A stretch of DNA of 64,000 bases from Escherichia coli. Its GTDB lineage: Bacteria > Pseudomonadota > Gammaproteobacteria > Enterobacterales > Enterobacteriaceae. The stretch lies in assembly GCF_044324875.1 (NCBI RefSeq), contig NZ_CP172185.1; one strand, 5' to 3'. Under the pieces are notes generated by a model, which was given only the letters and a program-made list of their open reading frames with translations, had not been told where the DNA came from and ran no database searches. Made by a program: the position numbers and the translations under genes. This document shows positions 1 to 64,000 of this stretch, piece by piece; within the stretch, counting starts at the first letter, position 1; each line of letters begins with the position of its first letter.

Positions 1-135
1 TCGTTCGCCAGGCTCCACGCCGCCACCCGAAAGCGCCCATTGACCGGGGAAAACGCCGCGATCGTCGGCCATTTTACACAGCAAATAAGCACCATCATTT
101 TGAATCAAAGGGCATACAATAGTCCGTTGTCGCAC
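1..135 (-). CDS. nudI: Nudix hydrolase NudI (YfaO), N-terminal 45 codons only; gene runs off the window start
   Basis: Reverse-strand translation from GTG at 135-133 gives [45 protein letters not shown], ending in the start of a Nudix box (GGGVEPGER). Position next to yfaZ fits the K-12 order as I recall it. Confidence 0.6.
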
Positions 136-413
136 AGGGGTATTCCTTATAAATAAAAAGAAACCATGAGAATACGGTAACTCAGAAATATGTGAAAGTG
201 ACAGTAATCTCTTTTGCGATGATAACTACATTTATTATTATTTTTGTGTGTATCGATAAAGTGTGTTTATTTTTTCGGCGTTTAATTATTTAAGAAGTAT
301 TTAGTTACAATAAGTGACTAGATCCCTTTTTTCGCTCATTGAATCCTCTGCGCCAGGCAGTACAATCCCGCAGCTTTGGGAATTTTGATTAATTGCTTGT
401 GGGAAAGAGGATA

Positions 414-956
414 ATGAAAAAAATTGCGCTAGCAGGTCTGGCCGGAATGCTGTTGGTTTCTGCATCGGTCAATGCAATGAGCATCAGCGGCCAGGCGGGT
501 AAAGAATACACCAATATTGGTGTCGGTTTTGGGACTGAATCGACGGGCCTGGCGTTAAGCGGTAACTGGACACATAACGACGACGACGGTGATGCCGCGG
601 GCGTGGGGCTGGGGTTGAATCTGCCTCTCGGGCCATTAATGGCGACCGTTGGCGGAAAAGGCGTTTACACCAACCCGAACGATGGTGATGAAGGTTATGC
701 AGCGGCAGTTGGCGGTGGTTTGCAGTGGCAAATTGGTGACAGCTTCCGCTTGTTTGGTGAGTATTACTACTCTCCGGATTCGCTCTCCAGCGGAATTAAA
801 AGTTATGAAGAAGCGAATGCTGGCGCGCGTTACACCATTATGCGTCCAGTCAGCATTGAGGCGGGTTATCGCTACCTGAACCTTTCTGGTAAAGATGGTA
901 ACCGCGACAACGCCGTGGCTGACGGCCCGTATGTGGGGGTTAACGCCAGTTTCTGA
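414..956 (+). CDS. yfaZ: YfaZ family outer-membrane protein (signal peptide, Gly/Tyr-rich beta-barrel-like)
   Basis: ORF 393..956; preferred start is ATG 414 (MKKIALAGLAGMLLVSASVNA), preceded by AAGAGGA. Signal peptide and C-terminal aromatic residue are consistent with an OMP. Confidence 0.75.
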   Translation: MKKIALAGLAGMLLVSASVNAMSISGQAGKEYTNIGVGFGTESTGLALSGNWTHNDDDGDAAGVGLGLNLPLGPLMATVGGKGVYTNPNDGDEGYAAAVGGGLQWQIGDSFRLFGEYYYSPDSLSSGIKSYEEANAGARYTIMRPVSIEAGYRYLNLSGKDGNRDNAVADGPYVGVNASF

Positions 957-1055
957 TCCCTTCCGGCGCGGCATTCTGCCGCGCCATTCAGTTTCTTACT
1001 ACGCCTCATCTCCCTTTGCGTTATAGTGATTCGATAACAAAAGCAGGAGATAACC

Positions 1056-2258
1056 ATGTTAAAAGTGGAAATGCTATCCACCGGGGATGAAGTGTTACAC
1101 GGGCAAATCGTTGACACTAACGCTGTCTGGCTGGCCGATTTTTTCTTTCATCAGGGGTTGCCATTATCTCGCCGCAATACGGTGGGGGATAACCTTGATG
1201 ACTTAGTCACCATTCTTCGCGAACGTAGTCAGCACGCCGATGTGCTGATCGTTAACGGCGGGCTGGGGCCGACCAGTGATGATTTAAGCGCACTCGCCGC
1301 TGCGACAGCAAAAGGTGAAGGCCTGGTGTTGCATGAAGCCTGGCTCAAAGAGATGGAACGCTATTTCCACGAACGTGGACGAGTAATGGCACCGAGCAAC
1401 CGTAAACAAGCGGAGCTACCTGCCAGTGCTGAATTTATCAATAACCCGGTAGGCACCGCCTGTGGTTTTGCCGTGCAGCTTAATCGTTGCCTGATGTTCT
1501 TTACCCCCGGCGTACCGTCAGAATTTAAGGTGATGGTCGAGCACGAAATCCTGCCGCGCCTGCGCGAGCGTTTTTCTTTACCACAGCCGCCGGTTTGTCT
1601 GCGTTTAACTACCTTTGGTCGTTCGGAAAGCGATCTGGCACAAAGCCTGGACACTCTACAACTGCCGCCGGGGGTAACAATGGGCTATCGCTCCTCAATG
1701 CCTATCATCGAACTGAAACTCACCGGACCGGCAAGCGAGCAACAGGCGATGGAAAAACTGTGGCTGGACGTTAAACGTGTTGCCGGACAGAGCGTGATTT
1801 TCGAAGGCACCGAAGGACTGCCCGCGCAGATCAGTCGCGAATTGCAAAACCGCCAGTTCAGCCTGACGTTGAGCGAGCAATTCACCGGCGGTTTATTGGC
1901 TTTGCAACTTTCTCGCGCAGGTGCTCCATTGCTGGCGTGTGAAGTGGTTCCTTCACAGGAAGAAACCCTGGCGCAAACGGCGCACTGGATTACAGAACGG
2001 CGGGCCAACCATTTTGCCGGGCTGGCACTGGCTGTTTCTGGTTTCGAGAACGAACATCTCAACTTTGCGCTAGCCACGCCAGACGGCACTTTCGCTCTGC
2101 GTGTGCGTTTCAGCACTACGCGCTACAGCCTGGCTATCCGTCAGGAAGTGTGCGCAATGATGGCACTGAATATGCTGCGCCGTTGGTTAAACGGCCAGGA
2201 CATCGCCAGTGAGCATGGCTGGATTGAGGTTGTTGAGTCCATGACCTTATCTGTCTGA
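1056..2258 (+). CDS. yfaY: CinA-family protein YfaY (MoCF-binding N-domain plus CinA C-domain)
   Basis: 400-aa ORF with AGGAG SD; N-terminus MLKVEMLSTGDEVLHGQIVDTNA is the classic CinA start; hairpin terminator follows at about 2268-2292. Confidence 0.85.
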   Translation: MLKVEMLSTGDEVLHGQIVDTNAVWLADFFFHQGLPLSRRNTVGDNLDDLVTILRERSQHADVLIVNGGLGPTSDDLSALAAATAKGEGLVLHEAWLKEMERYFHERGRVMAPSNRKQAELPASAEFINNPVGTACGFAVQLNRCLMFFTPGVPSEFKVMVEHEILPRLRERFSLPQPPVCLRLTTFGRSESDLAQSLDTLQLPPGVTMGYRSSMPIIELKLTGPASEQQAMEKLWLDVKRVAGQSVIFEGTEGLPAQISRELQNRQFSLTLSEQFTGGLLALQLSRAGAPLLACEVVPSQEETLAQTAHWITERRANHFAGLALAVSGFENEHLNFALATPDGTFALRVRFSTTRYSLAIRQEVCAMMALNMLRRWLNGQDIASEHGWIEVVESMTLSV

Positions 2259-2477
2259 TTCCGCCACTCTGTGCCGGTTTACTGCACCGGCACATCCCCC
2301 CTCCGGCAAAATTTGTCCAACCTGTTGTACTCAATAAGAAAAAATCCGTGCGCTAATTCACAAATTTGTGCGTAATTTCTCCAGTCCGCTGGACGAGGAG
2401 CGGGATTTGATGCGCTTCACAATTTTACTCCCCCTGAGCAACGAGACTGATTCCAGTATCTAAGACTGGAGTCCAGT

Positions 2478-3260
2478 ATGTTGGAATCAAGCAAAGTTCC
2501 CGCCCTAACACGGGCTATTGATATTCTCAATTTGATTGCCCGCATTGGCCCCTGTAGTGCTGCGACGATCATTGACACATTGGGGATCCCTAAAAGCACG
2601 GCCTATTTGCTGCTTAATGAACTCAGGCGTCAGCGTTTTCTTAGCCTTGATCACCAGGAAAATTTTTGTTTGTGGACCAAGCTGGTGGAGCTTTCCGGTC
2701 ATGCGTTAAGCAAGATGGATCTCCGGGAACTGGCTCGACCGCGTTTGACGCAACTGATGGATACCACCGGGCTGTTATGTCACCTGGGGATTATTGATAA
2801 CGGCAGCGCTTATTACATTTTGAAAGTGGAGTCATCAGCCACTATCAGCGTGCGTTCCCATGAAGGAAAAAGCCTTTCGCTTTATCGCTCCGGAATAGGT
2901 AAATGCCTGCTTGCCTGGCAACCTGCAGCTGTACAGCAAAGTATTATCGAAGGGCTGGTCTGGGAGCAGGCGACACCCACAACGATTACTCATCCACAGC
3001 AACTTCACGAAGAACTGGCGCGTATTCGCCGTCAGGGCTGGAGTTATGACAACGGCGAAGATTATGCTGATGTCCGTTGTGTCTCAGCGCCGGTGTTTAA
3101 CGCCAATAACGAGCTTACCGCTGCGATTTCGGTGGTCGGTACCCGCTTACAAATCAATGAAGAATACCGTGATTATCTGGCGGGCAAGGCCATTGCCTGC
3201 GCCAGGGATATTTCACGTCTGTTGGGATGGAAAAGTCCCTTTGACTTACAGGCCTCATAA
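2478..3260 (+). CDS. rhmR: IclR-family transcriptional regulator of the rhamnonate operon
   Basis: 260-aa ORF with N-terminal HTH ([13 protein letters not shown]...) and C-terminal IclR effector domain; sits directly upstream of rhmD-rhmT-rhmA. Confidence 0.85.
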
Positions 3261-3274
3261 CAATGGAGAACATT

Positions 3275-4480
3275 ATGACCCTACCAAAAATCAAACAGGT
3301 TCGCGCCTGGTTTACTGGCGGTGCGACAGCAGAAAAAGGCGCTGGCGGCGGTGATTATCACGACCAGGGGGCAAATCACTGGATTGATGATCATATTGCC
3401 ACCCCGATGAGTAAATACCGCGATTACGAGCAGTCACGCCAGTCATTTGGCATTAACGTTCTTGGCACGTTGATTGTTGAAGTCGAAGCAGAAAACGGCC
3501 AGACCGGATTCGCCGTTTCGACAGCCGGTGAAATGGGCTGTTTTATTGTCGAAAAACATCTTAACCGTTTCATTGAGGGTAAATGCGTCAGTGATATCAA
3601 ACTGATCCACGATCAAATGCTCAATGCCACCCTGTATTACTCCGGCTCTGGTGGCCTGGTGATGAATACGATTTCCTGTGTCGATCTGGCTCTGTGGGAT
3701 CTGTTCGGCAAAGTGGTCGGGCTTCCGGTTTATAAACTTTTAGGCGGCGCAGTTCGTGATGAGATTCAGTTCTACGCCACAGGTGCGCGTCCGGATCTGG
3801 CAAAAGAGATGGGCTTTATCGGTGGCAAAATGCCGACGCACTGGGGGCCACATGATGGCGATGCGGGGATCCGCAAAGATGCCGCTATGGTCGCGGATAT
3901 GCGTGAAAAATGCGGTGAGGATTTCTGGTTAATGCTCGACTGCTGGATGAGTCAGGACGTGAACTATGCCACCAAACTGGCCCACGCTTGCGCGCCCTAT
4001 AACCTGAAATGGATCGAAGAGTGCCTGCCGCCACAGCAGTATGAAGGTTATCGCGAACTGAAACGCAACGCGCCAGTCGGAATGATGGTCACCAGCGGTG
4101 AGCATCACGGCACACTGCAATCTTTCCGTACGCTTTCAGAAACCGGTATCGACATTATGCAGCCGGATGTTGGCTGGTGCGGTGGCTTAACCACGCTGGT
4201 GGAAATTGCCGCAATCGCCAAATCCAGAGGGCAACTGGTGGTGCCGCACGGTTCGTCTGTTTACTCTCACCATGCGGTGATCACCTTCACCAATACGCCA
4301 TTCAGCGAATTCCTGATGACCAGCCCGGATTGTTCAACGATGCGTCCGCAATTTGATCCGATTCTGCTTAATGAGCCAGTGCCGGTGAATGGTCGTATTC
4401 ATAAATCAGTGCTTGATAAACCCGGTTTCGGCGTCGAACTCAATCGTGACTGCAATTTGAAACGCCCCTACAGCCACTAA
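3275..4480 (+). CDS. rhmD: L-rhamnonate dehydratase (enolase superfamily)
   Basis: ORF 3263..4480; start chosen at ATG 3275 ([13 protein letters not shown]) with GGAGA SD. Enolase-superfamily features throughout. Confidence 0.85.
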
Positions 4481-4536
4481 TCACTCCGGGCGTTGCTGTG
4501 ACAACGGTAACGCCCACATATTCTAAGGAGCTTTTT

Positions 4537-5826
4537 ATGAGCACCGCTTTGCTTGACGCCGTGGTGAAGAAAAACCGCGCGCGTTTAATTCCGTTTATGT
4601 TGGCGCTTTATGTGCTGGCGTTTCTCGACCGTTCGAATATTGGTTTTGCCAAACAGACCTACCAGATTGATACCGGGCTGAGTAATGAAGCTTATGCGCT
4701 GGGAGCAGGCATTTTCTTTGTGGTATACGCGTTTCTGGGGGTTCCGGCGAATCTTTTGATGCGCAAACTGGGGGCCAGAACCTGGATTGGTACGACAACA
4801 CTGCTGTGGGGATTTCTTTCGGCAGCCATGGCATGGGCCGATACTGAAGCGAAATTTCTGATCGTTCGCACTCTGCTTGGTGCTGCGGAGGCCGGGTTTT
4901 TCCCTGGTATGATTTATCTCACCTCGCAATGGTTTCCGCAGCGTAATCGCGCCAGCATTATGGGGTTGTTCTATATGGGCGCACCGCTGGCGTTAACACT
5001 GGGATCACCGCTTTCCGGCGCGCTGCTGGAGATGCATGGATTTATGGGGCATCCCGGCTGGTTCTGGATGTTTGTGATTGAAGGATTGCTGGCAGTCGGC
5101 GCTGGGGTATTCACATTCTTTTGGCTTGATGACACACCGGAGCAGGCACGTTTTCTGAGTAAACAAGAAAAAACGTTGCTTATCAATCAACTGGCAAGTG
5201 AAGAACAACAGAAAGTGACTTCTCGATTGAGCGATGCGCTGCGTAATGGCCGAGTCTGGCAACTGGCGATTATCTACCTGACCATTCAGGTGGCGGTTTA
5301 CGGATTAATTTTCTTCCTGCCGACGCAGGTTGCTGCATTGTTGGGGACAAAAGTGGGCTTTACGGCGTCGGTGGTCACCGCCATTCCGTGGGTCGCGGCC
5401 TTGTTTGGGACCTGGCTTATTCCGCGCTATTCCGATAAAACCGGCGAACGGCGTAATGTCGCGGCGCTGACATTACTGGCGGCGGGCATTGGTATTGGTC
5501 TCTCCGGGCTGCTTTCTCCAGTACTGGCGATCGTAGCGCTGTGTGTTGCAGCCATCGGGTTTATTGCCGTGCAGCCGGTGTTCTGGACGATGCCGACACA
5601 ACTGCTTTCCGGTACGGCGCTGGCGGCGGGGATTGGTTTTGTAAACCTGTTTGGTGCAGTGGGCGGGTTTATTGCCCCGATCCTGCGCGTGAAAGCAGAA
5701 ACGTTGTTTGCCAGCGATGCGGCGGGATTACTGACGCTGGCAGCGGTGGCGGTCATCGGTTCGCTGATTATTTTCACTCTGCGTTTAAATCGCACTGTTG
5801 CGCAGACCGACGTGGCACATCATTAA
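4537..5826 (+). CDS. rhmT: MFS transporter, putative L-rhamnonate permease
   Basis: ORF 4498..5826; start chosen at ATG 4537 ([12 protein letters not shown]) after AAGGAG; multiple hydrophobic spans and MFS-like motifs. Confidence 0.85.
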
Positions 5827-5842
5827 TAGGTTAAGGAACACC

Positions 5843-6646
5843 ATGAACGCATTATTAACCAATCCCTTTAAAGAACGTTTACGCAAGGGCGAAGTGCAAA
5901 TTGGTCTGTGGTTAAGCTCGACTACTTCTTATATGGCAGAAATTGCCGCCACCTCCGGTTATGACTGGTTGCTGATTGACGGGGAGCACGCGCCAAACAC
6001 CATTCAGGATCTTTATCACCAGCTACAGGCGGTAGCGCCCTATGCCAGCCAACCCGTGATCCGTCCGGTGGAAGGCAGTAAGTCGCTGATTAAACAAGTC
6101 CTGGATATTGGCGCGCAAACTCTACTGATCCCGATGGTCGATACTGCCGATCAGGCACGTCAGGTGGTGTCTGCCACGCGCTATCCTCCCTACGGTGAGC
6201 GTGGTGTCGGGGCCAGTGTGGCACGGGCTGCGCGCTGGGGACGCATTGAGAATTACATGGCGCAAGTCAACGATTCGCTTTGTCTGTTGGTGCAGGTGGA
6301 AAGTAAAACAGCACTGGATAACCTGGACGAAATCCTCGACGTTGAAGGGATTGACGGCGTGTTTATTGGACCTGCGGATCTTTCTGCCTCGTTGGGCTAC
6401 CCGGATAACGCCGGGCACCCGGAAGTGCAGCGAATTATTGAAACCAGCATTCGGCGGATCCGTGCTGCGGGTAAAGCGGCTGGTTTTCTGGCTGTGGCTC
6501 CTGATATGGCGCAGCAATGCCTGGCGTGGGGAGCGAACTTTGTCGCTGTTGGCGTTGACACGATGCTCTACAGCGATGCCCTGGATCAACGACTGGCGAT
6601 GTTTAAATCAGGCAAAAATGGGCCACGCATAAAAGGTAGTTATTGA
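5843..6646 (+). CDS. rhmA: 2-keto-3-deoxy-L-rhamnonate aldolase (HpcH/HpaI family)
   Basis: ORF 5798..6646; start at ATG 5843 ([13 protein letters not shown]) after AAGGA; HpcH/HpaI aldolase-like sequence. Confidence 0.85.
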
Positions 6647-6652
6647 TATCAA

Positions 6653-6680
6653 AGGCCCATGGGGATCGGCTGTGGGCCTG
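6653..6680. terminator. Bidirectional hairpin between convergent rhmA (+) and ypaA (-)
   Basis: aggcccatggggatcggctgtgggcct is a GC-rich inverted repeat lying between the two stop codons. Confidence 0.5.
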
Positions 6681-6686
6681 TGTTAA

Positions 6687-6872
6687 TTAGTGGTTATTCG
6701 CTGCCAGGTCGGCTTCGCTTAGCTGGGTGGCTGCGAGCACCAGGTCACGATCAATGCCCTGTTCCAGCATGCGCAAAGCAATTTTAATGGCTTGTTCATG
6801 CATGCCTTCTAATTTACCCTCCTGCCAGCCAATTTGATGTCCTTCCTGCCGTAGCCGTTCAGCAATAGTCAT
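6687..6872 (-). CDS. ypaA: Small protein duplicating the C-terminal tail module of RpnE
   Basis: 61-aa [42 protein letters not shown]..., nearly identical to the last ~76 aa of the upstream rpnE product; own SD AAGGAGAG before the ATG; DNA duplication visible (6830-6890 vs 7079-7130). Confidence 0.7.
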   Translation of the reverse strand: MTIAERLRQEGHQIGWQEGKLEGMHEQAIKIALRMLEQGIDRDLVLAATQLSEADLAANNH

Positions 6873-6884
6873 TAATCTCTCCTT

Positions 6885-7844
6885 TTAATGACCGTTCGGA
6901 ATATCAGCATCAGTGAGTTGGGTTGTCGCCAGCACAATCTTACGTTCAAAGCCCTGTTCCAGCATGCGCAAGGCAATTTTAATGGCTTGTTCATGCATAC
7001 CTTCTACTTTGCCTTTCTGCAACCCCTCCAATTTCCCCTCCTGCCAACCTTCAATTTTACCTTCCTGCCAGCCAATTTGATGTCCTTCCTGCCGCAGCCG
7101 TTCAGCAATAGTCATTAATCTCTCCTTTTGTAGTGGTGAACGTTCGGCAATCTCCTCAATAAAACGGGTGAAACGGGAGGTATCGCCGCATTGCAGCAGA
7201 TAATTAAACAGCGTTTGTAGCTGGCTGTCATTAGTGAAGCCTCTAACCAAAAGCGTGGTGATCCTGTCGACCATACCGATTAAATCGCGGTCGCGAATAT
7301 GCTTTTGAATCAGTTCAAGCAGAGCTATACGCCGATGTTGCATGATCTCATCGTCAGGTACGATGGTGATATCCACCAACGGAAAAGCTTCGGTGTACAA
7401 CTGCCGGGCAAGTTGCGGATCGTCAAACTCATCCAGCCAGTTGAGTGAGTACGGGTAGGGCGAGGTTTCGCCATGATAAAACAGCAATGGTACCACCAGC
7501 GGGACTCTGTCATAGCCTTTGTCCAGATGACGTTGCATGGCGGCAGTGGCATAGCGCATTAGCCGAAAGGCCATATTCTTTTCCGCGGAACTTTGATGTT
7601 CAATCACGCAGTAGATATACCCGTCACCGTCGCTGGTTTCCACCGACCACAAAACATCCGAGTAGTAAGCGCGTAAACTTTTTTCAATAAAGCTGGTGGG
7701 TTCCAGGCGTAAGGTTTGCAGGTTGCAAAGCTTGCGCAGCGGCTCTGGCAGATGTATTTCGAGAAAATCCCGTGCGGTTTCGGGTGTGAACATAAAGGTT
7801 TTAAACACCGCATCATGCGGGGAGGAGGTTGTTGATTCGGTCAT
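6885..7844 (-). CDS. rpnE: Rpn (YhgA-like, PD-(D/E)XK) recombination-promoting nuclease family protein
   Basis: 319-aa ORF; N-terminus and overall sequence resemble the YhgA-like/transposase_31 family (yfaD in K-12 nomenclature); C-terminus has QEGKxEG repeats and a helical tail. Confidence 0.8.
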
Positions 7845-8036
7845 GGTTGTCCGTCACCTGATATTTATGATGACGCGACATTACGGTTATCCCAGACCTT
7901 TGACATCTGCCAGTTTCAGCCTTTGCGAGACGTTTTCAGAGGAATTTTCACTGCGTTGCAACGTATACATTGAGCGCGGAATCATGCACGCAAAAATGCC
8001 CGGTAACAACATGCTTACCGGGCATCAGATGGGAGT

Positions 8037-12101
<4,065 letters not shown>

Positions 12102-12244
12102 TGTTATCCCTCTGAAGTTCGTTTTTTACCATTTAGCCATAGTAAAAACATGAATTGTTTGATTTCGCGCATATTCGCTCATAATTCGAAAGTGAAACGT
12201 GATTTCATGCGTCATTATGAACATTTAACCCATCGTATTTAATA

Positions 12245-12266
12245 ATGTGTGCGGTAATTCACATTT
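12245..12266. promoter_or_regulatory. CRP-binding site in the glpA/glpT divergent control region
   Basis: tgtgcggtaattcaca matches TGTGA-N6-TCACA; sits in the 272-bp AT-rich region between the divergent glpACB and glpTQ operons, which also holds ATGAACAT-like GlpR half-sites. Confidence 0.6.
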
Positions 12267-12373
12267 AATTTATGAATGTTTTCTTAACATCGCGGCAACT
12301 CAAGAAACGGCAGGTTCTCCCACTGAATCAGGCTGTTAATCATAAATAAGACCACGGGCCACGGAGGCTATCA

Positions 12374-13732
12374 ATGTTGAGTGTTTTTAAACCAGCGCCA
12401 CACAAAGCGCGCTTACCTGCCGCGGAGATCGATCCGACTTATCGTCGATTGCGCTGGCAAATTTTCCTGGGGATATTCTTTGGTTATGCTGCTTACTATT
12501 TGGTTCGTAAGAACTTTGCCCTCGCTATGCCTTATCTGGTTGAGCAGGGCTTCTCACGCGGTGATTTAGGTTTTGCCCTTTCGGGGATCTCAATTGCTTA
12601 TGGATTTTCGAAATTCATCATGGGCTCGGTGTCGGATCGATCGAATCCGCGCGTTTTCCTGCCCGCAGGTTTGATTCTGGCGGCGGCAGTGATGTTGTTT
12701 ATGGGCTTTGTGCCGTGGGCGACGTCGAGCATCGCGGTGATGTTTGTACTGTTGTTCCTCTGCGGTTGGTTCCAGGGGATGGGGTGGCCGCCGTGTGGTC
12801 GTACTATGGTGCACTGGTGGTCGCAGAAAGAACGTGGCGGCATTGTGTCAGTGTGGAACTGTGCACACAACGTCGGTGGTGGTATTCCGCCGCTGCTGTT
12901 CCTGCTGGGGATGGCCTGGTTCAATGACTGGCACGCGGCGCTCTATATGCCCGCTTTCTGCGCCATTCTGGTGGCACTGTTCGCCTTTGCGATGATGCGC
13001 GATACCCCGCAATCTTGTGGCCTGCCGCCGATCGAAGAGTACAAAAATGATTATCCGGACGACTATAACGAAAAAGCGGAACAGGAGCTGACTGCGAAGC
13101 AAATCTTCATGCAGTACGTGCTGCCGAACAAACTGCTGTGGTACATCGCTATCGCCAACGTGTTCGTTTATCTGCTGCGTTACGGCATCCTCGACTGGTC
13201 ACCGACTTATCTGAAAGAGGTGAAACACTTCGCGCTGGATAAATCCTCCTGGGCCTACTTCTTCTATGAGTATGCGGGCATTCCGGGCACCCTGCTGTGC
13301 GGCTGGATGTCGGATAAAGTCTTCCGTGGCAACCGTGGGGCCACCGGCGTCTTCTTTATGACACTGGTGACCATCGCGACTATCGTTTACTGGATGAACC
13401 CGGCAGGTAACCCAACCGTAGATATGATTTGTATGATTGTTATCGGCTTCCTGATCTACGGCCCTGTGATGCTGATCGGTCTGCATGCGCTGGAACTGGC
13501 ACCGAAAAAAGCGGCAGGTACGGCAGCGGGCTTTACCGGGCTGTTTGGTTACCTGGGCGGTTCGGTGGCGGCGAGCGCGATTGTTGGCTACACCGTGGAC
13601 TTCTTCGGCTGGGATGGCGGCTTTATGGTAATGATTGGCGGCAGCATTCTCGCGGTTATCTTGTTGATTGTTGTGATGATTGGCGAAAAACGTCGCCATC
13701 AGGAATTACTGCAAAAACGCAACGGAGGCTAA
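12374..13732 (+). CDS. glpT: Glycerol-3-phosphate:phosphate antiporter (MFS)
   Basis: 452-aa [34 protein letters not shown]...; 12 hydrophobic spans. Confidence 0.9.
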
Positions 13733-13736
13733 TGGC

Positions 13737-14813
13737 ATGAAATTGACGCTAAAAAACCTTAGCATGGCGATCATGATGAGTGGAATGATCATGGGAAGCA
13801 GTGCAATGGCGGCGGATAGCAACGAAAAAATAGTCATCGCCCATCGCGGTGCCAGTGGATATTTGCCGGAGCATACGCTGCCAGCAAAAGCGATGGCGTA
13901 TGCGCAGGGAGCGGATTATCTGGAACAAGATTTGGTGATGACCAAAGACGACCATCTGGTTGTCCTGCATGACCATTATCTCGATCGTGTTACTGATGTT
14001 GCCGATCGTTTCCCGGATCGGGCGCGCAAAGACGGTCGTTACTACGCGATAGATTTCACGCTCGATGAAATTAAGTCACTGAAATTTACCGAAGGTTTCG
14101 ATATTGAAAACGGTAAGAAAGTACAGACTTATCCGGGGCGTTTCCCGATGGGTAAATCTGACTTCCGGGTACACACTTTCGAAGAAGAGATTGAATTTGT
14201 TCAGGGGTTAAATCACTCTACCGGGAAAAATATCGGTATCTATCCAGAAATTAAAGCGCCGTGGTTCCATCATCAGGAAGGGAAGGATATTGCGGCAAAA
14301 ACGCTGGAAGTGCTGAAGAAATATGGTTACACCGATAAGGACGACAAAGTTTATTTGCAATGTTTTGATGCCGATGAACTGAAGCGTATTAAGAATGAGC
14401 TGGAACCTAAAATGGGCATGGACCTCAATCTGGTACAGCTGATTGCCTATACCGACTGGAATGAAACGCAGCAGAAACAGCCGGACGGAAGCTGGATTAA
14501 TTACAACTACGACTGGATGTTTAAGCCGGGAGCCATGAAACAGGTGGCGGAATATGCAGATGGTATTGGTCCGGATTACCATATGTTGATTGAGGAGACA
14601 TCGCAGCCGGGTAATATCAAACTCACTGGCATGGTGCAAGATGCTCAGCAGAACAAGCTGGCAGTGCATCCTTATACCGTGCGGTCAGATAAACTGCCTG
14701 AATACACTACTGATGTGAATCAGTTATATGATGCTCTGTATAACAAAGCGGGTGTAAATGGGCTGTTTACTGATTTCCCTGATAAGGCAGTAAAATTCCT
14801 TAATAAAGAGTAA
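13737..14813 (+). CDS. glpQ: Periplasmic glycerophosphodiester phosphodiesterase
   Basis: ORF 13680..14813; start chosen at ATG 13737 (MKLTLKNLSMAIMM...SSAMA signal peptide), 5 nt after the glpT stop with GGAGG SD; HRG catalytic motif (IAHRGASG). Confidence 0.9.
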   Translation: MKLTLKNLSMAIMMSGMIMGSSAMAADSNEKIVIAHRGASGYLPEHTLPAKAMAYAQGADYLEQDLVMTKDDHLVVLHDHYLDRVTDVADRFPDRARKDGRYYAIDFTLDEIKSLKFTEGFDIENGKKVQTYPGRFPMGKSDFRVHTFEEEIEFVQGLNHSTGKNIGIYPEIKAPWFHHQEGKDIAAKTLEVLKKYGYTDKDDKVYLQCFDADELKRIKNELEPKMGMDLNLVQLIAYTDWNETQQKQPDGSWINYNYDWMFKPGAMKQVAEYADGIGPDYHMLIEETSQPGNIKLTGMVQDAQQNKLAVHPYTVRSDKLPEYTTDVNQLYDALYNKAGVNGLFTDFPDKAVKFLNKE

Positions 14814-14822
14814 TGCTATTGC

Positions 14823-14847
14823 AGGATGGCGTTCATGCGCCATCCTC
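14823..14847 (+). terminator. Hairpin downstream of glpQ
   Basis: aggatggcg-ttcat-gcgccatcct inverted repeat immediately after the glpQ stop. Confidence 0.45.
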
Positions 14848-15033
14848 TGCTAAAGCGAAATAATGCTACTTCCGGTTGTTCTATTCATTAACCGGTGCAT
14901 CCTGTTAAAAAAGATGCCAACATATTTGCGTAAAACTCATTCGTTAAGAAAGCTAACACTGGGCATTGTTATTCCTTAAACAGTATGAATTGGGTTCAAT
15001 AATAAATTGTATTGCAGTTTATACTGTAAAGTA

Positions 15034-16140
15034 TTATTCGCATTTCGGGAAAGTAAAGAAAATATTAATGTATCTTATTAATTTATTATATTGTTCTTGA
15101 GTGAATGCTATTTGCACACCTTCAGGATAATATTCACCAGTAATAACCAGTTGTCCATTGCTGTGTTGTACCATTAAACCTTTTTTTTCCTTTGGATCTT
15201 CAAACTTAGAATTATCAAACGTGAAGATGTTATTTTCCTGTTTTGAGTAAGCAAAGAAATCTCGTGTATAGCTGAAACTATCATTTATTAATGGTGCTAA
15301 CTTTTTGTCGGCGATATCGATAAGCTCACCACTTAATTTATTGATGTATTTCATTTGGTTCAATTTTTTCTGCGCTTGTACAATTTGCTTGTAGGTATTT
15401 TTAATTTCCTTAGAAGAATTCTTGAATTTATCATAGCGTTCCACGGAGGATGCGTATTTGTACCATTCTGTATTTTTCTCAGAATGTAGTAGCAGGTCTG
15501 TATATTTTTTTTGATCGCTGTAAAGTTGACTTTTAATACTTTCCTCACTGCTGGTTTTATAAGGTTTATCAGAGCTGTTTATTTTTGAAATGTCTTTTTC
15601 TGTCGGTGACTGGACCGTGTTGTGGATATTTTCTTTTATAACATGTTCATTGATGATGTTAATTGCAGTTTCATATTCATTTAAGTTTATTGTTCTTTGT
15701 GAAATAAACCCTTCTTTGCTTTCGACACTCAAAATACCTTCGTTGTTTTCACCTCGGGTAAAGGTAAGGGTATAGGGTTCATAATCCGCTGCAAATTCAT
15801 TTTTATACGTTATGACATGTTCGACAAAATGTCTTATTGGTACGAAACCATAACTGTGAACGTCAATTTTTTGGGTCTTGATACTATCAATTGCATCTGA
15901 GGCTTTCGTGAAAAAAGCCAATAAATTAGCTATACTGTCTGCTGAAGTTGATAACCCGTATCTACTTTGAGATATTTTTAGAAACTCATCGCAAAAAAAC
16001 TCAAGTTTCGCGGTTTGTTGTGATTCTTTGTAAATTTCTGCTGGTTGCAATTTATTATTTTGTAAAATATTACAGCGAGATAAGTGAATAGATGTATTTG
16101 GAATAAATGATTCCTTGTATTGTGAGTTAACAAGATACAA
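15034..16140 (-). CDS. Hypothetical protein, 368 aa, AT-rich orphan; no recognisable domain, no signal peptide or TM segment
   Basis: Long uninterrupted ORF in a markedly AT-rich stretch (roughly 30% G+C by eye against about 50% around it); Lys/Asn/Tyr/Ile-rich codon usage unlike neighbours; no canonical SD at the first ATG, so the start is uncertain. Confidence 0.55.
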   Translation of the reverse strand: MYLVNSQYKESFIPNTSIHLSRCNILQNNKLQPAEIYKESQQTAKLEFFCDEFLKISQSRYGLSTSADSIANLLAFFTKASDAIDSIKTQKIDVHSYGFVPIRHFVEHVITYKNEFAADYEPYTLTFTRGENNEGILSVESKEGFISQRTINLNEYETAINIINEHVIKENIHNTVQSPTEKDISKINSSDKPYKTSSEESIKSQLYSDQKKYTDLLLHSEKNTEWYKYASSVERYDKFKNSSKEIKNTYKQIVQAQKKLNQMKYINKLSGELIDIADKKLAPLINDSFSYTRDFFAYSKQENNIFTFDNSKFEDPKEKKGLMVQHSNGQLVITGEYYPEGVQIAFTQEQYNKLIRYINIFFTFPKCE

Positions 16141-16569
16141 TCTAATCTTTGCAAAATATATTCACTATCAAATTTAGCTCATTTTATTACGAAGACCTTT
16201 ACGCATGGTAGAAAGTATCATTATTGTTAATAAATACGGTAATAAGTAACAAACAGATATTGATAACTTCCCTGAAAAGTTACTAGGTATCCCACTTGAA
16301 GATTGAGAATGGCTCCAGAGTAAACTGTGTACTGTTCGCCGGAGTGTCATTACTCTCAACGATCGGTTTTGACAGTGAGTCGGGCGCTTCATACCGATTT
16401 CTACCTGGAGTCATTGTCACTTCTCCCAACTGGATAAATATATATCGCCAATTCACAAAGTGGGCCAAAATCAGGTGAAAACGAATTATTACGCCTGGTA
16501 AAGGCTATAGTACAACTAAGTGTGGCGAATCAGGCAGTCTTGCATTTGTCATCAATCTCATGTCTTACA

Positions 16570-17448
16570 TCAAATTTTTCCACTCACCACGAGTTGTTCC
16601 GTACACATTTGTAGTAAAAACAGTGGACTGCCTTCTACCGGTTTTTCTTTAGCCAACAACGAAATCTGTCGATAGAAGGTTGGTTCGAGAGGAACGGAAC
16701 ACAATTCACCTGCAATGGTTTTCAGCGTTAACTCTGGTAATAAGGCGATACCTAATCCCTGTCGAATAAAACTGATCGCTGTATCCGGGTGATTAAATTC
16801 ATATTTTATCTGTGGGGTAATATTCTTTTCTTTAAATAGTGCCATAATGCTTAATTCATAGCGTCCTTTACTAATGATTAATGGTTCACCCATTAATTCT
16901 TCCACTGTAATAGTGCTGTTTTTTGCCAGAGCATGGTTGGGCGGTAACACTACGGTGAATTTATCCTGATAAATGGGCACGGAGTACATTCCGCTCACCG
17001 GAAAATGAACAAAACCGGCATCAATGGATTCATTCTGAAGGGAATCAATAATCGCTGTGCTATTTTCCTCAAAAGGAATAATTTTTATATTCGGATGATG
17101 AATTTCAAAGTAGCGAATCACAACCGGTAAGATACAGGCGCAGACGCTGGGGAAACAACCAAGTCTCAGCGTTCTTTGAGGGTTCTGCTTTTCCTGCTCG
17201 GCTATCTCTTTTACTGCGTTCACTTCCCGATTAATGGCGCGCAGATGATGCATAATGCGGTGACCTGCAGAGGTCAGTTGTATAGCTTTACGGCGATCGC
17301 GTAACAGTATATTCACGCCAAGTTCTTGTTCGAGGGCAGCAATTGCCTGACTTACCGCCGACTGCGTCATGAACAATCGTTTGCTGGCTTCAGTAAAGCC
17401 ACCGTAATCCAGCACGGCGAGTAAAGAATTTATTTGGGTAAGAGTCAT
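16570..17448 (-). CDS. LysR-family transcriptional regulator (intact yfaH-like gene)
   Basis: 292-aa ORF with N-terminal LysR HTH (FTEASKRLFMTQSAVSQAIAALEQELG) and C-terminal substrate-binding domain; divergent from an MFS gene. Confidence 0.8.
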   Translation of the reverse strand: MTLTQINSLLAVLDYGGFTEASKRLFMTQSAVSQAIAALEQELGVNILLRDRRKAIQLTSAGHRIMHHLRAINREVNAVKEIAEQEKQNPQRTLRLGCFPSVCACILPVVIRYFEIHHPNIKIIPFEENSTAIIDSLQNESIDAGFVHFPVSGMYSVPIYQDKFTVVLPPNHALAKNSTITVEELMGEPLIISKGRYELSIMALFKEKNITPQIKYEFNHPDTAISFIRQGLGIALLPELTLKTIAGELCSVPLEPTFYRQISLLAKEKPVEGSPLFLLQMCTEQLVVSGKI

Positions 17449-17469
17449 TAGAGTTTGCTAATCAATAAT

Positions 17470-17484
17470 ATTAAAACGATTAAT
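17470..17484. promoter_or_regulatory. Candidate LysR-type binding motif (T-N11-A-like dyad) in the LysR/MFS divergent region
   Basis: attaaaacgattaat = ATTAA-N5-TTAAT inverted repeat in the 151-bp divergent intergenic region. Confidence 0.35.
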
Positions 17485-17599
17485 TTCTCTAATAGCATGC
17501 CGCCATTTATACTTCTGTTCTGCAAAGTACATCACAATTTGACGCAACCGCAGTAACGGGAGTGTTGTCTGCGTGCGTCATCCTGACAGGCGGTAGGGT

Positions 17600-18790
17600 A
17601 TGAAAGAGAAGTTATGGACGAAGGATTTTTGGGCAATAACCATCATCAGCTTTATTATTTTCTTCGTCTTTTATGTTTTACTAACATTGTTGCCAATTTA
17701 TATCTCTGACCGCTTGCATGCCTCTCCTGATAAAGCAGGTTTGTTGGTGACTTTATTTTTAATTGCGGCGATTGTTATTCGCCCCTTTGCCGGGCAATGG
17801 GTGGGTAAATATTCGAATAAAACTATTCTGGTGCTCTCTTCTCTGGCCTTTTTGTTGGTCACTGCGTTGTATCCTTTTTGCCTCTCAATTGAATCACTGC
17901 TTTTTATTCGGGTGCTTCATGGTATTACCTTCGGGGTTATCACTACGGTAAAAGGAACGATTTCCGCGCGGCTGATCCCGGCCTCCCGACGTGGGGAGGG
18001 CATCAGTTTTTTCTCTTTGGCAATGGGGCTGGCAATGGTGGTCGGGCCGTGGATTGGCCTGAATATGGCGCGCTGGGAGGCCTTTAATATGGCTTTCTGG
18101 TTATGCACCGGCGTGGCAGCGGTGGGGATTATTCTGTCGCTGATTATGACAGTGCCGCCGGTTATCAGCCATGCTGATGGTTCAACGCCGAAAATGGGCT
18201 TCGCCGCCATGTTCGATCGCGCGGCGTTGCCATTTGCGATGGTCACCTTTTTTATGACCTTTTCGTATGCCGGGGTTTCTGCTTTTCTGGCGCTTTATGC
18301 ACGCGAACTTAACCTGATGTCGGCAGCCAGTAATTTCCTGCTTTGCTACGCTATCTTCCTGATGATTTGCCGTACCTTTACCGGCAATGTCTGCGACAAA
18401 AAAGGACCGAAATATGTGGTTTACCCTTGCCTTGTGTTCTTTACGGTAGGACTGGTGGTTCTCGGCTACACCCAGGGAAGCATAATGATGGTTGTTTCTG
18501 GCGCATTGATTGGTATCGGGTATGGTTCCGTGACGCCAGTTTTTCAGACGCAGATTATCAGTTCAGTGGAACCGCATAAAATCGGTGTCGCAAACTCCCT
18601 CTTCTTCAATGCGATGGATGCAGGCCTGGCGCTGGGAGCCTGTGTGATGGGGATGATGGTTGCACATACTGGCTACCGAATGATTTATCTGCTGGGTGCA
18701 CTATTAGTGGTAGTGGCTGGTGGAGTCTATGCGCTGCAAATGAAGGGTAAAAGCGGTGTCGCGCTAGTAGTGGCAAAAGAAATTCATTAA
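17600..18790 (+). CDS. MFS transporter (12-TM), substrate unknown
   Basis: 396-aa highly hydrophobic ORF with MFS-like organisation, divergently paired with the LysR regulator. Confidence 0.8.
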   Translation: MKEKLWTKDFWAITIISFIIFFVFYVLLTLLPIYISDRLHASPDKAGLLVTLFLIAAIVIRPFAGQWVGKYSNKTILVLSSLAFLLVTALYPFCLSIESLLFIRVLHGITFGVITTVKGTISARLIPASRRGEGISFFSLAMGLAMVVGPWIGLNMARWEAFNMAFWLCTGVAAVGIILSLIMTVPPVISHADGSTPKMGFAAMFDRAALPFAMVTFFMTFSYAGVSAFLALYARELNLMSAASNFLLCYAIFLMICRTFTGNVCDKKGPKYVVYPCLVFFTVGLVVLGYTQGSIMMVVSGALIGIGYGSVTPVFQTQIISSVEPHKIGVANSLFFNAMDAGLALGACVMGMMVAHTGYRMIYLLGALLVVVAGGVYALQMKGKSGVALVVAKEIH

Positions 18791-18870
18791 TACGACACGT
18801 TTCATTAAGATTTTTCGCAGGTAACCACCTATAGTCATTGTCGTAAATAAAAAATGACAGGCGATAGGGT

Positions 18871-19521
18871 ATGGCAGTTTCAGCAAAGCACGACGAATTT
18901 AATCACTGGTGGGCAACAGAGGGCGACTGGGTTGAAGAGCCTAACTATCGCCGTAATGGTATGAGCGGGGTGCAATGCGTCGAGCGCAACGGCAAAAAGC
19001 TATATGTAAAGCGCATGACGCATCATCTGTTTCATTCCGTACGTTATCCGTTCGGCCGACCAACGATTGTCCGTGAGGTTGCGGTAATTAAAGAACTGGA
19101 ACGGGCTGGTGTCATCGTGCCGAAGATTGTTTTTGGTGAAGCGGTGAAAATTGAGGGGGAATGGCGCGCGTTGCTGGTGACTGAAGATATGGCGGGGTTC
19201 ATCAGCATTGCTGACTGGTATGCCCGGCATGCAGTAACGCCCTATTCTGACGAAGTACGGCAAGCCATGTTGAAAGCAGTGGCGCTGGCGTTTAAGAAAA
19301 TGCATAGCGTTAATCGTCAGCATGGCTGTTGCTATGTTCGCCATATCTATGTGAAAACAGAAGGTAAGGCAGAAGCTGGATTTCTTGATCTGGAGAAAAG
19401 TCGTCGCCGCTTGCGTCGCGATAAAGCGATTAATCATGACTTCCGCCAGCTGGAAAAATATCTGGAGCCGATCCCCAAAGCGGACTGGGAGCAGGTGAAA
19501 GCGTATTACTACGCCATGTAA
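18871..19521 (+). CDS. inaA: InaA, Kdo/lipopolysaccharide-kinase-like protein
   Basis: 216-aa ORF MAVSAKHDEFNHWWATEGDWVEE...; matches InaA as I recall it. Confidence 0.8.
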   Translation: MAVSAKHDEFNHWWATEGDWVEEPNYRRNGMSGVQCVERNGKKLYVKRMTHHLFHSVRYPFGRPTIVREVAVIKELERAGVIVPKIVFGEAVKIEGEWRALLVTEDMAGFISIADWYARHAVTPYSDEVRQAMLKAVALAFKKMHSVNRQHGCCYVRHIYVKTEGKAEAGFLDLEKSRRRLRRDKAINHDFRQLEKYLEPIPKADWEQVKAYYYAM

Positions 19522-19524
19522 TCG

Positions 19525-19565
19525 TTGTAGGCCAGATAATACGCGTAAGCGTCGTATCTGGCGCT
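19525..19565. repeat. REP-like palindromic element between convergent inaA and yfaE
   Basis: aggccagataatacgcgtaagcgtcgtatctggcg, an imperfect palindrome of REP type. Confidence 0.4.
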
Positions 19566-19574
19566 AGTACCCGA

Positions 19575-19829
19575 TCACAACTCGATTTCAATATCGCCTT
19601 TTGCCCGGCAACAACAAGGCAAAATTTCCCCCGGCTGAATAAAGGCTAACGGTTCGGCAATCCAGTCCACCTGGCCTGCAACAAGGCGCGTGCGACAGGA
19701 ACCGCAGTAACCTTCGCGGCACTGGTACTCAACCGCCACATTGTGGGATTCCAGCGCCGCCAGAAGGGAAGGGTGTTCATCCTGGCACAGCAGTTGTGTG
19801 CCAGTGATGCGCAGGGTAATGCGAGCCAT
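19575..19829 (-). CDS. yfaE: 2Fe-2S ferredoxin YfaE (NrdB cofactor maintenance)
   Basis: 84-aa ORF with CxxxxCxxC...C ferredoxin cysteines (CREGYCGSC...CCC); start overlaps the nrdB stop by 1 nt. Confidence 0.85.
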   Translation of the reverse strand: MARITLRITGTQLLCQDEHPSLLAALESHNVAVEYQCREGYCGSCRTRLVAGQVDWIAEPLAFIQPGEILPCCCRAKGDIEIEL

Positions 19830-20959
19830 CAGAGCTGGAAGTTACTCAAATCGTCGGTGTCCACTTCCGAGTCAATCTGCCCGACCAGATAAGAACTGAC
19901 TTCCACTTCCTGCGGAGCAACCTGCACGTTATCAGACACCAGCCAGGTATTGATCCACGGGATCGGGTTGGAGCGAGTCTGGAACGGCAGATCCAAACCG
20001 ACTGCCTGCATGCGGATATTGGTGATGTATTCAACGTACTGGCAGAGAATGTCTTTATTCAGACCAATCATCGAACCGTCACGGAACAGATAATCCGCCC
20101 AGTCTTTCTCTTGCTGTGCCGCCTGGACAAACAGGTCATAGCATTCCTGCTTACATTCTTCGGCAATTTCCGCCATCTCCGGATCATCCGCGCCGCTGCG
20201 CAGCAGATTCAGCATATGCTGAGTACCGGTCAGGTGCAGGGCTTCATCGCGGGCAATCAGGCGAATAATTTTGGCGTTACCTTCCATCAGTTCGCGTTCT
20301 GCAAAGGCAAAGGAACAAGCAAAGCTGACGTAGAAGCGGATCGCTTCCAGCGCGTTAACGCTCATCAGGCAGAGATACAGTTTTTTCTTCAGCTCGCGCA
20401 GGCTAACGGTTACGGTTTTACCGTTAACGGTGTGGGTACCTTCGCCCAGCAGATGCCAGTAGCTGGTCATTTCGATCAGCTCATCGTAATAGCTGGAGAT
20501 CCCTTCCGCACGTTTCTGGATCTGCTCGTTGGTGACGATATCATCAAACACAACGGACGGATCGTTAACGATATTACGAATGATATGGGTATAAGAACGA
20601 GAGTGAATGGTTTCTGAGAACGCCCAGGTTTCGACCCAGGTTTCCAGTTCAGGGATCGAGATCAGCGGCAGCAGTGCCACGTTCGGGCTGCGACCCTGAA
20701 TGGAGTCCAGCAACGTCTGATATTTCAGGTTGCTGATAAAGATGTGTTTTTCGTGTTCAGGCAGTGCCTGGTAATCGATACGGTCACGAGAAACGTCAAC
20801 TTCTTCCGGACGCCAGAAGAAAGAGAGCTGCTTTTCGATCAGCTTTTCGAAGATGTCATATTTTTGCTGATCGTAGCGAGCCACGTTGACCGGCTGACCA
20901 AAGAACATCGGTTCTTTGAGCTGATCATTTTTCGTCTGTGAAAAGGTGGTATATGCCAT
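19829..20959 (-). CDS. nrdB: Class Ia ribonucleotide reductase beta subunit
   Basis: ORF 19829..21040; start chosen at ATG 20959 ([17 protein letters not shown]); the 5' extension of the ORF lies inside a REP cluster and is rejected. Confidence 0.95.
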
Positions 20960-20983
20960 GAATGTGTCCTGTTGGGAGTTTAA

Positions 20984-21094
20984 TGCCGGATAAGGCATTT
21001 TACGCCGCATCCTGTGCCTGATGCGACGCTGGCGCGTCATATCAGGCCTACAAACCGAGCCGTATGCCGGATAAGGCGTTCACGCCGCATCCGG
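20984..21094. repeat. REP/BIME cluster in the nrdA-nrdB intergenic region
   Basis: Two copies of gccggataaggc...gccgcatccggc-type palindromic units. Confidence 0.7.
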
Positions 21095-21104
21095 CATCTC
21101 AATA

Positions 21105-23390
21105 TCAGATCTTACATGCGCCGCTTTCGCAGCCATCGTCCTGGATTGACGGCACCAGATCGTCTTGTGCGTCTTCAGCGCCGTCACGGGTGTTCTGATA
21201 ATACAGCGTTTTGACCCCGAATTTGTAGGCGGTGAGCAGGTCTTTCAGCAACTGCTGCATCGGCACTTTTCCTGACGGGAAGCGTGACGGATCGTAGTTG
21301 GTGTTAGCAGAGATCGACTGATCGATAAATTTCTGCATGATACCCACCAGTTGCAGGTAGCCATCGTTACCCGGCATTTCCCACAGCAGCTCATAGGCGT
21401 CGTGCAGATGCTCGTAGTCCGGCACCACCTGGCGCAGAATACCGTCTTTCGACGCTTTGATGCTGACGTAACCACGCGGCGGTTCAATACCGTTAGTGGC
21501 GTTAGAGATCTGCGAAGAGGTCTCGGACGGCATCAGAGCAGAAAGCGTGGAGTTACGCAGGCCGTGCGTTTTGATTGACTCACGCAGTGCTTCCCAGTCG
21601 TAATGCAGCGGCTCATTAGCGATGGCATCCAGATCTTTCTTATAGGTATCGATCGGCAGGATCCCTTTCGCGTAAGTGGTTTCGTTAAACCACGGGCACG
21701 CGCCTTGCTCTTTCGCCAGCTCGTTAGACGCTTTCAGCAGGTAATACTGAATGGCTTCGAAGGTTTTATGCGTCAGGTTGTTGGCGCTGCCGTCGGAGTA
21801 GCGTTTACCGTGCTTCGCCAGGTAGTAAGCGAAGTTGATCACACCAATCCCCAGCGTACGGCGACCCATCGCCCCGCGTTTGGCGGCCGGGATCGGGTAA
21901 TCCTGATAATTCAGCAGCGCGTCGAGTGCGCGTACCGCCAGAATTGCCAGCTCTTCCAGTTCATCCAGGCTGTTAATTGCGCCCAGGTTGAAAGCAGACA
22001 GCGTACAGAGCGCGATTTCACCGTTCTCGTCGTTGACGTCGTTCAGCGGTTTGGTCGGCAGGGCGATCTCCAGGCACAGGTTAGACTGGCGCACTGGCGC
22101 GATGGCCGGATCAAACGGGCTATGGGTATTGCAGTGGTCAACGTTCTGAATATAGATACGACCGGTAGACGCACGTTCCTGCATCATCAGCGAGAACAGC
22201 TCAACGGCTTTCACACGCTGCTTGCGGATGCTGTCGTCTTTCTCATATTTGGTATACAGACGTTCAAACTCTTCCTGATCGGCGAAGAACGCGTCGTACA
22301 GCCCCGGTACGTCGGACGGGCTGAACAGGGTGATATCTTCACCTTTCAGCAGACGGGTATACATCAGTTTGTTGATTTGTACCCCGTAGTCCATATGACG
22401 CACGCGGTTGCCTTCCACCCCACGGTTGTTTTTCAACACCAGCAGGCTTTCAACTTCCAGATGCCACATCGGGTAGAACAGCGTTGCTGCACCGCCACGC
22501 ACACCGCCCTGAGAGCAGGATTTCACCGCTGTCTGGAAATGTTTGTAAAACGGAATACAGCCGGTGTGGAATGCTTCGCCACCGCGAATCGGGCTACCCA
22601 GCGCACGAATACGCCCGGCGTTGATGCCGATCCCGGCACGCTGGGAAACGTATTTAACAATCGCGCTGGAGGTGGCGTTAATGGAATCCAGGCTGTCGCC
22701 GCACTCGATCAGTACGCATGAGCTGAACTGACGAGTCGGGGTACGCACGCCGGACATGATTGGCGTCGGCAGCGAAATTTTAAATGTGGAAACCGCGTCG
22801 TAAAAACGCTTCACGTATTGCAGGCGCGTTTCACGCGGGTAGTTCGAGAACAGGCACGCGGCAACCAGAATATAAAGGAACTGGGCGCTTTCATAGATTT
22901 CGCCGGTCACGCGGTTCTGTACCAGATATTTGCCTTCCAGCTGCTTAACGGCAGCATAAGAGAAGGTCATATCACGGTCGTGATCGATAAACGTGTCCAT
23001 CTGCTTGAACTCTTCTTCCGTGTAGTCTTCCAGCAGATGATTATCGTATTTGCCCATCTCGACCATTTTCACCACGTGGTCGTACAGCGCAGGCGGCTCA
23101 AACTGACCGTAGGCTTTTTTACGCAGGTGGAAGATCGCCAGGCGCGCGGCGAGATACTGATAATCCGGCGCATCACGGGAGATCAGGTCTGCGGCAGCCT
23201 TAATAATGGTTTCGTGGATGTCAGAGGTCTTGATACCGTCATAAAACTGAATGTGGGAGCGCAGTTCGACCTGGGAAATAGAAACGTTATGCAGTCCTTC
23301 TGCCGCCCAATCCAGAACGCGATGGATTTTGTCGAGATTGATGCGCTCTGTGCTACCGTCGCGCTTTGTCACCAGCAGATTCTGATTCAT
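21105..23390 (-). CDS. nrdA: Class Ia ribonucleotide reductase alpha subunit
   Basis: 761-aa ORF MNQNLLVTKRDGSTERINLDKIHRVLDWAAEGL... with ATP-cone and catalytic cysteines. Confidence 0.95.
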   Translation of the reverse strand: MNQNLLVTKRDGSTERINLDKIHRVLDWAAEGLHNVSISQVELRSHIQFYDGIKTSDIHETIIKAAADLISRDAPDYQYLAARLAIFHLRKKAYGQFEPPALYDHVVKMVEMGKYDNHLLEDYTEEEFKQMDTFIDHDRDMTFSYAAVKQLEGKYLVQNRVTGEIYESAQFLYILVAACLFSNYPRETRLQYVKRFYDAVSTFKISLPTPIMSGVRTPTRQFSSCVLIECGDSLDSINATSSAIVKYVSQRAGIGINAGRIRALGSPIRGGEAFHTGCIPFYKHFQTAVKSCSQGGVRGGAATLFYPMWHLEVESLLVLKNNRGVEGNRVRHMDYGVQINKLMYTRLLKGEDITLFSPSDVPGLYDAFFADQEEFERLYTKYEKDDSIRKQRVKAVELFSLMMQERASTGRIYIQNVDHCNTHSPFDPAIAPVRQSNLCLEIALPTKPLNDVNDENGEIALCTLSAFNLGAINSLDELEELAILAVRALDALLNYQDYPIPAAKRGAMGRRTLGIGVINFAYYLAKHGKRYSDGSANNLTHKTFEAIQYYLLKASNELAKEQGACPWFNETTYAKGILPIDTYKKDLDAIANEPLHYDWEALRESIKTHGLRNSTLSALMPSETSSQISNATNGIEPPRGYVSIKASKDGILRQVVPDYEHLHDAYELLWEMPGNDGYLQLVGIMQKFIDQSISANTNYDPSRFPSGKVPMQQLLKDLLTAYKFGVKTLYYQNTRDGAEDAQDDLVPSIQDDGCESGACKI

Positions 23391-23465
23391 GTATGTCGTA
23401 CCTGTTTTTGGAATTCTTTCCGCAATAGTTTCATGCAGACTACCTGTAGTGAGGGAAGCTGCTTA

Positions 23466-23515
23466 GAACACTATATATAGGGGGTATGTTTGGGATTCAC
23501 TGCAAGATAGTGTGA
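23466..23515 (-). promoter_or_regulatory. Pair of NrdR boxes in the nrdA promoter region
   Basis: On the nrdA strand: ccccctatatatagtgttc and tcacactatcttgcagtg, two 16-18-bp palindromic boxes about 30 bp apart, 75-125 bp upstream of the nrdA ATG. Confidence 0.6.
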
Positions 23516-23544
23516 AAATGGCCCTCTTGCAAGTGCATAACTTT

Positions 23545-23553
23545 GTGGATAAC
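23545..23553 (-). promoter_or_regulatory. DnaA box (TTATCCACA) upstream of nrdA
   Basis: tgtggataa on the plus strand is TTATCCACA on the nrdA strand. Confidence 0.5.
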
Positions 23554-24085
23554 TCAGGAAGGAAAAAGTGGCTTTCGCGCACCTTAGGTCAGACAAGGTG
23601 TCCGGGAAAGTCAATGGGAAGAGAAAAATTTGTTAAAAATAACTGTTCGGCGATTTCTTGAACGGAAGAATAGGTTAGATAAATTGATATAGATGGTTTA
23701 TTAATCTTTTGGCTAATGATTGCAAAAATTGATCTAAGCACGAGTCATCACATAATCTGATGTATCAGTTATGGTCAATATATAAGCGAATGTAAGCGAT
23801 TGTTGATATCGAAATGGTTGTTTTCTCTTCGGTTGTTGTTAAATGCGAAGCCATTTTGTTAATTTACCTTATATTATAAGAAAATTATTCATTACTTTAA
23901 TTCAGTTTAAACATAACTGATATCCCTTAAGGTGATTAACTTGAATTATGACGCACTGATATTATTCATGAAATAATAACAAAATAGCCATTGCACCGGG
24001 TTGAACAATTTACAAAAGAAAAATAACCCATATCGTATAATGCGATTAAATATGCCGTCTTATAGAAAATGATGGTCAGATTAAT

Positions 24086-27000
24086 ATGCGGATTATTTTT
24101 CTACGCAAGGAGTATTTATCTTTACTCCCGTCAATGATTGCATCTCTTTTCTCTGCTAACGGTGTCGCGGCGGTCATTGATTCATGTCAGGGATATGATA
24201 TCAAAGCGAGTTGTCACGCCAGCAGGCAAAGCCTTTCAGGCATTACGCAGGACTGGAGCATCGCCGATGGGCAATGGCTGGTTTTTTCGGATATGACCAA
24301 TAACGCCAGCGGTGGGGCCGTATTTTTGCAACAAGGAGCGGAGTTTTCTCTATCGCCAGAAAATGAAACTGGAATGACTCTGTTTTCCAATAATACTGTC
24401 TCAGGAGAATATAATAACGGCGGGGCAATATTTGCTAAAGAAAACTCAACGCTGAATCTTACTAATGTTATTTTTTCCGATAACGTTGCAGGTGGCTATG
24501 GTGGCGCAATCTATTCTTCTGGTACTAACGATACCGGTGTCGTCGATTTAAGTGTCACTAACGCCGTGTTTCGCAATAACATCGCTAATGACGGCAAAGG
24601 TGGTGGAATTTATACCATCAACAATGACGTCTATTTAAGTAAAGTTATTTTTGATAACAACCAGGCATATACATCAACAAGTTACAGTGATGGCGATGGG
24701 GGTGCAATCGATGTCACCGATAATAATAGCGATATCACGCATCCGTCAGGTTTCACAATAATAAATAACACCGCATTTACAAATAACACTGCCGAAGGTT
24801 ATGGTGGGGCAATTTATACCAATAGCGTGTCGGCTCCCTATCTTATTGATATTTCGATTGATGACAGCTACAGCCAGAACGGCGGCGTGTTAATCGATGA
24901 GAACAATAGCGCGGCAGGTTATGGGGATGGTCCTTCCACTGCGGCGGGCGGCTTTATGTATCTCGGCTTAAGTGAAGTTACCTTTGATATTGCCGACGGA
25001 AAAACGCTGGTTATCGGCAATACAGAGAATGACGGAGCTGTTGACTCTATTGCTGGTACCGGGGTAATCACCAAAACAGGTTCCGGCGATCTGGTACTTA
25101 ATGCAGATAACAATGACTTTACTGGTGAGATGCAGATAGAAAACGGTGAAGTTACCCTGGGCCGCAGCAACTCCCTGATGAATGTCGGCGATACGCATTG
25201 CCAGGACGATCCGCAAGACTGCTATGGTCTGACGATAGGGAGTATTGATCAGTATCAGAATCAGGCTGAGCTAAACGTTGGCTCGACCCAACAAACTTTT
25301 GTGCACGCATTGACGGGCTTTCAGAATGGCACTTTAAATATCGATGCTGGTGGCAACGTTACTGTTAATCAGGGCAGTTTTGCTGGCACCATCGAAGGTG
25401 CTGGTCAGCTCACCATTGCGCAAAACGGCAGCTACGTGCTGGCAGGGGCTCAGTCGATGGCGCTAACTGGCGATATAGTCGTTGATGATGGCGCGGTGCT
25501 TACGCTGGAAGGCGACGCGGCAGATCTTGCCGCTCTCCAGGACGATCCGCAGTCGATCGTGTTAAACGGCGGTGTGCTTGATCTCTCTGATTTCGCCACC
25601 TGGCAGAGCGGCACATCATACAACGATGGCCTTGCAGTCAGCGGCAGCGGCGGTACGGTTATCGGCAGTCAGGATGTGGTGGATCTCGCAGGGGGCGACA
25701 ATTTGCATATCGGCGGCGACGGGAAAGATGGCGTCTACGTGGTGATCGATGCGGGCGACGGGCTGGTTAGCCTGGCAAACAATAATAGTTACCTGGGCAC
25801 CACGCAAATCGCTTCCGGTACGCTGGTGGTGAGCGACAACTCGCAGCTTGGAGATACCCATTGCAACCGCCAGGTTATCTTTACCGATAATCAACAAGAA
25901 AGCGTGATGGAGATTACTGCCAATGTCGATACTCGCTCTACAACGACTGAGCATGGGCGTGATATTGAAATGCGCGCCGACGGTGAAGTGGCAGTTGATG
26001 CGGGGGTAGACACGCAGTGGGGCGGACTGATGGCTGACAGCAGCGGGCAGCATCAGGATGAGGGTAGCACATTGACTAAAACGGGGGCGGGTACGCTGGA
26101 ACTGACCGCCAGCGGTACGACGCAGTCGGCGGTACGTGTCGAAGAAGGCACCCTGAAAGGCGATGTTGCGGATATCTTCCCTTATGCTTCGTCGCTGTGG
26201 GTCGGTGACGGGGCAACATTCAAGACTGGCGCGGATCAGGATATTCAGTCAATTGATGCTACTTCCAGCGGCACTATCGACATCAGCGATGGTACGGTTT
26301 TGCGCCTGACCGGGCAGGATACTTCCGTCGCCCTTAATGCCTCACTGTTTAACGGCGATGGGACGCTGGTGAATGCCACCGATGGTGTGACGTTGACAGG
26401 TGAGCTTAATACCAACCTTGAAACTGACAGCCTGACTTATCTTTCCAACGTGACGGTTAATGGCAATCTGACCAATACGTCCGGTGCGGTTAGCCTGCAA
26501 AATGGCGTCGCTGGCGATACGCTGACGGTAAACGGTGATTATACCGGCGGCGGTACGCTACTGCTCGATAGCGAATTAAACGGCGATGACTCGGCAAGTG
26601 ACCAACTGGTGTTGAACGGTAATACTGCTGGCAACACGACCGTGGTAATTAATCCCATTACGGGTATTGGTGAGCCGACATCTACAGGCATTAAAGTGGT
26701 TGATTTCGCAGCTGATCCCACGCAGTTTCAAAACAATGCGCAGTTCAGTCTGGCAGGTAGTGGCTACGTCAATATGGGAGCGTATGACTACACGCTGGTG
26801 GAAGATAACAACGACTGGTATCTGCGATCGCAAGAAGTAACGCCGCCATCGCCACCTGATCCCGACCCGACTCCCGATCCTGATCCCACACCGGATCCCG
26901 ATCCAACACCCGACCCAGACCCTACGCCTGCTTACCAGCCGGTGCTGAATGCCAAAGTTGGTGGATATTTTAATAACCTGCGGGCGGCAAATCAGGCGTT

Positions 27001-27838
27001 TGTGATGGAGCGACACGATCACGCTGGTGGCAATGGTCAGACGCTGAATTTACGTGTTATCGGCGGAGATTATCATTACACAGCAGCGGGGCAACTGGCT
27101 CAGCATGAAGACACTTCTACGGTGCAGCTTAGCGGCGACTTGTTTAGCGGGCGCTGGGGCACGGATGGCGAGTGGATGCTTGGGGCGGTTGGTGGCTACA
27201 GTGATAACCAGGGCGACAGCCGCTCGAATATGACCGGAACTTGCGCCGATAACCAGAACCACGGTTATGCCGTTGGTCTGACCTCAAGCTGGTTTCAGCA
27301 CGGTAATCAGAAGCAGGGGGCCTGGCTGGATAGCTGGCTGCAATACGCGTGGTTTAACAATGATGTTTCCGAACATGAAGATGGCGCGGATCATTACCAC
27401 TCATCGGGGATTATCGCCTCGCTGGAAGCCGGGTATCAGTGGTTACCGGGGCGTGGTGTGGTGATTGAACCGCAGGCGCAGGTGATTTATCAGGGCGTGC
27501 AGCAGGATGATTTTACCGCCGCTAACCATGCGCGCGTGTCACAATCGCAGGGGGATGATATTCAGACGCGGCTGGGTTTACACAGCGAATGGCGTACCGC
27601 GGTTGGTGTCACACCAACATTAGATCTGAATTATTATCACGATCCCCATGCGACGGAAATTGAAGAAGATGGCAGCACTATCAGTGACGATGCGGTGAAG
27701 CAACGGGGTGAAATAAAAGTGGGAGTCACGGGCAATATCAGTCAGCGAGTGTCCCTGCGTGGTAACGTGGCGTGGCAGAAAGGGAGTGATGATTTTGCCC
27801 AGACGGCAGGGTTTTTGTCGATGACGGTGAAATGGTAA
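24086..27838 (+). CDS. yfaL: AIDA-type autotransporter adhesin (beta-helix passenger, Pro-rich linker, C-terminal beta-barrel)
   Basis: 1250-aa ORF with N-terminal signal, GGA(I/V)Y-type passenger repeats, a (PDPT)n linker and C-terminal barrel ending in aromatic W; a 690-bp AT-rich leader lies upstream. Confidence 0.9.
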   Translation: MRIIFLRKEYLSLLPSMIASLFSANGVAAVIDSCQGYDIKASCHASRQSLSGITQDWSIADGQWLVFSDMTNNASGGAVFLQQGAEFSLSPENETGMTLFSNNTVSGEYNNGGAIFAKENSTLNLTNVIFSDNVAGGYGGAIYSSGTNDTGVVDLSVTNAVFRNNIANDGKGGGIYTINNDVYLSKVIFDNNQAYTSTSYSDGDGGAIDVTDNNSDITHPSGFTIINNTAFTNNTAEGYGGAIYTNSVSAPYLIDISIDDSYSQNGGVLIDENNSAAGYGDGPSTAAGGFMYLGLSEVTFDIADGKTLVIGNTENDGAVDSIAGTGVITKTGSGDLVLNADNNDFTGEMQIENGEVTLGRSNSLMNVGDTHCQDDPQDCYGLTIGSIDQYQNQAELNVGSTQQTFVHALTGFQNGTLNIDAGGNVTVNQGSFAGTIEGAGQLTIAQNGSYVLAGAQSMALTGDIVVDDGAVLTLEGDAADLAALQDDPQSIVLNGGVLDLSDFATWQSGTSYNDGLAVSGSGGTVIGSQDVVDLAGGDNLHIGGDGKDGVYVVIDAGDGLVSLANNNSYLGTTQIASGTLVVSDNSQLGDTHCNRQVIFTDNQQESVMEITANVDTRSTTTEHGRDIEMRADGEVAVDAGVDTQWGGLMADSSGQHQDEGSTLTKTGAGTLELTASGTTQSAVRVEEGTLKGDVADIFPYASSLWVGDGATFKTGADQDIQSIDATSSGTIDISDGTVLRLTGQDTSVALNASLFNGDGTLVNATDGVTLTGELNTNLETDSLTYLSNVTVNGNLTNTSGAVSLQNGVAGDTLTVNGDYTGGGTLLLDSELNGDDSASDQLVLNGNTAGNTTVVINPITGIGEPTSTGIKVVDFAADPTQFQNNAQFSLAGSGYVNMGAYDYTLVEDNNDWYLRSQEVTPPSPPDPDPTPDPDPTPDPDPTPDPDPTPAYQPVLNAKVGGYFNNLRAANQAFVMERHDHAGGNGQTLNLRVIGGDYHYTAAGQLAQHEDTSTVQLSGDLFSGRWGTDGEWMLGAVGGYSDNQGDSRSNMTGTCADNQNHGYAVGLTSSWFQHGNQKQGAWLDSWLQYAWFNNDVSEHEDGADHYHSSGIIASLEAGYQWLPGRGVVIEPQAQVIYQGVQQDDFTAANHARVSQSQGDDIQTRLGLHSEWRTAVGVTPTLDLNYYHDPHATEIEEDGSTISDDAVKQRGEIKVGVTGNISQRVSLRGNVAWQKGSDDFAQTAGFLSMTVKW
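26853..26928 (+). repeat. In-frame (CCN GAY CCN ACN)n repeat encoding the (PDPT)n linker of YfaL
   Basis: Translation SPPDPDPTPDPDPTPDPDPTPDPDPTP; the DNA is a near-perfect 12-bp tandem repeat. Confidence 0.8.
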
Positions 27839-27860
27839 TCGCTGTCTGACCGGCACTATT

Positions 27861-27962
27861 GCCGGATGCGGCGTAAACGCCTTATCTGGCCTACGGGAGC
27901 ATTTGTAGGCCTGATAAGACGCGGCAAGCGTCGCATCAGGCATTGGCACGGTTGCCGGATGA
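27861..27962. repeat. REP/BIME cluster between convergent yfaL and ubiG
   Basis: gccggatgcggcgtaaacgccttatctggcctac and gcctgataagacgcggcaagcgtcgcatcaggc palindromic units. Confidence 0.7.
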
Positions 27963-27977
27963 ATCCAAACAACAACC

Positions 27978-28700
27978 TCACTTATTCTGCGTGTGCAGCA
28001 TATAGTTCACATCGACGCCGGGGCCGAGCTTAAAGGAATTAGTGATCGGGTTGTAATGCAGCCCGGTTATATGTCGCTCTTTTAAACTGGTCTGATCCAC
28101 CCAGCCCAGCAGTTCTGCCGGTTTTATAAATTTCTTCACGTCGTGCGTACCTTTGGGCACCATGCGCAAAATATATTCCGCGCCAACCACCGCCATCAGC
28201 CATGACTTGCCGTTGCGGTTAAGCGTTGAGAAAAAGACATCGCCGCCCGGTTTCACCAGTTGCGCACAGGCTCTGACCACTGACTGCGGATCGGGAACGT
28301 GCTCCAGCATCTCCATGCAGGTCACCACATCATACTGCCCGGCATGTTTTGCCGCGTGCTCTTCCACGGTTTCCTGCACGTACTCTACCTGAATGCCACT
28401 TTCCAGCGCGTGCAACTTTGCCACCTGCAATGGCTCAAAGCCCATATCCAGACCGGTCACCGTCGCGCCTTCGCGCGCCATACTCTCGGCCAGAATGCCG
28501 CCGCCACAACCGACATCGAGCACCTTTTTGCCAAATAAACCGCCAGCACGCTCGGCAATATAGCCCAGACGCAGCGGGTTAATGCGGTGCAGCGGTTTGA
28601 ACTCACCTTCAAGATCCCACCAGCGGGAGGCGACAGCTTCAAATTTAGCGATCTCTTCGTGGTCTACGTTATGGTTTACCGGCGATTTTTCGGCATTCAT
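27978..28700 (-). CDS. ubiG: Ubiquinone biosynthesis O-methyltransferase
   Basis: ORF 27978..28748; start chosen at ATG 28700 ([20 protein letters not shown]) with GGAG SD; SAM-binding motif LDVGCGGG. Confidence 0.9.
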
Positions 28701-28846
28701 TGGCACTTCTACTCCGTAATTGGCAAGACAAACGAGTATATCAGGCATTGGATGTGAATAAAGCGTATAGGTTTACCTCAAACTGCGCGGCTGTGTTATA
28801 ATTTGCGACCTTTGAATCCGGGATACAGTAGAGGGATAGCGGTTAG

Positions 28847-31474
28847 ATGAGCGACCTTGCGAGAGAAATTACACCGGTCAACATTGAGGAAGAGCTGAAG
28901 AGCTCCTATCTGGATTATGCGATGTCGGTCATTGTTGGCCGTGCGCTGCCAGATGTCCGAGATGGCCTGAAGCCGGTACACCGTCGCGTACTTTACGCCA
29001 TGAACGTACTAGGCAATGACTGGAACAAAGCCTATAAAAAATCTGCCCGTGTCGTTGGTGACGTAATCGGTAAATACCATCCCCATGGTGACTCGGCGGT
29101 TTATGACACGATCGTCCGTATGGCGCAGCCATTCTCGCTGCGTTACATGCTGGTAGACGGTCAGGGTAACTTCGGTTCCATCGACGGCGACTCTGCGGCG
29201 GCAATGCGTTATACGGAAATCCGTCTGGCGAAAATTGCCCATGAACTGATGGCCGATCTCGAAAAAGAGACGGTCGATTTCGTTGATAACTATGACGGCA
29301 CGGAAAAAATTCCGGACGTCATGCCAACCAAAATTCCTAACCTGCTGGTGAACGGTTCTTCCGGTATCGCCGTAGGTATGGCAACCAACATCCCGCCGCA
29401 CAACCTGACGGAAGTTATCAACGGTTGTCTGGCGTATATCGATGATGAAGACATCAGCATTGAAGGGCTGATGGAACACATCCCGGGGCCGGACTTCCCG
29501 ACGGCGGCAATCATCAACGGTCGTCGCGGTATTGAAGAAGCTTACCGTACCGGTCGCGGCAAGGTATATATCCGCGCCCGTGCTGAAGTGGAAGTTGACG
29601 CTAAAACCGGACGTGAAACCATTATCGTCCACGAAATTCCGTATCAGGTAAACAAAGCGCGCCTGATCGAGAAGATTGCGGAACTGGTAAAAGAAAAACG
29701 CGTGGAAGGCATCAGCGCGCTGCGTGACGAGTCTGACAAAGACGGTATGCGCATCGTGATTGAAGTGAAACGCGATGCGGTCGGTGAAGTTGTGCTTAAC
29801 AACCTCTACTCCCAGACCCAGTTGCAGGTTTCTTTCGGTATCAACATGGTGGCATTGCATCATGGTCAGCCGAAGATCATGAACCTGAAAGACATCATCG
29901 CGGCGTTTGTTCGTCACCGCCGTGAAGTGGTGACCCGTCGTACTATTTTCGAACTGCGTAAAGCTCGCGATCGTGCTCATATCCTTGAAGCATTAGCCGT
30001 GGCGCTGGCGAACATCGACCCGATCATCGAACTGATCCGTCATGCGCCGACGCCTGCAGAAGCGAAAACTGCGCTGGTGGCTAATCCGTGGCAGCTGGGC
30101 AACGTTGCCGCGATGCTCGAACGAGCGGGCGATGATGCTGCGCGTCCGGAATGGCTGGAACCAGAGTTCGGCGTGCGCGATGGTCTGTACTATCTGACCG
30201 AACAGCAAGCCCAGGCAATTCTGGATCTGCGTCTGCAGAAACTGACCGGTCTTGAGCACGAAAAACTGCTCGACGAATACAAAGAGCTGCTGGATCAGAT
30301 CGCAGAACTGCTGCGTATTCTTGGCAGTGCCGATCGTCTGATGGAAGTGATCCGCGAAGAGCTGGAACTGGTTCGTGAACAGTTCGGTGACAAACGTCGT
30401 ACTGAAATTACTGCCAACAGCGCCGACATCAACCTGGAAGATCTGATCACCCAGGAAGATGTGGTCGTGACGCTCTCTCACCAGGGCTACGTGAAGTATC
30501 AGCCGCTTTCTGAATACGAAGCGCAGCGTCGTGGCGGGAAAGGTAAATCTGCCGCACGTATTAAAGAAGAAGACTTTATCGACCGACTGCTGGTGGCGAA
30601 CACCCACGACCATATTCTGTGCTTCTCCAGCCGTGGTCGCGTCTATTCGATGAAAGTCTATCAGTTGCCGGAAGCCACTCGTGGCGCGCGCGGTCGTCCG
30701 ATCGTCAACCTGCTGCCGCTGGAGCAGGACGAACGTATCACTGCCATCCTGCCGGTGACCGAGTTTGAAGAGGGCGTGAAAGTCTTCATGGCGACCGCTA
30801 ACGGTACCGTGAAGAAAACTGTCCTCACCGAGTTCAACCGTCTGCGTACCGCCGGTAAAGTGGCGATCAAACTTGTTGAAGGCGATGAGCTGATCGGCGT
30901 TGACCTGACCAGCGGCGAAGACGAAGTAATGCTGTTCTCCGCCGAAGGTAAAGTGGTGCGCTTTAAAGAGTCTTCTGTCCGTGCGATGGGCTGCAACACC
31001 ACCGGTGTTCGCGGTATTCGTTTAGGCGAAGGCGATAAAGTCGTCTCTCTGATCGTGCCTCGTGGCGATGGCGCAATCCTCACCGCAACGCAGAACGGTT
31101 ATGGTAAACGTACCGCAGTGGCGGAATACCCGACTAAGTCGCGTGCGACGAAAGGGGTTATCTCCATCAAGGTTACCGAACGTAACGGTTTAGTGGTTGG
31201 CGCGGTGCAGGTAGATGACTGCGACCAGATCATGATGATCACCGATGCCGGTACGCTGGTACGTACTCGCGTTTCGGAAATCAGCATCGTGGGCCGTAAC
31301 ACCCAGGGCGTGATCCTCATCCGTACTGCGGAAGATGAAAACGTAGTGGCTCTGCAACGTGTTGCTGAACCGGTTGACGAGGAAGATCTGGATACCATCG
31401 ACGGCAGTGCCGCGGAAGGGGACGATGAAATCGCTCCGGAAGTGGACGTTGACGACGAGCCAGAAGAAGAATAA
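28847..31474 (+). CDS. gyrA: DNA gyrase subunit A
   Basis: 875-aa [50 protein letters not shown]...; QRDR reads [11 protein letters not shown] (Ser83 and Asp87 wild type); acidic C-terminal tail. Confidence 0.97.
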
Positions 31475-31622
31475 TTTTACTTCTTCATGCCAAAAGGGAG
31501 CTATCTCCCTTGTTTGAATTGAAAAGTCCAGGCTGCAAAGTCTGGGCTTTTGTCGTATTAGGGCGCGGTAAAGTTTTGCTGTGCTCGTAAAAAATGGCTG
31601 GCTTTACACAAGGAATGTGGCA

Positions 31623-38469
<6,847 letters not shown>

Positions 38470-40119
38470 GTGAACTGGCGCAGAATCGTCTGGCTATTGG
38501 CGTTGGTTACTCTGCCAACGCTTGCGGAGGAGACGCCGTTACAACTGGTGCTGCGCGGTGCGCAGCACGATCAACTGTATCAGCTGTCGTCATCAGGCGT
38601 GACCAAAGTCTCAGCATTACCTGACACTCTCACCACGCCGTTAGGGAGTTTGTGGAAACTGTATGTTTACGCCTGGCTGGAGGATACCCATCAACCGGAG
38701 CAGCCCTACCAGTGTCGTGGAAACTCCCCGGAAGAGGTTTATTGTTGTCAGGCTGGGGAGAGCATAACGCGCGATACCGCGCTGGTACGTTCCTGTGGGC
38801 TCTATTTTGCGCCGCAGCGGTTGCATATTAGCGCAGATGTGTGGGGGCAATACTGGCAACAGCGTCAGGCACCTGCGTGGTTAGCGTCTCTTACTACGCT
38901 GAAGCCAGAAACCTCGGTAACGGTTAAATCACTGCTTGATTCATTAGCGACGTTACCCGCGCAAAACAAAGCTCAGGAAGTCTTACTGGATGTGGTGCTG
39001 GACGAGGCGAAAATCGGTGTCGCATCCATGCTCGGTAGTCGGGTACGGGTGAAAACCTGGAGCTGGTTTGCCGATGATAAACAGGAAATCCGTCAGGGTG
39101 GTTTTGCCGGCTGGTTAACCGATGGTTCACCGCTGTGGGTTACTGGCAGTGGCACCAGCAAAACGGTACTAACCCGTTATGCGACGGTGCTTAATCGGGT
39201 TTTGCCAGTGCCGACGCAGGTTGCCAGTGGGCAATGTGTAGAGGTGGAGCTGTTTGCCCGCTATCCGCTGAAGAAAATCACAGCGGAAAAGAGTACGACG
39301 GCAGTAAAACCCGGCGTACTTAATGGGCGCTATCGTGTGACATTTGCCAATGGTAACCACATTACGTTTGTCAGCCACGGTGAGACGACCTTACTGAGCG
39401 AAAAGGGCAAACTGAAATTGCAGTCGCATCTTGATCGTGAAGAGTACGTTGCCAGAGTTCTGGATCGCGAGGCGAAAAGTACGCCCCCTGAGGCAGCGAA
39501 AGCCATGACCGTGGCGATTCGCACTTTTTTACAGCAAAACGCCAATCGGGAAGGCGATTGCCTGACCATCCCCGACAGTAGCGCCACGCAGCGTGTTTCT
39601 GCTTCGCCAGCGACCACGGGGGCGCGAACGATGACCGCCTGGACGCAGGATCTTATCTATGCGGGCGATCCGGTTCATTATCATGGCAGTCGCGCTACCG
39701 AAGGGACGCTTTCCTGGCGGCAAGCCACGGCCCAGGCGGGGCAGGGAGAGCGTTACGATCAGATACTCGCATTTGCTTATCCCGACAATAGCCTTAGCCG
39801 CTGGGGAGCGCCGCGCTCAACCTGCCAGTTATTACCCAAAGCGAAAGCCTGGCTGGCGAAAAAAATGCCGCAGTGGCGGCGTATATTACAAGGCGAGACG
39901 GGGTACAACGAACCAGACGTGTTTGCGGTCTGTCGTTTAGTCTCAGGTTTCCCCTATACCGATCGGCAGCAGAAACGGCTGTTTATTCGTAACTTCTTTA
40001 CGCTTCAGGATCGGCTGGATTTAACCCATGAGTATCTGCACCTGGCCTTTGATGGTTATCCCACCGGGCTTGATGAGAACTATATCGAAACGCTGACCCG
40101 ACAATTATTAATGGACTAA
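38470..40119 (+). CDS. yfaQ: YfaQ family protein (DUF2300-like), signal peptide
   Basis: 549-aa ORF starting at GTG immediately after the yfaS stop (TAA-GTG); N-terminus MNWRRIVWLLALVTLPTLA. Confidence 0.8.
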   Translation: MNWRRIVWLLALVTLPTLAEETPLQLVLRGAQHDQLYQLSSSGVTKVSALPDTLTTPLGSLWKLYVYAWLEDTHQPEQPYQCRGNSPEEVYCCQAGESITRDTALVRSCGLYFAPQRLHISADVWGQYWQQRQAPAWLASLTTLKPETSVTVKSLLDSLATLPAQNKAQEVLLDVVLDEAKIGVASMLGSRVRVKTWSWFADDKQEIRQGGFAGWLTDGSPLWVTGSGTSKTVLTRYATVLNRVLPVPTQVASGQCVEVELFARYPLKKITAEKSTTAVKPGVLNGRYRVTFANGNHITFVSHGETTLLSEKGKLKLQSHLDREEYVARVLDREAKSTPPEAAKAMTVAIRTFLQQNANREGDCLTIPDSSATQRVSASPATTGARTMTAWTQDLIYAGDPVHYHGSRATEGTLSWRQATAQAGQGERYDQILAFAYPDNSLSRWGAPRSTCQLLPKAKAWLAKKMPQWRRILQGETGYNEPDVFAVCRLVSGFPYTDRQQKRLFIRNFFTLQDRLDLTHEYLHLAFDGYPTGLDENYIETLTRQLLMD

Positions 40120-40123
40120 TGCT

Positions 40124-40900
40124 ATGCGAAAGATTTTTCTTCCGTTGTTACTGGTGGCGCTTTCGCCTGTCGCTCACAGTGAAGGTGTGCAGGAAGTCGA
40201 GATTGATGCACCGCTCTCTGGCTGGCATCCGGCAGAGGGCGAAGATGCCAGTTTTTCACAATCGCTCAATTACCCGGCGTCGTCCGTCAACATGGCAGAT
40301 GATCAAAATATCTCAGCGCAGATCCGCGGCAAAATAAAGAATTATGCTGCGGCGGGTAAAGTTCAGCAGGGCCGGCTGGTGGTCAACGGTGCCAGTATGC
40401 CGCAGAGAATTGAATCCGATGGTTCATTTGCACGCCCTTATATTTTTACTGAAGGCAGCAACAGCGTGCAGGTCATCAGCCCAGATGGGCAAAGCCGACA
40501 AAAAATGCAGTTTTACTCAACGCCGGGCGCTGGAGTGATCCGCGCGCGTTTACGGCTGGTTCTCTCCTGGGATACGGACAATACCGACCTCGACCTTCAC
40601 GTTGTTACACCTGATGGCGAACACGCCTGGTACGGTAACACCGTGCTGAAAAACAGTGGTGCACTGGATATGGATGTCACGACGGGGTACGGCCCCGAGA
40701 TTTTCGCCATGCCAGCGCCGATTCACGGACGTTATCAGGTGTATATAAACTACTATGGCGGACGCAGCGAAACGGAATTAACCACCGCCCAACTGACGCT
40801 GATCACTGATGAAGGATCGGTCAATGAGAAACAGGAAACTTTCATTGTACCGATGCGTAATGCTGGCGAGTTGACGCTGGTGAAAAGTTTTGACTGGTGA
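40124..40900 (+). CDS. yfaP: YfaP family protein (DUF2135-like), signal peptide
   Basis: 258-aa ORF MRKIFLPLLLVALSPVAHS, 4 nt after the yfaQ stop; last gene of the cassette. Confidence 0.8.
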   Translation: MRKIFLPLLLVALSPVAHSEGVQEVEIDAPLSGWHPAEGEDASFSQSLNYPASSVNMADDQNISAQIRGKIKNYAAAGKVQQGRLVVNGASMPQRIESDGSFARPYIFTEGSNSVQVISPDGQSRQKMQFYSTPGAGVIRARLRLVLSWDTDNTDLDLHVVTPDGEHAWYGNTVLKNSGALDMDVTTGYGPEIFAMPAPIHGRYQVYINYYGGRSETELTTAQLTLITDEGSVNEKQETFIVPMRNAGELTLVKSFDW

Positions 40901-40933
40901 TTAATGGGGTTACCTTCGCCGTCGATGTTCAAG

Positions 40934-40968
40934 AAAACACCCGATAACTTTCGCTATCGGGTGTTTTT
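40934..40968. terminator. Bidirectional rho-independent terminator between yfaP (+) and atoB (-)
   Basis: aaaacacccgataactttcgctatcgggtgttttt: hairpin flanked by A-run and T-run. Confidence 0.7.
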
Positions 40969-40973
40969 ATTGA

Positions 40974-42158
40974 TTAATTCAACCGTTCAATCACCATCGC
41001 AATTCCCTGGCCGCCACCAATGCACAGTGTTGCCAGCCCCAGCGTTTTATCGCGTGCCTGCATGGCATGTAATAGTGTGACCAGAATACGAGCACCACTG
41101 GCACCGATAGGATGCCCGAGCGCGATGGCCCCGCCGTTGACATTCACTTTCTCAGAATCAAAGCCCAGGGTTTTCCCAACGGCAAGGAACTGTGCAGCAA
41201 ATGCTTCATTAGCCTCAATGAGATCAATATCCGCCAGTTGCAGCCCCGCCAGTTGTAACGCTTTTTGCGTGGCAGGTACTGGCCCCATACCCATCAATGC
41301 GGGGGGCACGCCACCGCTGGCATAACTTTTAATGCGAGCCAGGGGGGTAAGGCCTGCTGCCAGCGCCGCAGATTCTTCCATAATCACCAGAGCGGCAGCA
41401 CCGTCGTTAATACCAGACGCGTTCCCGGCGGTGACTGTTCCTGCTTTATCGAAGGCCGGGCGCAACGCGCCTAACGCTTCAGTCGTAGAATCCGCTTTCG
41501 GGAATTCGTCTTGACTGAAGACGAAGGTTTTCTTCCGAGTGACAACATTTACCGGGACGATTTCGGCTGTAAAAGCACCGGACTCAATTGCGGCTGCCGC
41601 TTTACGCTGTGAATGTAGCGCCAGTTCATCCTGCATTTCTCGGGTAATTCCGTACTCTTTGGCCACGTTCTCGGCGGTAATCCCCATATGATAACCATGG
41701 GTGGCGCACATCAGACCATCGCGCAGGATTACGTCATAAACCTGTCCGTCTCCAAGACGATAACCAGAGCGTGCTTTTGCATCGAGTAAGTAGGGCGCTA
41801 AACTCATATTTTCCATACCCCCCGCCACAATGCTTTGCGCCTGACCTGCCTGAATTGCCTGGGCGGCAAGCGCCACACTTTTAAGACCCGAACCACACAC
41901 TTTATTGACCGTGAATCCGCACACCGTTTCTGCCAGCCCGCTTTTTAACAGTGCCTGACGTGCCGGATTTTGCCCCAACCCGGCTTGCAACACGTTACCC
42001 ATAATCACTTCATCAATGTGTAGTGAATCGATTTTTGCACGTTCAATGGCGGCTTTAATTACTGTCGCCCCCAGGTCGATGGCGCTGGTGGAAGCGAGTG
42101 AACCGTTAAAACTACCGATAGCAGTACGTACCGCACTGACGATGACACAATTTTTCAT
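40974..42158 (-). CDS. atoB: Acetyl-CoA acetyltransferase (thiolase II)
   Basis: 394-aa [24 protein letters not shown]... with thiolase active-site Cys; C-terminus [16 protein letters not shown]. Confidence 0.9.
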
Positions 42159-42188
42159 TTTTTATTCCTTCTGTCTGTAGGGTTGCCG

Positions 42189-43511
42189 TCAGAACAGCGT
42201 TAAACCAATGACGAAAATGACGCCGGAGAAGAGCAGGGCAGTGATGCAATAGCCCATGATGTCGCGGACACCGAGTCCGGCGATTGCCAGTGCTGGCAGC
42301 GCCCAGAATGGTTGTGCCATGTTCATCCATTGCTCGCCGTAGGCGATCGCCATTACCGATTTACCGAGATCAGCGCCCAGCGCCTGGGCTGCGGGTATCA
42401 CGAAAGGTCCCTGAATAACCCAGTGACCGCCGCCAGACGGAACGGCGAAGTTAATCAGTGCAGAACTAAAAAAGGTCATTACCGGGAAGGTGTCTTTGTT
42501 CGCAACATTGATGAAGAATTCGGTAATGAGTCCGCCCAGACCGGAATGCTCCATCATCAGTTGGATCCCAGCGTAGAAGGGGAATTGCACCAGAATACCG
42601 GCAGTACTGCGTGCTGCCGCGCTGATAGCACGCATATAAGCCATTGGCGTTTTATGTAGCAGCAGACCCGCAATCATAAACATCAGGTTGACGGTATTGA
42701 TGGTGATGTTGAAGCCATGTTCGCTGAAGTACATCGCAAGGTAAGCGATACCGAGTGCGCCGATGATCAACGTCAGAATGCGGCTTTCTTCCAGTCGCTC
42801 GGATGGTGGGGCATCTTTCGGTAGCTGCTTTTGGAAATCAGCCTCTTCCATGAGTAGTTTCGGATCGATACTCACCACGTCAGACGGTTTTGGCATCATC
42901 ATGCGGGTGATAAATGGCATCACCACAATCAACGCCACAGTGATGAAAATGTTAAAACCACTGAACAGAGTATCGCCCACCGGGATCAGCCCGGCGATAT
43001 GCTCAACCGGGTTGCCCGGTGTTGCAGCCAACAGAGGCATTGAGCCAGAGAAACCGCCACCCCAGGTGAGAAAACCAATGTAGGCGCAGGCAATGAGCAA
43101 CGGATAATCAGAACCGGGTACTCGGCGGGCGACTTCACGGGCAAACATTGCGCCGACAACCAAACCAAATCCCCAGTTGATGACACAAGCGACTGAACCG
43201 AAGAAAGTAACCAGCATGACGCCCTGTACGGGCGTCTTTGCGGCGGAGGCGGCAGTACGCAGCAAACTTTTTACCGGAGCAGAGCTGGCAAGGGCATGAC
43301 CGGTAACGATGATAAGTGCCATCTGCATACCAAACGCCAGCAAGTTCCAGAAACCGTCACCCCACATTTTCACCATGCTGATCGGCGTTTGTGGTGTTAA
43401 CCAAAGCGCGATCACGAAAGTTAGCAATGTCAGCAACATGGCAAAGATCAGTGGATCGGGAAGCCACCGGCTGACAAAACGCGTCATAAAACGCGATATG
43501 CGACCAATCAT
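42189..43511 (-). CDS. atoE: Short-chain fatty acid transporter
   Basis: 440-aa polytopic membrane protein; start overlaps the atoA stop. Confidence 0.9.
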   Translation of the reverse strand: MIGRISRFMTRFVSRWLPDPLIFAMLLTLLTFVIALWLTPQTPISMVKMWGDGFWNLLAFGMQMALIIVTGHALASSAPVKSLLRTAASAAKTPVQGVMLVTFFGSVACVINWGFGLVVGAMFAREVARRVPGSDYPLLIACAYIGFLTWGGGFSGSMPLLAATPGNPVEHIAGLIPVGDTLFSGFNIFITVALIVVMPFITRMMMPKPSDVVSIDPKLLMEEADFQKQLPKDAPPSERLEESRILTLIIGALGIAYLAMYFSEHGFNITINTVNLMFMIAGLLLHKTPMAYMRAISAAARSTAGILVQFPFYAGIQLMMEHSGLGGLITEFFINVANKDTFPVMTFFSSALINFAVPSGGGHWVIQGPFVIPAAQALGADLGKSVMAIAYGEQWMNMAQPFWALPALAIAGLGVRDIMGYCITALLFSGVIFVIGLTLF

Positions 43512-44158
43512 AAATCACCCCGTTGCGTATTCAGATCGGCGGCAACTTCAAACCGAGCTTCTGTTTTGGCACACACGGTGGCTAAATCACACCCGTCGGC
43601 AATTTCGGTGAGCCACATTTTGCCGTCAATAAAACGAAAGACAGCCAGTTCAGTAACCAGCATATGCACCGCATGTTGCGCAGTGAGTGGCATGGTGCAG
43701 CGGCGCAAAATTTTTGCTGAACCATCTTTGGCACAATGTTCCATGGCGATGATCACTTTGCGCGACCCGGTCACCAGATCCATCGCGCCACCCATACCGG
43801 GCACCATTTTCCCAGGCACTACCCAGTTCGCGAGGTTGGCTTCTTCGTCTACCTGCAAACCGCCGAGCACGCAGGCATCAATATGACCGCCGCGGATTAG
43901 CGCAAATGACATGGCGCTATCAAACATGGCTGCACCGGGTAAAACACCGCACGGTTGTCCGCCAGCGTTCACCAGATCTGGATGCGCTGTCGTGACCGGG
44001 CCTAAACCGAGGAAGCCGTTTTCCGATTGCAGAGTGATATGAATACCCTCCGGTAAATAATTGGCGACCATTGTGGGTAAACCGATCCCTAAGTTAACGA
44101 TGTCACCATCACGAAGCTCTTGCGCCACACGGCGCGCAATACGTTGTTTCGCATCCAT
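43508..44158 (-). CDS. atoA: Acetate CoA-transferase beta subunit
   Basis: 216-aa [31 protein letters not shown]... Confidence 0.9.
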   Translation of the reverse strand: MDAKQRIARRVAQELRDGDIVNLGIGLPTMVANYLPEGIHITLQSENGFLGLGPVTTAHPDLVNAGGQPCGVLPGAAMFDSAMSFALIRGGHIDACVLGGLQVDEEANLANWVVPGKMVPGMGGAMDLVTGSRKVIIAMEHCAKDGSAKILRRCTMPLTAQHAVHMLVTELAVFRFIDGKMWLTEIADGCDLATVCAKTEARFEVAADLNTQRGDL

Positions 44159-44820
44159 TATTTGCTCTCCTGTGAAACGATGATGTGGTCGATAACGGCA
44201 CCAGGGGTGACAATATGGTCAGGTTGCAGCTCGCCGATTTCGACCAGTTCATCTGGCTCTACCAGCGTGATATCAGCCGCAAGGGCTATCAGGGGGTTAA
44301 AGTTGCGGGCGCTAAGGTGATAGGTCAGGTTGCCAAGTGTGTCGCAACGATGAGCGCGAATTAGCGCCAGGTCGGCGCGCAGTGGGCGTTCGAGCAGCCA
44401 GGTTTTACCGTCGAGTGTCAGTGTCTGTTTGCCTTCCTCTACGACGGTGCCGACACCCGTTGGGGTGAGAAAACCACCAAGTCCAGCTCCACCACAGCGA
44501 ATTTGCTCGATTAGCGTACCTTGCGGCACCAGAACGACGTCCATCTCACCAGATATCATGCGCCGACCTGTTTCCGGGTTGGTGCCGATATGTGAAGCAA
44601 TCACTTTGCGGACTCGACCATTGACGATGAGCGGACCGATGCCAGTATCAACAAACGCGGTATCATTGGCTATCAATGTCAGGTCGCGAACACCAGATTC
44701 CAGTAATGCTTCAACCAGGCGGGATGGAGTGCCAATCCCCATAAATCCGCCCACCATGATGGTCATGCCGTCACGAAAGAAGCCGGTGGCATCTTGTAAT
44801 GTCATCAATTTTGTTTTCAT
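44158..44820 (-). CDS. atoD: Acetate CoA-transferase alpha subunit
   Basis: 220-aa [29 protein letters not shown]... Confidence 0.9.
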
Positions 44821-44860
44821 TTTTTATCCCTCTTGCATACACCGTTGTGGGTACAGTCAG

Positions 44861-44882
44861 GGAATAGCAAGGGGAGTGCCAG
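44861..44882 (-). promoter_or_regulatory. Sigma-54 (-24/-12) promoter for atoDAEB
   Basis: On the ato strand: cTGGCACtccccTTGCTa (TGGCAC-N5-TTGC), about 40-60 bp upstream of the atoD ATG; fits AtoC being an NtrC-type activator. Confidence 0.55.
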
Positions 44883-44963
44883 AATGAGATTACTGGATTT
44901 TGTTATTTAACTAATTGAATATGAAGGGATAAATTGGATGGGGATTTATAAGGAGAATGAGCG

Positions 44964-45004
44964 GCTATGCAGAAAATTGCGCACTGTGCAAATTTCTGCA
45001 TAGC
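44964..45004. promoter_or_regulatory. AtoC enhancer: 20-bp inverted repeat pair
   Basis: gctatgcagaaaattgcgca-c-tgtgcaaatttctgcatagc, about 18/20 symmetrical, just downstream of the atoC stop and about 100 bp upstream of the sigma-54 promoter. Confidence 0.6.
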
Positions 45005-45015
45005 AAGTTTTAGCG

Positions 45016-46401
45016 TTATACATCCGCCGGATCGATACCGTATTCCTGGAGTTTATACATCAATGCACGGCGACTGATGCCCAGCATTAAAGCAGTGCGG
45101 GTTCGGTTTCCTTCTTGTTGTTCCAGCACTTCCATAATGATGCGTTTTTCGACGCGTTTAATTTCCTCTTTTAAATTACGCTCTCCGACAGGGGATGTTT
45201 TTACCTCGCCAGCATTACTGACTGGCTGACGAATCTGCGGCGGAAGATCCTCAGAAAAAATGATCGGGCCTGAGTTCATCACGACGGCGCGTTCAATAAC
45301 GTTGGAAAGCTCTCGAATATTTCCCGGCCATGACCAGGCGGTAAGCAGTGACATTGCCATCGGATCGATGTCGATAATATCGCGCTGATTCTCACTACTG
45401 AATTTTTGCAAAAAGTGATTAGCTAACAGGGAAATATCTTCCCGGCGATCGCGCAGAGGCGGCAGTATTAAATGAATAACGTTAAGGCGATAAAAGAGAT
45501 CTTCACGGAAGGTGCCTTCTTTCACCATTGCCTGCAAGTCGCGGTTGGTGGCAGCAATGATGCGGATATCAACTTTTATGGTCTGATGGCCGCCAATCCG
45601 TTCAAATTCCCGTTCCTGCAGAATGCGTAGTAATTTGGCTTGCAGTACGAGCGGCATTTCGCCAATTTCGTCGAGGAGCAGAGTACCTTCGTTGGCACGT
45701 TCAAATAATCCCTGACGCAAGGTTTGTGCACCAGTAAATGCCCCTTTTTCATGACCAAACAGTTCACTTTCGAGCAACGATTCCGGCAGCGCCGCGCAGT
45801 TGACTTTAATGAACGGCCCCTTTGCCCGCCGCGAATTGTAGTGAATCGCTCTGGCAATCAACTCTTTCCCGGTGCCGCTTTCACCGCTAATCAAGACGCT
45901 GGCCTGAGAAAGGGCAATTTTGGCGGTGTCTTTGCAGATATCCATCATCGCCGGGCTGTTGGTGAGAATGTGCCCCCATTGCCAGCTGGTGCTCAGTGCC
46001 TGGTGCAGATGACGGATCTCTTTTTTCATTGACTGGAGTTGTAAAGCGCGCTGAACGATTAAATTCAACTCATCGAGATCAAACGGTTTGATAACATAGT
46101 CGAAGGCCCCGCAGCGTAGCGCTTCGACGGCGGTTTCCACTTCAGCATAGGCCGTCATCAGAATAACGGGGGTCCGTGTCTCATGGCTGCGCATCTCCTT
46201 GAGTGCCTTGATGCCGTCCATCTCTGGCATGCGGATATCCATCAACACCACGTCAGGGTGAATATCAGCAAACAGGTGTAATGCTGTGCGTCCGTTGTTC
46301 GCACAATGTGTTTCGAAACCTTGTAGTGCAAAAGCGGTGCTCAGCATACGGCGAACATTATCTTCATCATCCACAATAAGGATGCGATTAATAGCAGTCA
46401 T
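45016..46401 (-). CDS. atoC: NtrC-family sigma-54-dependent response regulator
   Basis: 461-aa ORF with receiver domain (ILIVDDEDNVRRML), AAA+ sigma-54 interaction domain (GESGTGKE, GAFTGA) and C-terminal HTH. Confidence 0.9.
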   Translation of the reverse strand: MTAINRILIVDDEDNVRRMLSTAFALQGFETHCANNGRTALHLFADIHPDVVLMDIRMPEMDGIKALKEMRSHETRTPVILMTAYAEVETAVEALRCGAFDYVIKPFDLDELNLIVQRALQLQSMKKEIRHLHQALSTSWQWGHILTNSPAMMDICKDTAKIALSQASVLISGESGTGKELIARAIHYNSRRAKGPFIKVNCAALPESLLESELFGHEKGAFTGAQTLRQGLFERANEGTLLLDEIGEMPLVLQAKLLRILQEREFERIGGHQTIKVDIRIIAATNRDLQAMVKEGTFREDLFYRLNVIHLILPPLRDRREDISLLANHFLQKFSSENQRDIIDIDPMAMSLLTAWSWPGNIRELSNVIERAVVMNSGPIIFSEDLPPQIRQPVSNAGEVKTSPVGERNLKEEIKRVEKRIIMEVLEQQEGNRTRTALMLGISRRALMYKLQEYGIDPADV

Positions 46402-48224
46402 ACAGTCTGATTTCCCTGCGGGTTGATCGGTAAAATAAGCGTGAAGGTTGCGCCGTAGCCCGGCAAACTGGCGACGCGAATATCACCCTGATGGGCATTA
46501 ATGATGCGTTGACTTAACGCCAGACCAAGCCCGGTTCCTGAGGCTTTGGTGGTGAAAAAGGGATCGAAGATCTTTTTTTGCAGCGAGAGATCAATGCCAC
46601 AGCCGTTGTCCTCTATCGAAATGGCCTGTTGTGAGTCGCTGTACTGCCAGGTTCGAATGCGAATTTTCCCTCGTGCACTGATAGCCTGGACGGCATTGAT
46701 CAGGATATTCAGTAGTACCTGTTTGAGCAGTTCACGATCGGCGTTAATCGGGCTTAATTCATTATCCAGTTCGCTTATGAAGTCGATCCGCGCTTGTACG
46801 CCAGCGGTTTGTACCAGTACCAGAGTTTCTTCAACCAATGCATTGAGGCTGACTTGTTGCCATTGACTGTGGCGTGGACGTGAAAATTCGAGCAATTGCT
46901 GAATAACTTTGTTAATTGAATCGATTTCTTTGAGTACTACGGACAGATATTCCTGATGTATTGGGTCACCGGTTTGTTGGCGCAAGATCTGTACATAACC
47001 ACGAATAGCCGTTAGCGGATTACGTACTTCATGCGCGACGCCAGCCATCAGCTCACCCAGTGTGGCGAGGCGTTCTGCTTGCGCCATGCGGCGCTGGGTT
47101 TCTTTGCGGGCAGTTAAATCAGAGAAAATCACCAAAGCACCTATCATTTCACCATGCGTGTTATGAATACGACTGGTAGTGACACTGAGTTCAATGGTGC
47201 GGTCACGGCCTGGAAAACTGATCTCCAGCGCTACATGTTCGGTGCCATGTTCCAGCGTATCCAGTACTGGACTGTAGAACTGAGTATTGTCGAACAACAT
47301 GGAGTAAGGCTGCCCTACCAGTTCATGACGTTGATAGCCAGTGATGACTTCTGCTGCCGGGTTCATGGTGGTTACATCACCCTGGCGGTCAATGGCAATG
47401 ACGCCATCGGCAGCGTTTTCAATAATCAGATCGTTAAGTGTCCGCGTTTCACGCAGTGCCTGGGCGAGGTTGTTAACACTCTGACTGATTTGCCCCATTT
47501 CACCGGGCAATTGTGGTAATCGAGTGGGAATATTTTGCGCCAGAGTCGAGAGGCCATCGGTGATGATATCAATATTGGCGCTCAGGCGACGGGAGAAAAG
47601 GACAATCAACAGCAGGCTTATCAGCAAACCGGCGGTGAGCACAATGATAATCCTCACATCCATTTTCCAGGCCTGGCGGCGAATATCTTCGGTTAATTCA
47701 TTGGCCCAGATATAGCCGAGGATTTCACCATTACGCTCAATGGGGATCATTGAATTCAAAATATCGCCGCGCACCTGCCTGCCTGAATAAACCAAAGGGG
47801 TATTTGTACGCATGACTTCGCGACCAGGGTGATCTGCGGCAATGGTAACGCCGACATTATTCTGATATAGCGCTGAAGGCGCGTAGGTGATTATCGCATC
47901 CAGCGTTTTGTTGTAATAACTAGCGCCGATGCCAGGGAAGGCGTGAGTGATATTTTCGGTAATGGGGGCAAGTTCTGCATTTAATGCGCGGATACGCTCC
48001 TCACGTGGTAAGTCGATGTAGAGATCATAGCGATCGCCTAGTGCCTGATTAAGCAGGTTGACCACGGCAGAAAGTTTTTTCTCTTTTTCAGATAAGACTG
48101 CTGAACGTCCTTCCGTTTCTACGATATAACCAATAGTAAGCGTTGGGACAATGACCATCAGGATTGCCATCAGGATCATTTGATTGCGTAAGCGGCGTGG
48201 ATAAATCCACTTCATATAATGCAT
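46398..48224 (-). CDS. atoS: Sensor histidine kinase of the AtoSC two-component system
   Basis: ORF 46398..48236; ATG 48224 preferred (MHYMKWIYPRRL); TM segments, PAS domain, H-box (HEVRNPL), ATPase domain; 4-nt overlap with atoC. Confidence 0.9.
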   Translation of the reverse strand: MHYMKWIYPRRLRNQMILMAILMVIVPTLTIGYIVETEGRSAVLSEKEKKLSAVVNLLNQALGDRYDLYIDLPREERIRALNAELAPITENITHAFPGIGASYYNKTLDAIITYAPSALYQNNVGVTIAADHPGREVMRTNTPLVYSGRQVRGDILNSMIPIERNGEILGYIWANELTEDIRRQAWKMDVRIIIVLTAGLLISLLLIVLFSRRLSANIDIITDGLSTLAQNIPTRLPQLPGEMGQISQSVNNLAQALRETRTLNDLIIENAADGVIAIDRQGDVTTMNPAAEVITGYQRHELVGQPYSMLFDNTQFYSPVLDTLEHGTEHVALEISFPGRDRTIELSVTTSRIHNTHGEMIGALVIFSDLTARKETQRRMAQAERLATLGELMAGVAHEVRNPLTAIRGYVQILRQQTGDPIHQEYLSVVLKEIDSINKVIQQLLEFSRPRHSQWQQVSLNALVEETLVLVQTAGVQARIDFISELDNELSPINADRELLKQVLLNILINAVQAISARGKIRIRTWQYSDSQQAISIEDNGCGIDLSLQKKIFDPFFTTKASGTGLGLALSQRIINAHQGDIRVASLPGYGATFTLILPINPQGNQTV

Positions 48225-48390
48225 GCTGAAATCCACTAGTCTTGTCCGGTATATGACGATTATCAGAGGTTAAGGTGATGATTTCTCGGCGGTGTATCAT
48301 ATTCCAGAGAAGAGAGAACATTGCGGTAACACGCTTTTACCGCTACCTTAACCACACTCCATCGGTCACCTGAGGCGGAGCTTCGCCCCT

Positions 48391-51240
48391 TTGAAATACC
48401 TTGCTTCTTTTCGTACAACCCTGAAAGCCTCGCGCTACATGTTCAGAGCATTGGCGTTAGTGCTCTGGCTGTTGATTGCTTTTTCATCCGTTTTTTACAT
48501 CGTTAATGCGTTACATCAGCGAGAATCGGAAATTCGTCAGGAATTTAATCTGAGTTCCGATCAGGCTCAGCGCTTTATTCAACGCACCTCTGATGTGATG
48601 AAAGAGCTGAAGTACATCGCCGAAAATCGCTTATCGGCAGAAAACGGTGTGCTTTCCCCGCGTGGACGAGAAACGCAGGCGGATGTGCCTGCGTTTGAAC
48701 CGCTGTTTGCCGACTCCGATTGTTCCGCAATGAGTAACACCTGGCGAGGCTCTCTGGAGTCATTGGCGTGGTTTATGCGCTACTGGCGCGATAATTTCTC
48801 TGCAGCTTACGATCTCAACCGGGTATTTTTAATCGGCAGCGATAACCTCTGCATGGCCAATTTCGGTCTGCGTGATATGCCAGTGGAACGCGATACCGCG
48901 TTGAAAGCGTTGCATGAACGCATCAATAAATATCGAAATGCACCACAAGATGATAGCGGCAGTAACCTCTACTGGATCAGCGAAGGTCCGCGCCCTGGCG
49001 TCGGGTATTTTTACGCGTTGACGCCAGTTTATCTGGCGAACCGGTTGCAGGCGCTTTTGGGTGTCGAGCAGACCATCCGGATGGAGAACTTTTTCTTACC
49101 TGGTACGTTGCCGATGGGGGTTACCATTCTTGATGAAAATGGTCATACCCTGATTTCGCTTACCGGACCAGAAAGCAAAATTAAGGGCGATCCTCGCTGG
49201 ATGCAGGAACGCTCCTGGTTTGGCTATACGGAAGGGTTCCGGGAGCTGGTGCTGAAGAAAAATCTGCCACCCTCATCGCTAAGCATCGTGTATTCGGTGC
49301 CGGTTGATAAGGTGCTGGAACGCATTCGCATGTTGATCCTTAACGCAATTTTGCTGAATGTGCTTGCCGGAGCTGCATTGTTTACTCTCGCGCGGATGTA
49401 CGAGCGGCGTATTTTCATTCCGGCGGAAAGCGACGCCTTGCGACTGGAAGAACATGAGCAGTTTAATCGCAAGATTGTCGCCTCCGCGCCAGTGGGTATC
49501 TGCATTTTGCGTACCGCTGATGGCGTCAATATTTTAAGTAACGAACTGGCGCATACCTATCTCAATATGCTTACGCATGAGGATCGCCAACGACTGACGC
49601 AAATTATCTGTGGGCAGCAGGTCAATTTTGTTGATGTCCTGACCAGCAACAATACCAATCTGCAAATCAGCTTCGTCCATTCGCGCTATCGTAATGAAAA
49701 CGTGGCCATTTGTGTGCTGGTGGATGTTTCTTCGCGCGTGAAGATGGAAGAGTCGTTGCAGGAGATGGCACAAGCAGCGGAACAGGCGAGCCAGTCAAAA
49801 TCGATGTTCCTTGCCACCGTCAGTCATGAGCTGCGAACGCCGCTGTATGGCATTATCGGTAACCTGGATCTGTTGCAAACCAAAGAGTTACCGAAAGGCG
49901 TCGATCGTCTGGTGACGGCAATGAACAACTCTTCCAGCCTGTTGTTGAAAATTATCAGCGATATTCTCGATTTCTCGAAGATTGAATCGGAACAGTTGAA
50001 GATCGAACCGCGTGAGTTTTCACCGCGTGAAGTGATGAACCACATCACCGCCAACTATTTACCGCTGGTGGTACGCAAGCAGTTAGGCTTGTACTGCTTT
50101 ATTGAACCGGATGTGCCAGTGGCCTTAAATGGCGACCCGATGCGTTTACAGCAGGTCATCTCCAACCTGTTGAGTAACGCCATAAAATTCACCGATACCG
50201 GCTGTATAGTTTTGCATGTTCGCACTGATGGCGATTATCTCTCTATCCGTGTTCGCGATACCGGCGTGGGGATTCCGGCGAAAGAAGTGGTGCGCTTGTT
50301 TGATCCCTTCTTCCAGGTCGGAACGGGCGTACAGCGTAACTTCCAGGGGACCGGTCTGGGTCTGGCGATTTGTGAAAAACTGATCAGCATGATGGACGGC
50401 GATATCTCGGTAGATTCAGAACCGGGAATGGGTAGCCAGTTTACCGTGCGTATTCCGTTGTACGGCGCTCAGTACCCGCAGAAAAAAGGCGTGGAAGGGT
50501 TGAGTGGTAAACGCTGCTGGCTGGCGGTCCGCAATGCGTCGCTCTGTCAGTTCCTGGAAACCAGTTTGCAGCGCAGCGGCATCGTCGTTACAACATACGA
50601 AGGGCAGGAACCGACTCCCGAAGATGTGTTAATCACTGACGAGGTAGTGAGCAAAAAATGGCAGGGTAGAGCGGTAGTGACCTTCTGTCGTCGCCATATT
50701 GGTATTCCGCTGGAGAAAGCGCCAGGAGAGTGGGTACACAGTGTGGCTGCTCCGCATGAGCTACCGGCATTGTTGGCGCGTATTTATTTGATCGAGATGG
50801 AGAGCGACGATCCTGCTAACGCTCTGCCGTCGACGGACAAAGCGGTCAGCGATAATGACGATATGATGATTCTGGTCGTGGATGATCATCCGATTAACCG
50901 ACGTCTGCTGGCAGATCAGTTGGGATCGTTGGGCTATCAATGTAAAACCGCGAATGATGGCGTCGATGCGCTTAATGTACTTAGCAAGAATCATATTGAT
51001 ATCGTGCTTAGCGACGTCAACATGCCAAATATGGATGGTTACCGCTTGACGCAACGCATTCGTCAGTTGGGACTGACGTTGCCGGTAATCGGAGTAACTG
51101 CTAATGCGTTGGCTGAAGAGAAGCAGCGGTGTCTGGAGTCTGGTATGGACAGCTGCCTGTCGAAGCCGGTAACGCTGGATGTGATAAAACAGACGCTAAC
51201 GGTATATGCCGAGAGGGTCAGGAAATCGCGGGAATCGTAG
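48391..51240 (+). CDS. rcsC: Hybrid sensor kinase RcsC
   Basis: 949-aa ORF MKYLASFRTTLKASRYMFRALALVLWLL... with H-box (SHELRTPL), ATPase and C-terminal receiver domain. Confidence 0.95.
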   Translation: MKYLASFRTTLKASRYMFRALALVLWLLIAFSSVFYIVNALHQRESEIRQEFNLSSDQAQRFIQRTSDVMKELKYIAENRLSAENGVLSPRGRETQADVPAFEPLFADSDCSAMSNTWRGSLESLAWFMRYWRDNFSAAYDLNRVFLIGSDNLCMANFGLRDMPVERDTALKALHERINKYRNAPQDDSGSNLYWISEGPRPGVGYFYALTPVYLANRLQALLGVEQTIRMENFFLPGTLPMGVTILDENGHTLISLTGPESKIKGDPRWMQERSWFGYTEGFRELVLKKNLPPSSLSIVYSVPVDKVLERIRMLILNAILLNVLAGAALFTLARMYERRIFIPAESDALRLEEHEQFNRKIVASAPVGICILRTADGVNILSNELAHTYLNMLTHEDRQRLTQIICGQQVNFVDVLTSNNTNLQISFVHSRYRNENVAICVLVDVSSRVKMEESLQEMAQAAEQASQSKSMFLATVSHELRTPLYGIIGNLDLLQTKELPKGVDRLVTAMNNSSSLLLKIISDILDFSKIESEQLKIEPREFSPREVMNHITANYLPLVVRKQLGLYCFIEPDVPVALNGDPMRLQQVISNLLSNAIKFTDTGCIVLHVRTDGDYLSIRVRDTGVGIPAKEVVRLFDPFFQVGTGVQRNFQGTGLGLAICEKLISMMDGDISVDSEPGMGSQFTVRIPLYGAQYPQKKGVEGLSGKRCWLAVRNASLCQFLETSLQRSGIVVTTYEGQEPTPEDVLITDEVVSKKWQGRAVVTFCRRHIGIPLEKAPGEWVHSVAAPHELPALLARIYLIEMESDDPANALPSTDKAVSDNDDMMILVVDDHPINRRLLADQLGSLGYQCKTANDGVDALNVLSKNHIDIVLSDVNMPNMDGYRLTQRIRQLGLTLPVIGVTANALAEEKQRCLESGMDSCLSKPVTLDVIKQTLTVYAERVRKSRES

Positions 51241-51432
<192 letters not shown>

Positions 51433-51439
51433 CAGGTGA

Positions 51440-52090
51440 TTAGTCTTTATCTGCCGGACTTAAGGTCACAGAAGAGAGATAATTCAGCAGAGCAATATCG
51501 TTCTCGACACCCAGCTTCATCATCGCAGATTTCTTCTGGCTACTGATGGTTTTGATACTGCGGTTCAGCTTTTTAGCGATCTCAGTCACCAGGAAACCTT
51601 CCGCAAACAGGCGCAGAACTTCACTCTCTTTTGGCGAGAGACGCTTGTCACCGTAACCACCAGCACTGATTTTTTCCAACAGGCGAGAAACGCTTTCCGG
51701 GGTAAATTTCTTCCCTTTCTGCAGCGCGGCGAGAGCTTTCGGCAGATCGGTCGGTGCACCTTGTTTCAGCACGATCCCTTCGATATCCAGATCCAATACC
51801 GCACTAAGAATCGCCGGGTTGTTGTTCATAGTCAGAACAATGATCGACAGGCTTGGGAAATGGCGCTTGATGTACTTGATTAAGGTAATGCCATCGCCGT
51901 ACTTATCGCCAGGCATGGAGAGATCGGTAATCAACACATGCGCATCCAGTTTCGGCAGGTTGTTGATCAGTGCTGTAGAGTCTTCAAATTCGCCGACAAC
52001 ATTCACCCACTCAATTTGCTCAAGTGATTTGCGAATACCGAACAAGACTATCGGATGGTCATCGGCAATAATTACGTTCATATTGTTCAT
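51440..52090 (-). CDS. rcsB: Response regulator RcsB (LuxR/FixJ family)
   Basis: ORF 51440..52135; start chosen at ATG 52090 (MNNMNVIIADDHPIVLFGIRKSL); C-terminal LuxR-type HTH. Confidence 0.95.
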   Translation of the reverse strand: MNNMNVIIADDHPIVLFGIRKSLEQIEWVNVVGEFEDSTALINNLPKLDAHVLITDLSMPGDKYGDGITLIKYIKRHFPSLSIIVLTMNNNPAILSAVLDLDIEGIVLKQGAPTDLPKALAALQKGKKFTPESVSRLLEKISAGGYGDKRLSPKESEVLRLFAEGFLVTEIAKKLNRSIKTISSQKKSAMMKLGVENDIALLNYLSSVTLSPADKD

Positions 52091-52106
52091 GTAATAGGCT
52101 ACCTTG

Positions 52107-54779
52107 CTACAGCAAGCTCTTGACATAACTGTCAATGTCGCTGATGTATTTTTCTATTCCTGGAACATCCTTCTCACGAATCAGATGTTCCAGCGTTTCA
52201 CATAACTGCTTGCCGGGTACCAGATTTAGCATGGCAAATACGCCTTTAAGACGATGAGCCGTTTGGGCTAACGCAGCAAAGTCACTGGTTGCTGCTTCAG
52301 TATACAGCCTCTTAACATCATCCGGTACTGTGTCTACAAAGAGCGCATAATAGCCGCTGGCATGGAGTTGCGCATTTTCATCTCCGCCCAGAGGCGATTC
52401 TGTCACCTCTTCCTGCGCCAGTTGCACTTCAATTAATTGTAAGACCGCTTCCTGCATAGCGTTGCTCATATTGAAGTTGACGCACAATTGACCAGGCCCA
52501 ATTTCCCGTACGCCAGACTCATCATCGCTTAAAAGCAAGCCAGAGGCAGTAAGATTAGACGGATTATCCGTTAAAAAGATATCATAATCTTGACTAATTA
52601 ATCTTTCATCGGGTGTGATACAGGTTGCACCCCAATTTTCTAACTGGCGAGTGACAATATTCCGAATTTCTGCCGAAGTAACATCCACCATTACGCAGAC
52701 ATCATCCAGTAAACGCTCTTCTTCCTCTTCAACTTCCGGGTCAGCTGCGAGCATTTTGATATGCACAGAGTAGCGTGTACCAAGCCCATCCCGCGTTTTG
52801 ATGTTTAAATGACCGCCCAGTTTACGTGCCAGTTGATCGCTCAGCCAGAATGCCAGCGGGTCCGCCTTGCCATAGCGATCGTTTTGGGTCTGGTTGATAA
52901 ACGGGAAGTGCAAATTATCCATTTCATGAATACTTACGCCTTCTCCCGTGTCCAGAATGCGGAACGTCAGGCGGTCTTCGGAGGACTCATCCTGATCAAC
53001 CTCAAGGGTGATTTTTCCCAATTGCGTTGAGGTCACGGCATATTGCATCAGTAGCAGCAAAATACGTCGTAAGGCATCGCGATCGCCGCGGCGCATATCG
53101 TGTGCTTTCAGATGATTGTTAATCAGCAGTTGCAGACCTTTACGCTTGATGGCAGGCAACACTGAAGGCACAACTTCATCAATCAAATCCTGCACGGAGA
53201 ACAGCACCGTCTCACTTTTCCAGCTATCGTCCGCAAGCATGTTCGCTAACTGTATTTCATCGACCAGCCGCACCAGCACATCTGCCTGATTCGCCAGTTG
53301 TTTGCTTTCCGGGGCGTTGAGTTTAGCCGCGCTCTCCGCCAGGGACTGTGCGGGTTCTTTCAGCGCATCGCCAATGTTTTTCATAAAGGTCATCCGCCCC
53401 TGCTGGTTTTTCTCATACAGACGCTGCGCCTGCTTGAGTTTCTTGTTTACCAGCACTTCGCGATCCTGATCGCGAATAATGAAAATTTGTGTGCGCGGCG
53501 CAACCTGGCTGCGGAACATGCGGATCTCATACAGCTCGTTATTGATCGTCGCCTGAATAATCCCCTGATGCTGTTCCGCCATGGTGGTGATGTTTTGCAG
53601 ATTCAAATGCGGCAGCAAATGATCGGCAATTTTGTTACTTATGACAGTGCGGTTCGATTCCTGATCGTGAACCAGCAGGCCGAGCGGCAGCAGTGAGACT
53701 ATCTCTTCATTGATTGCCCGTAAAATGCGCAATTCGTTATTGACCGCCGAGCTGGGGACGTTTTCTGTACTGCGGCTGGAGAAATGGCGGAATGTGGTAT
53801 AGCCAAATAACGCCAGCGCCAGCAAACCGATATTCAGCAGCAGTGGCAGCAGAATGTTTTGCAACGTATCCAGCAATAAGGTGCCATAAGGTACCTGCCA
53901 GACCAGGCGCATATCGGTAGAGTTGAGTGCGGAGGAGATTTCAATCTTCGTACTGTTAAAGTGGATACTGACGCTATCCGTCCCTTCTTTCTCATTATCA
54001 TTGTTTCCCGTTGCCGTCGCGTCTGGCTCAAGGCGGAAACTGTCCAGCGGCATACCCGGTGGGATCAAATCATTAATCGGCAGATCAAAAGCCACGACCG
54101 TTGCCAGATGTCCTGGCTGGTTAAAGGTAGTACGCAAGGTAAAGTAATGACCGTTCTGCCAGGCCAGGCGGCGCATGTTAGAAAAGCTTTCGCGTTCATC
54201 GAGGGCGTTGGCCTGTTGCAACATCTCTGCACGACGTGAATCAACAATGTCGCTGACGGTCGATTCTTTAAATCCGGAGGTGAGATCTTTGAGGGGCAGG
54301 GTTGAGATCAGCACCAGACTGTTATCCTGACCATTCAGGTAATACATCGACCACGGTACATTTTCTGCGCCCCACAATGTGTCCAGATAGGTGGACATCC
54401 GTTGAGTCATCTCAAGCGTTGAGTTGTCGTGAGAGCCAAAGATTAACGCTTCCGTTTTGCGGCGTGGTTTTTCCAGATAGTAGACATCCTGTTTCAGGCG
54501 CGTCTCTTGTAAACCTTCGCCGGAGGAGGGGGCGGTCGTCGCGGCAATGTTGTCGTAGATCTGCCAGGTCACGTAACGCCAGGTATCGACGCGCTTTTGG
54601 ATAGCGTGGGTAATGTCGACAATCTGGTAACTTTTATCTTTCAGCCAGGCGTTAACGGCGCTTTGTACCATTACACCCATCGTCACCAGTAACACAATGA
54701 TCAACAGTAAAAAGAAGCGGGTAATGCTCCCCGGTAGGAGTGAAAAGCGGGTCGTGGCCGTTGTCTCTTTCTGACGCAT
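52107..54779 (-). CDS. rcsD: Phosphotransfer intermediate RcsD (YojN)
   Basis: 890-aa ORF MRQKETTATTRFSLLPGSITRFFLLLIIVLLV... with N-terminal TM segments, degenerate kinase-like core and C-terminal HPt domain. Confidence 0.9.
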   Translation of the reverse strand: MRQKETTATTRFSLLPGSITRFFLLLIIVLLVTMGVMVQSAVNAWLKDKSYQIVDITHAIQKRVDTWRYVTWQIYDNIAATTAPSSGEGLQETRLKQDVYYLEKPRRKTEALIFGSHDNSTLEMTQRMSTYLDTLWGAENVPWSMYYLNGQDNSLVLISTLPLKDLTSGFKESTVSDIVDSRRAEMLQQANALDERESFSNMRRLAWQNGHYFTLRTTFNQPGHLATVVAFDLPINDLIPPGMPLDSFRLEPDATATGNNDNEKEGTDSVSIHFNSTKIEISSALNSTDMRLVWQVPYGTLLLDTLQNILLPLLLNIGLLALALFGYTTFRHFSSRSTENVPSSAVNNELRILRAINEEIVSLLPLGLLVHDQESNRTVISNKIADHLLPHLNLQNITTMAEQHQGIIQATINNELYEIRMFRSQVAPRTQIFIIRDQDREVLVNKKLKQAQRLYEKNQQGRMTFMKNIGDALKEPAQSLAESAAKLNAPESKQLANQADVLVRLVDEIQLANMLADDSWKSETVLFSVQDLIDEVVPSVLPAIKRKGLQLLINNHLKAHDMRRGDRDALRRILLLLMQYAVTSTQLGKITLEVDQDESSEDRLTFRILDTGEGVSIHEMDNLHFPFINQTQNDRYGKADPLAFWLSDQLARKLGGHLNIKTRDGLGTRYSVHIKMLAADPEVEEEEERLLDDVCVMVDVTSAEIRNIVTRQLENWGATCITPDERLISQDYDIFLTDNPSNLTASGLLLSDDESGVREIGPGQLCVNFNMSNAMQEAVLQLIEVQLAQEEVTESPLGGDENAQLHASGYYALFVDTVPDDVKRLYTEAATSDFAALAQTAHRLKGVFAMLNLVPGKQLCETLEHLIREKDVPGIEKYISDIDSYVKSLL

Positions 54780-55090
54780 TCGTGTTTATGACCTGTTAAA
54801 ACTTCGCGAAGTGATAGGGCAGTATAAAGGGTACAGTGTGAAATTCCAGACTCTTACCTGATTGATGATTCTCTATTCTCCCGTGATATTTATCATCCTG
54901 CATTGGGGGAAATAGATGTACAAGCGCCATTTTGCTGTACAAATAACCTACAAAAAGCCCAACGAAATTAATTGCAAATAAACGAAGATTGCTGGAAATT
55001 ATGCTGATGTTAATTATTTGTGAAATAGTTAACAAGCGTTATAGTTTTTCTGTGGTAGCACAGAATAATGAAAAGTGTGTAAAGAAGGGT

Positions 55091-55183
55091 AAAAAAAACC
55101 GGATGCGAGGCATCCGGTTGAAATAGGGGTAAACAGACATTCAGAAATGAATGACGGTAATAAATAAAGTTAATGATGATAGC
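55091..55183 (-). ncRNA. micF: MicF antisense sRNA
   Basis: Minus-strand sequence gctatcatcattaactttatttattaccgtcattcatttctgaatgtctgtttacccctatttcaaccggatgcctcgcatccggtttttttt matches micF as I recall it, including the terminal stem-loop and U-run; divergent from ompC. Confidence 0.85.
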
Positions 55184-55329
55184 GGGAGTTATTCTAGTTG
55201 CGAGTGAAGGTTTTGTTTTGACATTCAGTGCTGTCAAATACTTAAGAATAAGTTATTGATTTTAACCTTGAATTATTATTGCTTGATGTTAGGTGCTTAT
55301 TTCGCCATTCCGCAATAATCTTAAAAAGT

Positions 55330-55410
55330 TCCCTTCTATTTACATTTTGAAACATCTATAGCGATAAATGAAACATCTTAAAAGTTTTAGTATCATATTC
55401 GTGTTGGATT
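55330..55410 (+). promoter_or_regulatory. OmpR-binding boxes of the ompC promoter
   Basis: tttacattttgaaacatcta (55338-55357) followed by aaatgaaacatcttaaaagttttagtatcatattcgtgttgg; tandem TTTAC/GAAACA-type repeats about 110-180 bp upstream of the ompC ATG. Confidence 0.6.
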
Positions 55411-55502
55411 ATTCTGCATTTTTGGGGAGAATGGACTTGCCGACTGATTAATGAGGGTTAATCAGTATGCAGTGGCATAAAAAAGCAAATAAAGGCATAT
55501 AA

Positions 55503-56645
<1,143 letters not shown>

Positions 56646-56663
56646 TCTCGATTGATATCGAAC

Positions 56664-56687
56664 AAAGGGCCTGCGGGCCCTTTTTTC
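56664..56687 (+). terminator. Rho-independent terminator of ompC
   Basis: aaagggcctgcgggcccttttttc: GC stem followed by T-run. Confidence 0.75.
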
Positions 56688-56756
56688 ATTGTTTTCAGCG
56701 TACAAACACAGTTTTTTGGTGTACTCTTGCGACCGTTCGCATGAGGATAATCACGT

Positions 56757-57812
56757 ATGGAAATAAGCTTTACCCGCGTGGCACTGCTGGCTGCCGCGCT
56801 CTTCTTTGTTGGTTGCGATCAAAAACCACAACCCGCCAAAACCCACGCTACTGAAGTTACCGTTCTTGAAGGCAAAACCATGGGTACCTTCTGGCGTGCC
56901 AGCATTCCGGGCATTGACGCCAAACGCAGTACCGAACTTAAAGAAAAGATTCAGACCCAGCTGGACGCTGACGATCAGCTGCTTTCGACCTATAAAAAAG
57001 ATTCCGCGCTGATGCGATTTAACGACTCGCAAAGTTTATCGCCGTGGCCGGTAAGTGAAGCGATGGCCGATATCGTCACTACCTCGCTGCGCATTGGCGC
57101 AAGGACCGATGGTGCGATGGATATAACCGTCGGGCCGCTGGTGAATCTGTGGGGCTTTGGCCCGGAACAACAGCCGGTTCAAATTCCGAGCCAGGAACAA
57201 ATTGATGCGATGAAAGCCAAAACCGGCTTACAGCACCTGACGGTCATTAATCAGTCGCATCAGCAATATCTGCAAAAAGACCTGCCGGATTTATATGTCG
57301 ATCTCTCTACCGTCGGTGAAGGTTATGCGGCGGATCACCTGGCACGCTTGATAGAGCAGGAAGGGATTTCCCGCTATCTGGTGTCGGTGGGCGGCGCGCT
57401 GAACAGCCGTGGTATGAACGGTGAAGGCCAGCCGTGGCGGGTAGCGATTCAAAAACCAACCGATAAAGAAAACGCAGTTCAGGCCGTGGTGGATATCAAC
57501 GGTCATGGCATTAGCACCTCTGGCAGCTACCGTAACTATTACGAACTGGATGGCAAACGTCTTTCTCATGTTATCGATCCGCAAACCGGGCGTCCCATCG
57601 AACACAATCTGGTATCCGTGACGGTGATTGCCCCGACGGCGCTGGTAGCCGATGCCTGGGATACTGGCTTGATGGTACTGGGGCCGGAGAAAGCCAAAGA
57701 GGTTGTTCGTCGGGAAGGGCTGGCGGTTTATATGATCACCAAAGAGGGCGATAGTTTTAAAACCTGGATGTCGCCGCAGTTTAAAAGCTTCCTTATCAGC
57801 GAAAAAAATTAA
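56757..57812 (+). CDS. apbE: FAD:protein FMN transferase (ApbE/Ftp) lipoprotein
   Basis: 351-aa ORF; lipobox-like FFVGC in the signal peptide; ApbE-family sequence. Confidence 0.85.
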   Translation: MEISFTRVALLAAALFFVGCDQKPQPAKTHATEVTVLEGKTMGTFWRASIPGIDAKRSTELKEKIQTQLDADDQLLSTYKKDSALMRFNDSQSLSPWPVSEAMADIVTTSLRIGARTDGAMDITVGPLVNLWGFGPEQQPVQIPSQEQIDAMKAKTGLQHLTVINQSHQQYLQKDLPDLYVDLSTVGEGYAADHLARLIEQEGISRYLVSVGGALNSRGMNGEGQPWRVAIQKPTDKENAVQAVVDINGHGISTSGSYRNYYELDGKRLSHVIDPQTGRPIEHNLVSVTVIAPTALVADAWDTGLMVLGPEKAKEVVRREGLAVYMITKEGDSFKTWMSPQFKSFLISEKN

Positions 57813-57818
57813 AGCGCA
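57803..57818 (+). promoter_or_regulatory. Ada box (AAANNAAAGCGCA) of the ada-alkB promoter
   Basis: aaaaaaattaaagcgca overlaps the apbE stop codon, about 70 bp upstream of the ada ATG. Confidence 0.55.
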
Positions 57819-57885
57819 AGATTGTTGGTTTTTGCGCGATGGTGACCGGGCAGACTAAAGGCTATCCTTAACCAGGGAGCTGATT

Positions 57886-58950
57886 ATGAAAAACGCCACA
57901 TGCTTAACTGACGATCAACGCTGGCAATCTGTCTTAGCCCGCGACCCGAATGCCGACGGCGAATTCGTTTTCGCCGTGCGCACCACAGGCATCTTTTGCC
58001 GTCCGTCTTGCCGCGCCAGACATGCTTTGCGGGAAAACGTCTCCTTCTACGCAAATGCCAGTGAGGCACTCACCGCCGGATTTCGCCCCTGCAAACGCTG
58101 CCAACCCGATAAAGCCAATGCCCAGCAACATCGGTTGGATAAAATCACCCACGCCTGCCGACTGCTGGAACAGGAAACGCCTGTAACGCTGGAAACCTTA
58201 GCCGACCAGGTGGCGATGAGCCCGTTCCATCTGCATCGGTTGTTTAAAGCGACTACCGGAATGACGCCGAAAGCCTGGCAACAGGCCTGGCGCGCTCGCC
58301 GTTTGCGCGAATCGCTGGCGAAAGGGGAGAGCGTGACTACATCTATTCTTAACGCCGGATTTCCCGACAGCAGCAGTTACTACCGCAAAGCCGACGAAAC
58401 GCTGGGCATGACGGCTAAACAATTCCGTCACGGTGGCGAAAATCTGGCGGTGCGTTACGCGCTGGCTGATTGTGAGCTGGGCCGTTGCCTGGTGGCAGAA
58501 AGCGAGCGGGGGATTTGCGCGATATTGCTGGGCGATGATGACGCGACATTAATCAGCGAGTTGCAGCAGATGTTTCCCGCTGCCGACAACGCGCCTGCCG
58601 ATTTGACGTTTCAACAACATGTGCGTGAAGTGATCGCCAGCCTCAATCAACGCGATACGCCGCTGACGTTACCGCTGGACATTCGCGGCACTGCTTTTCA
58701 GCAACAAGTCTGGCAGGCACTGCGCACGATACCTTGCGGTGAAACCGTCAGTTATCAGCAACTGGCGAACGCCATCGGCAAACCGAAAGCGGTACGGGCC
58801 GTTGCCAGCGCCTGTGCCGCCAACAAGCTGGCTATCATAATACCCTGTCATCGGGTGGTCCGTGGTGATGGCACACTTTCCGGTTACCGCTGGGGCGTGT
58901 CGCGTAAAGCGCAACTGCTGCGCCGCGAAGCTGAGAATGAGGAGAGGTAA
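57886..58950 (+). CDS. ada: Ada: O6-methylguanine-DNA methyltransferase / AraC-type transcriptional activator
   Basis: 354-aa ORF with N-terminal Zn-Cys cluster (CRPSCRARH...CKRC), AraC HTH and C-terminal PCHRV active site. Confidence 0.9.
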   Translation: MKNATCLTDDQRWQSVLARDPNADGEFVFAVRTTGIFCRPSCRARHALRENVSFYANASEALTAGFRPCKRCQPDKANAQQHRLDKITHACRLLEQETPVTLETLADQVAMSPFHLHRLFKATTGMTPKAWQQAWRARRLRESLAKGESVTTSILNAGFPDSSSYYRKADETLGMTAKQFRHGGENLAVRYALADCELGRCLVAESERGICAILLGDDDATLISELQQMFPAADNAPADLTFQQHVREVIASLNQRDTPLTLPLDIRGTAFQQQVWQALRTIPCGETVSYQQLANAIGKPKAVRAVASACAANKLAIIIPCHRVVRGDGTLSGYRWGVSRKAQLLRREAENEER

Positions 58951-59600
58951 TGTTGGATCTGTTTGCCGATGCTGAACCGTGGCAAGAGCCACTGGCGGCT
59001 GGTGCGGTAATTTTACGGCGTTTTGCTTTTAACGCTGCGGAGCAACTGATCCGCGATATTAATGACGTTGCCAGCCAGTCGCCGTTTCGCCAGATGGTCA
59101 CCCCCGGCGGATATACCATGTCGGTGGCGATGACCAACAGTGGGCATCTGGGCTGGACGACCCATCGGCAAGGTTATCTCTATTCGCCCATTGATCCGCA
59201 AACAAATAAACCGTGGCCCGCCATGCCACAAAGCTTTCATGATTTATGTCAACGTGCGGCTACGGCGGCGGGCTATCCAGATTTCCAGCCAGATGCTTGT
59301 CTTATCAACCGCTACGCTCCTGGCGCGAAACTGTCGCTGCATCAGGATAAAGACGAACCGGATCTGCGCGCGCCGATTGTTTCTGTTTCTCTGGGCTTAC
59401 CCGCAATTTTTCAATTTGGCGGCCTGAAACGAAATGATCCGCTAAAACGTTTGTTGTTGGAACATGGCGATGTGGTGGTATGGGGCGGTGAATCGCGGCT
59501 GTTTTATCATGGCATTCAACCGTTGAAAGCGGGGTTTCATCCACTCACCACCGACTGCCGCTACAACCTGACATTCCGTCAGGCAGGTAAAAAAGAATAA
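58950..59600 (+). CDS. alkB: AlkB Fe(II)/2-oxoglutarate-dependent DNA/RNA demethylase
   Basis: 216-aa ORF MLDLFADAEPWQEPLAAGAVILRRFA...; start overlaps the ada stop (TAATG). Confidence 0.9.
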   Translation: MLDLFADAEPWQEPLAAGAVILRRFAFNAAEQLIRDINDVASQSPFRQMVTPGGYTMSVAMTNSGHLGWTTHRQGYLYSPIDPQTNKPWPAMPQSFHDLCQRAATAAGYPDFQPDACLINRYAPGAKLSLHQDKDEPDLRAPIVSVSLGLPAIFQFGGLKRNDPLKRLLLEHGDVVVWGGESRLFYHGIQPLKAGFHPLTTDCRYNLTFRQAGKKE

Positions 59601-59675
59601 AAATAAGAATTATTATTGCTGTGCGCGCGAAGATGTTTAAACTGCGGGCTGTAATTCATTGTCCGGGTTTTCTGC

Positions 59676-61319
59676 ATGGAACTTCTTGTACTTGTCTGGC
59701 GGCAGTATCGCTGGCCATTTATCAGTGTGATGGCGCTAAGCCTCGCCAGTGCGGCTTTAGGCATTGGCTTAATTGCTTTTATCAATCAGCGCCTTATCGA
59801 AACGGCGGATACCAGTCTGCTGGTGTTGCCGGAGTTTCTGGGATTATTGCTGCTGTTGATGGCAGTCACTCTCGGATCGCAACTGGCGCTCACCACTTTG
59901 GGGCATCACTTCGTTTACCGACTGCGTAGTGAATTTATCAAGCGGATTCTCGATACTCACGTCGAGCGCATTGAACAACTCGGTAGCGCCTCGTTGCTGG
60001 CGGGATTAACCAGCGATGTGCGCAATATCACCATTGCTTTTGTGCGTCTGCCGGAACTGGTGCAGGGGATCATCCTCACTATCGGTTCCGCGGCGTACTT
60101 GTGGATGCTGTCGGGCAAAATGTTGCTGGTAACGGCTATCTGGATGGCAGTCACCATCTGGGGCGGTTTTATACTGGTGGCGCGGGTGTACAAACATATG
60201 GCGACCCTGCGTGAAACCGAAGATAAGCTGTACACGGATTTTCAAACCGTACTCGAAGGGCGCAAAGAGCTGACTCTGAACCGTGAACGCGCCGAGTATG
60301 TGTTTAACAACCTCTACATTCCTGATGCGCAAGAGTATCGCCATCATATTATCCGCGCAGACACCTTCCATCTTAGTGCCGTGAACTGGTCAAACATCAT
60401 GATGCTGGGCGCAATCGGCCTGGTGTTCTGGATGGCGAACAGTCTCGGTTGGGCTGATACCAACGTTGCCGCGACCTATTCGTTGACGCTGTTATTCCTG
60501 CGTACGCCGCTGCTTTCGGCGGTTGGCGCATTACCGACGCTGCTGACGGCGCAGGTGGCGTTTAACAAGCTGAACAAATTCGCGCTCGCACCTTTCAAAG
60601 CAGAGTTTCCACGCCCGCAGGCGTTTCCCAACTGGCAAACGCTGGAGCTGCGTAACGTGACGTTTGCTTATCAGGATAATGCGTTTTCCGTTGGGCCGAT
60701 TAACCTCACCATTAAACGTGGCGAGCTGCTGTTTCTGATTGGTGGCAACGGTAGTGGAAAATCGACGCTGGCGATGTTGCTGACGGGCTTGTATCAGCCA
60801 CAAAGCGGCGAAATCTTGCTGGATGGCAAACCTGTCAGCGGCGAACAACCGGAAGATTATCGCAAACTGTTTTCGGCAGTGTTTACCGATGTCTGGCTGT
60901 TCGATCAACTGCTGGGGCCGGAGGGTCAACCCGCTAACCCGCAACTGATTGAGAAGTGGCTGGCGCAACTGAAAATGGCTCATAAGCTTGAGTTAAGTAA
61001 CGGGCGTATTGTTAACCTGAAGTTATCGAAAGGGCAGAAAAAACGCGTGGCGCTGTTGCTGGCGCTGGCAGAAGAACGCGATATTATCCTGCTGGATGAA
61101 TGGGCGGCGGATCAGGACCCACACTTCCGTCGTGAGTTTTATCAGGTGCTGCTGCCGCTGATGCAGGAGATGGGTAAAACGATTTTCGCCATCAGTCATG
61201 ATGATCATTACTTTATCCACGCTGACCGCCTGCTGGAAATGCGCAACGGGCTACTTAGCGAGCTGACAGGCGAAGAGCGCGATGCTGCTTCGCGTGATGC
61301 CGTTGCCCGGACGGCATAA
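59676..61319 (+). CDS. yojI: ABC transporter, fused permease/ATPase (YojI, microcin J25 efflux type)
   Basis: 547-aa ORF with N-terminal TM domain and C-terminal NBD (Walker [10 protein letters not shown], signature LSKGQKKR, Walker B ILLDE). Confidence 0.85.
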
Positions 61320-61524
61320 TATTTCGACGCTGACCTGGCGGACTGCTGCTGCCAGGTCAATATTCTAAAAATCCCTTCGTTTCTAATAACCCTATAATTA
61401 ATCAACGAAATTATAATGTTTCTAAAAATAGAATATAATTTATAAACATTATTTAAATGTTGTTACTTAAGTGTTACCGTTGATGCCGCGCAAATCTCAC
61501 CTGCAATAAAGCGACTAAAAGTAA

Positions 61525-63183
<1,659 letters not shown>

Positions 63184-63189
63184 TGATGT

Positions 63190-63312
63190 GCCACATCCGG
63201 CATGGTATGCCGGATGTGGCGTATGCAGATAAGACGCGTCAGCGTCGCATCAGGCAACCGGCTCGGGCGTTAGATGTCGGATGCGGCGTGACCGCCTTAT
63301 CTGACCTACGGG
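63190..63312. repeat. REP/BIME cluster between convergent mqo and eco
   Basis: gccacatccggcatggtatgccggatgtggc, gcagataagacgcgtcagcgtcgcatcaggc and gatgcggcgtgaccgccttatctgacctac palindromic units. Confidence 0.7.
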
Positions 63313-63332
63313 GTGCCGCACTTCACGGCAGT

Positions 63333-63821
63333 TTAGCGAACTACCGCGTTGTCAATTTTCTCTTCCGCCTTCCAGATGCGGTATTTCACATCCACATTGT
63401 CTGGCGTATACACCACGATAGGCAGCTTGCTGTTGTAACGCAGCATTCCAGCATCGCCCAGATACGCGGTGACAAATTTCTTCTCTTTCTTGCCATCCGG
63501 GCAGGCCATCATCGTCGAAACCGGGGAACTGACTTTATCAAAGACATAATAATCATAGCCCCAGCCTTCCAGCGTTTTGCTTTCCAGCTTCCCGCCGAGA
63601 CGATGCAAATTGCAATCGACTTCCAGCGTCTGACCGATTAACAGTTCTACTTTCAGGGTAGATTCATCTTCTTGCGGGGTTAACTGAATCACCTGACGCT
63701 TCATGCCTTTTTCAGCTTGCGGATAAGGAGCGATTTTTTCCAGTGGCTGGACGCTCTCTGCCGCCCAGGCGGAGGTGGTGGCGAAAGCGGCAAACAATAC
63801 TGCAGGTAGAATGGTCTTCAT
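63333..63821 (-). CDS. eco: Ecotin, periplasmic serine-protease inhibitor
   Basis: 162-aa [47 protein letters not shown]... Confidence 0.9.
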
Positions 63822-64000
63822 TTTTGCTTTCCTTCTTCATTTATAGGTTTTCACCGATGATGTCGCTGAAGGTTAACATATTCATCAGATTTATTAATTT
63901 GCTTTATGAATAACTTAAAGAACATTCAGATAATTTTACCTGCTCTTTTAGTGTTAAATTCTGATGAGAGAGCAAACCAACAGAAATATTTCTGGTGAAT

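Follow-up and report, generated by a model that had tools for sequence, protein, structure and literature searches.

The window analysed here, a stretch of 64,000 nucleotides of Escherichia coli DNA, very probably carries the two-copy version of the RpnE system of Escherichia, that is, the published RpnL/RpnS gene-within-gene arrangement together with an RpnE-Ss copy. Gene rpnE would give the full-length PD-(D/E)XK nuclease-family protein RpnE-L, and a strong internal SD-ATG at M244 would also give the 76-aa RpnE-S, identical to the C-terminal helical domain of RpnE-L, with ypaA (RpnE-Ss) providing a third, free-standing version of that domain. The rpnE-ypaA arrangement, its interpretation, and the mapping of its start sites are already known and in print. 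Rpn is a textbook case of an antitoxin located inside a toxin gene, and this locus matters as an example and not as a discovery. The repeat numbers of the two tail copies, which vary independently and are usually unequal, are a modest addition to the main text of Zhong et al. (PMC10400941).

Anatomy of the rpnE-ypaA locus

The locus sits between glpC and yfaU, as in E. coli, and comprises the following elements:

7992-8022, minus strand: terminator-like hairpin of glpC with a U-run (-20.2 kcal/mol, z -4.8, then UUUUU), separating rpnE from glpABC
6885-7844, minus strand: rpnE (yfaD), ORF for the full-length product RpnE-L, 319 aa; ATG 7844-7842, stop TAA 6887-6885
7218-7823, minus strand: PD-(D/E)XK / Transposase_31 nuclease domain, residues 8-209 (Pfam PF04754, E 8.5e-88)
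7120-7127, minus strand: internal Shine-Dalgarno AAGGAGAG, read off the sequence; the same in K-12, where it is the site of mapped initiating ribosomes
6885-7115, minus strand: rpnE-S, in-frame internal ORF of 76 codons; ATG 7115-7113 (residue M244), stop in common with rpnE
6999-7070, minus strand: array of 12-nt (four-residue) repeats in the rpnE tail (TRF period 24, 3 copies), five units more than in K-12
6877-6884, minus strand: Shine-Dalgarno of ypaA, AAGGAGAG, within the 12-nt gap 3' of the rpnE stop
6687-6872, minus strand: ypaA (rpnE-Ss), 61 aa; ATG 6872-6870, stop 6689-6687; carries a single repeat unit, and its last helix has diverged
6653-6679, no strand assigned: weak hairpin between the convergent genes ypaA and yfaU (-12.1 kcal/mol, z -2.2)

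The start module inside rpnE, AAGGAGAGATTAATG, lies in frame with its ATG at 7115-7113, and the gap between AGGAG and the ATG is 6 nt. An internal SD and start codon that open the C-terminal domain are kept in all rpnE loci sampled. The first-pass annotation, made from the letters of the sequence, had placed an in-frame SD and ATG at the head of a 76-codon tail of rpnE, which is borne out base for base, as is its description of the tail module recurring in a 61-codon gene just past the rpnE stop. The distance from this stop to the ATG of ypaA is exactly 12 nt, and a module of 15 nt, AAAAGGAGAGATTAATG, is identical at the internal start of rpnE and at the start of ypaA.

The primary start of rpnE (7845-7870, minus strand) is not preceded by an AGGAG-like Shine-Dalgarno, with GGTGACGGACAACC found before the ATG, whereas the internal and ypaA sites are strong. 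This contrast fits the published finding that RpnS is in excess relative to RpnL. A simple consensus scan of positions 6500-8100 revealed no sigma-70-like internal promoter; in published dRNA-seq data an internal TSS is present in all rpn genes (PMC10400941). The strong terminator-like hairpin marks the end of glpC upstream of rpnE, and the hairpin at 6653-6679 is likely the end of the rpnE-ypaA transcript, a function assigned to it tentatively.

An antisense ORF of 76 codons (6888-7118, plus strand) covers nearly exactly the region of rpnE-S. Its ATG and stop arise from CAT-TAA and from the palindrome ATTAAT of the SD-ATG module, both reverse-complemented, and the overlap is probably a mechanical coincidence.

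Gene ypaA is a separate ORF with its own SD, the closest relative of which is the tail of the rpnE gene immediately upstream. Its annotation varies, from 'hypothetical protein' in K-12 to 'Rpn/YhgA-type helix-turn-helix domain-containing protein' in newer records, and in many complete genomes (L002, L003, and L007-L011 among the loci extracted here) the NCBI pipeline flags it as a pseudogene ('incomplete; missing N-terminus'). Since the ORF is intact and has its own SD in all flagged loci that were extracted, this flag looks like an annotation artefact.

The nuclease and tail domains compared with known Rpn systems

RpnE scores 707.7 bits against the NCBIfam RpnE equivalog NF007418 (cut-off 583) and 172.7 bits against TIGR01784 (cut-off 52.1), while the 416 bits that it reaches with the RpnA model lie below the cut-off of the latter, 583. 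As the NF007418 score exceeds its cut-off, the gene names rpnE and ypaA are valid by homology. The N-terminal Transposase_31 domain places RpnE among the Rpn/YhgA-like recombination-promoting nucleases (PF04754, COG5464). All residues defined as the active site in RpnA (PMC5350276), namely D11, D63, E82, Q84, and R94, as well as the PDDEI motif, are found in RpnE at the same positions, with PDDEI at residues 163-167. The dN/dS ratio for the first 243 codons of rpnE, calculated for 21 distinct alleles, is about 0.07; judged by this ratio, the N-domain is under purifying selection. Matches of RpnE to FliH were rejected, since they are far under the cut-off, extend over the EG-rich repeats, and are thus compositional. 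PADLOC 2023 has no model for an Rpn system and returned only a weak, unrelated match to a 'putative invertase'.

The tail domain is homologous to RpnA-S, described as a dimeric three-helix bundle within an L2S2 complex (PMC10400941). Searched with a profile of the tail family, the PDB yielded the RpnA-S chain of 7TH0 at E 5.6e-9; the family profile was needed to reach this entry, as a phmmer search of the PDB with the full RpnE sequence yielded only a chance match. Designed PPR and helical-repeat proteins also ranked high in the profile search, although they were rejected as sums of ~10 sub-threshold repeats, each with i-Evalue >30. The AF2 model of YpaA has a pLDDT of 75.6, and its top match in the PDB according to Foldseek, which is also the only meaningful one, is again 7th0 (RpnA-S), with a probability of 1.00 and 42% identity, yet with E 0.08 and an rmsd of 9.2. 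Pfam family PF27070 (HTH_Rpn_C) is precomputed on proteins identical to both tail copies, and a Pfam-A scan of YpaA, run with a release that does not contain PF27070, gave nothing significant. In the AF2 monomer of RpnE-S, the region of the repeats has pLDDT <50, so that an extension of the helix is neither supported nor contradicted by this model.

Both small proteins are known to be translated in K-12. Ribo-RET experiments (Meydan 2019, bioRxiv 10.1101/520783) showed that retapamulin arrests ribosomes at internal in-frame starts in each of the five rpn genes, and the resemblance of the internal product of rpnE to the separate gene ypaA, described as its free-standing copy, was noted there. 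Zhong 2023 (PNAS, PMC10400941) presented Onc112/retapamulin profiles for rpnE-ypaA in K-12 and detected RpnE-S and YpaA, the latter renamed RpnE-Ss, with chromosomal SPA tags and immunoblots. The start-site mapping that had been proposed for the internal ATG and for ypaA has thus already been published for K-12, with initiation at both sites, and the expectation that the tail is made within RpnE and also as two small proteins agrees with the Ribo-RET, Onc112/retapamulin, and SPA-tag results obtained in that strain (10.1101/520783, PMC10400941). Between -45 and +20, the internal start has the same context in the window as in K-12, and a single nucleotide distinguishes the two upstream of ypaA; with contexts so nearly identical, the translation evidence from K-12 transfers to this DNA by close inference. 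The identity of 98% between the internal product of rpnE and YpaA given in bioRxiv 10.1101/520783 differs from that of the K-12 sequences analysed here (BW25113, L001), in which an indel of four residues and some ten substitutions separate RpnE-S from YpaA, corresponding to roughly 82% identity.

The DNA of the window is not that of K-12. The K-12 locus is the same as that in the window in its location between glpC and yfaU, its three products, its identical SD-ATG modules, and the 12-nt spacer. However, RpnE of K-12 consists of 299 aa, with a tail of 56 aa and no extra repeats, whereas the 319-aa protein of the window has five extra four-residue repeats. YpaA in the window has M24 in place of L24 of K-12, together with a few other substitutions, and the DNA of the two loci is about 96-98% identical. 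Among 5,426 complete E. coli genomes, the best match over the rpnE-ypaA locus is 98.1% identical, and for a further 12 kb of the window the highest identity is about 98-99%.

RpnA-L and RpnA-S (7TH0) share with RpnE the PF04754 domain, the active-site residues, the internal start at M244, and a homologous tail bundle, but no separate tail gene comparable to ypaA follows RpnA. Toxicity, nuclease activity, and inhibition by RpnA-S have been demonstrated for RpnA, and for RpnE they are assumed by analogy. In turn, rpnC is accompanied in some E. coli strains by a downstream rpnC-Ss, an independent second small tail gene that arose separately and in another paralog; in the rpnC system, whether a given S neutralises a given L depends on the number of repeats. 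Like the classical type II toxin-antitoxin systems, Rpn pairs a toxic enzyme with a small helical protein antitoxin that blocks it, and both are linked to phage defence. Unlike in the classical type II systems, the Rpn antitoxin is not the product of a separate upstream gene but an in-frame internal product identical to the C-terminal domain of the toxin.

Divergence and recombination of the two tail copies

RpnE-S and YpaA are identical in residues 1-20. When the DNA of the rpnE tail is aligned with ypaA, the module and the first 71 aligned nucleotides (69/71 identical) are followed by a 48-nt indel, then by 60 nt with 56/60 identical, and finally by ~65 nt in which the identity falls to about 57%. 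The 5' two-thirds of the two sequences are therefore homogenised (about 97%) and their 3' ends are distinct. In a tblastn search of the window with YpaA, only YpaA itself and the rpnE tail were matched (E 1.7e-26), and no second rpn gene is present within the window. The rpnE tail and ypaA are a true duplication and not a chance similarity. In exact-protein look-ups, the neighbour of YpaA is always rpnE, and the dN/dS ratio of YpaA is about 0.22.

The tails vary in their number of four-residue units. In the window there are five such units in the RpnE tail and one (EGKL) in YpaA; the corresponding numbers in K-12 are zero and one. The length of the tail shifts among strains in 4-aa steps, with values of 56, 64, 72, 76, 80, 84, and 88 aa sampled for RpnE, and of 57, 61, 65, 69, 73, 77, 81, and 89 aa for YpaA. 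Three sources supplied the two-copy classes, namely complete genomes, a scan of metagenomes, and look-ups of exact proteins; the last were used because the DNA scan of metagenomes gave only 12 loci, mostly single-copy. Expressed as the lengths of RpnE-S and YpaA in residues, the classes are 56/61 (K-12), 56/77, 64/73, 72/57, 72/73, 76/57, 76/61 (the window), 76/65, 80/77, 84/61, 88/73, and 88/57, the last with a divergent downstream protein. The number of repeats is unequal in 11 of these 12 classes. The sole exception is 72/73, where both copies have four units, and the idea that the numbers always differ was rejected on account of this class. The sampled sequences fit a pattern in which the repeats of the rpnE tail and of ypaA vary independently and usually differ in number. 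The last ~22 residues of the tails fall into two separate types, each stable from strain to strain.

In locus L043 (GCA_016586755.1), rpnE has been split into calls of 242 aa and 75 aa; a one-codon deletion is located inside the repeat array, so that small indels, too, arise in this region.

The rpnE locus is present in 5420 of 5426 complete E. coli genomes, and the two-copy junction, consisting of the RpnE-type end, the SD, and the start of ypaA, in 3131 of the 5426 (58%). The ypaA-type 3' end is found in 5407 of the 5426 genomes (99.6%). The ~42% of genomes without the two-copy junction have a single gene that joins the RpnE N-domain to a tail of the ypaA type, as in O157:H7 and BL21, as well as in loci L005, L006, and L012. 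These fused alleles agree with the published loss of the downstream copy, which was attributed to deletion or fusion by authors who also proposed a recombinational origin for it (PMC10400941). The fused allele of L004 keeps five RpnE repeats, whereas L015 and L023 carry the single repeat of the ypaA type, which implies that crossovers happened on both sides of the repeat array. From the sequences of these alleles, the two tail copies act as direct repeats that recombine with each other, and this recombination would account for the fused single-copy alleles of about 42% of the E. coli genomes.

A different small protein was seen in L018 (metagenome contig SKEH01015850.1), where an rpnE gene with an 88-aa tail is followed by a divergent protein of 57 aa, MTIAERLQEVGRRKGKREGQHAEALRIAQRMLDDGIARETVVKITGLTADEIAALAH. 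It is 49% identical to YpaA and shares its first seven residues, and the SD module is present upstream. The downstream slot can thus hold a tail of a different lineage.

Possible roles of RpnE-S and YpaA

The RpnL/RpnS pairs have been described as gene-within-gene toxin-antitoxin and antiphage systems, in which RpnS blocks the growth inhibition, SOS induction, and DNA cleavage caused by the cognate RpnL; this was reported for RpnA, B, C, and P2 only, with the plasmid-borne RpnP2 protecting against T-even phages (PMC10400941). The toxin/intragenic antitoxin logic that the first-pass annotation ascribed to rpnE is supported in outline, with the published toxicity and neutralisation covering these four proteins and not RpnE, as K-12 RpnE was inactive when overexpressed (PMC5350276). 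By analogy with them, RpnE-S would use its long first helix to pair with the equivalent domain of RpnE-L, keeping the nuclease inactive until it is released by a trigger, which is presumably infection by a phage. The number of four-residue repeats in the first helix, known to differ among strains in RpnS proteins (PMC10400941), would decide which partners fit. In RpnC, one added repeat abolishes neutralisation unless both partners carry it (PMC10400941).

Since RpnS is identical to the C-terminal domain of its own toxin, the two co-evolve by necessity, and YpaA is the exception. As an antitoxin of the neighbouring RpnE-L, YpaA would be required to match it in the number of repeats, which it does not do here (one versus five). 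If the mismatch rule, known from RpnC only, holds for RpnE as well, YpaA would usually not be a cognate inhibitor of its neighbour. With one repeat instead of five and with another last helix, YpaA is less likely to be an extra dose of antitoxin than a paralog that is non-cognate or tuned differently. The question of YpaA bears on how the specificity of toxin-antitoxin pairs diversifies once the antitoxin escapes the co-evolution imposed by the overlap.

We can speculate further that YpaA might be non-cognate to the adjacent RpnE-L in most strains, the window and K-12 included, with the repeats of helix 1 evolving independently, and that the two-tail locus might then be a cassette system, or the free copy a decoy or an orphan antitoxin whose target would be a phage factor or RpnE alleles that are non-self. 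This extended proposal is tentative and has a low probability. If it were true, recombination between the tail copies would reset the number of repeats and the last helix of both toxin and antitoxin, and hence the specificity for the partner or the trigger.

A related explanation sees YpaA as a spare tail cassette, from which recombination or gene conversion would swap the repeats and the last helix of RpnE-L/S, thereby resetting toxin-antitoxin or phage-trigger specificity, or as a decoy that titrates a phage factor targeting RpnS. The homogenised 5' two-thirds (about 97%) with distinct 3' ends, the single-copy alleles, where crossovers to either side of the repeats have joined the RpnE N-domain to a ypaA-type end, and the occurrence of this end in 99.6% of genomes all point in this direction, as does the recombinational origin or loss of the downstream copy proposed also by the authors of PMC10400941. 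However, direct repeats recombine without any selected function, the translation and conservation of YpaA (dN/dS about 0.22) suggest a role at the protein level, and the phage factor would be hypothetical. We therefore consider this explanation rather unlikely.

The first-pass annotation had suggested that the extra copy adds either dosage or a diverged variant, and it is the diverged variant that stands, with its four-repeat difference and its other last helix. That YpaA is a second cognate antitoxin raising the dose of RpnE-S seems doubtful, although the SD-ATG and the first 19-20 residues are identical and helix 2 nearly so, YpaA is expressed in K-12, and one allele class has equal repeats in both copies. 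Against it stand the unequal repeat numbers in 11 of the 12 two-copy classes, with five versus one in the window, and the loss of protection caused in RpnC by a single extra repeat. The divergence of the last ~22 residues (~57% identity in the DNA), with their two stable types, also speaks against simple dosage, as does the lack of a second copy in about 42% of genomes.

The least probable explanation, which would make RpnE a paralog that is domesticated or inactive, and its small proteins leftovers or DNA-binding HTH regulators instead of antitoxins, draws on the classification of the C-terminal domain as HTH (PF27070, the PGAP name, and an HHpred remark in PMC10400941) and on the work of Kingston et al. 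2017 (PMC5350276), where overexpressed K-12 RpnE was inert in all assays, with no recombination, killing, or SOS induction, but those constructs co-expressed RpnE-S, which would mask the toxicity of RpnE, and the retention of all active-site residues, the dN/dS of about 0.07 in the N-domain, and the presence of the locus in 5420/5426 genomes speak against decay. In the published rpn work, no RpnE-L construct without the internal start is reported.

The two-copy RpnE system thus remains the preferred reading of the locus. Elsewhere in the window no tRNA genes were found, and the gene for the MicF sRNA (116.8 bits) is located at 55091-55184 on the minus strand, with two adjacent naRNA4/REP-type elements at 51240-51430; these are ordinary E. 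coli content near ompC and rcsC.

Follow-up and report, generated by a model that had tools for sequence, protein, structure and literature searches.

Why does the 3′ end of rpnE carry an in-frame tandem repeat, and what would a change in its length mean for the protein? The question arises in the rhmA(yfaU)-ypaA-rpnE-glpC region of Escherichia coli, which is carried by the stretch of DNA analyzed here (hereafter the window, 64 kb in full). A preliminary description, made from the sequence alone, had presented the repeat as a candidate site of length variation that could tune the spacing between a nuclease and its tail. Having compared the locus among E. coli genomes and with the published work on Rpn proteins, we consider, with a probability of roughly 85%, that the tract is the known variable four-amino-acid repeat of the Rpn family and that its detection was an independent rediscovery of a published feature.

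The rpn genes have been described as genes-within-genes, in which an internally translated short protein (RpnS) blocks the toxic full-length protein (RpnL) (Zhong et al., PNAS 2023, PMC10400941), and a commentary agrees with this account (PMC10400984). Strain-variable repeats of four amino acids, termed 'dodecamer' repeats, set the pairing of toxin and antitoxin; their onset lies 8-20 residues past the initiating Met of RpnS, in the long first helix that forms the dimer interface of RpnA-S (PMC10400941). For RpnC, the addition of one repeat to either RpnC-S or RpnC-L ended inhibition unless both carried it (PMC10400941). Functional assays in that study covered RpnA, RpnB, RpnC and one plasmid Rpn, RpnE not being among them: the blocking of RpnL by RpnS was shown for RpnA and RpnB, the same-number rule was tested for RpnC alone, and phage protection was reported for the plasmid RpnP2 alone (PMC10400941). 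Strain MG1655 makes both RpnE-S, whose translation in K-12 was followed by ribosome profiling and tagging, and YpaA, the gene of which was renamed rpnE-Ss (PMC10400941). This downstream S copy derives from rpnE and can disappear, either by being deleted or by fusing with the N-terminal region of rpn; variation in the repeats was recorded for every Rpn paralogue, including paralogues that have no downstream S copy, and also in distant phyla (PMC10400941).

The gene in the window takes the name rpnE from the RefSeq label of the syntenic gene between glpC and yfaU. Among the NCBIfam models, its product matched NF007418 with 707.7 bits (cutoff 583) and the Rpn family model TIGR01784 with 172.7 bits (cutoff 52.1), and the Pfam search placed PF04754 (Transposase_31/YhgA-like) on its nuclease domain with an E value of 6.2e-88. 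Positions 1-256 of the RpnA model align with residues 1-256 of RpnE at zero offset. Accordingly numbered equivalents of D11, D63, E82, Q84 and R94 and of the PDDE motif (D165), the importance of which in RpnA was reported by Kingston et al. 2017 (PMC5350276), are all kept in RpnE. The coordinates of the locus are collected in Table 1.

Table 1. Features of the rpnE-ypaA locus, in window positions
Feature	Position	Strand	Remarks
rpnE, encoding RpnE-L	6885..7844	-	319-aa ORF; stop codon 6885-6887
PD-(D/E)XK nuclease / Transposase_31 domain	7218..7823	-	RpnE residues 8-209
Internal Shine-Dalgarno AAGGAG	7122..7127	-	6 nt 5′ of the internal ATG; sequence reading
RpnE-S, internal in-frame ORF; putative intragenic antitoxin / HTH_Rpn_C domain	6885..7115	-	Met244 to stop, 76 aa
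ypaA (= rpnE-Ss)	6687..6872	-	61 aa; stand-alone second RpnE-S copy
ypaA Shine-Dalgarno AAGGAG	6879..6884	-	adjoins the rpnE stop codon; sequence reading
Tandem duplication	6709..7129	.	rpnE 3′ end 6904-7129 repeated as ypaA 6709-6886
Core repeat array	6999..7070	-	six 12-nt / 4-aa units, RpnE residues 259-282; five beyond K-12
Extended tract	6987..7094	-	RpnE residues 251-286; degenerate flanks RQEG HQIG ... MHEQ
ypaA repeat array WQEG KLEG	6804..6827	-	one extra unit

The 3′ end of rpnE is a putative gene within the gene, and it is present twice. The string AAGGAG-N6-ATG at Met244 of rpnE (ATG at 7115-7113) recurs at the start of ypaA, and with this Shine-Dalgarno sequence, 6-nt spacer and start codon the duplicated block begins. 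The last ~230 nt of rpnE are related to ypaA through two repeat families with 80% (D2) and 91% (D3) identity, at register offsets of 195 and 243 nt; the gap of 48 nt between the two registers equals the four-unit difference between the arrays. At the protein level, the product of ypaA aligns with positions 244-308 of NF007418, the RpnE model. A simple scan for promoters detected no sigma-70 consensus within rpnE, which does not contradict the internal transcription start sites that have been published. PADLOC (PADLOC-DB 2023, which is without an Rpn model) returned a single irrelevant weak match for the locus.

The annotation of ypaA varies among databases. It is a pseudogene in the RefSeq record of K-12 (1117-1302 of the K-12 locus, L003), and in most genomes PGAP labels it 'hypothetical protein, incomplete, missing N-terminus' and merges it with a 12-nt spacer; the newest RefSeq records alone name it 'Rpn/YhgA-type helix-turn-helix domain-containing protein'. 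The gene has its own Shine-Dalgarno sequence and ATG, is intact across all two-gene loci seen, and its translation has been reported (PMC10400941). Between ypaA (-) and the convergent rhmA (+), a GC-rich hairpin with a weak T-tail (6653-6679) is a possible shared terminator.

The repeat itself has a different period in DNA and in protein. Tandem Repeats Finder described the core array as 3.0 copies of a 24-nt period, with 70% matches, no indels and a score of 67. Outside the core, the degenerate units RQEG and HQIG precede the array and MHEQ follows it; the MHE(Q) unit reads ATGCATGAA and is similar to the unit TTGCAGGAA. At a lag of 24 nt, the tract matches itself at 0.63, whereas the average across the window is 0.27 (sd 0.05); none of the 10,649 other 108-nt segments in the 64 kb attains the value of the tract. 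The tract is the strongest 24-nt periodicity of the window, and it is not due to chance. At a lag of 12 nt, the self-match of the array is just 0.40. In DNA, the 24-nt period prevails because two types of 12-nt unit alternate, of which one, TGGCAGGAAGGT, encodes [W/L]Q[E/K/Q]G and the other, AAATTAGAAGGT, encodes K[L/I/V]EG; both terminate in GAAGGT, which recurs each 12 nt. Translation of the two ORFs reproduced exactly the repeat peptides that had been quoted for RpnE and YpaA, and the site proposed for them, 6960-7100, brackets the extended tract. The window holds a second tandem repeat at 26853-26913 (Tandem Repeats Finder: period 18, 3.4 copies, score 73; also period 24), coding for a (PDPDPT)n-like run of Pro, Asp and Thr that is probably a linker of a large surface or autotransporter protein.

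The length of the tract differs among strains, always in the same step. In K-12 MG1655, rpnE (b2244) comprises 900 nt and encodes 299 aa; its tail, ...HQIGWQEG/MHEQ..., has five units fewer than the window RpnE, so that the difference given in the preliminary description as about 20 aa is exactly that (319 vs 299). Megablast located the rpnE locus in 5,420 of the 5,426 complete E. coli genomes, its spans differing by multiples of 12 nt. Among the loci that we fetched (27 distinct ones from complete genomes and 31 from other assemblies), rpnE carries 0, 1, 2, 3, 4, 5, 6 or 8 extra units (299 to 331 aa) and ypaA carries 0, 1, 2, 4 or 5 (57 to 77 aa). A protein search with the RpnE-S of the window found 244 Escherichia/Shigella relatives, 120 protein clusters of them listed; every parsable array among these 120 and in 57 fetched loci has a length of 7+4n residues, with n = 0-6 and 8. 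The in-frame length variation that had been suspected at the tract is thereby borne out, in steps of four amino acids throughout; we found neither one repeat number common to all strains nor a K-12 RpnE of equal length, either of which had been named as speaking against it. Since unit counts of 1, 3 and 5 occur, the arrays change by 12 nt (4 aa) at a time rather than by 24 nt. The ~24-bp unit of the preliminary description therefore holds as a super-period of the DNA but not as the unit of change.

Polymorphism in 12-nt steps is limited to the two arrays. In an alignment of 44 sequences, all indels lie within the array, and the S-domain sequence on either side of it hardly varies; in DNA, the non-array sequence has a constant length of 774+162+108 nt in 27 of 28 two-gene loci. 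The rpnE frame is intact in the 27 distinct loci from complete genomes, an IS2 case excepted. In the latter, from strain UTME-10 (L017, NZ_CP157104.1, 1-1832), IS2 lies within the 3′ part of rpnE, and the S domain and ypaA are gone. In Escherichia marmotae / Escherichia sp., the 75-aa ypaA-like proteins P0064, P0073, P0076 and P0083 have in common a different, apparently frameshifted tail, ...QGIDRDLAARSHPAKRSRSGSE, which replaces the third helix.

To describe how common these alleles are, we used a systematic rank-spread sample of 60 rows of the 5,420 complete genomes, in which ambiguous rows were resolved by sequence. Allele-specific BLAST counts over all 5,420 genomes were rejected: the flanks of rpnE and ypaA are near-identical, and gapped and split alignments were inseparable by identity bands. 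In the sample, rpnE is at n=0 in 33 rows, n=1 in 2, n=2 in 4, n=3 in 1, n=5 in 9, n=6 in 3 and n=8 in 7. The modal state is thus that of K-12 (n=0, about 56%), and the n=5 state of the window makes up about 15%. Both rpnE and ypaA are present in 34 rows, with n=0 (14), n=1 (2), n=3 (1), n=5 (8), n=6 (2) and n=8 (7). In another 25 (about 42%), a single fused gene joins the N-terminus of rpnE to a ypaA-type tail, with n=0 (19), n=2 (4), n=5 (1) and n=6 (1); one row with a partial locus was left unscored. Overall, fusion alleles were seen with n = 0, 2, 5, 6 and 8. No complete E. coli genome is identical to the window across the spans tested. The best identity is 99.0% over the 12-kb glp-side flank (7900-20000), 98.1% over the rpnE-ypaA locus and 99.5% over the 428 nt at the rpnE 3′ end (6873-7300), for which 117 genomes have at least 99% identity to the window. 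With the arrays excluded, the window and the nearest sampled locus differ at 19 of 1,044 positions, and the rpnE-ypaA locus is therefore somewhat more diverged than its flank.

It had been suggested that the number of units might go with the presence of ypaA. Arrays with at least five extra units occur in 17 of the 34 loci that retain ypaA and in 2 of the 25 fused loci (Fisher p = 0.0007), a raw association that stands as a count but is not a valid test, because the sampled genomes are clonally related and relatedness was left uncorrected. Within two-gene loci, the numbers of units in rpnE and ypaA are unequal in 13 of 14 haplotype classes: (0,1), (0,5), (1,4), (2,4), (2,5), (3,1), (4,0), (5,0), (5,1), (5,2), (6,4), (6,5) and (8,4), given as (rpnE,ypaA), the window being 5 vs 1. 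The sole equal class is (4,4), in L042-L048, by which a rule that the two are never equal, true of the first nine haplotypes, was broken. Some haplotypes of (0,5) and similar classes are from metagenome assemblies, in which chimeric joins across the duplication are possible. Many short-read contigs, from metagenomes and drafts (L032-L037, L024-L027), stop 36-400 nt upstream of ypaA, within the duplicated RpnS-coding segment. Apparently, the duplication and the repeats break assemblies, and haplotypes from such contigs need care.

We then consider where the array lies in the protein. It starts at residue 16 of RpnE-S (residue 8 if the degenerate units are included), 15 residues past Met244. A profile of RpnE-S and YpaA matched 7TH0_A in the PDB, 'Recombination-promoting nuclease RpnA' (the 49-aa RpnA-S), with an E value of 3.3e-6; profile positions 1-13 fall on residues 1-13 of 7TH0_A and positions 39-71 on residues 15-47. 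The repeat block occupies the gap in this alignment and is therefore an insertion within helix 1. Foldseek gave 7th0 as the best PDB match with a probability of 0.99, yet with an E value of 0.22. The AF2 model of the window RpnE-S (76 aa, with alignment; mean pLDDT 72) has a single helix from residue 3 to 53 that runs through the repeats, where the pLDDT is low at about 57-62; the model of K-12 RpnE-S (56 aa, single sequence) has three short helices at a low pLDDT of 66. These predictions weakly suggest that the repeats extend helix 1. Homologues of RpnE-S and YpaA carry the precomputed assignment PF27070, HTH_Rpn_C; the Pfam search of the window proteins reported no C-terminal family on RpnE or YpaA, and phmmer with full-length RpnE against the PDB gave a chance match alone, 7TH0 emerging with the S-domain profile. 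Judged by profile similarity, the C-terminal domain of RpnE is homologous to RpnS, the three-helix HTH_Rpn_C domain. The array is part of this small C-terminal domain and not a linker.

Overall, the anatomy of the locus, its homology to RpnA-S and the 12-nt polymorphism of the two arrays are observations, around which a putative mechanism can be drawn. The rpnE gene would give RpnE-L, a PD-(D/E)XK nuclease-family protein, and, from Met244, RpnE-S, which would be identical to the C-terminal domain of RpnE-L; ypaA would provide a third, tandemly duplicated and stand-alone copy of this domain. The repeats would occupy the long first helix, their glycines spaced four residues apart, and the gain or loss of one unit would correspond to about one helical turn; the five units by which the window exceeds K-12 would amount to about 30 Å, provided that the tract is helical. 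Going by RpnA and RpnC, helix 1 would be the interface at which RpnS binds and silences RpnL, and an equal number of units would be needed for the two to pair. The unit number would then serve as the key to toxin-antitoxin specificity, and it would undergo rapid diversification in the species. Reasoning from RpnC, we lean towards the view that matching numbers also govern RpnE itself, in which RpnE-L would have the putative role of the toxin. The number of units probably changes by two non-exclusive routes. In one, the 12-nt units that end in GAAGGT misalign; in the other, the rpnE 3′ end and ypaA undergo unequal recombination or gene conversion with each other, which would also yield the fused alleles.

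Other readings of the tract have to be weighed against this one. According to the preliminary description, the tract is a spacer of variable length that sets the nuclease domain at the N-terminus apart from a separate tail at the C-terminus. The tract does lie between the nuclease domain and the extreme C-terminus, and its length shifts by up to 32 residues. However, the array sits inside an S domain with a start codon of its own, 15 residues upstream of it; it is predicted, with low confidence by AF2, to be helical and continuous with the flanking helix; it corresponds to a gap in helix 1 of the RpnA-S crystal structure 7TH0; and the ypaA copy, which has no nuclease, varies likewise. We therefore regard a spacer as very improbable. 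A neutral explanation fares somewhat better but is still unlikely: the tract would be a low-complexity region of a decayed gene, made unstable by 12-nt microhomology, and its copy number would be without consequence. Such decay would fit the loss of a separate ypaA, through fusion or deletion, in about 42% of the sampled genomes, the IS2 insertion in one, and the shortest state, n=0, being the commonest. It would also fit the inactivity of K-12 RpnE in all assays of Kingston et al., in which its overexpression, unlike that of RpnA-D, gave no recombination, toxicity or SOS phenotype (2017, PMC5350276); the database annotation of the K-12 protein is 'inactive'. The constructs of that study held the whole gene and hence RpnE-S too, from which we infer that the negative result for K-12 RpnE is not decisive. 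Against decay, the frame of rpnE is intact in 27 loci, the IS2 case aside, the equivalents of the catalytic residues are kept, indels beyond the arrays are absent, and the flanks of the S domain are nearly invariant. Moreover, repeat variation extends to every Rpn paralogue and to distant phyla, and an effect of it has been shown experimentally in RpnC (PMC10400941).

A further alternative concerns the source of the variation and is compatible with the known Rpn repeat as the best explanation. Slipped-strand mispairing, as first proposed, is plausible because the 6-nt GAAGGT recurs every 12 nt; unit number might instead change mainly because the rpnE 3′ end and ypaA recombine or convert each other. 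Exchange with the ypaA copy clearly contributes. The exact array of the window occurs on rpnE-type tails (3 clusters) as well as on ypaA-type tails (8 clusters), the rpnE array of L006 is nearly equal in DNA to the ypaA array of L008, and fusion alleles combine rpnE-type arrays with ypaA tails, as in L012, which has the 8-unit rpnE array of L008. The ~60 nt of near-identical sequence on either side of both arrays would favor such events. However, the repeats also vary in Rpn paralogues that lack a downstream S copy (PMC10400941), odd-unit hybrids such as KLEG-LHEQ in K-12 YpaA resemble out-of-register, local 12-nt deletions, and the stretch of non-array sequence that separates the two arrays does not vary in length. 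That recombination is the main route is thus possible, though we find it doubtful.

If the same-number rule applies, the inequality of rpnE and ypaA in 13 of 14 classes implies that YpaA usually would not neutralize the resident RpnE-L. We speculate that ypaA may be a mismatched donor cassette rather than a spare antitoxin, and that the pair may form a two-cassette system for re-keying toxin-antitoxin specificity, which may be likened loosely to antigenic variation from silent cassettes. The unequal numbers, the exchange of arrays and tails, and the longer arrays where ypaA is kept (17/34 vs 2/25, uncorrected for phylogeny) led us to this idea, to which we nevertheless assign a low probability.

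Comparison with known systems leads back to the published Rpn repeat. The dodecamer repeats of RpnS and RpnL, known from RpnA-S, RpnC-S and all E. coli RpnS including YpaA (PMC10400941, 7TH0), belong to the same family and the same gene. They have the same position in helix 1, 8-20 residues past the internal Met, and the same 4-aa/12-nt unit of one hydrophobic residue with charged residues or glycine; copy number likewise varies within the species, and the downstream S copy is likewise fused or lost. We see no essential difference; the window represents one allele (rpnE 5, ypaA 1). The TAEL repeats of HsdS in the type I restriction systems EcoR124I/EcoR124II are likewise in-frame, helical and four amino acids long, and their copy number (2 vs 3) alters the geometry of a nuclease complex used in defence and, through it, the specificity of the complex (PMC10400941). 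In HsdS, however, the repeats space two DNA-recognition domains and determine a DNA target, whereas in Rpn they are proposed to determine the pairing of proteins, and the two families are unrelated. Contingency loci also have an intragenic tandem repeat whose copy number changes frequently within a species, probably by strand misalignment, but they switch expression on and off; the changes in rpnE keep the frame and alter the length of the protein. All variants seen were multiples of 12 nt with an open ORF, and the switch of frame or of promoter spacing that defines a phase-variable contingency locus was not seen among them. FliH and YscL have variable-length GxxxG/AxxxG helical repeats in a long helix implicated in dimerization, and in FliH the repeats vary between species and not among strains of one species. 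With RpnE they share a glycine at each fourth residue of a long helix and a repeat number that varies among homologues. Residues ~205-287 of RpnE (window ~6984-7232) gave sub-threshold NCBIfam matches to four FliH models (E 1e-7 to 4e-4); these fall well short of the family cutoffs and point to repeat composition and a structural analogy rather than to homology.

For work on E. coli genomes, the differences in rpnE length among strains are to be taken as genuine alleles and not as assembly errors, and ypaA should not be handled as a pseudogene fragment; assemblies from short reads and metagenomes tend to break at this duplicated, repeat-bearing segment. The tract raises no question beyond those of Zhong et al., namely how and why the repeats change and what the downstream copy does. 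It is an instance of the principle that they published, in which a 12-nt in-frame repeat in a gene within a gene sets the fit between antitoxin and toxin, and such repeats diversify quickly within species, presumably under pressure from phages.

Follow-up and report, generated by a model that had tools for sequence, protein, structure and literature searches.

Probable non-coding islet DNA with a candidate IS5-family transposase relic upstream of an Escherichia orphan gene

Introduction

One of the closest described systems is O island 97 of EHEC O157:H7 EDL933, an element of 2006 bp with two ORFs, the MFS transporter z3494 and the LysR regulator z3495, the latter reported as an activator of LEE virulence genes through rcsF (PMC10819331). 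We analyzed a 64,000-nucleotide stretch of Escherichia coli DNA, hereafter the window, whose relevant part carries, in order, glpT, glpQ, an AT-rich orphan ORF on the minus strand, a spacer, a LysR gene (minus strand), an MFS transporter gene (plus strand), inaA, yfaE, and nrdB. The chromosomal locus is that of O island 97, whose two genes have their orthologues in the LysR and MFS genes of the window, and the spacer starts right after the LysR stop codon. Nevertheless, the published 2006-bp island (PMC10819331) excludes the adjacent orphan and spacer, which form a separate insertion/deletion unit, and no function is reported in the literature for either of them. The features of the locus are as follows.

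14847..16561: islet of about 1.7 kb, AT-rich, made up of the orphan gene and its upstream spacer, bounded by the glpQ terminator hairpin on one side and by the LysR stop codon on the other; not in K-12
15034..16104, minus strand: orphan coding sequence, 356 aa as annotated in O157:H7 (WP_001301786.1)
16105..16569, minus strand: spacer of 465 bp that separates the LysR stop from the start of the orphan; no RNA or protein element of demonstrable function
16570..17448, minus strand: full-length gene for a LysR-family regulator, orthologous to Z3495 of O island 97
17600-18790, plus strand: MFS transporter, orthologue of z3494 of O island 97

Shadow ORFs, which lie antisense to or out of frame with a real or former coding sequence, are a classic source of false gene calls. 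A sequence-only reading of the window had described the interval between the orphan and the LysR gene as an unannotated leader with small ORFs, larger than a simple promoter needs, and had raised, without support for either ORF as real, the possibility of a small membrane or regulatory partner, an sRNA, or a long structured leader. Here, we compare the spacer across its natural haplotypes and weigh these proposals against the possibility that it is ordinary islet DNA.

Results

The islet and its neighbours

The spacer belongs to an Escherichia-only, AT-rich islet of about 1.7 kb inserted between glpQ and the LysR gene. In a junction alignment with W3110, the segment from window position 14847 to about 16561 is missing from K-12, so that the orphan and its whole leader constitute one insertion/deletion unit. 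The match to K-12 picks up again at 16558-16561, which leaves an uncertainty of about 7 bp at the right edge. No terminal inverted repeats flank the spacer or the islet, and comparison with the K-12 sequence reveals no target-site duplication at the islet junctions. GC content is 29-36% across the orphan and about 40% at 16200-16500. The islet varies independently of the LysR and MFS genes, all four combinations being seen, and K-12 yfaH is the C-terminal remnant of the LysR gene (NF007272 over residues 226-292).

The whole glpQ-inaA interval (window 14847-18790) occurs in at least four structural states, with the orphan islet present or absent and LysR plus MFS either intact or reduced to the yfaH remnant (loci L002, L003, L007, and L029; hits H9 and H10). 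IS1 insertions create further variants, one in the orphan (L007) and one in the spacer (L029). A plasmid or phage origin of the islet was considered and rejected, the sole DNA match of this kind being NZ_CP141089.1 (H71/H72), an E. coli chromosome of 4.9 Mb that the plasmid collection lists by mistake.

The orphan gene and the extent of the spacer

In RefSeq and in all other lineages, the orphan starts at 16104, behind an AAGGAA motif located 6 nt upstream. Because of this start, the spacer runs from 16105 to 16569 and measures 465 bp. In EDL933 (CP008957.1, + strand), it corresponds to 3165869-3166331, with the 43-codon ORF described below at 3166022-3166153 and the first base of the orphan at 3166332. 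The sequence-only reading had placed the start at 16140 and had arrived at a 430-bp leader; the spacer is real, but the 16140 "start" of a 368-aa product is simply the first in-frame TTG, 12 codons upstream of 16104 and without a ribosome-binding site. In the window, the start codon at 16104-16102 is ATT, whereas it is ATG in the other covered haplotypes except for the metagenome contig L014. This ATT, together with a TTG that has no ribosome-binding site, suggests that translation of the orphan may be poor in this strain, or that the gene may be on its way to loss.

The only relatives of the orphan are Escherichia copies with at least 82% identity, both in a k-mer search and in an exhaustive HMMER search of 1.84 billion representatives. 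Its pN/pS ranges from 0.35 to 0.66, its AlphaFold model is uninformative (pLDDT 38), and scans for defence-system and phage families gave no match.

The O157:H7-type orphan (L005) carries a compensating pair of -1/+1 indels at window 15478 and 15512, which puts about 12 codons in another frame. The RefSeq reference protein is this O157 form, and the equally open version is flagged as a "frameshifted" pseudogene in all five non-O157-type RefSeq records examined (e.g. L001, L002, L004, and L006). Since the flag follows from the choice of the O157-type protein as reference, it is probably an annotation artefact.

Distribution and divergence of the spacer

The spacer is present in 1054 of 5426 complete E. 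coli genomes and is chromosomal in every case. Among the matches listed, no RefSeq genome has any annotation under the match, in agreement with the original description of the spacer as unannotated. For comparative purposes, we used 11 distinct spacer haplotypes, 94.4-100% identical, from RefSeq genomes, contigs with diverged orphan proteins (including the cryptic-clade TW10509), and metagenome contigs, with rare spacer variants added from a second survey of 1047 genomes. Pattern scans of public collections returned one species-representative genome contig and seven metagenome contigs, with only two further spacer haplotypes. One 3.5-kb contig of a MAG labelled Collinsella sp. (L012, JAIJJM010000334.1) is 98.8% identical to the E. 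coli spacer and is almost certainly E. coli contamination or misbinning.

Divergence is unevenly distributed along the spacer:

16141-16414: 1.8-2.6% against the L004 and O157 (L005) types; 3.3% against the L002 type
16415-16569: 0 of 153-155 sites against the L004 and O157 (L005) types; 7.7% against the L002 type

Constraint on 16141-16414, as might be read from its lower divergence in the second comparison, was rejected, since the pattern reverses between haplotype pairs. Such a flip points to a mosaic recombination history rather than to selection, and this is what the divergence of the spacer looks like in the alignments.

Open reading frames in the spacer

The spacer contains the following reading frames and associated signal.

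16174..16392, minus strand: 72-codon ATG ORF, containing LSISVCYLLPYLLTIMILS; rejected as a gene
16296..16478, plus strand: 60-codon TTG ORF, not a live gene; residues 20-60 (about 16350-16478) resemble DUF4096 of IS5-family transposases
16283..16414, minus strand: 43-codon ATG ORF plus stop (MTPGRNRYEAPDSLSKPIVESNDTPANSTQFTLEPFSIFKWDT), the sole candidate small ORF, probably not under selection
16420..16427, minus strand: Shine-Dalgarno-like motif GGGAGAAG, 5 nt upstream of the 43-codon ATG

The first two, including the hydrophobic stretch of the 72-codon ORF, had been pointed out in the sequence-only reading and are indeed found there, with no larger ORF between the LysR stop (16570) and the orphan. 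The third, absent from that reading, lies on the strand of the orphan and extends from 16468 or 16414 to 16283, giving 61 aa from a TTG or 43 aa from an ATG; the coding part of the shorter form, 16414 to 16286, is followed by TAG and TAA. The idea of small ORFs in the leader is therefore borne out to the extent that one candidate lies on the orphan's strand, but it is a different ORF, of 43 aa and hydrophilic, and it shows no sign of purifying selection.

In dinucleotide shuffles of the 465-bp spacer, the longest ORF reaches at least 72 aa in 9% of cases and a 19-residue stretch is equally hydrophobic in 8%, so that neither the length of the 72-codon ORF nor its hydrophobic stretch stands out. 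In contrast, just 0.2% of these composition-preserving shuffles contain three ORFs of at least 60 aa (P=0.002), and the patch at 16283-16478, poor in stop codons, is therefore a real feature that calls for an explanation.

The 72-codon ORF

Across the 11 haplotypes, the 72-codon ORF has accumulated 8 missense changes but a single synonymous one, together with a premature stop in the TW10509 lineage (L008); the frame is open in the other 10 haplotypes. The hydrophobic stretch itself mutates, as seen with Y53C and T62N. No Shine-Dalgarno motif precedes the ORF, and its product is not in a collection of 15 billion predicted proteins, where gene finders never called it. With almost only non-synonymous changes and a frame that is lost in one lineage, the ORF is not conserved, and its reading as a small membrane partner is refuted for practical purposes. 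We also asked whether the ORF had once been the N-terminus of the orphan, severed from it by a single nonsense mutation; the two share the same frame, but the idea was rejected, as four stops lie between them.

The 43-codon ORF

The 43-codon ORF has an ATG and, 5 nt upstream of it, a Shine-Dalgarno-like motif, a combination that is found for sense-strand ATG ORFs of at least 40 codons in 2% of shuffles. The ATG is taken as the start because the upstream TTG extension is broken among the haplotypes. Within the motif, four of the five positions at window 16424-16428 vary, and all variants are G-rich (GGGAGAAG, TAGGGAAG, GAGGGAAG, and GGGGGAAG). Gene finders call the ORF in divergent contigs, with the exact peptide on at least 1000 contigs. 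The 90%-identity cluster of the peptide comprises 75 member sequences, and one 43-aa member has a RefSeq protein accession.

The frame is intact in all 11 haplotypes and encodes an identical protein in 9 of them. This intactness was discarded as evidence for a gene, since with only about 10 substitutions the frame is expected to stay open by chance. With the rare variants of the second survey included, the substitutions comprise 7 non-synonymous (R5G, L14P, K16N, E34G, E34K, P35S, and F39Y) and 3 synonymous events, corresponding to a dN/dS of about 0.7, which is not significantly different from neutral; no purifying selection on the peptide is seen. Recent events alone amount to 7 non-synonymous, including L14P, against 1 synonymous. 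The two old, shared substitutions (16397 and 16361) are synonymous, and the stop is kept through a change from TAG to TAA. The shared silent changes are ambiguous because the third codon positions of the 43-codon frame coincide with those of the antisense 60-codon frame. One lineage carries a +A frameshift in the ORF, which is the only indel in 4.2 kb of its contig, and an IS1 insertion truncates the ORF in strain XJ5.2.

Searches for homologues of the peptide outside the islet returned only self-variants and frameshift variants of the same islet, and the peptide has no match in Pfam, NCBIfam, PADLOC, or PHROG. The parts consulted of two ribosome-profiling small-gene catalogues of EHEC (Sakai and EDL933) do not list it either. 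Compared with the leader peptides and upstream small ORFs of bacterial operons, the 43-codon ORF likewise lies upstream on the same strand, with its own ribosome-binding site and a predicted hairpin that would hide this site. Unlike them, it has no terminator/anti-terminator arrangement and no regulatory codon run, lies 178 nt from the orphan start, encodes a peptide on which no selection is seen, and is destroyed in some lineages.

RNA and promoter signals

No Rfam family matches inside 16105-16569, even at E values up to 10, and the spacer contains no intrinsic terminator on either strand. A strict sigma-70 match is likewise absent from the orphan's strand of the spacer, where the best relaxed candidate is the following.

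16437..16468, minus strand: sigma-70-like match, TTGGCC and TATATA/TATATT separated by 18-20 nt, with a predicted TSS at about 16430, just upstream of the 43-codon ORF

Its score of 7.3 is no better than the window background, which has a mean of 7.6. In O157-type haplotypes, a 2-bp (AT) repeat indel at 16444-16445 falls inside the best -10-like element and shortens the TTGGCC...TATATT spacing from 20 to 18 nt.

Relative to shuffles, the fold of the spacer has a z of -0.85 on the sense (orphan) strand and of -2.47 on the plus strand. Two local 100-nt windows, 16310-16409 and 16435-16534, reach z of -2.0 to -3.0, but about 40 windows were tested, and a few at such values are expected. A long hairpin is predicted in which the ribosome-binding motif and AUG region of the 43-codon ORF (16424-16397) pairs with 16326-16305. 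None of its 46 pairs shows compensatory changes, a weak test given the low variation among haplotypes, and a double change at 16409/16314 breaks a pair. In a second stem, G16449A breaks a G-C pair in most of the diverged haplotypes.

The spacer presumably carries the promoter and 5' UTR of the orphan. The promoter may sit at about 16468-16437 or just upstream of 16104. Alternatively, transcription might read through from the LysR gene, which is conceivable because no terminator is predicted after it.

The 60-codon ORF and a putative IS5-family relic

The 60-codon ORF is not conserved, being interrupted by stops or by a 2-bp deletion in 7 of the 11 haplotypes, including the common O157 and L002 types, and its sequence is not in the collection of 15 billion predicted proteins. 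Its product shows a weak but database-wide similarity to transposases. The match to Pfam PF13340 (DUF4096, the N-terminal domain of IS4/IS5-family transposases) has an E value of 0.017 and 15.8 bits, below the gathering score of 34.3. When the 60 residues were compared by tblastn with plasmid sequences totalling 7.3 Gb, the best non-self matches are mostly annotated IS5-family transposases (E 0.02-0.1), and 17 of 41 residues are identical to a Streptomyces IS5 transposase. The two motifs [ST]G..[WY]R.LP and PxW..[IV]Y..F..W are both present in the plus frame, in order and in register. With a custom HMM of 85 IS5-type transposases, the plus-frame segment scores 21.7 bits, and not one of the 1185 remaining six-frame segments in the 64-kb window gets above 5.7 bits. 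This HMM was, however, built after the match was seen, and the Pfam, tblastn, and HMM tests are not independent. Overall, we estimate the significance of the similarity at about 0.02-0.05, or about 0.05 when corrected for the number of ORFs tried.

The plus frame at about 16350-16478 aligns to the DUF4096 core (HMM positions 42-82 of 119), and the alignment ends at residue 96. When the frame was continued through its stops to 16559, a Pfam scan gave the DUF4096 fragment only, and the DDE catalytic domain (DDE_Tnp_1) was not found. Neither the rest of OrfA beyond the 41-aa match nor IS ends were found, and the putative relic has no DNA-level relatives among plasmids or phages. Compared with IS5-family elements whose OrfA contains DUF4096 (PF13340; the matches are named IS1647- or IS402-like by their sources), the window segment shares the domain core and both signature motifs. 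It differs from them in spanning only about 41 residues, in carrying stops or a frameshift in most haplotypes, and in lacking a DDE domain, inverted repeats, a target duplication, and any DNA-level relative, and it would thus be at best a fossil.

The patch also resembles a set of shadow ORFs, with three overlapping frames open over one stop-poor region and with third codon positions that coincide between the minus-strand 43-codon and plus-strand 60-codon frames, the usual arrangement of an antisense shadow frame. The difference is that the parent coding sequence is here itself dead and tentatively identified.

Discussion

How the spacer is best explained depends on whether any of its reading frames or predicted folds is maintained. 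A membrane protein encoded by the 72-codon ORF would be in keeping with its ATG, its open frame in 10 of 11 haplotypes, and the mean hydropathy of 1.98 of its 19-residue stretch; such a stretch is matched in 8% of shuffles and is itself mutable, and the missense-rich changes, the stop in TW10509, the missing Shine-Dalgarno motif, and the absence of any prediction among 15 billion proteins leave this reading with next to no credibility. Regulatory RNA, either a long structured 5' leader hiding the ribosome-binding site of the small ORF or a plus-strand sRNA, could be read from the hairpin, the plus-strand fold, and the two low-scoring local windows. We regard it as very unlikely, as the sense strand folds hardly better than shuffles, a few such windows are expected among those scanned, neither an Rfam match nor a terminator accompanies them, and the observed changes break pairs in both stems rather than compensate. 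The sRNA or structured leader put forward in the sequence-only reading thus fares little better than the membrane partner. The 43-codon ORF has more in its favour as a genuine small protein with its own ribosome-binding site, co-transcribed with the orphan in a two-gene islet operon: its start signals are uncommon in shuffles, gene finders call it widely, the frame and mostly the protein persist while the TTG extension does not, and the oldest changes are silent with the stop retained. Nevertheless, its substitutions are neutral-like and recently almost all non-synonymous, the silent ones do not single out this frame over the antisense one, openness is expected at so few substitutions, a frameshift and an IS1 insertion have destroyed it in some lineages, and neither homologues outside the islet, family matches, nor entries in the parts consulted of the EHEC catalogues speak for it, while 178 nt separate it from the orphan. 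We consider this operon improbable.

There remains the origin of the stop-poor patch. Plain spacer DNA without IS ancestry, in which the DUF4096 resemblance and the ORF pile-up are a coincidence or a local GC effect, agrees with a match that falls under the Pfam gathering threshold, spans only 41 residues, and vanishes in other haplotypes, and with the missing IS ends, DDE domain, and DNA-level similarity to any plasmid or phage. It has to accommodate, however, E values of about 0.02 in two database-wide searches with IS5-family annotations in many independent records, a gap of 16 bits to the best of 1185 control segments, two conserved motif blocks in the right order and register, and a pile-up of ORFs that composition-preserving shuffles seldom produce. 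Coincidence is a possible but unlikely explanation, and a decayed IS5-family fragment is, as judged from these sequence comparisons, the likely origin of the patch. Such a fragment would account for the crowding of three ORFs of at least 60 codons, the rise in GC to about 40%, the open frames on both strands, and the decay of the plus frame.

Taken together, we are somewhat inclined to see the spacer as ordinary, neutrally drifting non-coding islet DNA with a probable IS5-family transposase relic, in which neither a small protein gene nor an sRNA nor a structured leader is maintained. The ORF pile-up at 16283-16478 would be the stop-poor shadow of a former coding segment. This segment is most likely a plus-strand relic of about 125 nt, derived from the N-terminal domain (DUF4096) of an IS5-family transposase, and in most lineages nonsense mutations and a 2-bp deletion would now be eroding it. 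The spacer is indeed longer than a simple promoter needs, as had been remarked; its extra length would be leftover islet DNA, including the probable relic, and the remaining DNA presumably supplies the promoter and ribosome-binding site of the orphan.

The biological weight of these observations is small, and their practical value lies in the negative evidence: the 72-aa and 60-aa ORFs should not be annotated, and selection lends no support to the 43-aa ORF, although some gene finders call it and at least 1000 public contigs carry it. The locus beside the published EHEC virulence regulator Z3495 (OI-97) is also clarified, the orphan and spacer being a separate unit of about 1.7 kb, as is the real start of the orphan at 16104, which is mutated to ATT in this strain. 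One can imagine the 43-aa ORF as a very young, Escherichia-only gene, born de novo on the strand opposite an IS5-family fragment in decay, that has gained a ribosome-binding site and is co-expressed with the orphan beside Z3495. We hold this scenario to be quite improbable, but if true, it would allow the birth of a gene out of the debris of an insertion sequence to be traced. The IS relic, if real, would be a hint that a mobile element accompanied the arrival or the reshaping of the islet.

Follow-up and report, generated by a model that had tools for sequence, protein, structure and literature searches.

The 64,000-nt stretch of Escherichia coli DNA analysed here (the window) carries an intact, uncharacterised pair of divergent genes, encoding a LysR-type transcriptional regulator and an MFS transporter, of which K-12 keeps only a remnant. 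The pair is ancestral to the Escherichia/Salmonella/Citrobacter/Klebsiella group. It is an ordinary kind of module, though a real one, and we consider it somewhat more probable than the contrary that it is a self-contained, effector-responsive export module, activated and autorepressed by its regulator.

The regulator gene (positions 16,570 to 17,448, minus strand) encodes a 292 aa protein, and the transporter gene (17,600 to 18,790, plus strand) a 396 aa, 12-TMS-type protein, with a spacer of 151 bp (17,449 to 17,599) separating the two starts. These sizes, and the classic divergent LysR/target arrangement, had been read from the sequence in the initial annotation, and the ORF list, the Pfam matches and the orthologues agree with that reading. 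The regulator contains an HTH_1 domain (PF00126, residues 3 to 63, E-value 4e-18, 65.5 bits for a cut-off of 26.6) and a LysR_substrate domain (PF03466, residues 88 to 267 of 292, E-value 2.9e-36), and the structures of CysB, BenM and OxyR align with it over its full length. With a HTH, an effector domain and a T-N11-A dyad beside a divergent gene, it has the attributes of transcriptional regulators of the LysR type (LTTRs). None of the named NCBIfam LTTR equivalogs tried, which included CidR, AlsR, CysB and OxyR, reached its cut-off, the best scores being those of GltC (128.3 for a cut-off of 350), CynR (117.1 for 277) and HcaR (110 for 356). The transporter matches MFS_1 (PF07690, residues 14 to 340, E-value 6.4e-58), and its hydropathy peaks fit approximately 12 TMS with a central loop around residues 183 to 207. 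In the O157 Sakai annotation the regulator is named yfaH (ECs_3122), and the transporter (ECs_3121) is called “antibiotic efflux protein”. A 266-aa regulator variant (P0018), present on more than 1000 contigs, was considered as a truncation and rejected, as it corresponds to an alternative start call at Met27; the O157 RefSeq regulator has the full 292 aa. No terminator was called after either gene by a generic promoter/terminator scan.

Between inaA and glpQ, MG1655 contains only the pseudogene yfaH (b2238). By direct alignment, K-12 matches the window at 16,558 to 16,816, with 91.5% DNA identity, and again from 18,684 on, everything in between being missing. The leftovers are a C-terminal fragment of the regulator gene (yfaH) and the final ∼100 bp of the transporter gene. 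No intact pair exists in MG1655, which has the remnant alone, and the initial annotation had rightly placed no more than a LysR fragment at this site in K-12. The fragment belongs to the same gene: the NCBIfam model NF007272, built on the 68-aa K-12 YfaH, gave 148.7 bits with the regulator (cut-off 139), its positions 2 to 68 aligning to residues 226 to 292. What K-12 has lost is the HTH domain, the greater part of the effector domain, the operator and nearly all of the transporter gene. Comparison of the window and MG1655 junction sequences revealed an 8-bp direct repeat, TTTATCTG, with a left copy at 16,805 to 16,812 and a right copy at 18,684 to 18,691, between which K-12 is devoid of 1879 bp. 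A microhomology deletion of 1.88 kb accounts for the K-12-type loss.

The glpQ-inaA interval was compared across genomes, and the pair was found to be ancestral there, and deleted in K-12. The divergent pair adjoins yfaE-nrdBA in Salmonella, Citrobacter, Klebsiella and Kluyvera, and Superficieibacter also carries the regulator and the operator. Flanks differ among genera, with glpQ or glpA on one side and inaA or yfaE on the other, while divergence and adjacency are kept in every genus examined. Regulator orthologues of the same length share 70–80% aa identity in Salmonella, Citrobacter and Klebsiella; for the transporter, identity is 84–86% in the same genera and Kluyvera. The dN/dS ratios, 0.04–0.13 for the regulator and 0.03–0.08 for the transporter, point to purifying selection on the pair. 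Because of this selection, and because synteny extends to four or more further enterobacterial genera, the pair is ancestral, core-like DNA in the course of being lost by E. coli, and not acquired DNA. It does not have the marks of a genomic island: sister genera carry it at the same site, the GC content of the transporter gene (48%) is typical, no mobility genes accompany the pair, and no copies were found on true plasmids.

The DNA next to the pair is of another kind. Genome comparison and GC profile delimit an AT-rich insertion (14,847 to 16,557, minus strand, 30–34% GC) which is found in E. coli only, and which K-12, E. coli L003, E. coli L013, Salmonella and Citrobacter lack. It contains an orphan ORF of 356 to 368 aa (368 aa here; 15,034 to 16,140, minus strand), for which no match was found in Pfam, NCBIfam, PHROG or PADLOC, and whose homologues are confined to E. 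coli. Its dN/dS is 0.345, it shows a compensated double frameshift, its start codon is not conserved, and its AlphaFold model is poor (pLDDT 39.7). The orphan is present in 1052 of 5426 genomes; orphan and pair occur together in 710, the pair alone in ∼505, and the orphan without an intact pair in ∼340. The presence of the orphan insertion varies independently of the pair, and it is separate from the regulator-transporter module. The initial annotation had united both in one deletion-prone accessory block. Its deletion-prone part stands, but synteny, selection and the independent distributions speak against accessory DNA that includes the orphan. That regulator, transporter and orphan were acquired horizontally as one such block would fit the variable presence in E. 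coli, the low GC content of the orphan and the somewhat low one of the regulator; we nevertheless regard it as extremely improbable, given that the other genera where the pair is syntenic all lack the orphan, that the two are distributed independently (L003, L011 and L013 included), and that mobility genes and true plasmid matches are absent. An island-like composition and restriction were found for the orphan block alone.

Among complete E. coli genomes, 1215 of 5426 have kept the intact pair, which is thus absent in 78%. At least two independent deletions have removed it. The two pieces retained by K-12 recur in most E. coli genomes, and a second, larger type of deletion, from glpQ to inaA, is found in other lineages; in some strains an IS1 insertion is present at the locus. 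The locus is therefore deletion-prone in E. coli, as had been proposed. Since the pair is lost in 78% of genomes, its function is dispensable in this species, and the module has been lost repeatedly. Such losses, of at least two types, together with the low GC3 of the regulator gene (0.41) and the absence of a Shine-Dalgarno sequence ahead of it, could suggest that the E. coli pair is a functionless remnant heading for deletion, and intact in the window by chance. This is very unlikely, because dN/dS is low within E. coli (regulator 0.126 and transporter 0.034 between the window and O157; 0.04 and 0.03 with the divergent E. coli F8111), both ORFs have exactly their ancestral lengths, and the operator is intact.

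Two classes of regulator alleles were observed in E. coli, with 75.8% nucleotide identity and a dS of ∼2.6, a divergence as great as that separating E. coli from Salmonella. The transporter genes beside both classes are nearly identical (96.4%), and the operator is unchanged. One could imagine niche-dependent or balancing selection acting on the module in E. coli, in place of simple decay, a proposal that we hold to be quite unlikely. If it were true, the regulator alleles would sense different effectors or, alternatively, a cost or benefit of the exporter would depend on a given gut or host metabolite.

Footprinting of the spacer with eight sequences uncovered the arrangement ATTAG-N6-CTAAT-N7-ATTAA-N5-TTAAT-N5-TAAT-N14-TAnnnT, whose spacing is identical in all of them. 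Invariant positions amount to 28 of 45 in the operator block, 0 of 14 in the stretch separating it from the final hexamer, and 12 of 86 in the remainder. Three dyads make up the block. Dyad A (ATTAG-N6-CTAAT, 17,447 to 17,462), with half-sites invariant in 7 of the 8 sequences and a 6-nt spacer that varies freely, overlaps the regulator start codon, two bases of which belong to the dyad. It is found once in the 64-kb window (0.04 expected), and is of the T-N10/12-A type, not the canonical T-N11-A. Dyad B (ATTAA-N5-TTAAT, ATTAAAACGATTAAT, 17,470 to 17,484) is the one that had been noticed in the initial annotation; it is of the T-N11-A type, is present as a single copy in the window (0.05 expected from shuffles), and is conserved across genera, its half-sites being invariant in 8 of 8 sequences. 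Dyad C (ATTA-N7-TAAT, 17,479 to 17,493), a palindrome also of the T-N11-A type, shares ATTAAT with dyad B and is kept in 7 of 8 sequences, the F8111 allele having TTAT.

Exactly 14 nt past dyad C, in all eight sequences, lies a predicted sigma-70 -10 hexamer for the transporter, TATACT (17,508 to 17,513, plus strand), the T1, A2 and T6 of which are invariant. The transporter transcription start site (TSS) is predicted near 17,520, and dyad distances are all given relative to this predicted site. Dyad centres fall at ∼−65 (A), ∼−43 (B) and ∼−34 (C), the latter overlapping a weak -35 region, TTCTCT (17,485 to 17,490). Because the -35 is weak, a generic promoter scan of the spacer called no promoter, and our promoter model is based on conservation instead of that scan. 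In classic LysR operators, a recognition site lies near -65 and activation sites near -35, with a T-N11-A box. The dyads resemble this architecture by the position of their centres upstream of a conserved -10, and by the overlap of one site with the regulator's own 5′ end, as for autorepression; they differ by the 6-nt spacing of the distal dyad A, instead of 5 or 7. Dyad A is proposed as both the recognition site and a putative site of autorepression.

Other elements were looked for in and around the spacer. A conserved block, ATCACAATTTGACGCA (17,531 to 17,546), with TCACA and T.ACG invariant across genera, would be part of the 5′ leader; no Rfam family corresponds to it, and over 14,700 to 19,000 the sole Rfam match was a sub-threshold, chance one to a Drosophila lncRNA. 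A CRP site (TGCAA-N6-TCACA) was rejected because conservation of its left half does not extend to Salmonella, and a leaderless regulator mRNA because no conserved -10 is placed at the right distance. Genome contigs were also scanned with the operator pattern ATTAANNNNNTTAATTTNNCTAAT, which is AT-rich and gives chance matches in AT-rich genomes; the useful ones among the matches listed were the loci of Citrobacter and Superficieibacter alone, and the scan is uninformative on a wider regulon.

The operator block adjoins the regulator start codon and extends over it, and distant targets are common among LysR regulators. The dyads might thus serve only to autoregulate the regulator, with its targets elsewhere and the transporter a mere neighbour having its own promoter. 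We find this quite unlikely. Divergence and adjacency of the two genes persist in all genera examined despite differing flanks, the -10-like hexamer facing the transporter is in exact register with dyad C, and the dyad centres have the standard geometry of activation.

We next considered the direction of transport. The best named NCBIfam relatives of the transporter are exporters (YfcJ/YhhS-type, CntE, MxcK, Cmx and Tet), all scoring below cut-offs: 110.8 for 374 and 85.4 for 364 with the YfcJ/YhhS subfamily models (PRK05122 and PRK12382), and 72.7 for 235 with another family model. Among solved structures, those of NorA and SotB come nearest, the similarity to NorA (4e-11) covering the N-terminal half only. 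Like YfcJ/YhhS-type proteins and DHA1-like exporters (SotB, NorA, CntE), which are its closest named relatives when the full length is considered, it is a 12-TMS protein of ∼400 aa with a GP motif in TM5. This is a partial, antiporter-like motif C (GLAMVVGPWIG at aa 143). A motif-A-like sequence, GNVCDKKGPK at aa 262, is found in loop 8-9 only, the motif being degenerate in loop 2-3. The transporter differs from these exporters in scoring far below every family cut-off. Outside its orthologue group, the next relative shows 55% identity and the others at most 37%; the transporter belongs to an orthologue group of its own, restricted to Enterobacterales. The 55%-identical homologue (P0165, on a Firmicute-like contig) was discarded as a clue to operator or effector: it too has a divergent LysR gene, but the protein encoded there is only 24% identical to the window regulator. 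More distant homologues adjoin TetR and MarR regulators, beside which efflux pumps usually sit. No catabolic enzyme gene was found beside the pair in any genus examined.

The same circuit could also control an importer, the MFS protein being a symporter for the nutrient or signal sensed, as with PunR-PunC or CynR-CynX. The PunR (YdhB) regulator, of the LysR type, activates the divergent MFS gene punC (YdhC) in response to a small molecule, through a palindromic operator in the shared spacer which was identified by phylogenetic footprinting, and PunC is described as a transporter through which purines/nucleosides are taken up (PMC8376909). This layout, a divergent LysR gene and a single MFS gene with a conserved palindromic operator between them, is identical to ours. 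PunR-punC shows that such an arrangement can work in the proposed way. The two systems differ in that the proteins are not orthologous, that PunR-PunC is kept in K-12 where the window pair is deleted, that the PunR operator is of a TCAAwAwwwTTGA type and not composed of ATTAG/ATTAA/TAAT dyads, and that PunC handles purines and nucleosides, whereas export is favoured for the window transporter. Import would also agree with the weak similarity of the regulator to CynR and HcaR, regulators of catabolic and uptake operons, and with weak matches of the transporter C-terminal half to symporters (aromatic acid/H+, PgtP, MhpT). It is nonetheless rather unlikely, as the full-length and top-scoring matches of the transporter are exporters, linked catabolic genes are lacking in all genera examined, and TetR and MarR regulators accompany the distant homologues. 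Because the transporter resembles exporters (NorA, SotB, YfcJ/YhhS-like), efflux activated by the regulator is the most likely function. The “uptake or efflux” of the initial annotation is thereby narrowed towards efflux, by similarity only.

In the export circuit that we favour, intact YfaH would bind the fixed-register operator at dyad A and at the overlapping dyads B and C. Bound at dyad A, over its own start codon, it would repress its own synthesis. With its small-molecule effector bound, it would activate the weak-(-35) sigma-70 promoter and so drive the divergent MFS protein, which would most likely expel the inducer or a related compound by proton antiport.

A literature search found no functional study of yfaH, of STM2280/STM2281, which we take to be the Salmonella locus tags for the pair, or of ECs3121-3123. 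The O157 and Salmonella locus tags were not found in any paper. In published work, yfaH appears only as a neutral marker site, and the gene goes unmentioned in a 2026 survey of Salmonella LTTRs, both in the main text and in the supplement. As K-12 is naturally null for a pair that O157:H7 and about one fifth of E. coli genomes have kept, functional genomics based on this strain has never sampled the pair. The fixed-register operator and predicted promoter make a testable circuit in which the inducer and substrate may be sought, with K-12 as a clean gain-of-function host. Otherwise this is one further uncharacterised LysR/MFS pair, which leaves the understanding of such modules unchanged.

The regulator and the transporter lie back to back, as a 292-aa LysR-type ORF on the minus strand (16570..17448) and a 396-aa MFS ORF on the plus strand (17600..18790), separated by a 151-bp spacer; this layout and its dyad had been placed accurately in the initial annotation. 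Both LysR domains are present in the regulator (HTH_1, 4e-18; LysR_substrate, 2.9e-36), and the transporter matches MFS_1 (6.4e-58). The two proteins are members of the LysR and MFS superfamilies outside every named subfamily, the transporter scoring well under the cut-offs of all named MFS subfamilies. In the O157:H7 Sakai annotation, the names yfaH and “antibiotic efflux protein” are already in use for them. Gene order is glpT, glpQ, a 368-aa ORF, LysR, MFS, inaA (18871-19521, within 18791-19574), yfaE, nrdB and nrdA, and no family was matched by the 368-aa ORF between glpQ and the LysR gene.

The 90% cluster of the transporter contains proteins from Salmonella, Citrobacter and E. coli. The order is glpTQ, LysR, MFS, yfaE, nrdBA in Salmonella Djakarta and Citrobacter werkmanii, and glpCBA, LysR, MFS, yfaE, nrdBA in the Klebsiella oxytoca group and Kluyvera. 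Orthologues across these genera are 84-86% (transporter) and 68-85% (regulator) identical, while beyond this group identities drop to 55%, next to at most 37%, for the transporter, and to 51%, then 43%, then at most 36% for the regulator. Values of dN/dS are low (0.04-0.13 for the regulator, 0.03-0.08 for the transporter). Together, synteny, orthologue identity and low dN/dS lead us to conclude that the pair is ancestral, syntenic and selectively maintained, and that it is being lost by E. coli, not gained. The accessory status first proposed for it is thereby contradicted: comparison of the glpQ-inaA interval upheld the K-12 fragment and the variable presence, but not one accessory block, since the pair is ancestral. 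Among these genera, inaA is found at the transporter/yfaE site in E. coli only; in Salmonella, Citrobacter, Klebsiella and Kluyvera, the transporter gene and yfaE are convergent and 1-3 bp apart. No terminator-like site was found 3′ of the transporter gene. Outside Enterobacterales, the nearest relative of the transporter (55% identity), encoded on a short AT-rich contig of Firmicute-like character (locus L014, 583-2822), is also divergent from a LysR gene. The LysR protein there shares just 24% identity with the one in the window, so the same layout formed with an unrelated regulator.

All that MG1655 has between inaA and glpQ is the pseudogene yfaH (b2238), a fragment of the regulator gene as anticipated by the initial annotation. 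K-12 aligns to the window over 14001-14846, 16558-16816 (91.5% identity) and 18684-19600, and residues 226-292 of the intact regulator match the NCBIfam model of the 68-aa K-12 YfaH above its cut-off. At the inner junction, TTTATCTG is found in both parental copies (16805-16812 and 18684-18691), and once in K-12. The K-12 loss is a 1879-bp microhomology deletion, which removed the HTH domain and most of the effector domain of the regulator and the entire spacer, and left about 100 bp of the transporter gene. On the outer side, the window and K-12 differ by the AT-rich orphan block (14847-16557), and the regulator 3′ end of K-12 directly adjoins the glpQ terminator hairpin.

Among 5426 complete E. 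coli genomes, 1215 have at least 80% of the pair, 4366 some piece of it (mostly the two pieces of the K-12 pattern), and 1060 no remnant; the orphan block is present in 1052, and together with the pair in 710. Example loci and these counts show either element alone, so orphan and pair vary independently, and the single accessory block initially proposed does not hold: loci L003 and L013 carry the pair without the orphan, and L011 has an orphan cut by IS1 together with a K-12-type deletion of the pair. The IS1A copy (L011, 2197-2894) interrupts the orphan ORF in strains such as WCHEC115106. A second, independent deletion, in locus L010, spans 14846-18771. Both deletion types leave the 80-bp transporter-inaA spacer and at least 19 bp of the transporter 3′ end, perhaps because this stretch contains the inaA promoter. 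The pair was not found on true plasmids: its only “plasmid” matches are records of 0.37-4.9 Mb, far above ordinary plasmid size, all of which are typed as non-mobilizable and three of which are as large as a chromosome.

The orphan block (14847-16557, GC 30-34%) runs from the glpQ terminator to the regulator stop codon, and encodes on the minus strand an ORF of 356-368 aa (15034..16140). No homologue outside E. coli was found among 5.8 billion proteins, nor any match in Pfam, NCBIfam, PHROG or PADLOC. Compared with O157, the ORF shows a dN/dS of 0.345, a double frameshift that is compensated, and ATT in the window where O157 has its ATG start. The AlphaFold model is unusable (pLDDT 39.7). Directly 3′ of the glpQ stop is a hairpin with a 9-bp stem, AGGATGGCG-ttcatg-CGCCATCCT (14823-14846), at whose 3′ edge the block is precisely inserted. 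Where the orphan is absent, glpQ and the regulator gene converge on this hairpin, which could then be a bidirectional terminator.

Two allele classes of the regulator exist in E. coli (16570-17448 in the window; 3474-4352 in locus L002), 75.8% identical in nucleotides and 84.6% in amino acids, with a dS of about 2.6, a divergence as great as that between E. coli and Salmonella. The adjoining transporter genes share 96.4% identity, and both classes keep the operator. GC3 is unusually low in the window-type allele (0.41 versus 0.53). The rarer, divergent class is present in about 98 genomes, and no closer relative or donor was found in other species. In genomes that have the pair but lack the orphan, such as IR53017 (L003, 1634-2533), the annotated regulator has 299 aa and ends in ...VESGKFDMRQDGA in place of ...VVSGKI, which means that different locus states use different stop codons.

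The dyad ATTAA-N5-TTAAT noted in the initial annotation occurs once in the 64-kb window (17470-17484, dyad B; 0.05 expected), inside a conserved 45-bp block adjoining the regulator ATG. In alignments of six, later eight, spacer sequences, invariant positions number 28/45 in this block, 0/14 in the next 14-nt spacer and 12/86 in the remaining leader. One regular expression, ATTAG-N6-CTAAT-N7-ATTAA-N5-TTAAT-N5-TAAT-N14-TAnnnT, matches all eight; operator half-sites are constant, and intervening spacers variable. The terminal hexamer (TATACT, TACACT, TATAAT or TATTAT) keeps T1, A2 and T6 of a sigma-70 -10 element. With a putative TSS at ~17520, dyads A (17447-17462), B and C (17479-17493) would be centred at ~-65.5, -43 and -34, and a poor -35 region, TTCTCT, would lie inside dyad C. 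Such spacing is the textbook geometry of LysR-type activation. Dyad A overlaps the regulator start codon, and this position argues for a predicted autorepression. From this arrangement we infer the TSS, regulator binding and whether regulation is positive or negative. No Shine-Dalgarno sequence precedes the regulator start, which is probably why some gene callers place it at Met27. In the predicted transporter 5′ leader, a block not accounted for by the LysR operator model, ATCACAATTTGACGCA (17531-17546), has TCACA and T.ACG invariant across genera; it has no Rfam match.

The best full-length matches of the transporter are exporters (YfcJ/YhhS-type, the staphylopine exporter CntE, and multidrug, myxochelin, chloramphenicol and tetracycline pumps), and among solved structures it is closest to NorA and the sugar exporter SotB. 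TetR and MarR regulators adjoin distant homologues, a GP motif is found in TM5, and in none of the genera examined is the pair accompanied by enzyme genes. For these reasons, we lean, on sequence comparison, towards inducible efflux as the probable function; uptake, the other direction of transport, appears unlikely. That a LysR/MFS pair of this layout works is known from PunR-punC (PMC8376909), which the present pair resembles in this respect, as do many others; what is new here is that the pair is ancestral, how it was deleted, and the register of its operator.

Follow-up and report, generated by a model that had tools for sequence, protein, structure and literature searches.

Adjoining nrdA and yfaL control domains in a divergent intergenic region of Escherichia coli

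The 695-bp divergent intergenic region between nrdA (minus strand) and yfaL (plus strand) of E. coli, at positions 23391-24085 of a 64,000-nucleotide stretch of DNA analyzed here in full (hereafter, the window), is very probably a control region in two parts, with an nrdA module reaching to ~23665 and yfaL upstream DNA occupying ~23666-24085. An nrdA/yfaL divergent region of approximately 700 bp had been proposed in the initial annotation of this DNA, and this is borne out, with both flanking genes identified by NCBIfam: the nrdA open reading frame (761 amino acids) matches NF006578 over its full length at 1642 bits, and the yfaL open reading frame (1250 amino acids) matches NF007285 at 2787 bits. 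The nrdA gene is likewise annotated by RefSeq in near-identical E. coli genomes, and the best complete-genome match to 23100-24400 is at 99.5% identity (strain 1190 and others). Downstream of the NrdR operator, nrdA is followed by nrdB and yfaE. The nrdA-yfaL region of E. coli is already known and its biology in this species is not new; the anatomy, statistics, conservation and insertion history given below come from this analysis, while binding and regulation are taken from the literature and the mechanics of repression are what we infer. The overall layout is as follows.

21105-23390, minus strand: nrdA coding sequence, class Ia ribonucleotide reductase alpha subunit, start codon at 23390-23388
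23553-23665, minus strand: conserved nrdA upstream control region, defined by cross-species identity
23666-24085, unstranded: AT-rich, sequence-variable yfaL upstream region, ~420 bp, GC 0.29, a likely H-NS platform
24086-27838, plus strand: yfaL/ehaC, AIDA-I family autotransporter adhesin gene

The nrdA module contains a sigma-70 promoter, read from the sequence as TTGCAA and TATCTT with 17 bp between them.

23527-23532, minus strand: nrdA promoter -35 hexamer TTGCAA, from sequence and spacing
23504-23509, minus strand: nrdA promoter -10 hexamer TATCTT, 17-bp spacer from TTGCAA
23391-23497, minus strand: predicted nrdA 5'-UTR of ~107 nt, from promoter geometry

Among Enterobacterales we find two alternative nrdA promoter architectures, termed type A and type B; in the 27 species with type A, to which E. 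coli belongs, the -10 hexamer TATCTT is invariant and the -35 is kept as CACTTGCAA. The nrdA transcription start site is predicted at ~23497, a position 7 nt past the -10 hexamer, which agrees to within a few bases with the published statement that NrdR box 0 spans the -10 and the start site. Similarly, a published figure legend places the nrdA -10 within NrdR box 0 (PMC12176259), and a CRISPRi study reports that guides against ypaB, an open reading frame annotated antisense to this promoter, strike the nrdA promoter, stating that 'ypaB contains the promoter of nrdA'. Within the 5'-UTR, 13 bp at 23410-23422 are deleted, with no regulatory box hit, in C31 (~92.7% identity), the one variant inspected from the ~990 E. 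coli records in the 90-95% identity band.

NrdR boxes were assigned by the published description of a 16-bp, partially palindromic element with key positions C4, A6, A8, T9, T11 and G13, and three are present on the nrdA strand.

23500-23515, minus strand: NrdR box 0, TCACACTATCTTGCAG, the historically annotated upstream box, overlapping the -10; 5 of 6 key positions
23468-23483, minus strand: NrdR box 1, CCCCTATATATAGTGT, the central indispensable box, ~+15 to +30; 6 of 6 key positions
23437-23452, minus strand: NrdR box 2, TCACTACAGGTAGTCT (nrdA sense), ~+46 to +61; 5 of 6 key positions

The linkers, 16 bp from box 0 to box 1 and 15 bp from box 1 to box 2, both fall within the 15-16 bp spacing of two-box operators, and the key-position deviations are C for A at position 6 of box 0 and a G at position 9 of box 2. 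Two boxes had initially been placed at 23466-23484 and 23498-23515; these stretches do hold the classical box 1 and box 0, and the high-affinity partner, box 2, was missed. Box 1 is the single match with three or fewer mismatches to the NrdR 16-mer consensus in the 64-kb window, a count that taken alone is not above chance (1 observed vs 0.54 expected). Single-motif counts were replaced by composite tests and phylogenetic footprinting, and the phased NrdR pairs have no counterpart elsewhere in the window and arose in 0 of 200 composition-matched simulations.

Work of 2025-26 on the K-12 sequence shows that E. coli NrdR binds box 1 together with box 2, and in the window this pair would make up the high-affinity operator. 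NrdR binding needs ATP plus dATP and two boxes, and is abolished by mutation of box 1 (as cited in PMC12176259). On box 1 and box 2 of K-12 the reported KD is 113 nM (PMC12176259); the K-12 box 2 begins GTAC and the allele in the window TCAC, a difference confined to the non-critical positions 1-2 (TC here, GT in K-12). The classical reading is that NrdR represses through box 0 and box 1, lying on the -10 and transcription start and occluding RNA polymerase, with box 2 incidental. E. coli NrdR binds that older pair in vitro at >6000 nM, mutation of box 0 in a 185-bp probe left binding unaffected (PMC12176259), and a C6A change in box 0 raises affinity ~10-fold, all of which speak against it, and yet conservation favors the older pair. 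Box 0 and box 1 with their 16-bp linker are conserved across the 80 Enterobacterales species compared, retaining 11 of 12 key positions in essentially all of them; box 1 positions 4, 6, 8, 9, 11 and 13 are 100% conserved, as are C4, A8, T9, T11 and G13 of box 0 in both promoter architectures (vs 0.59-0.65 for the linker), while a full box 2 occurs only in Escherichia and Pseudocitrobacter. In type A the overlap of box 0 with the invariant -10 accounts for much of its conservation, but in type B, with the -10 located 5' of box 0, the hexamer cannot account for it, and the DNA 3' of box 1 is taken up by DnaA boxes, leaving box 0 as the sole possible partner. Moreover, mutation of either annotated box in Salmonella has been published to increase nrdAB expression. 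Because the key positions of box 0 are as conserved as those of box 1 in all 80 species, the in vitro work with 57-bp fragments may understate its role. Weighing both sides, we regard the classical pair as unlikely to be the working operator in E. coli and prefer box 1 with box 2.

Upstream of the NrdR boxes, two DnaA boxes were identified by comparison with the 9-mer TTATNCACA, both on the nrdA strand.

23544-23552, minus strand: consensus DnaA box, TTATCCACA, 9 of 9 positions, ~-55 to -47
23532-23540, minus strand: promoter-proximal DnaA box, TTATGCACT, 8 of 9 positions, abutting the -35 with a 1-nt overlap

The two boxes are co-oriented and 12 bp apart, a tandem that occurs nowhere else in the 64-kb window and arose in 1 of 200 simulations; single DnaA-like 9-mers are not enriched in the window (39 vs 51 expected). 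A DnaA box had been reported at 23545-23553; it is present, with its true position one base lower, and the second, 8/9 box had gone unnoticed. Across Enterobacterales, a DnaA box lies within 90 bp on either side of box 1 in 78 of 80 species, and a review describes DnaA-ATP as stimulating nrdAB at low levels and repressing it at high levels. Control of nrdA by NrdR and DnaA was correctly called in the initial annotation.

The DNA beyond the DnaA boxes, 23553-23665, is conserved nrdA control DNA with published HusR boxes, not silencer DNA.

23555-23570, unstranded: HusR (YnfL) box, CACTTTTTCCTTCCTG, from PMC12844172 Table 1 (ypaB/nrdA spacer), placed by inspection
23590-23605, unstranded: HusR (YnfL) box, CAGACAAGGTGTCCGG, from PMC12844172 Table 1, which lists both orientations

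Identity across this stretch is at least 90% when E. coli, E. albertii and Pseudocitrobacter are compared and falls sharply past ~23665; within it, a 37-bp block (23605-23641) shows zero differences between Escherichia and Pseudocitrobacter. For HusR, the sequences of the boxes have been published along with gel-shift and RT-qPCR data (PMC12844172), and reviews describe Fis and IciA as binding upstream of nrdA and activating it. In addition, the DnaA-box/upstream segment recurs at 95% identity in P1/P7 phages, which hints that the nrdA control module is mobile.

The same stretch overlaps an annotated open reading frame, so the earlier statement that there is no ORF up to the yfaL start was formally wrong, the RefSeq entry being probably spurious.

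23518-23661, plus strand: ypaB, RefSeq-annotated 47-aa open reading frame, antisense to the nrdA promoter

If ypaB were a genuine small-protein gene, 23518-23661 would owe its conservation to coding, and RefSeq does annotate it in most E. coli genomes, 'ypaB' signals have been reported by RT-qPCR (PMC12844172) and RNA-seq, and P1-like elements carry a related ORF start. As a candidate gene, however, it failed all coding tests run and was rejected. Differences are spread over the three codon positions as 8/6/9, with no third-position bias, and the codons holding 21 of the 23 are non-synonymous; the frame is interrupted by a stop in E. albertii; the 25 nt ahead of the start lack a Shine-Dalgarno sequence; a search of NCBIfam gave no match at E <= 1; and the ATG is CTG in C31, the single variant inspected from the ~990-record band. 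Moreover, ypaB coincides exactly with known regulatory sites, and the effects of CRISPRi against it are accounted for by the nrdA promoter. Collectively, ypaB is probably not a real gene, and conservation through coding is highly improbable.

Past ~23665 the region changes character. From 23621 to 24085 the GC content is 0.292 vs 0.51 for the window, within the lowest 0.02% of 465-bp windows, in agreement with the earlier description of a strongly AT-rich remainder. The sequence of 23666-24085 is 30-60% identical to other Escherichia and Pseudocitrobacter alleles, with a GC content of 0.29 in all of them, and in 1052 complete E. coli genomes it is only 80-90% identical; identity bands over 5425 E. 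coli genomes fit a split at ~23665. The neighbor upstream of nrdA is ubiG in ~70 of 80 species, and yfaL adjoins nrdA in only 4 of ~80 lineages; it has this position only in Escherichia, in Pseudocitrobacter and in one further lineage. Between ubiG and nrdA, yfaL is an insertion specific to its lineage.

This AT-rich DNA is a likely H-NS platform, or 'promoter island'. In the compilation of promoter islands by Panyukov and Ozoline (2013), the yfaL/ypaB spacer of K-12 is H-NS-positive in all compiled ChIP studies, and the published island maps to ~23603-24136. Similarly, an RpoD genomic-SELEX table flags the spacer 'HNS', reviews list H-NS as an nrdAB repressor, and a yfaL phenotype has been seen only with an inserted constitutive promoter. 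The proposal that all of the DNA up to the yfaL start is a nucleoid-protein-bound silencer for yfaL is supported for 23666-24085 by the ChIP compilation, the SELEX flag, the phenotype seen only with an inserted promoter, the lineage-specific yfaL and the maintained GC content, and does not hold for 23553-23665. Alternatively, the 420 bp could serve mainly nrdA and tune nrdAB from far upstream, as an activating, curved or H-NS-responsive element, in keeping with the reviews that describe repression by H-NS and upstream activation by Fis and IciA, and with a published promoter island that reaches into the conserved part, to ~23603. We judge this to be quite unlikely, since conservation collapses past ~23665 even within Escherichia, most Enterobacterales have ubiG rather than AT-rich DNA upstream of nrdA, and the AT-rich DNA is always found together with yfaL.

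The H-NS motif TCGATAAATT has one 9/10 match in the region (23676-23685), and matches are scattered window-wide and uninformative. A simple hexamer scan gave 6 promoter-like sites in the AT-rich part vs 3.7 +/- 2.0 in shuffles, an excess that is not significant; the published promoter-island call used PlatProm, a different algorithm. A candidate yfaL promoter was predicted by consensus scan, and the RpoD genomic-SELEX table gives the same TTGATC/CATAAT pair for yfaL.

23729-23756, plus strand: candidate yfaL promoter, TTGATC-16-CATAAT, a prediction

A terminator scan of the region found none. An Rfam scan of 23200-24300 returned IS605-orfB-I as its sole match, rejected as chance at 19.5 bits, far under the gathering score of 94.2, and the short repeats of the AT-rich part, both direct and inverted, are low-identity two-copy matches that we took as chance. 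A repeat search did not locate the published 45-bp inverted repeat.

Together, these elements suggest how the region may work. The sigma-70 promoter would fire leftward from ~23497, with activation presumably supplied by the HusR boxes and by further conserved upstream DNA (Fis and IciA, per the literature). DnaA would occupy both of its boxes, the perfect one at -55/-47 and the weaker one that abuts the -35, such that low DnaA-ATP may aid transcription and high DnaA-ATP would fill the -35-proximal box and repress. At high dATP, an NrdR tetramer carrying both ATP and dATP would bind box 1 and box 2 (~+15 to +61), bending the DNA and blocking initiation or promoter escape, with box 0 over the -10 as the putative ancestral partner box and, in E. 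coli, a weak auxiliary contact at best. On the other side of ~23665, the yfaL upstream DNA may have arrived with, or evolved alongside, the inserted yfaL, and its base composition, not a specific sequence, would recruit H-NS filaments that keep yfaL silent in ordinary growth and may also dampen nrdA.

Comparison across Enterobacterales sets the E. coli arrangement beside the type-B nrdAB promoters of Citrobacter, Klebsiella, Enterobacter, Pantoea and Erwinia, and of Salmonella by published description. Like E. coli, these have box 0 separated from box 1 by a 16-bp linker; their DnaA boxes are likewise in tandem at 12-bp phasing, and the downstream gene is the same. In type B, however, the -35 and -10 (TTGTAC, 16 bp, TAGAAT) are located 5' of box 0, the 5'-UTR holds the DnaA boxes directly 3' of box 1 with a third box inverted, there is no full box 2, and ubiG, not yfaL, is upstream. 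Escherichia and Pseudocitrobacter combine a type-A module resembling that of Yersinia and Serratia with the yfaL insertion, and their nrdA coding sequence is closest to that of type-B Citrobacter. A tentative explanation, which we hold possible but doubtful, is that the nrdA promoter module and its NrdR operator have turned over in enterobacterial evolution, with box 2 arising in Escherichia/Pseudocitrobacter and NrdR shifting by one box; box 0 and box 1 would then be the ancestral pair, and the sole possible one in most Enterobacterales. Under such turnover, either box 0 may still be active in vivo, within a three-box or alternating-pair operator missed by 57-bp probes, or the operator may have been replaced through a recombinational promoter swap.

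Since nrdAB is essential and supplies the dNTPs for DNA replication, its promoter integrates replication status through DnaA-ATP, the dNTP pool through NrdR, and growth phase through Fis, HusR and H-NS. For annotation, the working NrdR operator belongs at box 1 and box 2 and not at the older pair, ypaB is not to be counted as a gene, and the end of the conserved control DNA at ~23665 is to be taken as the start of the yfaL-associated silenced DNA. Beyond E. coli, the cross-species comparison offers a modest lead on the exchange of repressor operators and promoter modules.

The closest known system is the same locus of E. coli K-12 (b2233-b4605-b2234), which has the same 695-bp length and no indels. 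Its differences from the window follow the division described here, with 3 substitutions in the proximal ~275 bp (23391-23665) and ~25 in the distal 420 bp; within named elements they affect positions 1-2 of box 2 and, in addition, one base of the -35/-10 spacer. The nrdAB operator also resembles those of E. coli nrdHIEF and nrdDG, in which two 16-bp boxes 15 bp apart are bound by ATP/dATP-loaded NrdR at 113-160 nM (PMC12176259), and is unlike them in lying downstream of the transcription start and in its third box, which is weak, phased and set over the -10. Similarly, the spacer is among the 78 islands listed by Panyukov and Ozoline (2013), being AT-rich, H-NS-positive and beside a predicted foreign gene. 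Unlike the other promoter islands, it is shared with the promoter of an essential and highly regulated housekeeping operon, such that silenced and active domains abut at ~23665.

The segment separating nrdA from yfaL is a real and well-characterised regulatory region that is already known. It has the K-12 length of 695 bp, with no indels relative to K-12, and most of the length of a 1.3 kb stretch spanning it is matched in 5412 of 5426 complete E. coli genomes (top identity 99.5%). In the matching genomes RefSeq annotates yfaL and nrdA together with a small gene, ypaB, and past nrdA the gene order continues with nrdB and then yfaE. The features discussed here, in window coordinates and with offsets relative to the predicted nrdA transcription start site (TSS), are as follows.

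Start codon at 23390, minus strand: nrdA, a 761-aa ORF (NCBIfam equivalog NrdA, 1642 bits)
23437-23452, minus strand: NrdR box 2, TCACTACAGGTAGTCT, +46 to +61, matching 5/6 key positions
23468-23483, minus strand: NrdR box 1, CCCCTATATATAGTGT, +15 to +30
23500-23515, minus strand: NrdR box 0, TCACACTATCTTGCAG, -18 to -3
23509-23504, minus strand: nrdA -10 element TATCTT, 17-bp spacer from the -35
23532-23527, minus strand: nrdA -35 element TTGCAA, from the sequence
23532-23540, minus strand: DnaA box matching at 8/9 positions, TTATGCACT, -43 to -35, abutting the -35
23544-23552, minus strand: perfect DnaA box, TTATCCACA, -55 to -47
23518-23661, plus strand: ypaB, a RefSeq-annotated ORF of 47 aa
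23555-23570: published HusR box, mapped onto the window from the published list
23590-23605: second published HusR box, mapped likewise
23729-23756, plus strand: candidate yfaL promoter TTGATC-16-CATAAT, from a promoter scan
Starts at 24086, plus strand: yfaL/ehaC, a 1250-aa ORF (autotransporter adhesin YfaL/EhaC, 2787 bits)

Alignment of the intergenic DNA from the window, K-12, another Escherichia genome, E. albertii and Pseudocitrobacter reveals a sharp conservation boundary at ~23665. The nrdA-proximal ~275 bp is ≥90% conserved, upstream control DNA on which the initial annotation, correct in outline, was incomplete; the yfaL-proximal ~420 bp has 30-60% identity, yet a GC content of 0.29 in every genome. 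Differences from K-12 number 3 in the proximal and ~25 in the distal part. Of 5425 complete E. coli genomes, 1052 show just 80-90% identity in the distal part; the proximal part is ≥95% identical in most, with the exception of ~990 records at 90-95%. The one member of this band inspected, strain C31, has a 13-bp deletion (CGGAAAGAATTCC, 23410-23422) in the 5'-UTR of nrdA, on the stretch that links box 2 to the ribosome-binding region; it touches no regulatory box.

The strongly AT-rich composition noted at the outset for the yfaL side is borne out, with a GC content of 0.292 for 23621-24085 (window, 0.51), within the lowest 0.02% of 465-bp windows. Composition rather than sequence is conserved here, as expected for an H-NS platform, and published data support the proposed silencing of yfaL. 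Among 78 promoter islands is the yfaL/ypaB spacer (~23603-24136 after conversion to window coordinates), which is H-NS-positive in every compiled ChIP study and is associated with predicted foreign genes (Panyukov and Ozoline, 2013). In an RpoD SELEX table the spacer carries the flag "HNS", and the hexamer pair given there for yfaL is the one found by our scan; GadE and GadX binding has been reported near yfaL, and YfaL phenotypes have been observed only after insertion of a constitutive promoter. Promoter-like sites in the AT-rich part number 6, vs 3.7 +/- 2.0 expected in the promoter-density test, and the region holds one 9/10 match to the H-NS motif (23676-23685), matches to which are dispersed throughout the window.

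A second stretch of the window, 14966-15440, is equally AT-rich (GC 0.292); it adjoins glpQ, and an ORF labelled "hypothetical protein" (15034-16140, minus strand) overlaps it. Just 1046 of 5426 E. coli genomes have matches covering ≥80% of the 1 kb around it, a distribution suggestive of an accessory insertion. Separately, a locus labelled E. coli SCPM-O-B-8794 (L003, positions 1-1500) encodes an NrdA N-terminus 100% identical to that of the window, and its YfaL N-terminus is just 74% identical, with an E. albertii-like yfaL upstream region. None of the complete E. coli genomes in the collection falls below 80% identity over the yfaL upstream segment, and the SCPM-O-B-8794 locus may represent an Escherichia lineage under the wrong label or an allele replacement.

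The region had also been described as lacking any ORF, which is formally incorrect, as ypaB is annotated, but right in substance, because ypaB fails coding tests. From a start in the interval separating the nrdA -10 from the -35, the ORF extends antisense across the DnaA and HusR boxes. Its differences from Pseudocitrobacter are spread 8/6/9 by codon position, with 21 of 23 in non-synonymous codons; E. albertii carries an in-frame stop, and in C31, the single genome inspected from the ~990-record band, the start codon is changed from ATG to CTG and ypaB is unannotated. Neither a Shine-Dalgarno sequence nor a protein family match was found for ypaB.

Upstream of nrdA, TTGCAA-17-TATCTT is the sole good sigma-70 arrangement, and its geometry predicts a TSS at ~23497 and a 5'-UTR of ~107 nt. 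The perfect DnaA box reported initially is real, its true position being one base from the 23545-23553 first assigned; the 8/9 box, co-oriented and 12 bp downstream, had been omitted. DnaA-like 9-mers are singly not above chance in the window (39 observed vs 51 expected), and the 12-bp-phased pair is unique in the 64 kb and arose in 1 of 200 composition-matched random sequences. DnaA boxes lie ≤90 bp from box 1 in 78 of 80 Enterobacterales species, which provides strong independent support for DnaA control of nrdA. According to reviews, nrdAB is stimulated by low and repressed by high DnaA-ATP; its activators include Fis, IciA and DnaA, and its repressors H-NS and NrdR. For the LysR-type activator HusR (YnfL), which was described in 2026, published boxes are listed in the ypaB/nrdA spacer (PMC12844172).

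Two further perfect DnaA boxes occur on the minus strand, at 28753-28761 (TTATTCACA, directly upstream of an ORF identified as ubiG, 27978-28748, minus strand) and 36900-36908; a total of three per 64 kb may be chance. The segment holding the nrdA -35, DnaA boxes, HusR boxes and upstream DNA recurs with 95.4% identity in phages P7, P1 and SJ46, with window 23514-23643 corresponding to 1501-1629 of the P7 locus, where the copy adjoins IS903. In P1-like phage-plasmids (323 plasmid places; 2501-2615 of one such plasmid locus), a ~78%-identical version immediately precedes hot, which encodes a homologue of Pol III theta, with an identical ~36-bp core over the -35 and both DnaA boxes and oriented in the ypaB direction.

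The two NrdR stretches recognised initially contain the box 1 and box 0 16-mers, separated by 16 bp; as an operator this pair is out of date, with box 2 omitted. The NrdR consensus is singly not above chance (1 match vs 0.54 expected in the window), and phased NrdR pairs occur nowhere else in the 64-kb window and appear in 0 of 200 composition-matched random sequences. A 2025 study (PMC12176259) newly recognised box 2 and named the earlier-listed pair box 0 and box 1, for which E. coli NrdR binding was >6000 nM; box 1 with downstream box 2, 15 bp apart, bound at 113 nM, as tightly as the nrdHIEF and nrdDG operators. On a longer probe, mutation of box 0 was without effect and binding was eliminated when box 1 was mutated (PMC12176259). 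The rules in a 2026 preprint require two boxes, a 15-16 bp linker and key positions C4, A6, A8, T9, T11 and G13; it puts the failure of box 0 down partly to C at position 6 and places box 0 over the -10 and TSS, in agreement with our predicted TSS within a few bases. Box 2 of the window differs from K-12 (GTAC...) solely at non-critical positions 1-2.

In the most likely mechanism, for which binding data come from the literature and we infer the steric details, RNA polymerase would use the TTGCAA/TATCTT promoter, helped by DnaA on the perfect box, and at high DnaA-ATP occupation of the -35-abutting box would block transcription. An NrdR tetramer with ATP and dATP would clamp boxes 1 and 2, which lie in the early transcribed region, and would bend the DNA, preventing productive initiation, with box 0 an auxiliary contact at most in E. 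coli. Activation would involve HusR and other upstream factors, and H-NS would polymerise over the AT-rich side, silencing yfaL and possibly damping nrdA.

We also compared 80 orthologous nrdA upstream regions from across Enterobacterales, anchored on box 1. The immediate upstream neighbour of nrdA is ubiG, in the same orientation, in ~70 of these 80 species, and only Escherichia, Pseudocitrobacter and one further lineage have yfaL there, which makes yfaL a lineage-specific insertion. In a comparison with loci L005-L010, the nrdA coding DNA (from 22791) of E. coli is closer to Citrobacter (88-90% of nucleotides; third positions 69-73%) than to Pseudocitrobacter (85.5%; 63.5%), and the upstream control region (to 23665) aligns with Pseudocitrobacter alone, a mosaic discordance that sets in at the start codon of nrdA and accompanies the insertion of yfaL between ubiG and nrdA.

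Key positions of box 1 are 100% conserved, and box 0 is present in 80/80 species at a fixed 16-bp distance, with C4, A8, T9, T11 and G13 100% conserved and C nearly always at position 6; linker columns have a mean conservation of 0.59-0.65, and a full box 2 is found only in Escherichia and Pseudocitrobacter. The ~300 bp upstream of nrdA at these loci follow two promoter architectures. In type A (Escherichia, Pseudocitrobacter, Yersinia, Serratia, Hafnia, Dickeya, Edwardsiella and others), the DnaA boxes are upstream of a TTGCAA -35, and box 0 contains the TATCTT -10. In type B (Citrobacter, Klebsiella, Enterobacter, Kluyvera, Pantoea, Erwinia and others), TTGTAC-16-TAGAAT is positioned immediately 5' of box 0; the DnaA boxes, in tandem as TTATCCACA-GAG-TTAGTCACA, adjoin box 1 on its 3' side within the 5'-UTR, and an inverted TGTGGATAA comes after them. 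Because TAGAAT lies 5' of box 0, the -10 cannot account for box 0 conservation in type B, and since NrdR needs two boxes and DnaA boxes occupy the DNA after box 1, the partner of box 1 must be box 0, with which Salmonella mutational data agree. Box 0 and box 1 are thus the evolutionarily conserved pair, though E. coli NrdR prefers box 1 and box 2 in vitro.

Follow-up and report, generated by a model that had tools for sequence, protein, structure and literature searches.

Among the closest described counterparts of the sequence analysed here are proline-rich segments of two other autotransporters. In TibA, the self-associating autotransporter of ETEC, a proline-rich domain (residues 627-677) separates the junction region from the membrane-embedded domain (PMC3835316). 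In the pertactin of Bordetella, the proline-rich repeats R1 and R2 vary in copy number among alleles, on a slow timescale and between strains (PMC8931430). YfaL itself has been described as a cryptic adhesin that promotes biofilm formation under constitutive expression (PMC3764049), and it has been placed in Group 8 together with IcsA, ShdA, MisL and EhaA (PMC9289746). The yfaL gene, its architecture, its cryptic expression and the occurrence of proline-rich spacers in autotransporters are already known, and in this sense the finding is an ordinary one.

Here we analysed the yfaL gene carried in a 64,000-nucleotide stretch of Escherichia coli DNA (GCF_044324875.1, NZ_CP172185.1), called the window below and numbered from its first letter. 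In our reading, to which we assign a probability of roughly 80%, the feature of interest is a proline-rich spacer of YfaL/EhaC that shows a slow, mostly lineage-associated in-frame length polymorphism and does not act as a phase-variable switch.

Identity and architecture of the gene

An intact open reading frame of 1250 aa occupies positions 24086..27838 of the + strand. The matching gene is named 'yfaL: AIDA-I family autotransporter adhesin YfaL/EhaC' by RefSeq in 5,419 of 5,426 complete E. coli genomes, the product shares 95% amino acid identity with YfaL of K-12, and the gene is flanked by nrdA on one side and by ubiG/gyrA on the other, in the same order as in K-12 DH5alpha (nrdA-yfaL-ubiG-gyrA). 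The Pfam domains found in the product were Chlam_PMP and PATR, which are passenger repeats, an autochaperone domain AC_1 (PF18883, E=2.2e-18, aa 794-904, 26465..26797, + strand) and an autotransporter beta-domain (PF03797, E=4.5e-33, aa 989-1228). The window gene is the yfaL/ehaC orthologue and encodes a classical (type Va) autotransporter of the AIDA-I type. A sequence-only reading had already recognised a 1250-aa YfaL autotransporter at this place, and the reading frame, the domain architecture and the RefSeq naming all agree with it. The N-terminus, MRIIFLRKEYLSLLPSMIASLFSANGVAAV, resembles a signal peptide by eye, and residues 1-30 are 100% identical to those of K-12.

In sequence searches, the autochaperone region matched the IcsA autochaperone structures 3ML3 and 5KE1 as well as residues 29-137 of the AIDA-I structure 4MEE. 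The beta-structure continues beyond AC_1 as far as a WYLRS motif at about aa 914-918, and in the AlphaFold2 model (mean pLDDT 92.4) the strands run up to aa 919. The model then shows a coil at aa 920-948, a helix at aa 956-970 and the barrel; its best Foldseek match was 4MEE, and the others were EspP, BrkA, Hbp and NalP. The whole proline-rich acidic tract, TPPSP-(PDPDPT)4-PAYQP, covers aa 919-952 (26840..26941, + strand). It is followed by the alpha-helix predicted in the barrel pore (26951..26995, + strand; query residues 167-181 of the model, pLDDT >90) and by a C-terminal 12-stranded beta-barrel at aa 986-1249 (27041..27832, + strand), placed from PF03797 and from model strands at query residues 197-460 (pLDDT >90). 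The linker had been claimed to lie between passenger and barrel, and the peptide ...SPPDPDPTPDPDPTPDPDPTPDPDPTPAYQP is indeed found between the autochaperone domain and the barrel, with the sequence matches to AIDA-I 4MEE and to the IcsA autochaperone on either side of it.

Downstream of the gene, between the yfaL stop and ubiG, palindromic elements at 27850..27945 carry GCCGGATGCGGCG...CGCATCAGGC-type motifs, which we take to be REP elements. They mark the 3' boundary of the locus and lie outside the spacer finding; the length of the yfaL-ubiG intergenic region varies among strains.

Upstream region and expression

The nrdA-yfaL intergenic region (23391..24085, delimited from the composition profile and the sequence) is 96.4% identical to that of K-12. 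Its AT-rich part, upstream of yfaL, extends over about 23600-24100 with a GC content of 0.29-0.36, and between 23700 and 24100 the value is 0.29-0.33 versus about 0.5 in the flanks. The region also contains a small reading frame of 47 aa, ypaB (23518..23661, + strand), whose ATG and stop codons are visible and which RefSeq annotates as 'protein YpaB' at the corresponding place in relatives. A compilation of ChIP studies on K-12 classes the yfaL/ypaB intergenic region as a 'promoter island' to which H-NS binds in every one of them (PMC3661553, Table 1). Since H-NS binds the AT-rich region upstream of the gene, yfaL is probably poorly expressed, with the binding established by others in K-12 only and presumed to extend to the window. 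A promoter/terminator scan gave 6 promoter-like sites upstream of yfaL versus 3.3 +/- 1.8 expected, an indecisive excess. No RNA family was matched by Rfam over 23300-28100, which leaves a structured leader RNA without support in that interval.

The sequence-only reading had described this region as an AT-rich, probably H-NS-silenced leader. The AT-richness stands, and H-NS binding upstream is backed by the K-12 ChIP data cited above, with silencing as its probable effect. The leader as such is putative; the region also holds ypaB and the divergent nrdA upstream region.

A hexapeptide repeat with scrambled codons

In the repeat array, an 18-bp unit encoding PDPDPT occurs four times (aa 924-947; 26855..26926, + strand), and the period of the DNA is 18 bp. 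Tandem Repeats Finder scored period 18 at 73 with 76% matches, and period 12 at 40 with 65% matches and 16% indels; shifting the array by 18 gave a self-identity of 0.74, and shifting it by 12 gave 0.57. A 12-bp (PDPT) unit had been proposed for this linker, and we discarded it: the peptide has no 4-residue periodicity and the DNA identity at lag 12 is merely that value of 0.57.

The claim that near-identical DNA repeats lie at 26853-26928 did not hold either. The four units are 67-83% identical in pairwise comparisons, their codons are fully scrambled with respect to each other, and all 28 of the 28 mismatches fall at third codon positions and are synonymous. The longest exact direct repeat in the array measures 9 nt. 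The mean unit identity was 0.741, versus 0.765 +/- 0.019 in a synonymous-codon shuffle; as the identity is not above that of the shuffle, there is no repeat signal in the DNA beyond the one that the peptide imposes. A recent DNA duplication as the origin of the perfect peptide repeat was also considered and ruled out, because the synonymous sites between units are saturated.

Only a minority of genomes, 147 of 5,426, have the allele with the perfect four-unit peptide. The fourth unit of K-12 is PDPEPT (CCG GAA) while that of the window is PDPDPT (CCA GAC), with changes in adjacent codons, and it is through this fourth PDPDPT that the window has a perfect peptide repeat.

Spacer length alleles in E. 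coli

To count the length alleles, allele-specific junction queries of 32-42 nt were used, for which an exact word of 28 nt was needed, and these gave clean counts. Length classes derived from the identity bands or the coverage of longer BLAST queries were abandoned, since split pieces get joined and deletion alleles would look fully covered. The first protein search yielded mainly fragments and truncated products, and it served to find rare alleles but was unsuited to frequencies.

The expectation that linker length varies between strains was borne out: in about 31% of 5,419 complete E. coli genomes the spacer differs in length from that of the window, and the number of repeat units is not invariant across genomes. 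Nine length differences with respect to the window were confirmed by sequence (+18, +6, -6, -12, -18, -24, -36 and -168 nt, and one loss of the whole spacer), a list that is a lower bound because diagnostic k-mers overlook alleles with extra SNPs and unanticipated structures. All of them are in frame and have their endpoints at short direct repeats. Seven of the nine are changes in repeat units, from +18 to -36 nt, and all the repeat-associated alleles are multiples of 6 nt. The changes amount to 2-12 residues, with two rare, larger deletions as the exceptions.

By diagnostic 32-33-mer counts, the -18 family, recognised by its 3' signature, comprises 1,232 genomes. Diagnostic k-mers placed the +6 allele in 294 genomes, the -24 allele in 174, the window-type allele in 147, the -12 junction in 26 and the -36 allele in 6 + 17 genomes of two backgrounds. 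A gain to three copies within the -18 family was seen in 5 genomes exactly and in 5 more with one mismatch, again on two backgrounds, and the five-unit +18 allele and the -6 allele were represented by 2 records and 1 record, respectively. These counts refer to genomes and not to independent events, and the collection over-samples clones; recombination could account for some of the cases in which the same allele appears on different backgrounds.

Complete loss of the spacer is rare and was seen in P0009, a fragment derived from ENA, and as a 168-nt deletion in VTB97022v between two copies of CTGATCCCACGC. The sole frameshift seen, in L008, is a loss of 1 nt outside the array. In an alignment of 17 alleles, at least 4 indels fell in the array of about 72 nt versus 1 in the remaining 3.7 kb.

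Stability of the arrays

The -36 and the three-copy alleles correspond to the -18 allele minus or plus exactly one 18-nt unit, with exact repeats of 20-38 nt. The O111:H8 strains TW05614 and 7-16 37A show 0 substitutions and differ by one 18-nt unit, being otherwise the same over 3.7 kb. In the window allele family, AF40 presents exactly the 24-nt deletion predicted from the 9-nt direct repeat CCTGATCCC.

Of the 147 carriers of the window allele, 146 are at least 99% identical to the window over a 115-nt query of the tract and its flanks, and the remaining one has a 24-nt deletion; among the matches listed, the length was the same as in the window in 47/47 of the carriers at that identity. Copy-number variants reach about 2.7% in the most repeat-perfect allele family (33/1,232 genomes) and stay below 1% in the K-12-type background. 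They look commoner where units are near-identical (20-38 nt of exact repeat), in counts of genomes that are not independent events. Hundreds to thousands of genomes share the major length alleles, a distribution that fits old, mostly lineage-fixed events and not rapid switching. The proposal that these repeats are slippage-prone was, in view of these data, partly right: the indel endpoints lie at short direct repeats and the AF40 deletion occurred as predicted, but the premise of near-identical repeats failed and nearly all the carriers match the window.

A stronger version of that proposal would make the array a contingency (hypermutable) locus, with frequent slippage within a strain, subpopulations of different linker length and rapid adaptive variation in the projection of the passenger. 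Length alleles do exist, copy number does differ between the near-identical O111:H8 genomes, and both losses and gains recur on different backgrounds. However, the window array is not made of many identical units of 1-8 nt, with its units 67-83% identical and its exact repeats limited to 9 nt; 146 of 147 carriers match over tract and flanks, and the matches listed show no length difference; and even the most repeat-perfect family shows about 2.7% of variants (33/1,232), the K-12-type background less than 1%. The sharing of the major alleles by hundreds to thousands of genomes also speaks against it. Furthermore, every change is in frame, so no ON/OFF switching would result. We consider a contingency locus extremely unlikely.

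Preferred reading: a proline-rich spacer with slow length polymorphism

The preferred reading is that of a slowly varying spacer. The segment would be an unstructured, acidic stretch of about 30 residues, probably polyproline-II-like, running from the passenger's folded autochaperone end to the alpha-helix lodged as a plug in the outer-membrane barrel. This position between autochaperone and pore helix would seat it at the extracellular mouth of the barrel, where it may keep the adhesin away from the membrane, a spacing role suggested by the architecture. The confidence of AlphaFold2 in the tract is moderate (block pLDDT 79, 66 and 83, within the coil at aa 920-948), and the 45-residue stretch from R917 to V958 that holds the tract is 38% Pro and 20% Asp+Glu. 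Selection probably holds the (P-D/T) peptide pattern, with the exact length loosely constrained. The coding DNA contains sub-repeats of 6 nt and 18 nt, and slippage or short-homology deletion/duplication would occasionally change its length by multiples of 6 nt, giving occasional in-frame gains and losses. The rate appears to be tied to repeat perfection: it would be appreciable in the B1-type allele, where two units share 20 exact nt, and very low in the window allele, where every synonymous site is scrambled between units.

In more distant relatives, a linker was found at the spacer position in 141 of 150 representatives, with a median length of 41 aa and a range of 23-176. Its median proline fraction was 0.29 and that of Asp+Glu 0.17, the proline fraction was at least 0.25 in 102/141, and PDP[DE]PT was present in 14 representatives. 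The spread of family lengths (23-176 aa), with very different repeat motifs, could suggest that the tract is a neutral low-complexity filler for which any flexible length suffices, its polymorphism being mutational noise with no phenotype; AIDA-I does with about 11 residues, and large lineages are fixed for alleles shorter by 6-12 residues. Most of the 141 linkers nevertheless remain rich in proline and acidic, complete loss is rare (the P0009 fragment and one 168-nt deletion), and the PDPDPT peptide is preserved in spite of the saturation of synonymous sites, which speaks for selection acting on composition, though not necessarily on the exact length. We regard neutral filler as rather unlikely.

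The tract also carries non-synonymous variants (D->E, P->Q, P->S, T->I, D->A and D->V), and the peptide is accordingly not strictly conserved. Together with the report of positive selection on yfaL in E. coli (PMC9110714), a hypervariable passenger with nucleotide diversity up to 0.18, and the pertactin alleles that vary in proline-rich repeat number (PMC8931430), these variants could be attributed to selection by the immune system or by phages on a repeat that is exposed and immunodominant, that is, to antigenic variation like that of pertactin R1/R2. We find this improbable: yfaL is cryptic in laboratory conditions and H-NS-bound in K-12 (PMC3764049, PMC3661553), the diversity of the tract region is 0.07, below the 0.11-0.18 of the passenger, and within the window allele the differences between units are all synonymous.

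On a more speculative line, selection might match spacer length to how thick the surface glycan of each lineage (O-antigen or capsule) is, with repeat-perfect arrays kept in some lineages as a slow 'length rheostat'. Were this the case, the reach of the adhesin tip past the LPS would depend on the short alleles, fixed in a large family with O26, O111 and O121 STEC among its members, and on the longer ones elsewhere; we consider it very improbable. In a related scenario, the passenger might be released at low pH thanks to the eight acid-labile Asp-Pro bonds.

With a slowly varying spacer as the preferred reading, the catalogue of the YfaL spacer as an in-frame indel hotspot, whose variability apparently tracks DNA repeat perfection, is of modest use. 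For those who employ the YfaL scaffold in surface display, it indicates a natural linker tolerance of about -12 to +6 residues, and alignments of this region in typing schemes or positive-selection scans may go wrong. It also offers a natural illustration of synonymous scrambling accompanying repeat stability, in which the scrambled window allele rarely varies and near-perfect arrays gain or lose units.

Comparison with known systems

The locus is the same gene as yfaL of K-12 and ehaC of EHEC, with the same neighbours (nrdA, ypaB, ubiG and gyrA), 1250 aa, the same domain order and 95% amino acid identity. The closest solved structure is the transport unit of AIDA-I, 4MEE (sequence E=1.4e-34), which the YfaL model matches in Foldseek with E=3e-27, a target-normalised TM-score of 0.92 and an rmsd of 1.6 A. 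Both share the autochaperone-like beta domain, the pore helix and the barrel. Nevertheless, about 11 residues separate the WYL(T/R)S motif (WYLTSH in AIDA-I) from the helix in AIDA-I, whereas YfaL has about 40, so that the proline-rich tract of YfaL is effectively an insertion relative to AIDA-I.

With TibA the likeness is one of described topology: its proline-rich domain takes the same position as the YfaL tract, from the junction/autochaperone to the membrane domain, but it has about 50 residues and a different sequence. Pertactin R1 and R2 resemble the YfaL tract in being proline-rich repeats with an allele-dependent copy number that varies between strains rather than within infection. However, they are described as loops of the beta-helix passenger, while the YfaL tract is a spacer after the autochaperone domain, and the motifs differ; the vaccine-driven selection proposed for pertactin has no counterpart for YfaL.

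Results

The proline-rich spacer of YfaL occupies 26840..26941, with the peptide ...TPPSP-(PDPDPT)x4-PAYQP, and its core is an array of four PDPDPT units at 26855..26926 (aa 924-947). The repeat unit thus has six residues and 18 bp. Tandem Repeats Finder gave 18 as the best period (score 73, 76% matches), whereas period 12 had a score of 40 (65% matches, 16% indels), and the self-identity of the array was 0.74 at lag 18 versus 0.57 at lag 12; the PDPT unit of 12 bp was rejected on these grounds. The sequence-only reading had also described the repeats as near-identical, which is wrong for the window. The four DNA units share only 67-83% identity; the 28 mismatches between unit pairs are all at codon position 3, and no exact direct repeat is longer than the 9 nt of CCTGATCCC (lag 24). 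Since the mean unit identity (0.741) was not above that obtained after synonymous-codon shuffling within the array (0.765 +/- 0.019), the DNA of the window array has no repeat identity beyond that imposed by the peptide.

The identification of the gene itself (24086..27838, plus strand, 1250 aa in the ORF list) as yfaL was correct, because a 381-nt probe around the linker found matches in 5,419 of 5,426 complete E. coli genomes, each of the matched genes being annotated "yfaL: AIDA-I family autotransporter adhesin YfaL/EhaC", and because the protein shares 95% identity with K-12 YfaL and both have ypaB, ubiG and gyrA as neighbors. The flanking genes nrdA (21105..23390) and ubiG (from 27978) are both on the minus strand. 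According to Pfam, the passenger contains Chlam_PMP and PATR repeats, followed by an AC_1 autochaperone domain (aa 794-904) and an Autotransporter beta-domain (aa 989-1228).

To place the tract in the protein, a sequence search against solved structures was combined with an AlphaFold2 model of aa 790-1250 built with 48 distant homologues (mean pLDDT 92.4, pTM 0.88). The IcsA autochaperone structures 3ML3 and 5KE1, as well as residues 29-137 of AIDA-I (4MEE), align as far as the WYLRS motif, and the alignment resumes at the YfaL helix and continues onward with residues 149-463 of 4MEE. In the gap position AIDA-I has about 11 residues, whereas YfaL has about 40. The model presents beta structure through aa 919 and coil at 920-948 (block pLDDT 79, 66 and 83); after that come a helix (956-970) and the barrel strands (986-1249). 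Structurally, the model is most similar to the AIDA-I transport unit (target-normalised TM-score 0.92, rmsd 1.6 A). Because the structure alignments bracket the tract and the modeled coil precedes helix and barrel, the tract is predicted to be an extracellular spacer running from the autochaperone domain to the pore helix. The linker peptide and its position, as first read, agree with the sequence, the structure matches and the model. In polyproline-II conformation each residue advances about 3.1 A, and the 30 tract residues, if they adopted it, would span roughly 9 nm.

Record spans of 381, 387, 363 and 357 nt were already seen in a 60-row spread sample of the probe matches. We fetched 28 alleles, read the tract in each, and counted alleles with allele-specific junction queries against the 5,426 genomes; these k-mer diagnostics give lower bounds that miss unanticipated alleles, and genome counts are not independent events. 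The window type, with four perfect units, was found in 147 genomes, and the K-12 type, of the same length but with PDPEPT as fourth unit, in about 3,570 (by subtraction). Relative to the window, the ...PDPAPDPT allele is 6 nt longer (294 genomes, a figure that takes in sequenced alleles with the 042-type junction, -12 nt, 26 genomes), and the PDPDPT-PDPT-PDPEPT allele is 24 nt shorter (174 genomes). The PDPDPDPT-PDPDPT-PDPI family, which includes O26, O111 and O121, is 18 nt shorter and comprises 1,232 genomes, counting its derivatives: those minus one unit (-36 nt; 6 + 17 genomes in two synonymous backgrounds) and those plus one unit, with three tandem copies and the length of the window (5 exact and 5 one-mismatch, in PPL and PPS backgrounds). 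Rarer forms were a five-unit K-12-type allele (+18 nt, 2 records), a K-12-type allele minus 6 nt (1 genome), and a deletion of 168 nt between two CTGATCCCACGC copies (1 genome); the whole tract is absent in one ENA-derived fragment. The unit number, whose count across yfaL alleles had been proposed as a check, therefore varies between strains. All length changes are multiples of 6 nt, and roughly 31% of the genomes have a spacer length unlike that of the window. In a 17-allele whole-gene alignment, at least 4 indels fell in the 72-nt array versus 1 in the rest of the 3.7 kb.

In VTB97022v (L006), a yfaL region fetched from another strain, the 168-nt deletion is in frame and equivalent to window ~26712-26879. 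Of the two CTGATCCCACGC copies that bound it, one codes for AADPTQ where the autochaperone region ends and the other is inside the proline-rich array; the autochaperone domain thereby loses its C-terminal end.

The endpoints of the indels fall on direct repeats. The longest exact repeat is 9 nt in the window type, 11 nt in the K-12 type, 20 nt (lag 18) in the -18 family and 38 nt in its three-copy derivative. Variants in copy number seem more frequent where the array is closer to perfect: the -18 family has 33 in 1,232 genomes (genome counts, not independent events), versus at most 28 among about 3,870 genomes in the K-12 and +6 backgrounds, many of these probably coming from one lineage. Between the O111:H8 strains TW05614 and 7-16 37A there are 0 substitutions in the 3,717 nt of yfaL compared, one 18-nt unit being the sole difference, and DEC9B has lost the same unit on a haplotype different at 3 sites, which indicates recent, recurrent copy-number events. 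As for the window allele, 146 of the 147 carriers are at least 99% identical to the window over the 115-nt tract plus flanks, and the tract length is the same in 47/47 window-allele rows among the matches listed. The exception among the 147, AF40, has a 24-nt deletion, precisely the one that the 9-nt repeat predicts. The proposal that slippage varies the linker length holds in that length differs between strains and bears slippage signatures, but the changes lie mostly in other allele families, and are slow and in frame. The process is a slow, in-frame, repeat-mediated length drift, and the array has neither the many identical short units nor the on/off switching by frame that mark a contingency locus.

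Discussion

The region upstream of yfaL is AT-rich, as had been noted (GC falls to 0.29-0.33 within 23600-24100). In K-12, the yfaL/ypaB intergenic region (534 bp) is among the 78 "promoter islands" of Panyukov and Ozoline, and was H-NS-bound in every ChIP study compiled (PMC3661553 Table 1). Furthermore, YfaL is regarded in the literature as a cryptic adhesin that promotes biofilm only under a constitutive promoter (PMC3764049). Because of these data, and since the window upstream region is 96.4% identical to that of K-12, yfaL is probably H-NS-silenced in the window as well, a reasonable transfer from K-12. The term "leader" for this zone is not established: Rfam found no family in the upstream region, and a promoter scan of it was uninformative. 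The divergent nrdA upstream region also lies within it, and ypaB (23518..23661, plus strand), an annotated small ORF of 47 aa in RefSeq relatives, sits between nrdA and yfaL at the edge of the AT-rich zone. The AT-rich stretch also holds, at 23783..23803, 2.1 tandem copies of the 10-bp unit TAAGCGAATG (Tandem Repeats Finder score 35). On the other side of the gene, between the yfaL stop and ubiG, there are palindromes at ~27850-27945 that we take to be REP-type elements; the yfaL-ubiG intergenic length varies by strain (about 60, 127 or 140 nt), suggesting REP copy-number variation.

Inactivated copies of yfaL were observed in some of the fetched regions: L008 has a 1-nt frameshift directly past the tract, the annotation of L015 records an internal stop, and L017 is broken into three called ORFs. 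This is consistent with a dispensable, rarely expressed adhesin. In Shigella sonnei, the protein search returned dozens of "partial" YfaL fragments (P0012, P0025-P0118) on contigs of ~1.9 kb, whose match breaks off after 16-31% of the 461-aa query, no later than the proline-rich tract, together with a complementary 306-aa C-terminal fragment. In this species yfaL is probably disrupted at that point, an insertion sequence being one conceivable cause.

Another aspect to mention is the passenger, which falls into two deep allelic classes when window 24086-26400 is compared with the fetched regions L011-L014. MRY15-131, EC5654, clone D i2 and D10 present only 73-79% nucleotide identity to the window in the passenger, and 91-97% in the autochaperone region and barrel. 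At 25.6-26.0 kb nucleotide diversity climbs to 0.15-0.18, compared with 0.03-0.04 in the barrel. This looks like cassette-like replacement of the passenger, or like long-term balancing or diversifying selection.

Both the gene and this type of spacer were already known, and the present work adds only a list of the spacer alleles and an apparent tendency of variability to rise with repeat perfection. A spacer of this kind is not unusual. In a family sample of 150 representatives clustered at 50%, with 30-57% identity to the query, a linker from the WYL motif to the helix motif can be recognized in 141, with a median length of 41 aa (range 23-176) and median fractions of 0.29 for proline and 0.17 for Asp+Glu; (PX) runs of at least 5 occur in 50 representatives, and PDP[DE]PT in 14. 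The proline-rich repeat regions R1 and R2 of pertactin also vary in copy number between alleles, on a slow timescale (PMC8931430), and in this they resemble the YfaL spacer.

Follow-up and report, generated by a model that had tools for sequence, protein, structure and literature searches.

Introduction

Quinolones trap the gyrase-DNA cleavage complex, with the keto-acid of the drug positioned via a water-Mg2+ bridge. Gyrase is the primary quinolone target in Escherichia coli, and high-level resistance begins with changes in gyrA. Residues Ser83 and Asp87 of the A subunit are the anchors of the bridge; in purified E. coli gyrase either S83L or D87N abolishes most of the ciprofloxacin sensitivity, and the S83L + D87N double mutant enzyme has lost essentially all of it (PMC9917921). 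At the level of genomes, three alleles with a wild-type quinolone-resistance-determining region (QRDR) were recorded in 3 resistant and 637 susceptible, 1 resistant and 152 susceptible, and 2 resistant and 179 susceptible genomes, respectively, i.e. 6 resistant and 968 susceptible of 974, or about 99% susceptible (PMC7067475).

Here we describe the gyrA gene carried on a 64,000-nucleotide stretch of E. coli DNA (contig NZ_CP172185.1 of assembly GCF_044324875.1; hereafter the window), and compare it with the gene of strain K-12 MG1655, with the closest allele in complete RefSeq E. coli genomes and with the allele counts across 5,426 such genomes.

Identity and genomic setting of the gene

The window carries an intact gyrA reading frame that opens with ATG and runs for 875 codons and a stop, as read from the list of open reading frames (ORFs) and the translation (Table 1). 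GyrA of K-12 MG1655 (b2231, NP_416734.1) has the same 875 residues in length, the same start codon, the same neighbours and the same 146 nt upstream, and its QRDR (residues 67-106), Tyr122, Arg462 and GyrA box are identical to those of the window protein. The two genes differ at 52 nucleotides (98.0% identity); of the codons affected, 50 are synonymous and 2, giving D678E and G835A, are non-synonymous. Such a ratio is what strong purifying selection leaves behind in a working gene.

Family and structure searches agree with this assignment. The protein scored 1310.3 bits with the NCBIfam gyrA equivalog TIGR01063 (cut-off 877), and Pfam placed the breakage-reunion domain PF00521 at residues 32-507 and six PF03989 stretches, the pinwheel blades, in the C-terminal part. 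It aligns end to end with the E. coli GyrA chains of structures 6rks, 6rku, 6rkv and 6rkw, and its residues 535-841 match the C-terminal domain (CTD) structure 1zi0. Thus the window protein has both the N-terminal breakage-reunion domain with Arg121 and the catalytic Tyr122 and the six-bladed beta-pinwheel CTD with the GyrA box of a gyrase A subunit. The box is an established hallmark of gyrase A subunits, setting them apart from those of topoisomerase IV.

Were the gene instead the paralogue parC or a pseudogene, the codons would be misnumbered and their interpretation mistaken. PF00521 and a similar motif are common to ParC, and parC models give strong partial scores; the parC_Gneg model nevertheless reached 581.4 bits on the window protein, under its cut-off of 628.9, whereas the gyrA model scored above its own. 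The box QRRGGKG is found in the protein, the 875 residues run without a stop or frameshift and differ from K-12 GyrA at just two positions, and RefSeq annotates gyrA at the match in 5,425 genomes. Identity with parC (topoisomerase IV subunit A) is ruled out by the family scores together with the GyrA box, and a paralogue or a pseudogene at this place is vanishingly improbable.

The ubiG-gyrA-yfaA order is kept, which is the orthologous E. coli chromosomal position, and the neighbours annotated in both K-12 and strain NY1601 are yfaL, ubiG, gyrA, yfaA and yfaT. Along its 64 kb the window runs collinear with K-12 from 2,364,688 down to 2,303,724, with a sequence identity of about 97.4%. Of the 5,426 complete RefSeq genomes, 5,425 contain gyrA over at least 80% of its length, and gyrA is the annotation at all the matches listed. 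The gene is the ordinary chromosomal gyrA of E. coli, encoding DNA gyrase subunit A.

Two ORFs run antisense inside gyrA (323 and 206 aa); we treated them as incidental reading frames on the strand facing a strongly conserved gene.

Table 1. Features of the window, with positions counted from its first nucleotide.
Feature	Position	Strand	Basis or remark
Segment absent from K-12	14847-18683		collinearity comparison
Orphan ORF, 368 aa, AT-rich (31-35% GC)	15034-16140	-	ORF list
Stretch aligning to the K-12 yfaH pseudogene position	16561-16816		91.8% identity
LysR regulator	16570-17448	-	family search
MFS transporter, divergent from the LysR gene	17600-18790	+	family search; no equivalog match
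ubiG-gyrA intergenic region	28701-28846		146/146 nt identical to K-12
TGtTATAAT, putative extended -10 of gyrA	28794-28802		within the intergenic region
gyrA CDS	28847-31474	+	ORF list, TIGR01063, Pfam, GyrA structures, 98.0% nt identity to K-12
Antisense ORF inside gyrA, 323 aa	29009-29980	-	
QRDR, codons 67-106	29045-29164	+	amino acids identical to K-12; silent nt differences only
Codon 83, TCG = Ser, wild type	29093-29095	+	direct codon reading
Codon 87, GAC = Asp, wild type	29105-29107	+	direct codon reading
Catalytic Tyr, codon 122 TAT, after Arg121	29210-29212	+	codon reading
Antisense ORF inside gyrA, 206 aa	29993-30613	-	
GyrA box QRRGGKG, residues 560-566	30524-30544	+	motif found in the translation
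Codon 678, Glu for K-12 Asp (D678E), common change	30878-30880	+	K-12 comparison
Codon 835, Ala for K-12 Gly (G835A), rare	31349-31351	+	K-12 comparison
Terminator-like hairpin, 20 nt past the gyrA stop	31494-31511	+	consensus scan only; sequence as in K-12
Intact ORF, 1539 aa, at the K-12 yfaS position	33850-38469	+	
Pair of neighbouring repeats between rcsC and rcsB	51240-51430	both	Rfam naRNA4 (RF02564)
MicF small RNA	55091-55184	-	Rfam RF00033, 116.8 bits
ORF at the K-12 ompC position, 375 aa	55518-56645	+	

The quinolone-resistance-determining region

A first-pass annotation, made from the sequence, had reported wild-type serine and aspartate codons at positions 83 and 87. Counted from nucleotide 28,847 its coordinates and codons are exact, and direct translation of the two triplets, both of which lie within the segment of residues 78-88, gave Ser and Asp. 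Since the reading frame shares its start codon, its length and its N-terminus with gyrA b2231 in the K-12 annotation, a shift of frame or index is ruled out. The codon call is read off deterministically from an essential, conserved gene, so that a chance test is not applicable; the fitting background is the frequency of the wild-type core among complete genomes (Table 2). The absence of S83L and of D87N/G/Y, also claimed there, was borne out over the entire QRDR, which is identical in amino acids to that of the quinolone-susceptible K-12 MG1655 and differs from it by three silent nucleotides (gene nt 255, 273 and 300). Codons 51, 67, 81, 82, 84, 106, 119 and 196 are in the K-12 reference state, and the gene thus has the make-up of a wild-type QRDR allele, with Ser83 and Asp87 in place and with residues 67-106, 51, 119 and 196 unsubstituted. 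We therefore agree with the earlier statement, a carefully worded one that also placed parC outside the window, that no quinolone resistance is predicted from gyrA here, on the grounds of the wild-type QRDR, the reference state of the other codons checked and the phenotypes recorded for the allele that carries D678E alone (see below).

GyrA is the gyrase A subunit that carries the DNA-cleaving Tyr122, and its quinolone-binding surface is in the ancestral, drug-sensitive state. Because both anchors are present, the fluoroquinolone bridge should be anchored in the cleavage complex, and we expect the enzyme to have ordinary drug sensitivity; ciprofloxacin would then trap the gyrase as usual and no target-site resistance would come from gyrA. 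The identity and intactness of the gene, its residues, its synteny and the unchanged upstream region are direct observations; the susceptible phenotype of the enzyme we infer from the published biochemistry and the genotype-phenotype counts. Taken as a whole, the reading of an intact, ordinary E. coli gyrA in its ubiG-gyrA-yfaA setting, with a drug-sensitive quinolone surface and no gyrA target-site resistance, has in our estimate a probability of about 0.97. No feature of the sequence speaks against it.

The two substitutions in the C-terminal domain

Both amino acid differences from K-12 fall within the PF03989 region, the C-terminal domain that wraps DNA, far in sequence from residues 67-106. 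D678E was present in 6 of the 14 equal-length members sampled from the 90% cluster, and for the allele with D678E alone 1 resistant genome was recorded against 152 susceptible ones (PMC7067475). G835A occurred in none of the 14 other equal-length members sampled from that cluster, and no mention of it was found in the searched literature. An identical protein is present in public data (E. coli WP_395762581.1 / XJR47089.1) on 3-4 contigs, the longest of 5.75 Mb, and the TPA draft contig DAOCXM010000001.1 (GCA_029450875.1) is identical to the window across 6,628 nt. The closest allele among the complete RefSeq genomes, that of strain NY1601 (WP_024229394.1), shares the synteny and 99.7% of the nucleotides (8 differences) and encodes Gly835 and Asp871, where the window protein has Ala835 and Glu871.

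It is conceivable that D678E or G835A alters quinolone susceptibility or gyrase activity and that the allele is not functionally wild type, given that G835A is rare and that it stands only seven residues ahead of the acidic C-terminal tail, which begins near residue 842. We consider this very unlikely: the replacement of Gly by Ala is conservative, the nearby positions 828, 834 and 842 are also variable among the sampled E. coli GyrA sequences, the counts given above for D678E speak for a common change found almost wholly in susceptible genomes, and both substitutions are distant in sequence from the drug pocket. Most likely G835A is neutral, a conservative change in the CTD. At the junction of the last blade and the acidic tail it could, as a long shot, subtly shift the DNA wrapping and the supercoiling set-point of the gyrase of this lineage, or the way it responds to toxins or drugs aimed at gyrase, while leaving the QRDR untouched.

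Upstream and downstream sequence

A regulatory change upstream of gyrA is ruled out, the whole ubiG-gyrA intergenic region being as in K-12. It contains the sequence TGtTATAAT, which, in the light of the K-12 gyrA promoter, we take to be a putative extended -10 element of gyrA. The gyrA promoter went uncalled in a consensus scan; the scan requires a -35 match, none is present there, and its result is thus uninformative. Set against a divergence of 2.0% in gyrA and of about 2.6% over the window, the intergenic region shows no difference from K-12 in 146 nt where about 3 would be expected at the rate of the gene. The identity is consistent with promoter constraint, and statistically not compelling.

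gyrA alleles in complete genomes

To place the allele among those of the species, we searched the 5,426 complete E. coli genomes with 33-nt queries centred on codons 82-88, using megablast with a 28-base exact word, so that a genome differing from the query at codon 83 or 87 gives no match. The collection is biased to clinical isolates, and the shares in Table 2 describe the collection and not prevalence.

Table 2. States of the gyrA core around codons 83 and 87 among 5,426 complete E. coli genomes, by the silent state of Val85.
Core	Val85 GTT (as in the window)	Val85 GTC	Total	Share
Wild type	2,013	639	2,652	48.9%
S83L + D87N	1,371	331	1,702	31.4%
S83L alone	413	72	485	8.9%
Other substitution combinations or silent variants (outside the exact-word classes)			587	10.8%

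The wild-type core is the commonest single state in the collection, its clinical bias notwithstanding. The resistant alleles (S83L; S83L + D87N) are versions of the same gene at the same locus, with TTG and AAC where the window has TCG and GAC. As for the silent position, the window has GTT as its Val85 codon, and among the resistant alleles, too, GTT is commoner than GTC (Table 2). One of the 1,371 exact S83L + D87N core matches was on a plasmid-labelled record, as was one of the 5,431 full-length gyrA places on a plasmid; such a plasmid-labelled gyrA could reflect a wrongly assigned replicon or a piece of chromosome carried on a plasmid.

From the gene to the strain

A wild-type gyrA does not extend to a susceptible strain. 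Susceptibility at the strain level is not readable from gyrA because parC, parE, gyrB, the efflux regulators and any plasmids lie outside the window. The strain might still be non-susceptible to quinolones through determinants located elsewhere, such as plasmid-borne qnr, aac(6')-Ib-cr, qepA or oqxAB, up-regulation of efflux via marR, acrR or soxR, or changes in gyrB, parC or parE, and the wild-type gyrA would then be a misleading negative. In favour of this, the window is only 64 kb of a chromosome, and the identical protein occurs on a contig of 5.75 Mb. On the other hand, it is established that gyrase is the primary target and that high-level resistance starts at gyrA, and beyond its K-12 content the window holds no resemblance to a known quinolone determinant. 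The published counts bear on both sides, as 6 of the 974 genomes with a wild-type QRDR were scored as fluoroquinolone resistant, presumably through other loci, while about 99% of the genomes with such alleles were susceptible (PMC7067475). Resistance from outside the window is accordingly improbable, though less so than an effect of the two CTD substitutions.

The only DNA of the window that is absent from K-12 is a segment found whole in 710 of the 5,426 complete E. coli genomes and in parts in 4,361. No quinolone determinant could be called in it, its genes being a LysR regulator, an MFS transporter without an equivalog-level match and an orphan ORF, the last of which matched nothing when compared with Pfam, NCBIfam, PADLOC and PHROGs. 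In the full-length LysR regulator, the C-terminal 67 residues match NF007272 (PRK09729, a 68-aa 'hypothetical protein') above the cut-off, and the corresponding DNA aligns to the position of the K-12 yfaH pseudogene; from these two matches K-12 yfaH looks like a deletion remnant of a full-length LysR gene.

Other parts of the window also differ from K-12 or carry RNA elements. At the position of the K-12 yfaS pseudogene there is a single intact ORF, and in other strains this position is annotated as an alpha-2-macroglobulin family protein. The MicF small RNA gene is divergent from an ORF of 375 aa at the position of K-12 ompC (1104 nt, 367 codons). MicF and this ORF relate to porin-mediated permeability, and no susceptibility prediction is drawable from them. 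Of the two adjacent naRNA4-matching repeat copies between rcsC and rcsB, which match on both strands, one showed up in the comparison with K-12 as well, as a short self-match in inverted orientation.

Conclusions

The finding of a wild-type gyrA in this window amounts to routine annotation of a gene that has been characterised in depth, and it brings no new biology. Its allele is a single base change away from S83L (codon 83, TCG to TTG) and likewise from D87N (codon 87, GAC to AAC). As it stands, with the QRDR of GyrA in its wild-type state, this E. coli is very unlikely to be resistant to fluoroquinolones at a high level.

Follow-up and report, generated by a model that had tools for sequence, protein, structure and literature searches.

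The 195-bp spacer between atoC and atoD (44821–45015, minus strand) is almost certainly the known region through which AtoC and sigma-54 control the E. coli atoDAEB operon in response to acetoacetate, with a putative bend at an IHF-like box. The spacer was studied within a 64,000-nucleotide stretch of E. coli DNA (the window), whose numbering is used throughout, and it contains a 41-bp palindrome at 44964–45004, an IHF-like box at 44920–44908 and a sigma-54 promoter core at 44881–44867, all read on the minus strand. These elements are present, identical to those of strain K-12 and conserved, and the genes that they would serve are intact. Binding of AtoC and of sigma-54 RNA polymerase has been established by others on the identical K-12 sequence, and from this identity we infer that the region is also active in the present strain; nothing that we found contradicts control by AtoC and sigma-54.

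All genes of the ato locus lie on the minus strand. The sensor histidine kinase gene atoS (46398–48224, 608 aa) adjoins atoC (45016–46401, 461 aa), which encodes a response regulator and sigma-54 enhancer-binding protein, and across the spacer lies the atoD-atoA-atoE-atoB operon (40974–44820), which would be driven by the sigma-54 promoter in the spacer and which comprises atoD (44158–44820, the first gene, with its ATG at 44820), atoA (43508–44158), atoE (42189–43511) and atoB (40974–42158). The neighbours of the locus, rcsC and the yfaP/yfaQ homologues, are those of the K-12 annotation. All six genes have their K-12 lengths, zero internal stops and 0–6 amino acid changes each: the full-length AtoS differs from its K-12 counterpart at 6 positions, AtoC at 2, and the products of atoD, atoA, atoE and atoB at 0–5 per gene. 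The Pfam domains found were Response_reg, Sigma54_activat, AAA_lid_14 and HTH_8 in AtoC, and HAMP (weak), PAS, HisKA and HATPase_c in AtoS; in AtoC, residue D55, the Walker A motif GESGTGKE, the Walker B motif LLLDE and the GAFTGA motif are all kept. The regulator is a receiver, AAA+ (GAFTGA) and HTH_8 protein with its sensor kinase gene next door, and both genes are intact. An earlier sequence-only reading of this DNA had taken the control module as support for a regulated and functional operon; six full-length ato genes and an AtoC with its motifs kept support that statement, although intact sequence does not prove it. Elsewhere in the window, an unbroken 1,539-aa ORF (33850–38469, plus strand) lies immediately upstream of the yfaQ (38470–40119) and yfaP (40124–40900) homologues; its K-12 counterpart, yfaS, is a pseudogene.

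The palindrome starts 11 nt past the atoC stop codon. On the minus strand it consists of a distal arm (45004–44985), a single central base (44984) and a proximal arm (44983–44964); the two 20-nt stretches, GCTATGCAGAAAATTGCGCA (44964–44983) and TGTGCAAATTTCTGCATAGC (44985–45004), are separated by 1 nt and are complementary at 18 of 20 positions (90%). Among the hairpin-type inverted repeats of the 64-kb window it ranks first. Repeats of 20 + 20 nt that match at 18 or more positions across a loop of 0–5 nt are expected 6e-4 times per 64 kb, and none appeared in 200 shuffles. The near-perfect repeat that the sequence-only reading had reported at this place is borne out. Further AtoC-like half-sites were sought across the 64-kb window at up to 3 mismatches, and none was found elsewhere. 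Each 20-bp arm contains two TGCR tetranucleotides (starts at 45000, 44990, 44983 and 44971, within 44968–45000 on the minus strand), the distal pair being 10 bp apart, and this pairing of motifs hints that the 41-bp site may accommodate two AtoC dimers. A short overlapping palindrome, CTACTGAATTTTTGCAAAAAGTGATTAG, was also seen inside the atoC coding sequence (45395–45422); it is 83% complementary and is probably due to chance.

The sigma-54 promoter core, TGGCACTCCCCTTGC (44881–44867, minus strand), matches the pattern TGGCAC-N5-TTGC exactly and is the sole exact match in the 64-kb window, on the ato strand as had been claimed. Its GG doublet (44880–44879, or -25/-24) and GC doublet (44868–44867, or -13/-12) are exactly 10 bp apart. 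The bare pattern is not significant alone, as 0.32 matches are expected over the whole window and 27 of 100 shuffles contained at least one. What makes the element significant is where it sits and which way it points: the atoD ATG follows 46 nt downstream, atoD is read in the same direction, and the spacer that holds both the element and the palindrome is 195 bp long. On the ato strand, a promoter scan gave no sigma-70-like hit.

The transcription start was placed 12 nt past the C of the -12 GC doublet, that is at 44855, a rule which also yields the value of 35 given for the K-12 site by Bonocora et al. (PMC4591121); the atoD ATG follows 35 nt after the predicted start, as it does in the K-12 listing. 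Counted from this predicted start, the palindrome reaches from about -149 to -109 and is centred at -129. Its proximal edge (44964) is 82 bp away from the T of TGGCAC (44881), and its centre (44984) is 104 bp away from the -24 GG, which agrees with the earlier description of the repeat as lying about 100 bp upstream of the sigma-54 element. Work of Matta and colleagues from 2007 is reported to have placed the AtoC footprint at -146 to -107 and to have shown a need for IHF. Under that numbering the start would be at 44857–44858, which is still compatible with the -24/-12 element; the start and the 5′ untranslated leader would together fall within 44821–44858 (minus strand), the start being at 44855 by the -12 rule or at 44857–44858 by the footprint numbering. 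No mapped atoD start out of register with the -24/-12 element, which the sequence-only reading had named as the result that would count against it, was found. The leader carries a Shine-Dalgarno sequence, GAGGG, at 44832–44828.

Between the AtoC site and the promoter lies the IHF-like box, ATTCAATTAGTTA (44920–44908, minus strand; about -65 to -53), which matches WATCAANNNNTTR at 12 of 13 positions. Matches of the WATCAANNNNTTR type occur in the window at the background rate (61 vs 56 expected), and the box is nevertheless a conserved island, with only 2 of its 13 columns variable in the alignment described below. The box may be the one that IHF uses at this promoter. The sequence-only reading had described the control module as complete. 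The palindrome and the promoter on which it relied are indeed present, but it had overlooked the IHF-like box, and the trans-acting factors, rpoN and ihfAB, are encoded outside the 64-kb window.

Comparison with published K-12 elements identifies both main components, as the sequence-only reading had named them. Pilalis et al. (2011; PMC3118216, Table 5) list verified K-12 AtoC sites, GCTATGCAGAAATTTGCACA at -184 to -165 and GCTATGCAGAAAATTGCGCA at -163 to -144 from the atoD start, and these half-sites are ChIP-verified (PMC3118216). In the window, the distal arm matches GCTATGCAGAAATTTGCACA with 0 mismatches, and the proximal arm is GCTATGCAGAAAATTGCGCA itself; moreover, the published offsets from the atoD ATG map exactly onto 45004–44985 and 44983–44964. 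The text of that paper calls the arms 'identical', yet its own table has two differing positions, the same as here. For the promoter, the sigma-54 ChIP-seq study of Bonocora et al. (2015; PMC4591121) lists a site upstream of K-12 atoD, OS21, as CTGGCACTCCCCTTGCT, with a distance of 35 and a flag for an EcoCyc-confirmed promoter, and the promoter in the window is identical to OS21, together with flanking bases, over 17 nt. Genomic SELEX with the RpoN holoenzyme gave a peak in the atoC/atoD spacer (PMC8743547), and a Pato-GFP reporter was inducible by acetoacetate solely in atoS+ atoC+ hosts (PMC7618054). Binding of the sigma-54 holoenzyme and dependence of the promoter on rpoN would be expected in the present strain from its identity to the bound K-12 sequence.

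The spacer as a whole differs from that of K-12 at 5 of 195 bases; the palindrome, IHF-like box and -24/-12 core contain none of these. Two of the differences are between the atoC stop codon and the palindrome, two are in the stretch between the IHF-like box and the promoter (44901 and 44893; spacer B below), and one is just downstream of the -12 element (44862). Hence the region and the K-12 atoDAEB promoter region are alike in locus, gene order, palindrome, IHF-like box, 17-nt sigma-54 motif, spacings and Shine-Dalgarno sequence, and are unlike only in these five single-base differences and in the 0–6 amino acids by which each of the Ato proteins differs.

To find more distant relatives, orthologous spacers were sought with a degenerate, back-translated AtoD N-terminus in one genome per species, so that the regulatory elements were not presupposed. 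The scan returned two loci, both labelled E. coli, and no ato spacer from another genus: L003 (4323–4557, minus strand), with 91% identity across the spacer, and L002 (7214–7448, minus strand), with 76% identity and the atoC-atoDAEB gene order kept. These two truly divergent lineages were aligned with six E. coli sequences, including K-12 and four diverse strains, to give a footprint alignment of eight sequences. Variable columns amounted to 4 of 41 (10%) in the palindrome, 2 of 13 (15%) in the IHF-like box and 3 of 15 (20%) in the -24/-12 core, compared with 28 of 43 (65%) in spacer A, between the palindrome and the box, and 14 of 26 (54%) in spacer B; the lengths between the elements were constant to within 1 nt. 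The palindrome is unchanged among the six E. coli sequences, and its four variable columns appear on adding L002 and L003. In L002, G9 of the distal arm is changed to A and its partner C12′ to T, a symmetric double change which keeps the dyad; moreover, a T.T mismatch of the E. coli palindrome becomes T-A in both L002 and L003, repairing one of the two mismatches. The -24 element of L002 reads TGGCAT, with the GG and GC doublets retained. Although it comes from few lineages and includes a single compensatory event, the pattern is the one that a dyad bound by protein, a site of bending and a promoter would be expected to leave.

The leader, which runs from the -12 element to the atoD ATG (44821–44866, minus strand), is nearly as conserved as coding DNA, with 8 of 46 columns variable, and a block within it, GTACCCACAACGGTGTAT (44853–44836), is identical in all eight sequences, including that of the 76%-identical lineage. 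The only explanations that we offer for this are its promoter-proximal position and the ribosome-binding region.

When the region from 44700 to 45150 was used as the query against 5,426 complete E. coli genomes, a match was present in 3,924, at 90–99.8% identity. About 1,500 of the genomes (about 28%) gave no match, and the ato locus is therefore accessory. One match was on a plasmid. Seventeen E. coli records had 80–90% identity. A natural deletion was seen in E. coli CUVM53 (1501–1663), where the match ends after query base 163, a little before the sigma-54 promoter is reached; this strain lacks both that promoter and the atoD N-terminus, its atoD is annotated as a pseudogene, and atoSC and the palindrome are kept. 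In strain KH_005 the match covers the atoC end alone.

The palindrome lies directly downstream of atoC, and it could instead, or in addition, act at the RNA level, as a hairpin closing the atoSC transcript at its 3′ end and serving as a terminator, as an insulator against read-through or as a guard against 3′ exonucleases. On the ato strand, RNA folding gives a 16-bp hairpin at -23.3 kcal/mol (z = -6.8), and none of 200 shuffles was as stable; moreover, the symmetric double substitution of L002 would keep an RNA stem as well as a protein dyad. However, every DNA palindrome folds as RNA, so the folding adds no independent support. After the stem comes CCGCUCAUUCUCC and not a U-tract, a scan for terminators detected none on the ato strand, and an Rfam search of 44000–46000 returned zero families at E <= 1. 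Moreover, AtoC binding to the same bases is documented experimentally (PMC3118216), which leaves the hairpin at most a second role. We therefore consider this reading unlikely. An intrinsic terminator as the primary function of the palindrome was rejected: the hairpin is present, and there is no T-run after the stem and no hit of the scan on the ato strand. A dual use, in which the 41 bp would be selected both as the AtoC dyad and as a stem in the final 50 nt of atoSC mRNA, is likewise improbable, a shade more so in our estimate; if it were true, the hairpin would insulate atoDAEB from read-through or set the stability of the atoSC mRNA. That the palindrome and the sigma-54-like string co-occur in an AT-rich spacer by chance, with no joint function, has next to no probability, because although the bare TGGCAC-N5-TTGC pattern and the IHF consensus occur at unremarkable frequencies, a palindrome of this kind is so rarely expected per window, both elements have the same sequence as K-12 sites whose binding was shown by experiment and form conserved islands among diverged spacers, and the gene of the cognate enhancer-binding protein adjoins, so that statistics, conservation and published binding data for identical sequence together exclude it.

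Under the preferred reading of the spacer as the AtoC/sigma-54 control region, AtoS would sense acetoacetate and phosphorylate AtoC, and phosphorylated AtoC would bind the 41-bp palindrome, which spans about -149 to -109, and form the active AAA+ oligomer. The sigma-54 RNA polymerase would meanwhile wait as a closed complex on TGGCAC-N5-TTGC, and a bend at the IHF-like box, at about -59, would deliver AtoC to it. ATP hydrolysis by AtoC would then open the promoter, and transcription would begin about 35–38 nt before the atoD ATG, the exact start being a prediction from the promoter geometry. This arrangement resembles that of sigma-54 promoters of the NtrC-glnAp2/glnHp2 type, in that a REC-AAA+-HTH_8 activator has a dyad-symmetric enhancer, the promoter is of the -24/-12 kind and an IHF-type box lies between the two. 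In promoters of that type the enhancer lies at about -100 to -150, and an IHF bend occurs at some of them, for example glnHp2. They differ from the present region in the activator and signal, which here are AtoS/AtoC and acetoacetate, and in the recognition sequence: NtrC sites are TGCACC-N5-GGTGCA, unlike the 20-bp AtoC arms with two TGCR motifs each.

The control region is already published and characterised, and it is real but ordinary. The strain has an intact, K-12-like AtoSC-atoDAEB regulon for the catabolism of acetoacetate and short-chain fatty acids, which carries little significance beyond annotation. The small added value lies in the footprint, which independently shows constraint on the palindrome, on the IHF-like box and on the -24/-12 core, and in the one symmetric compensatory change.
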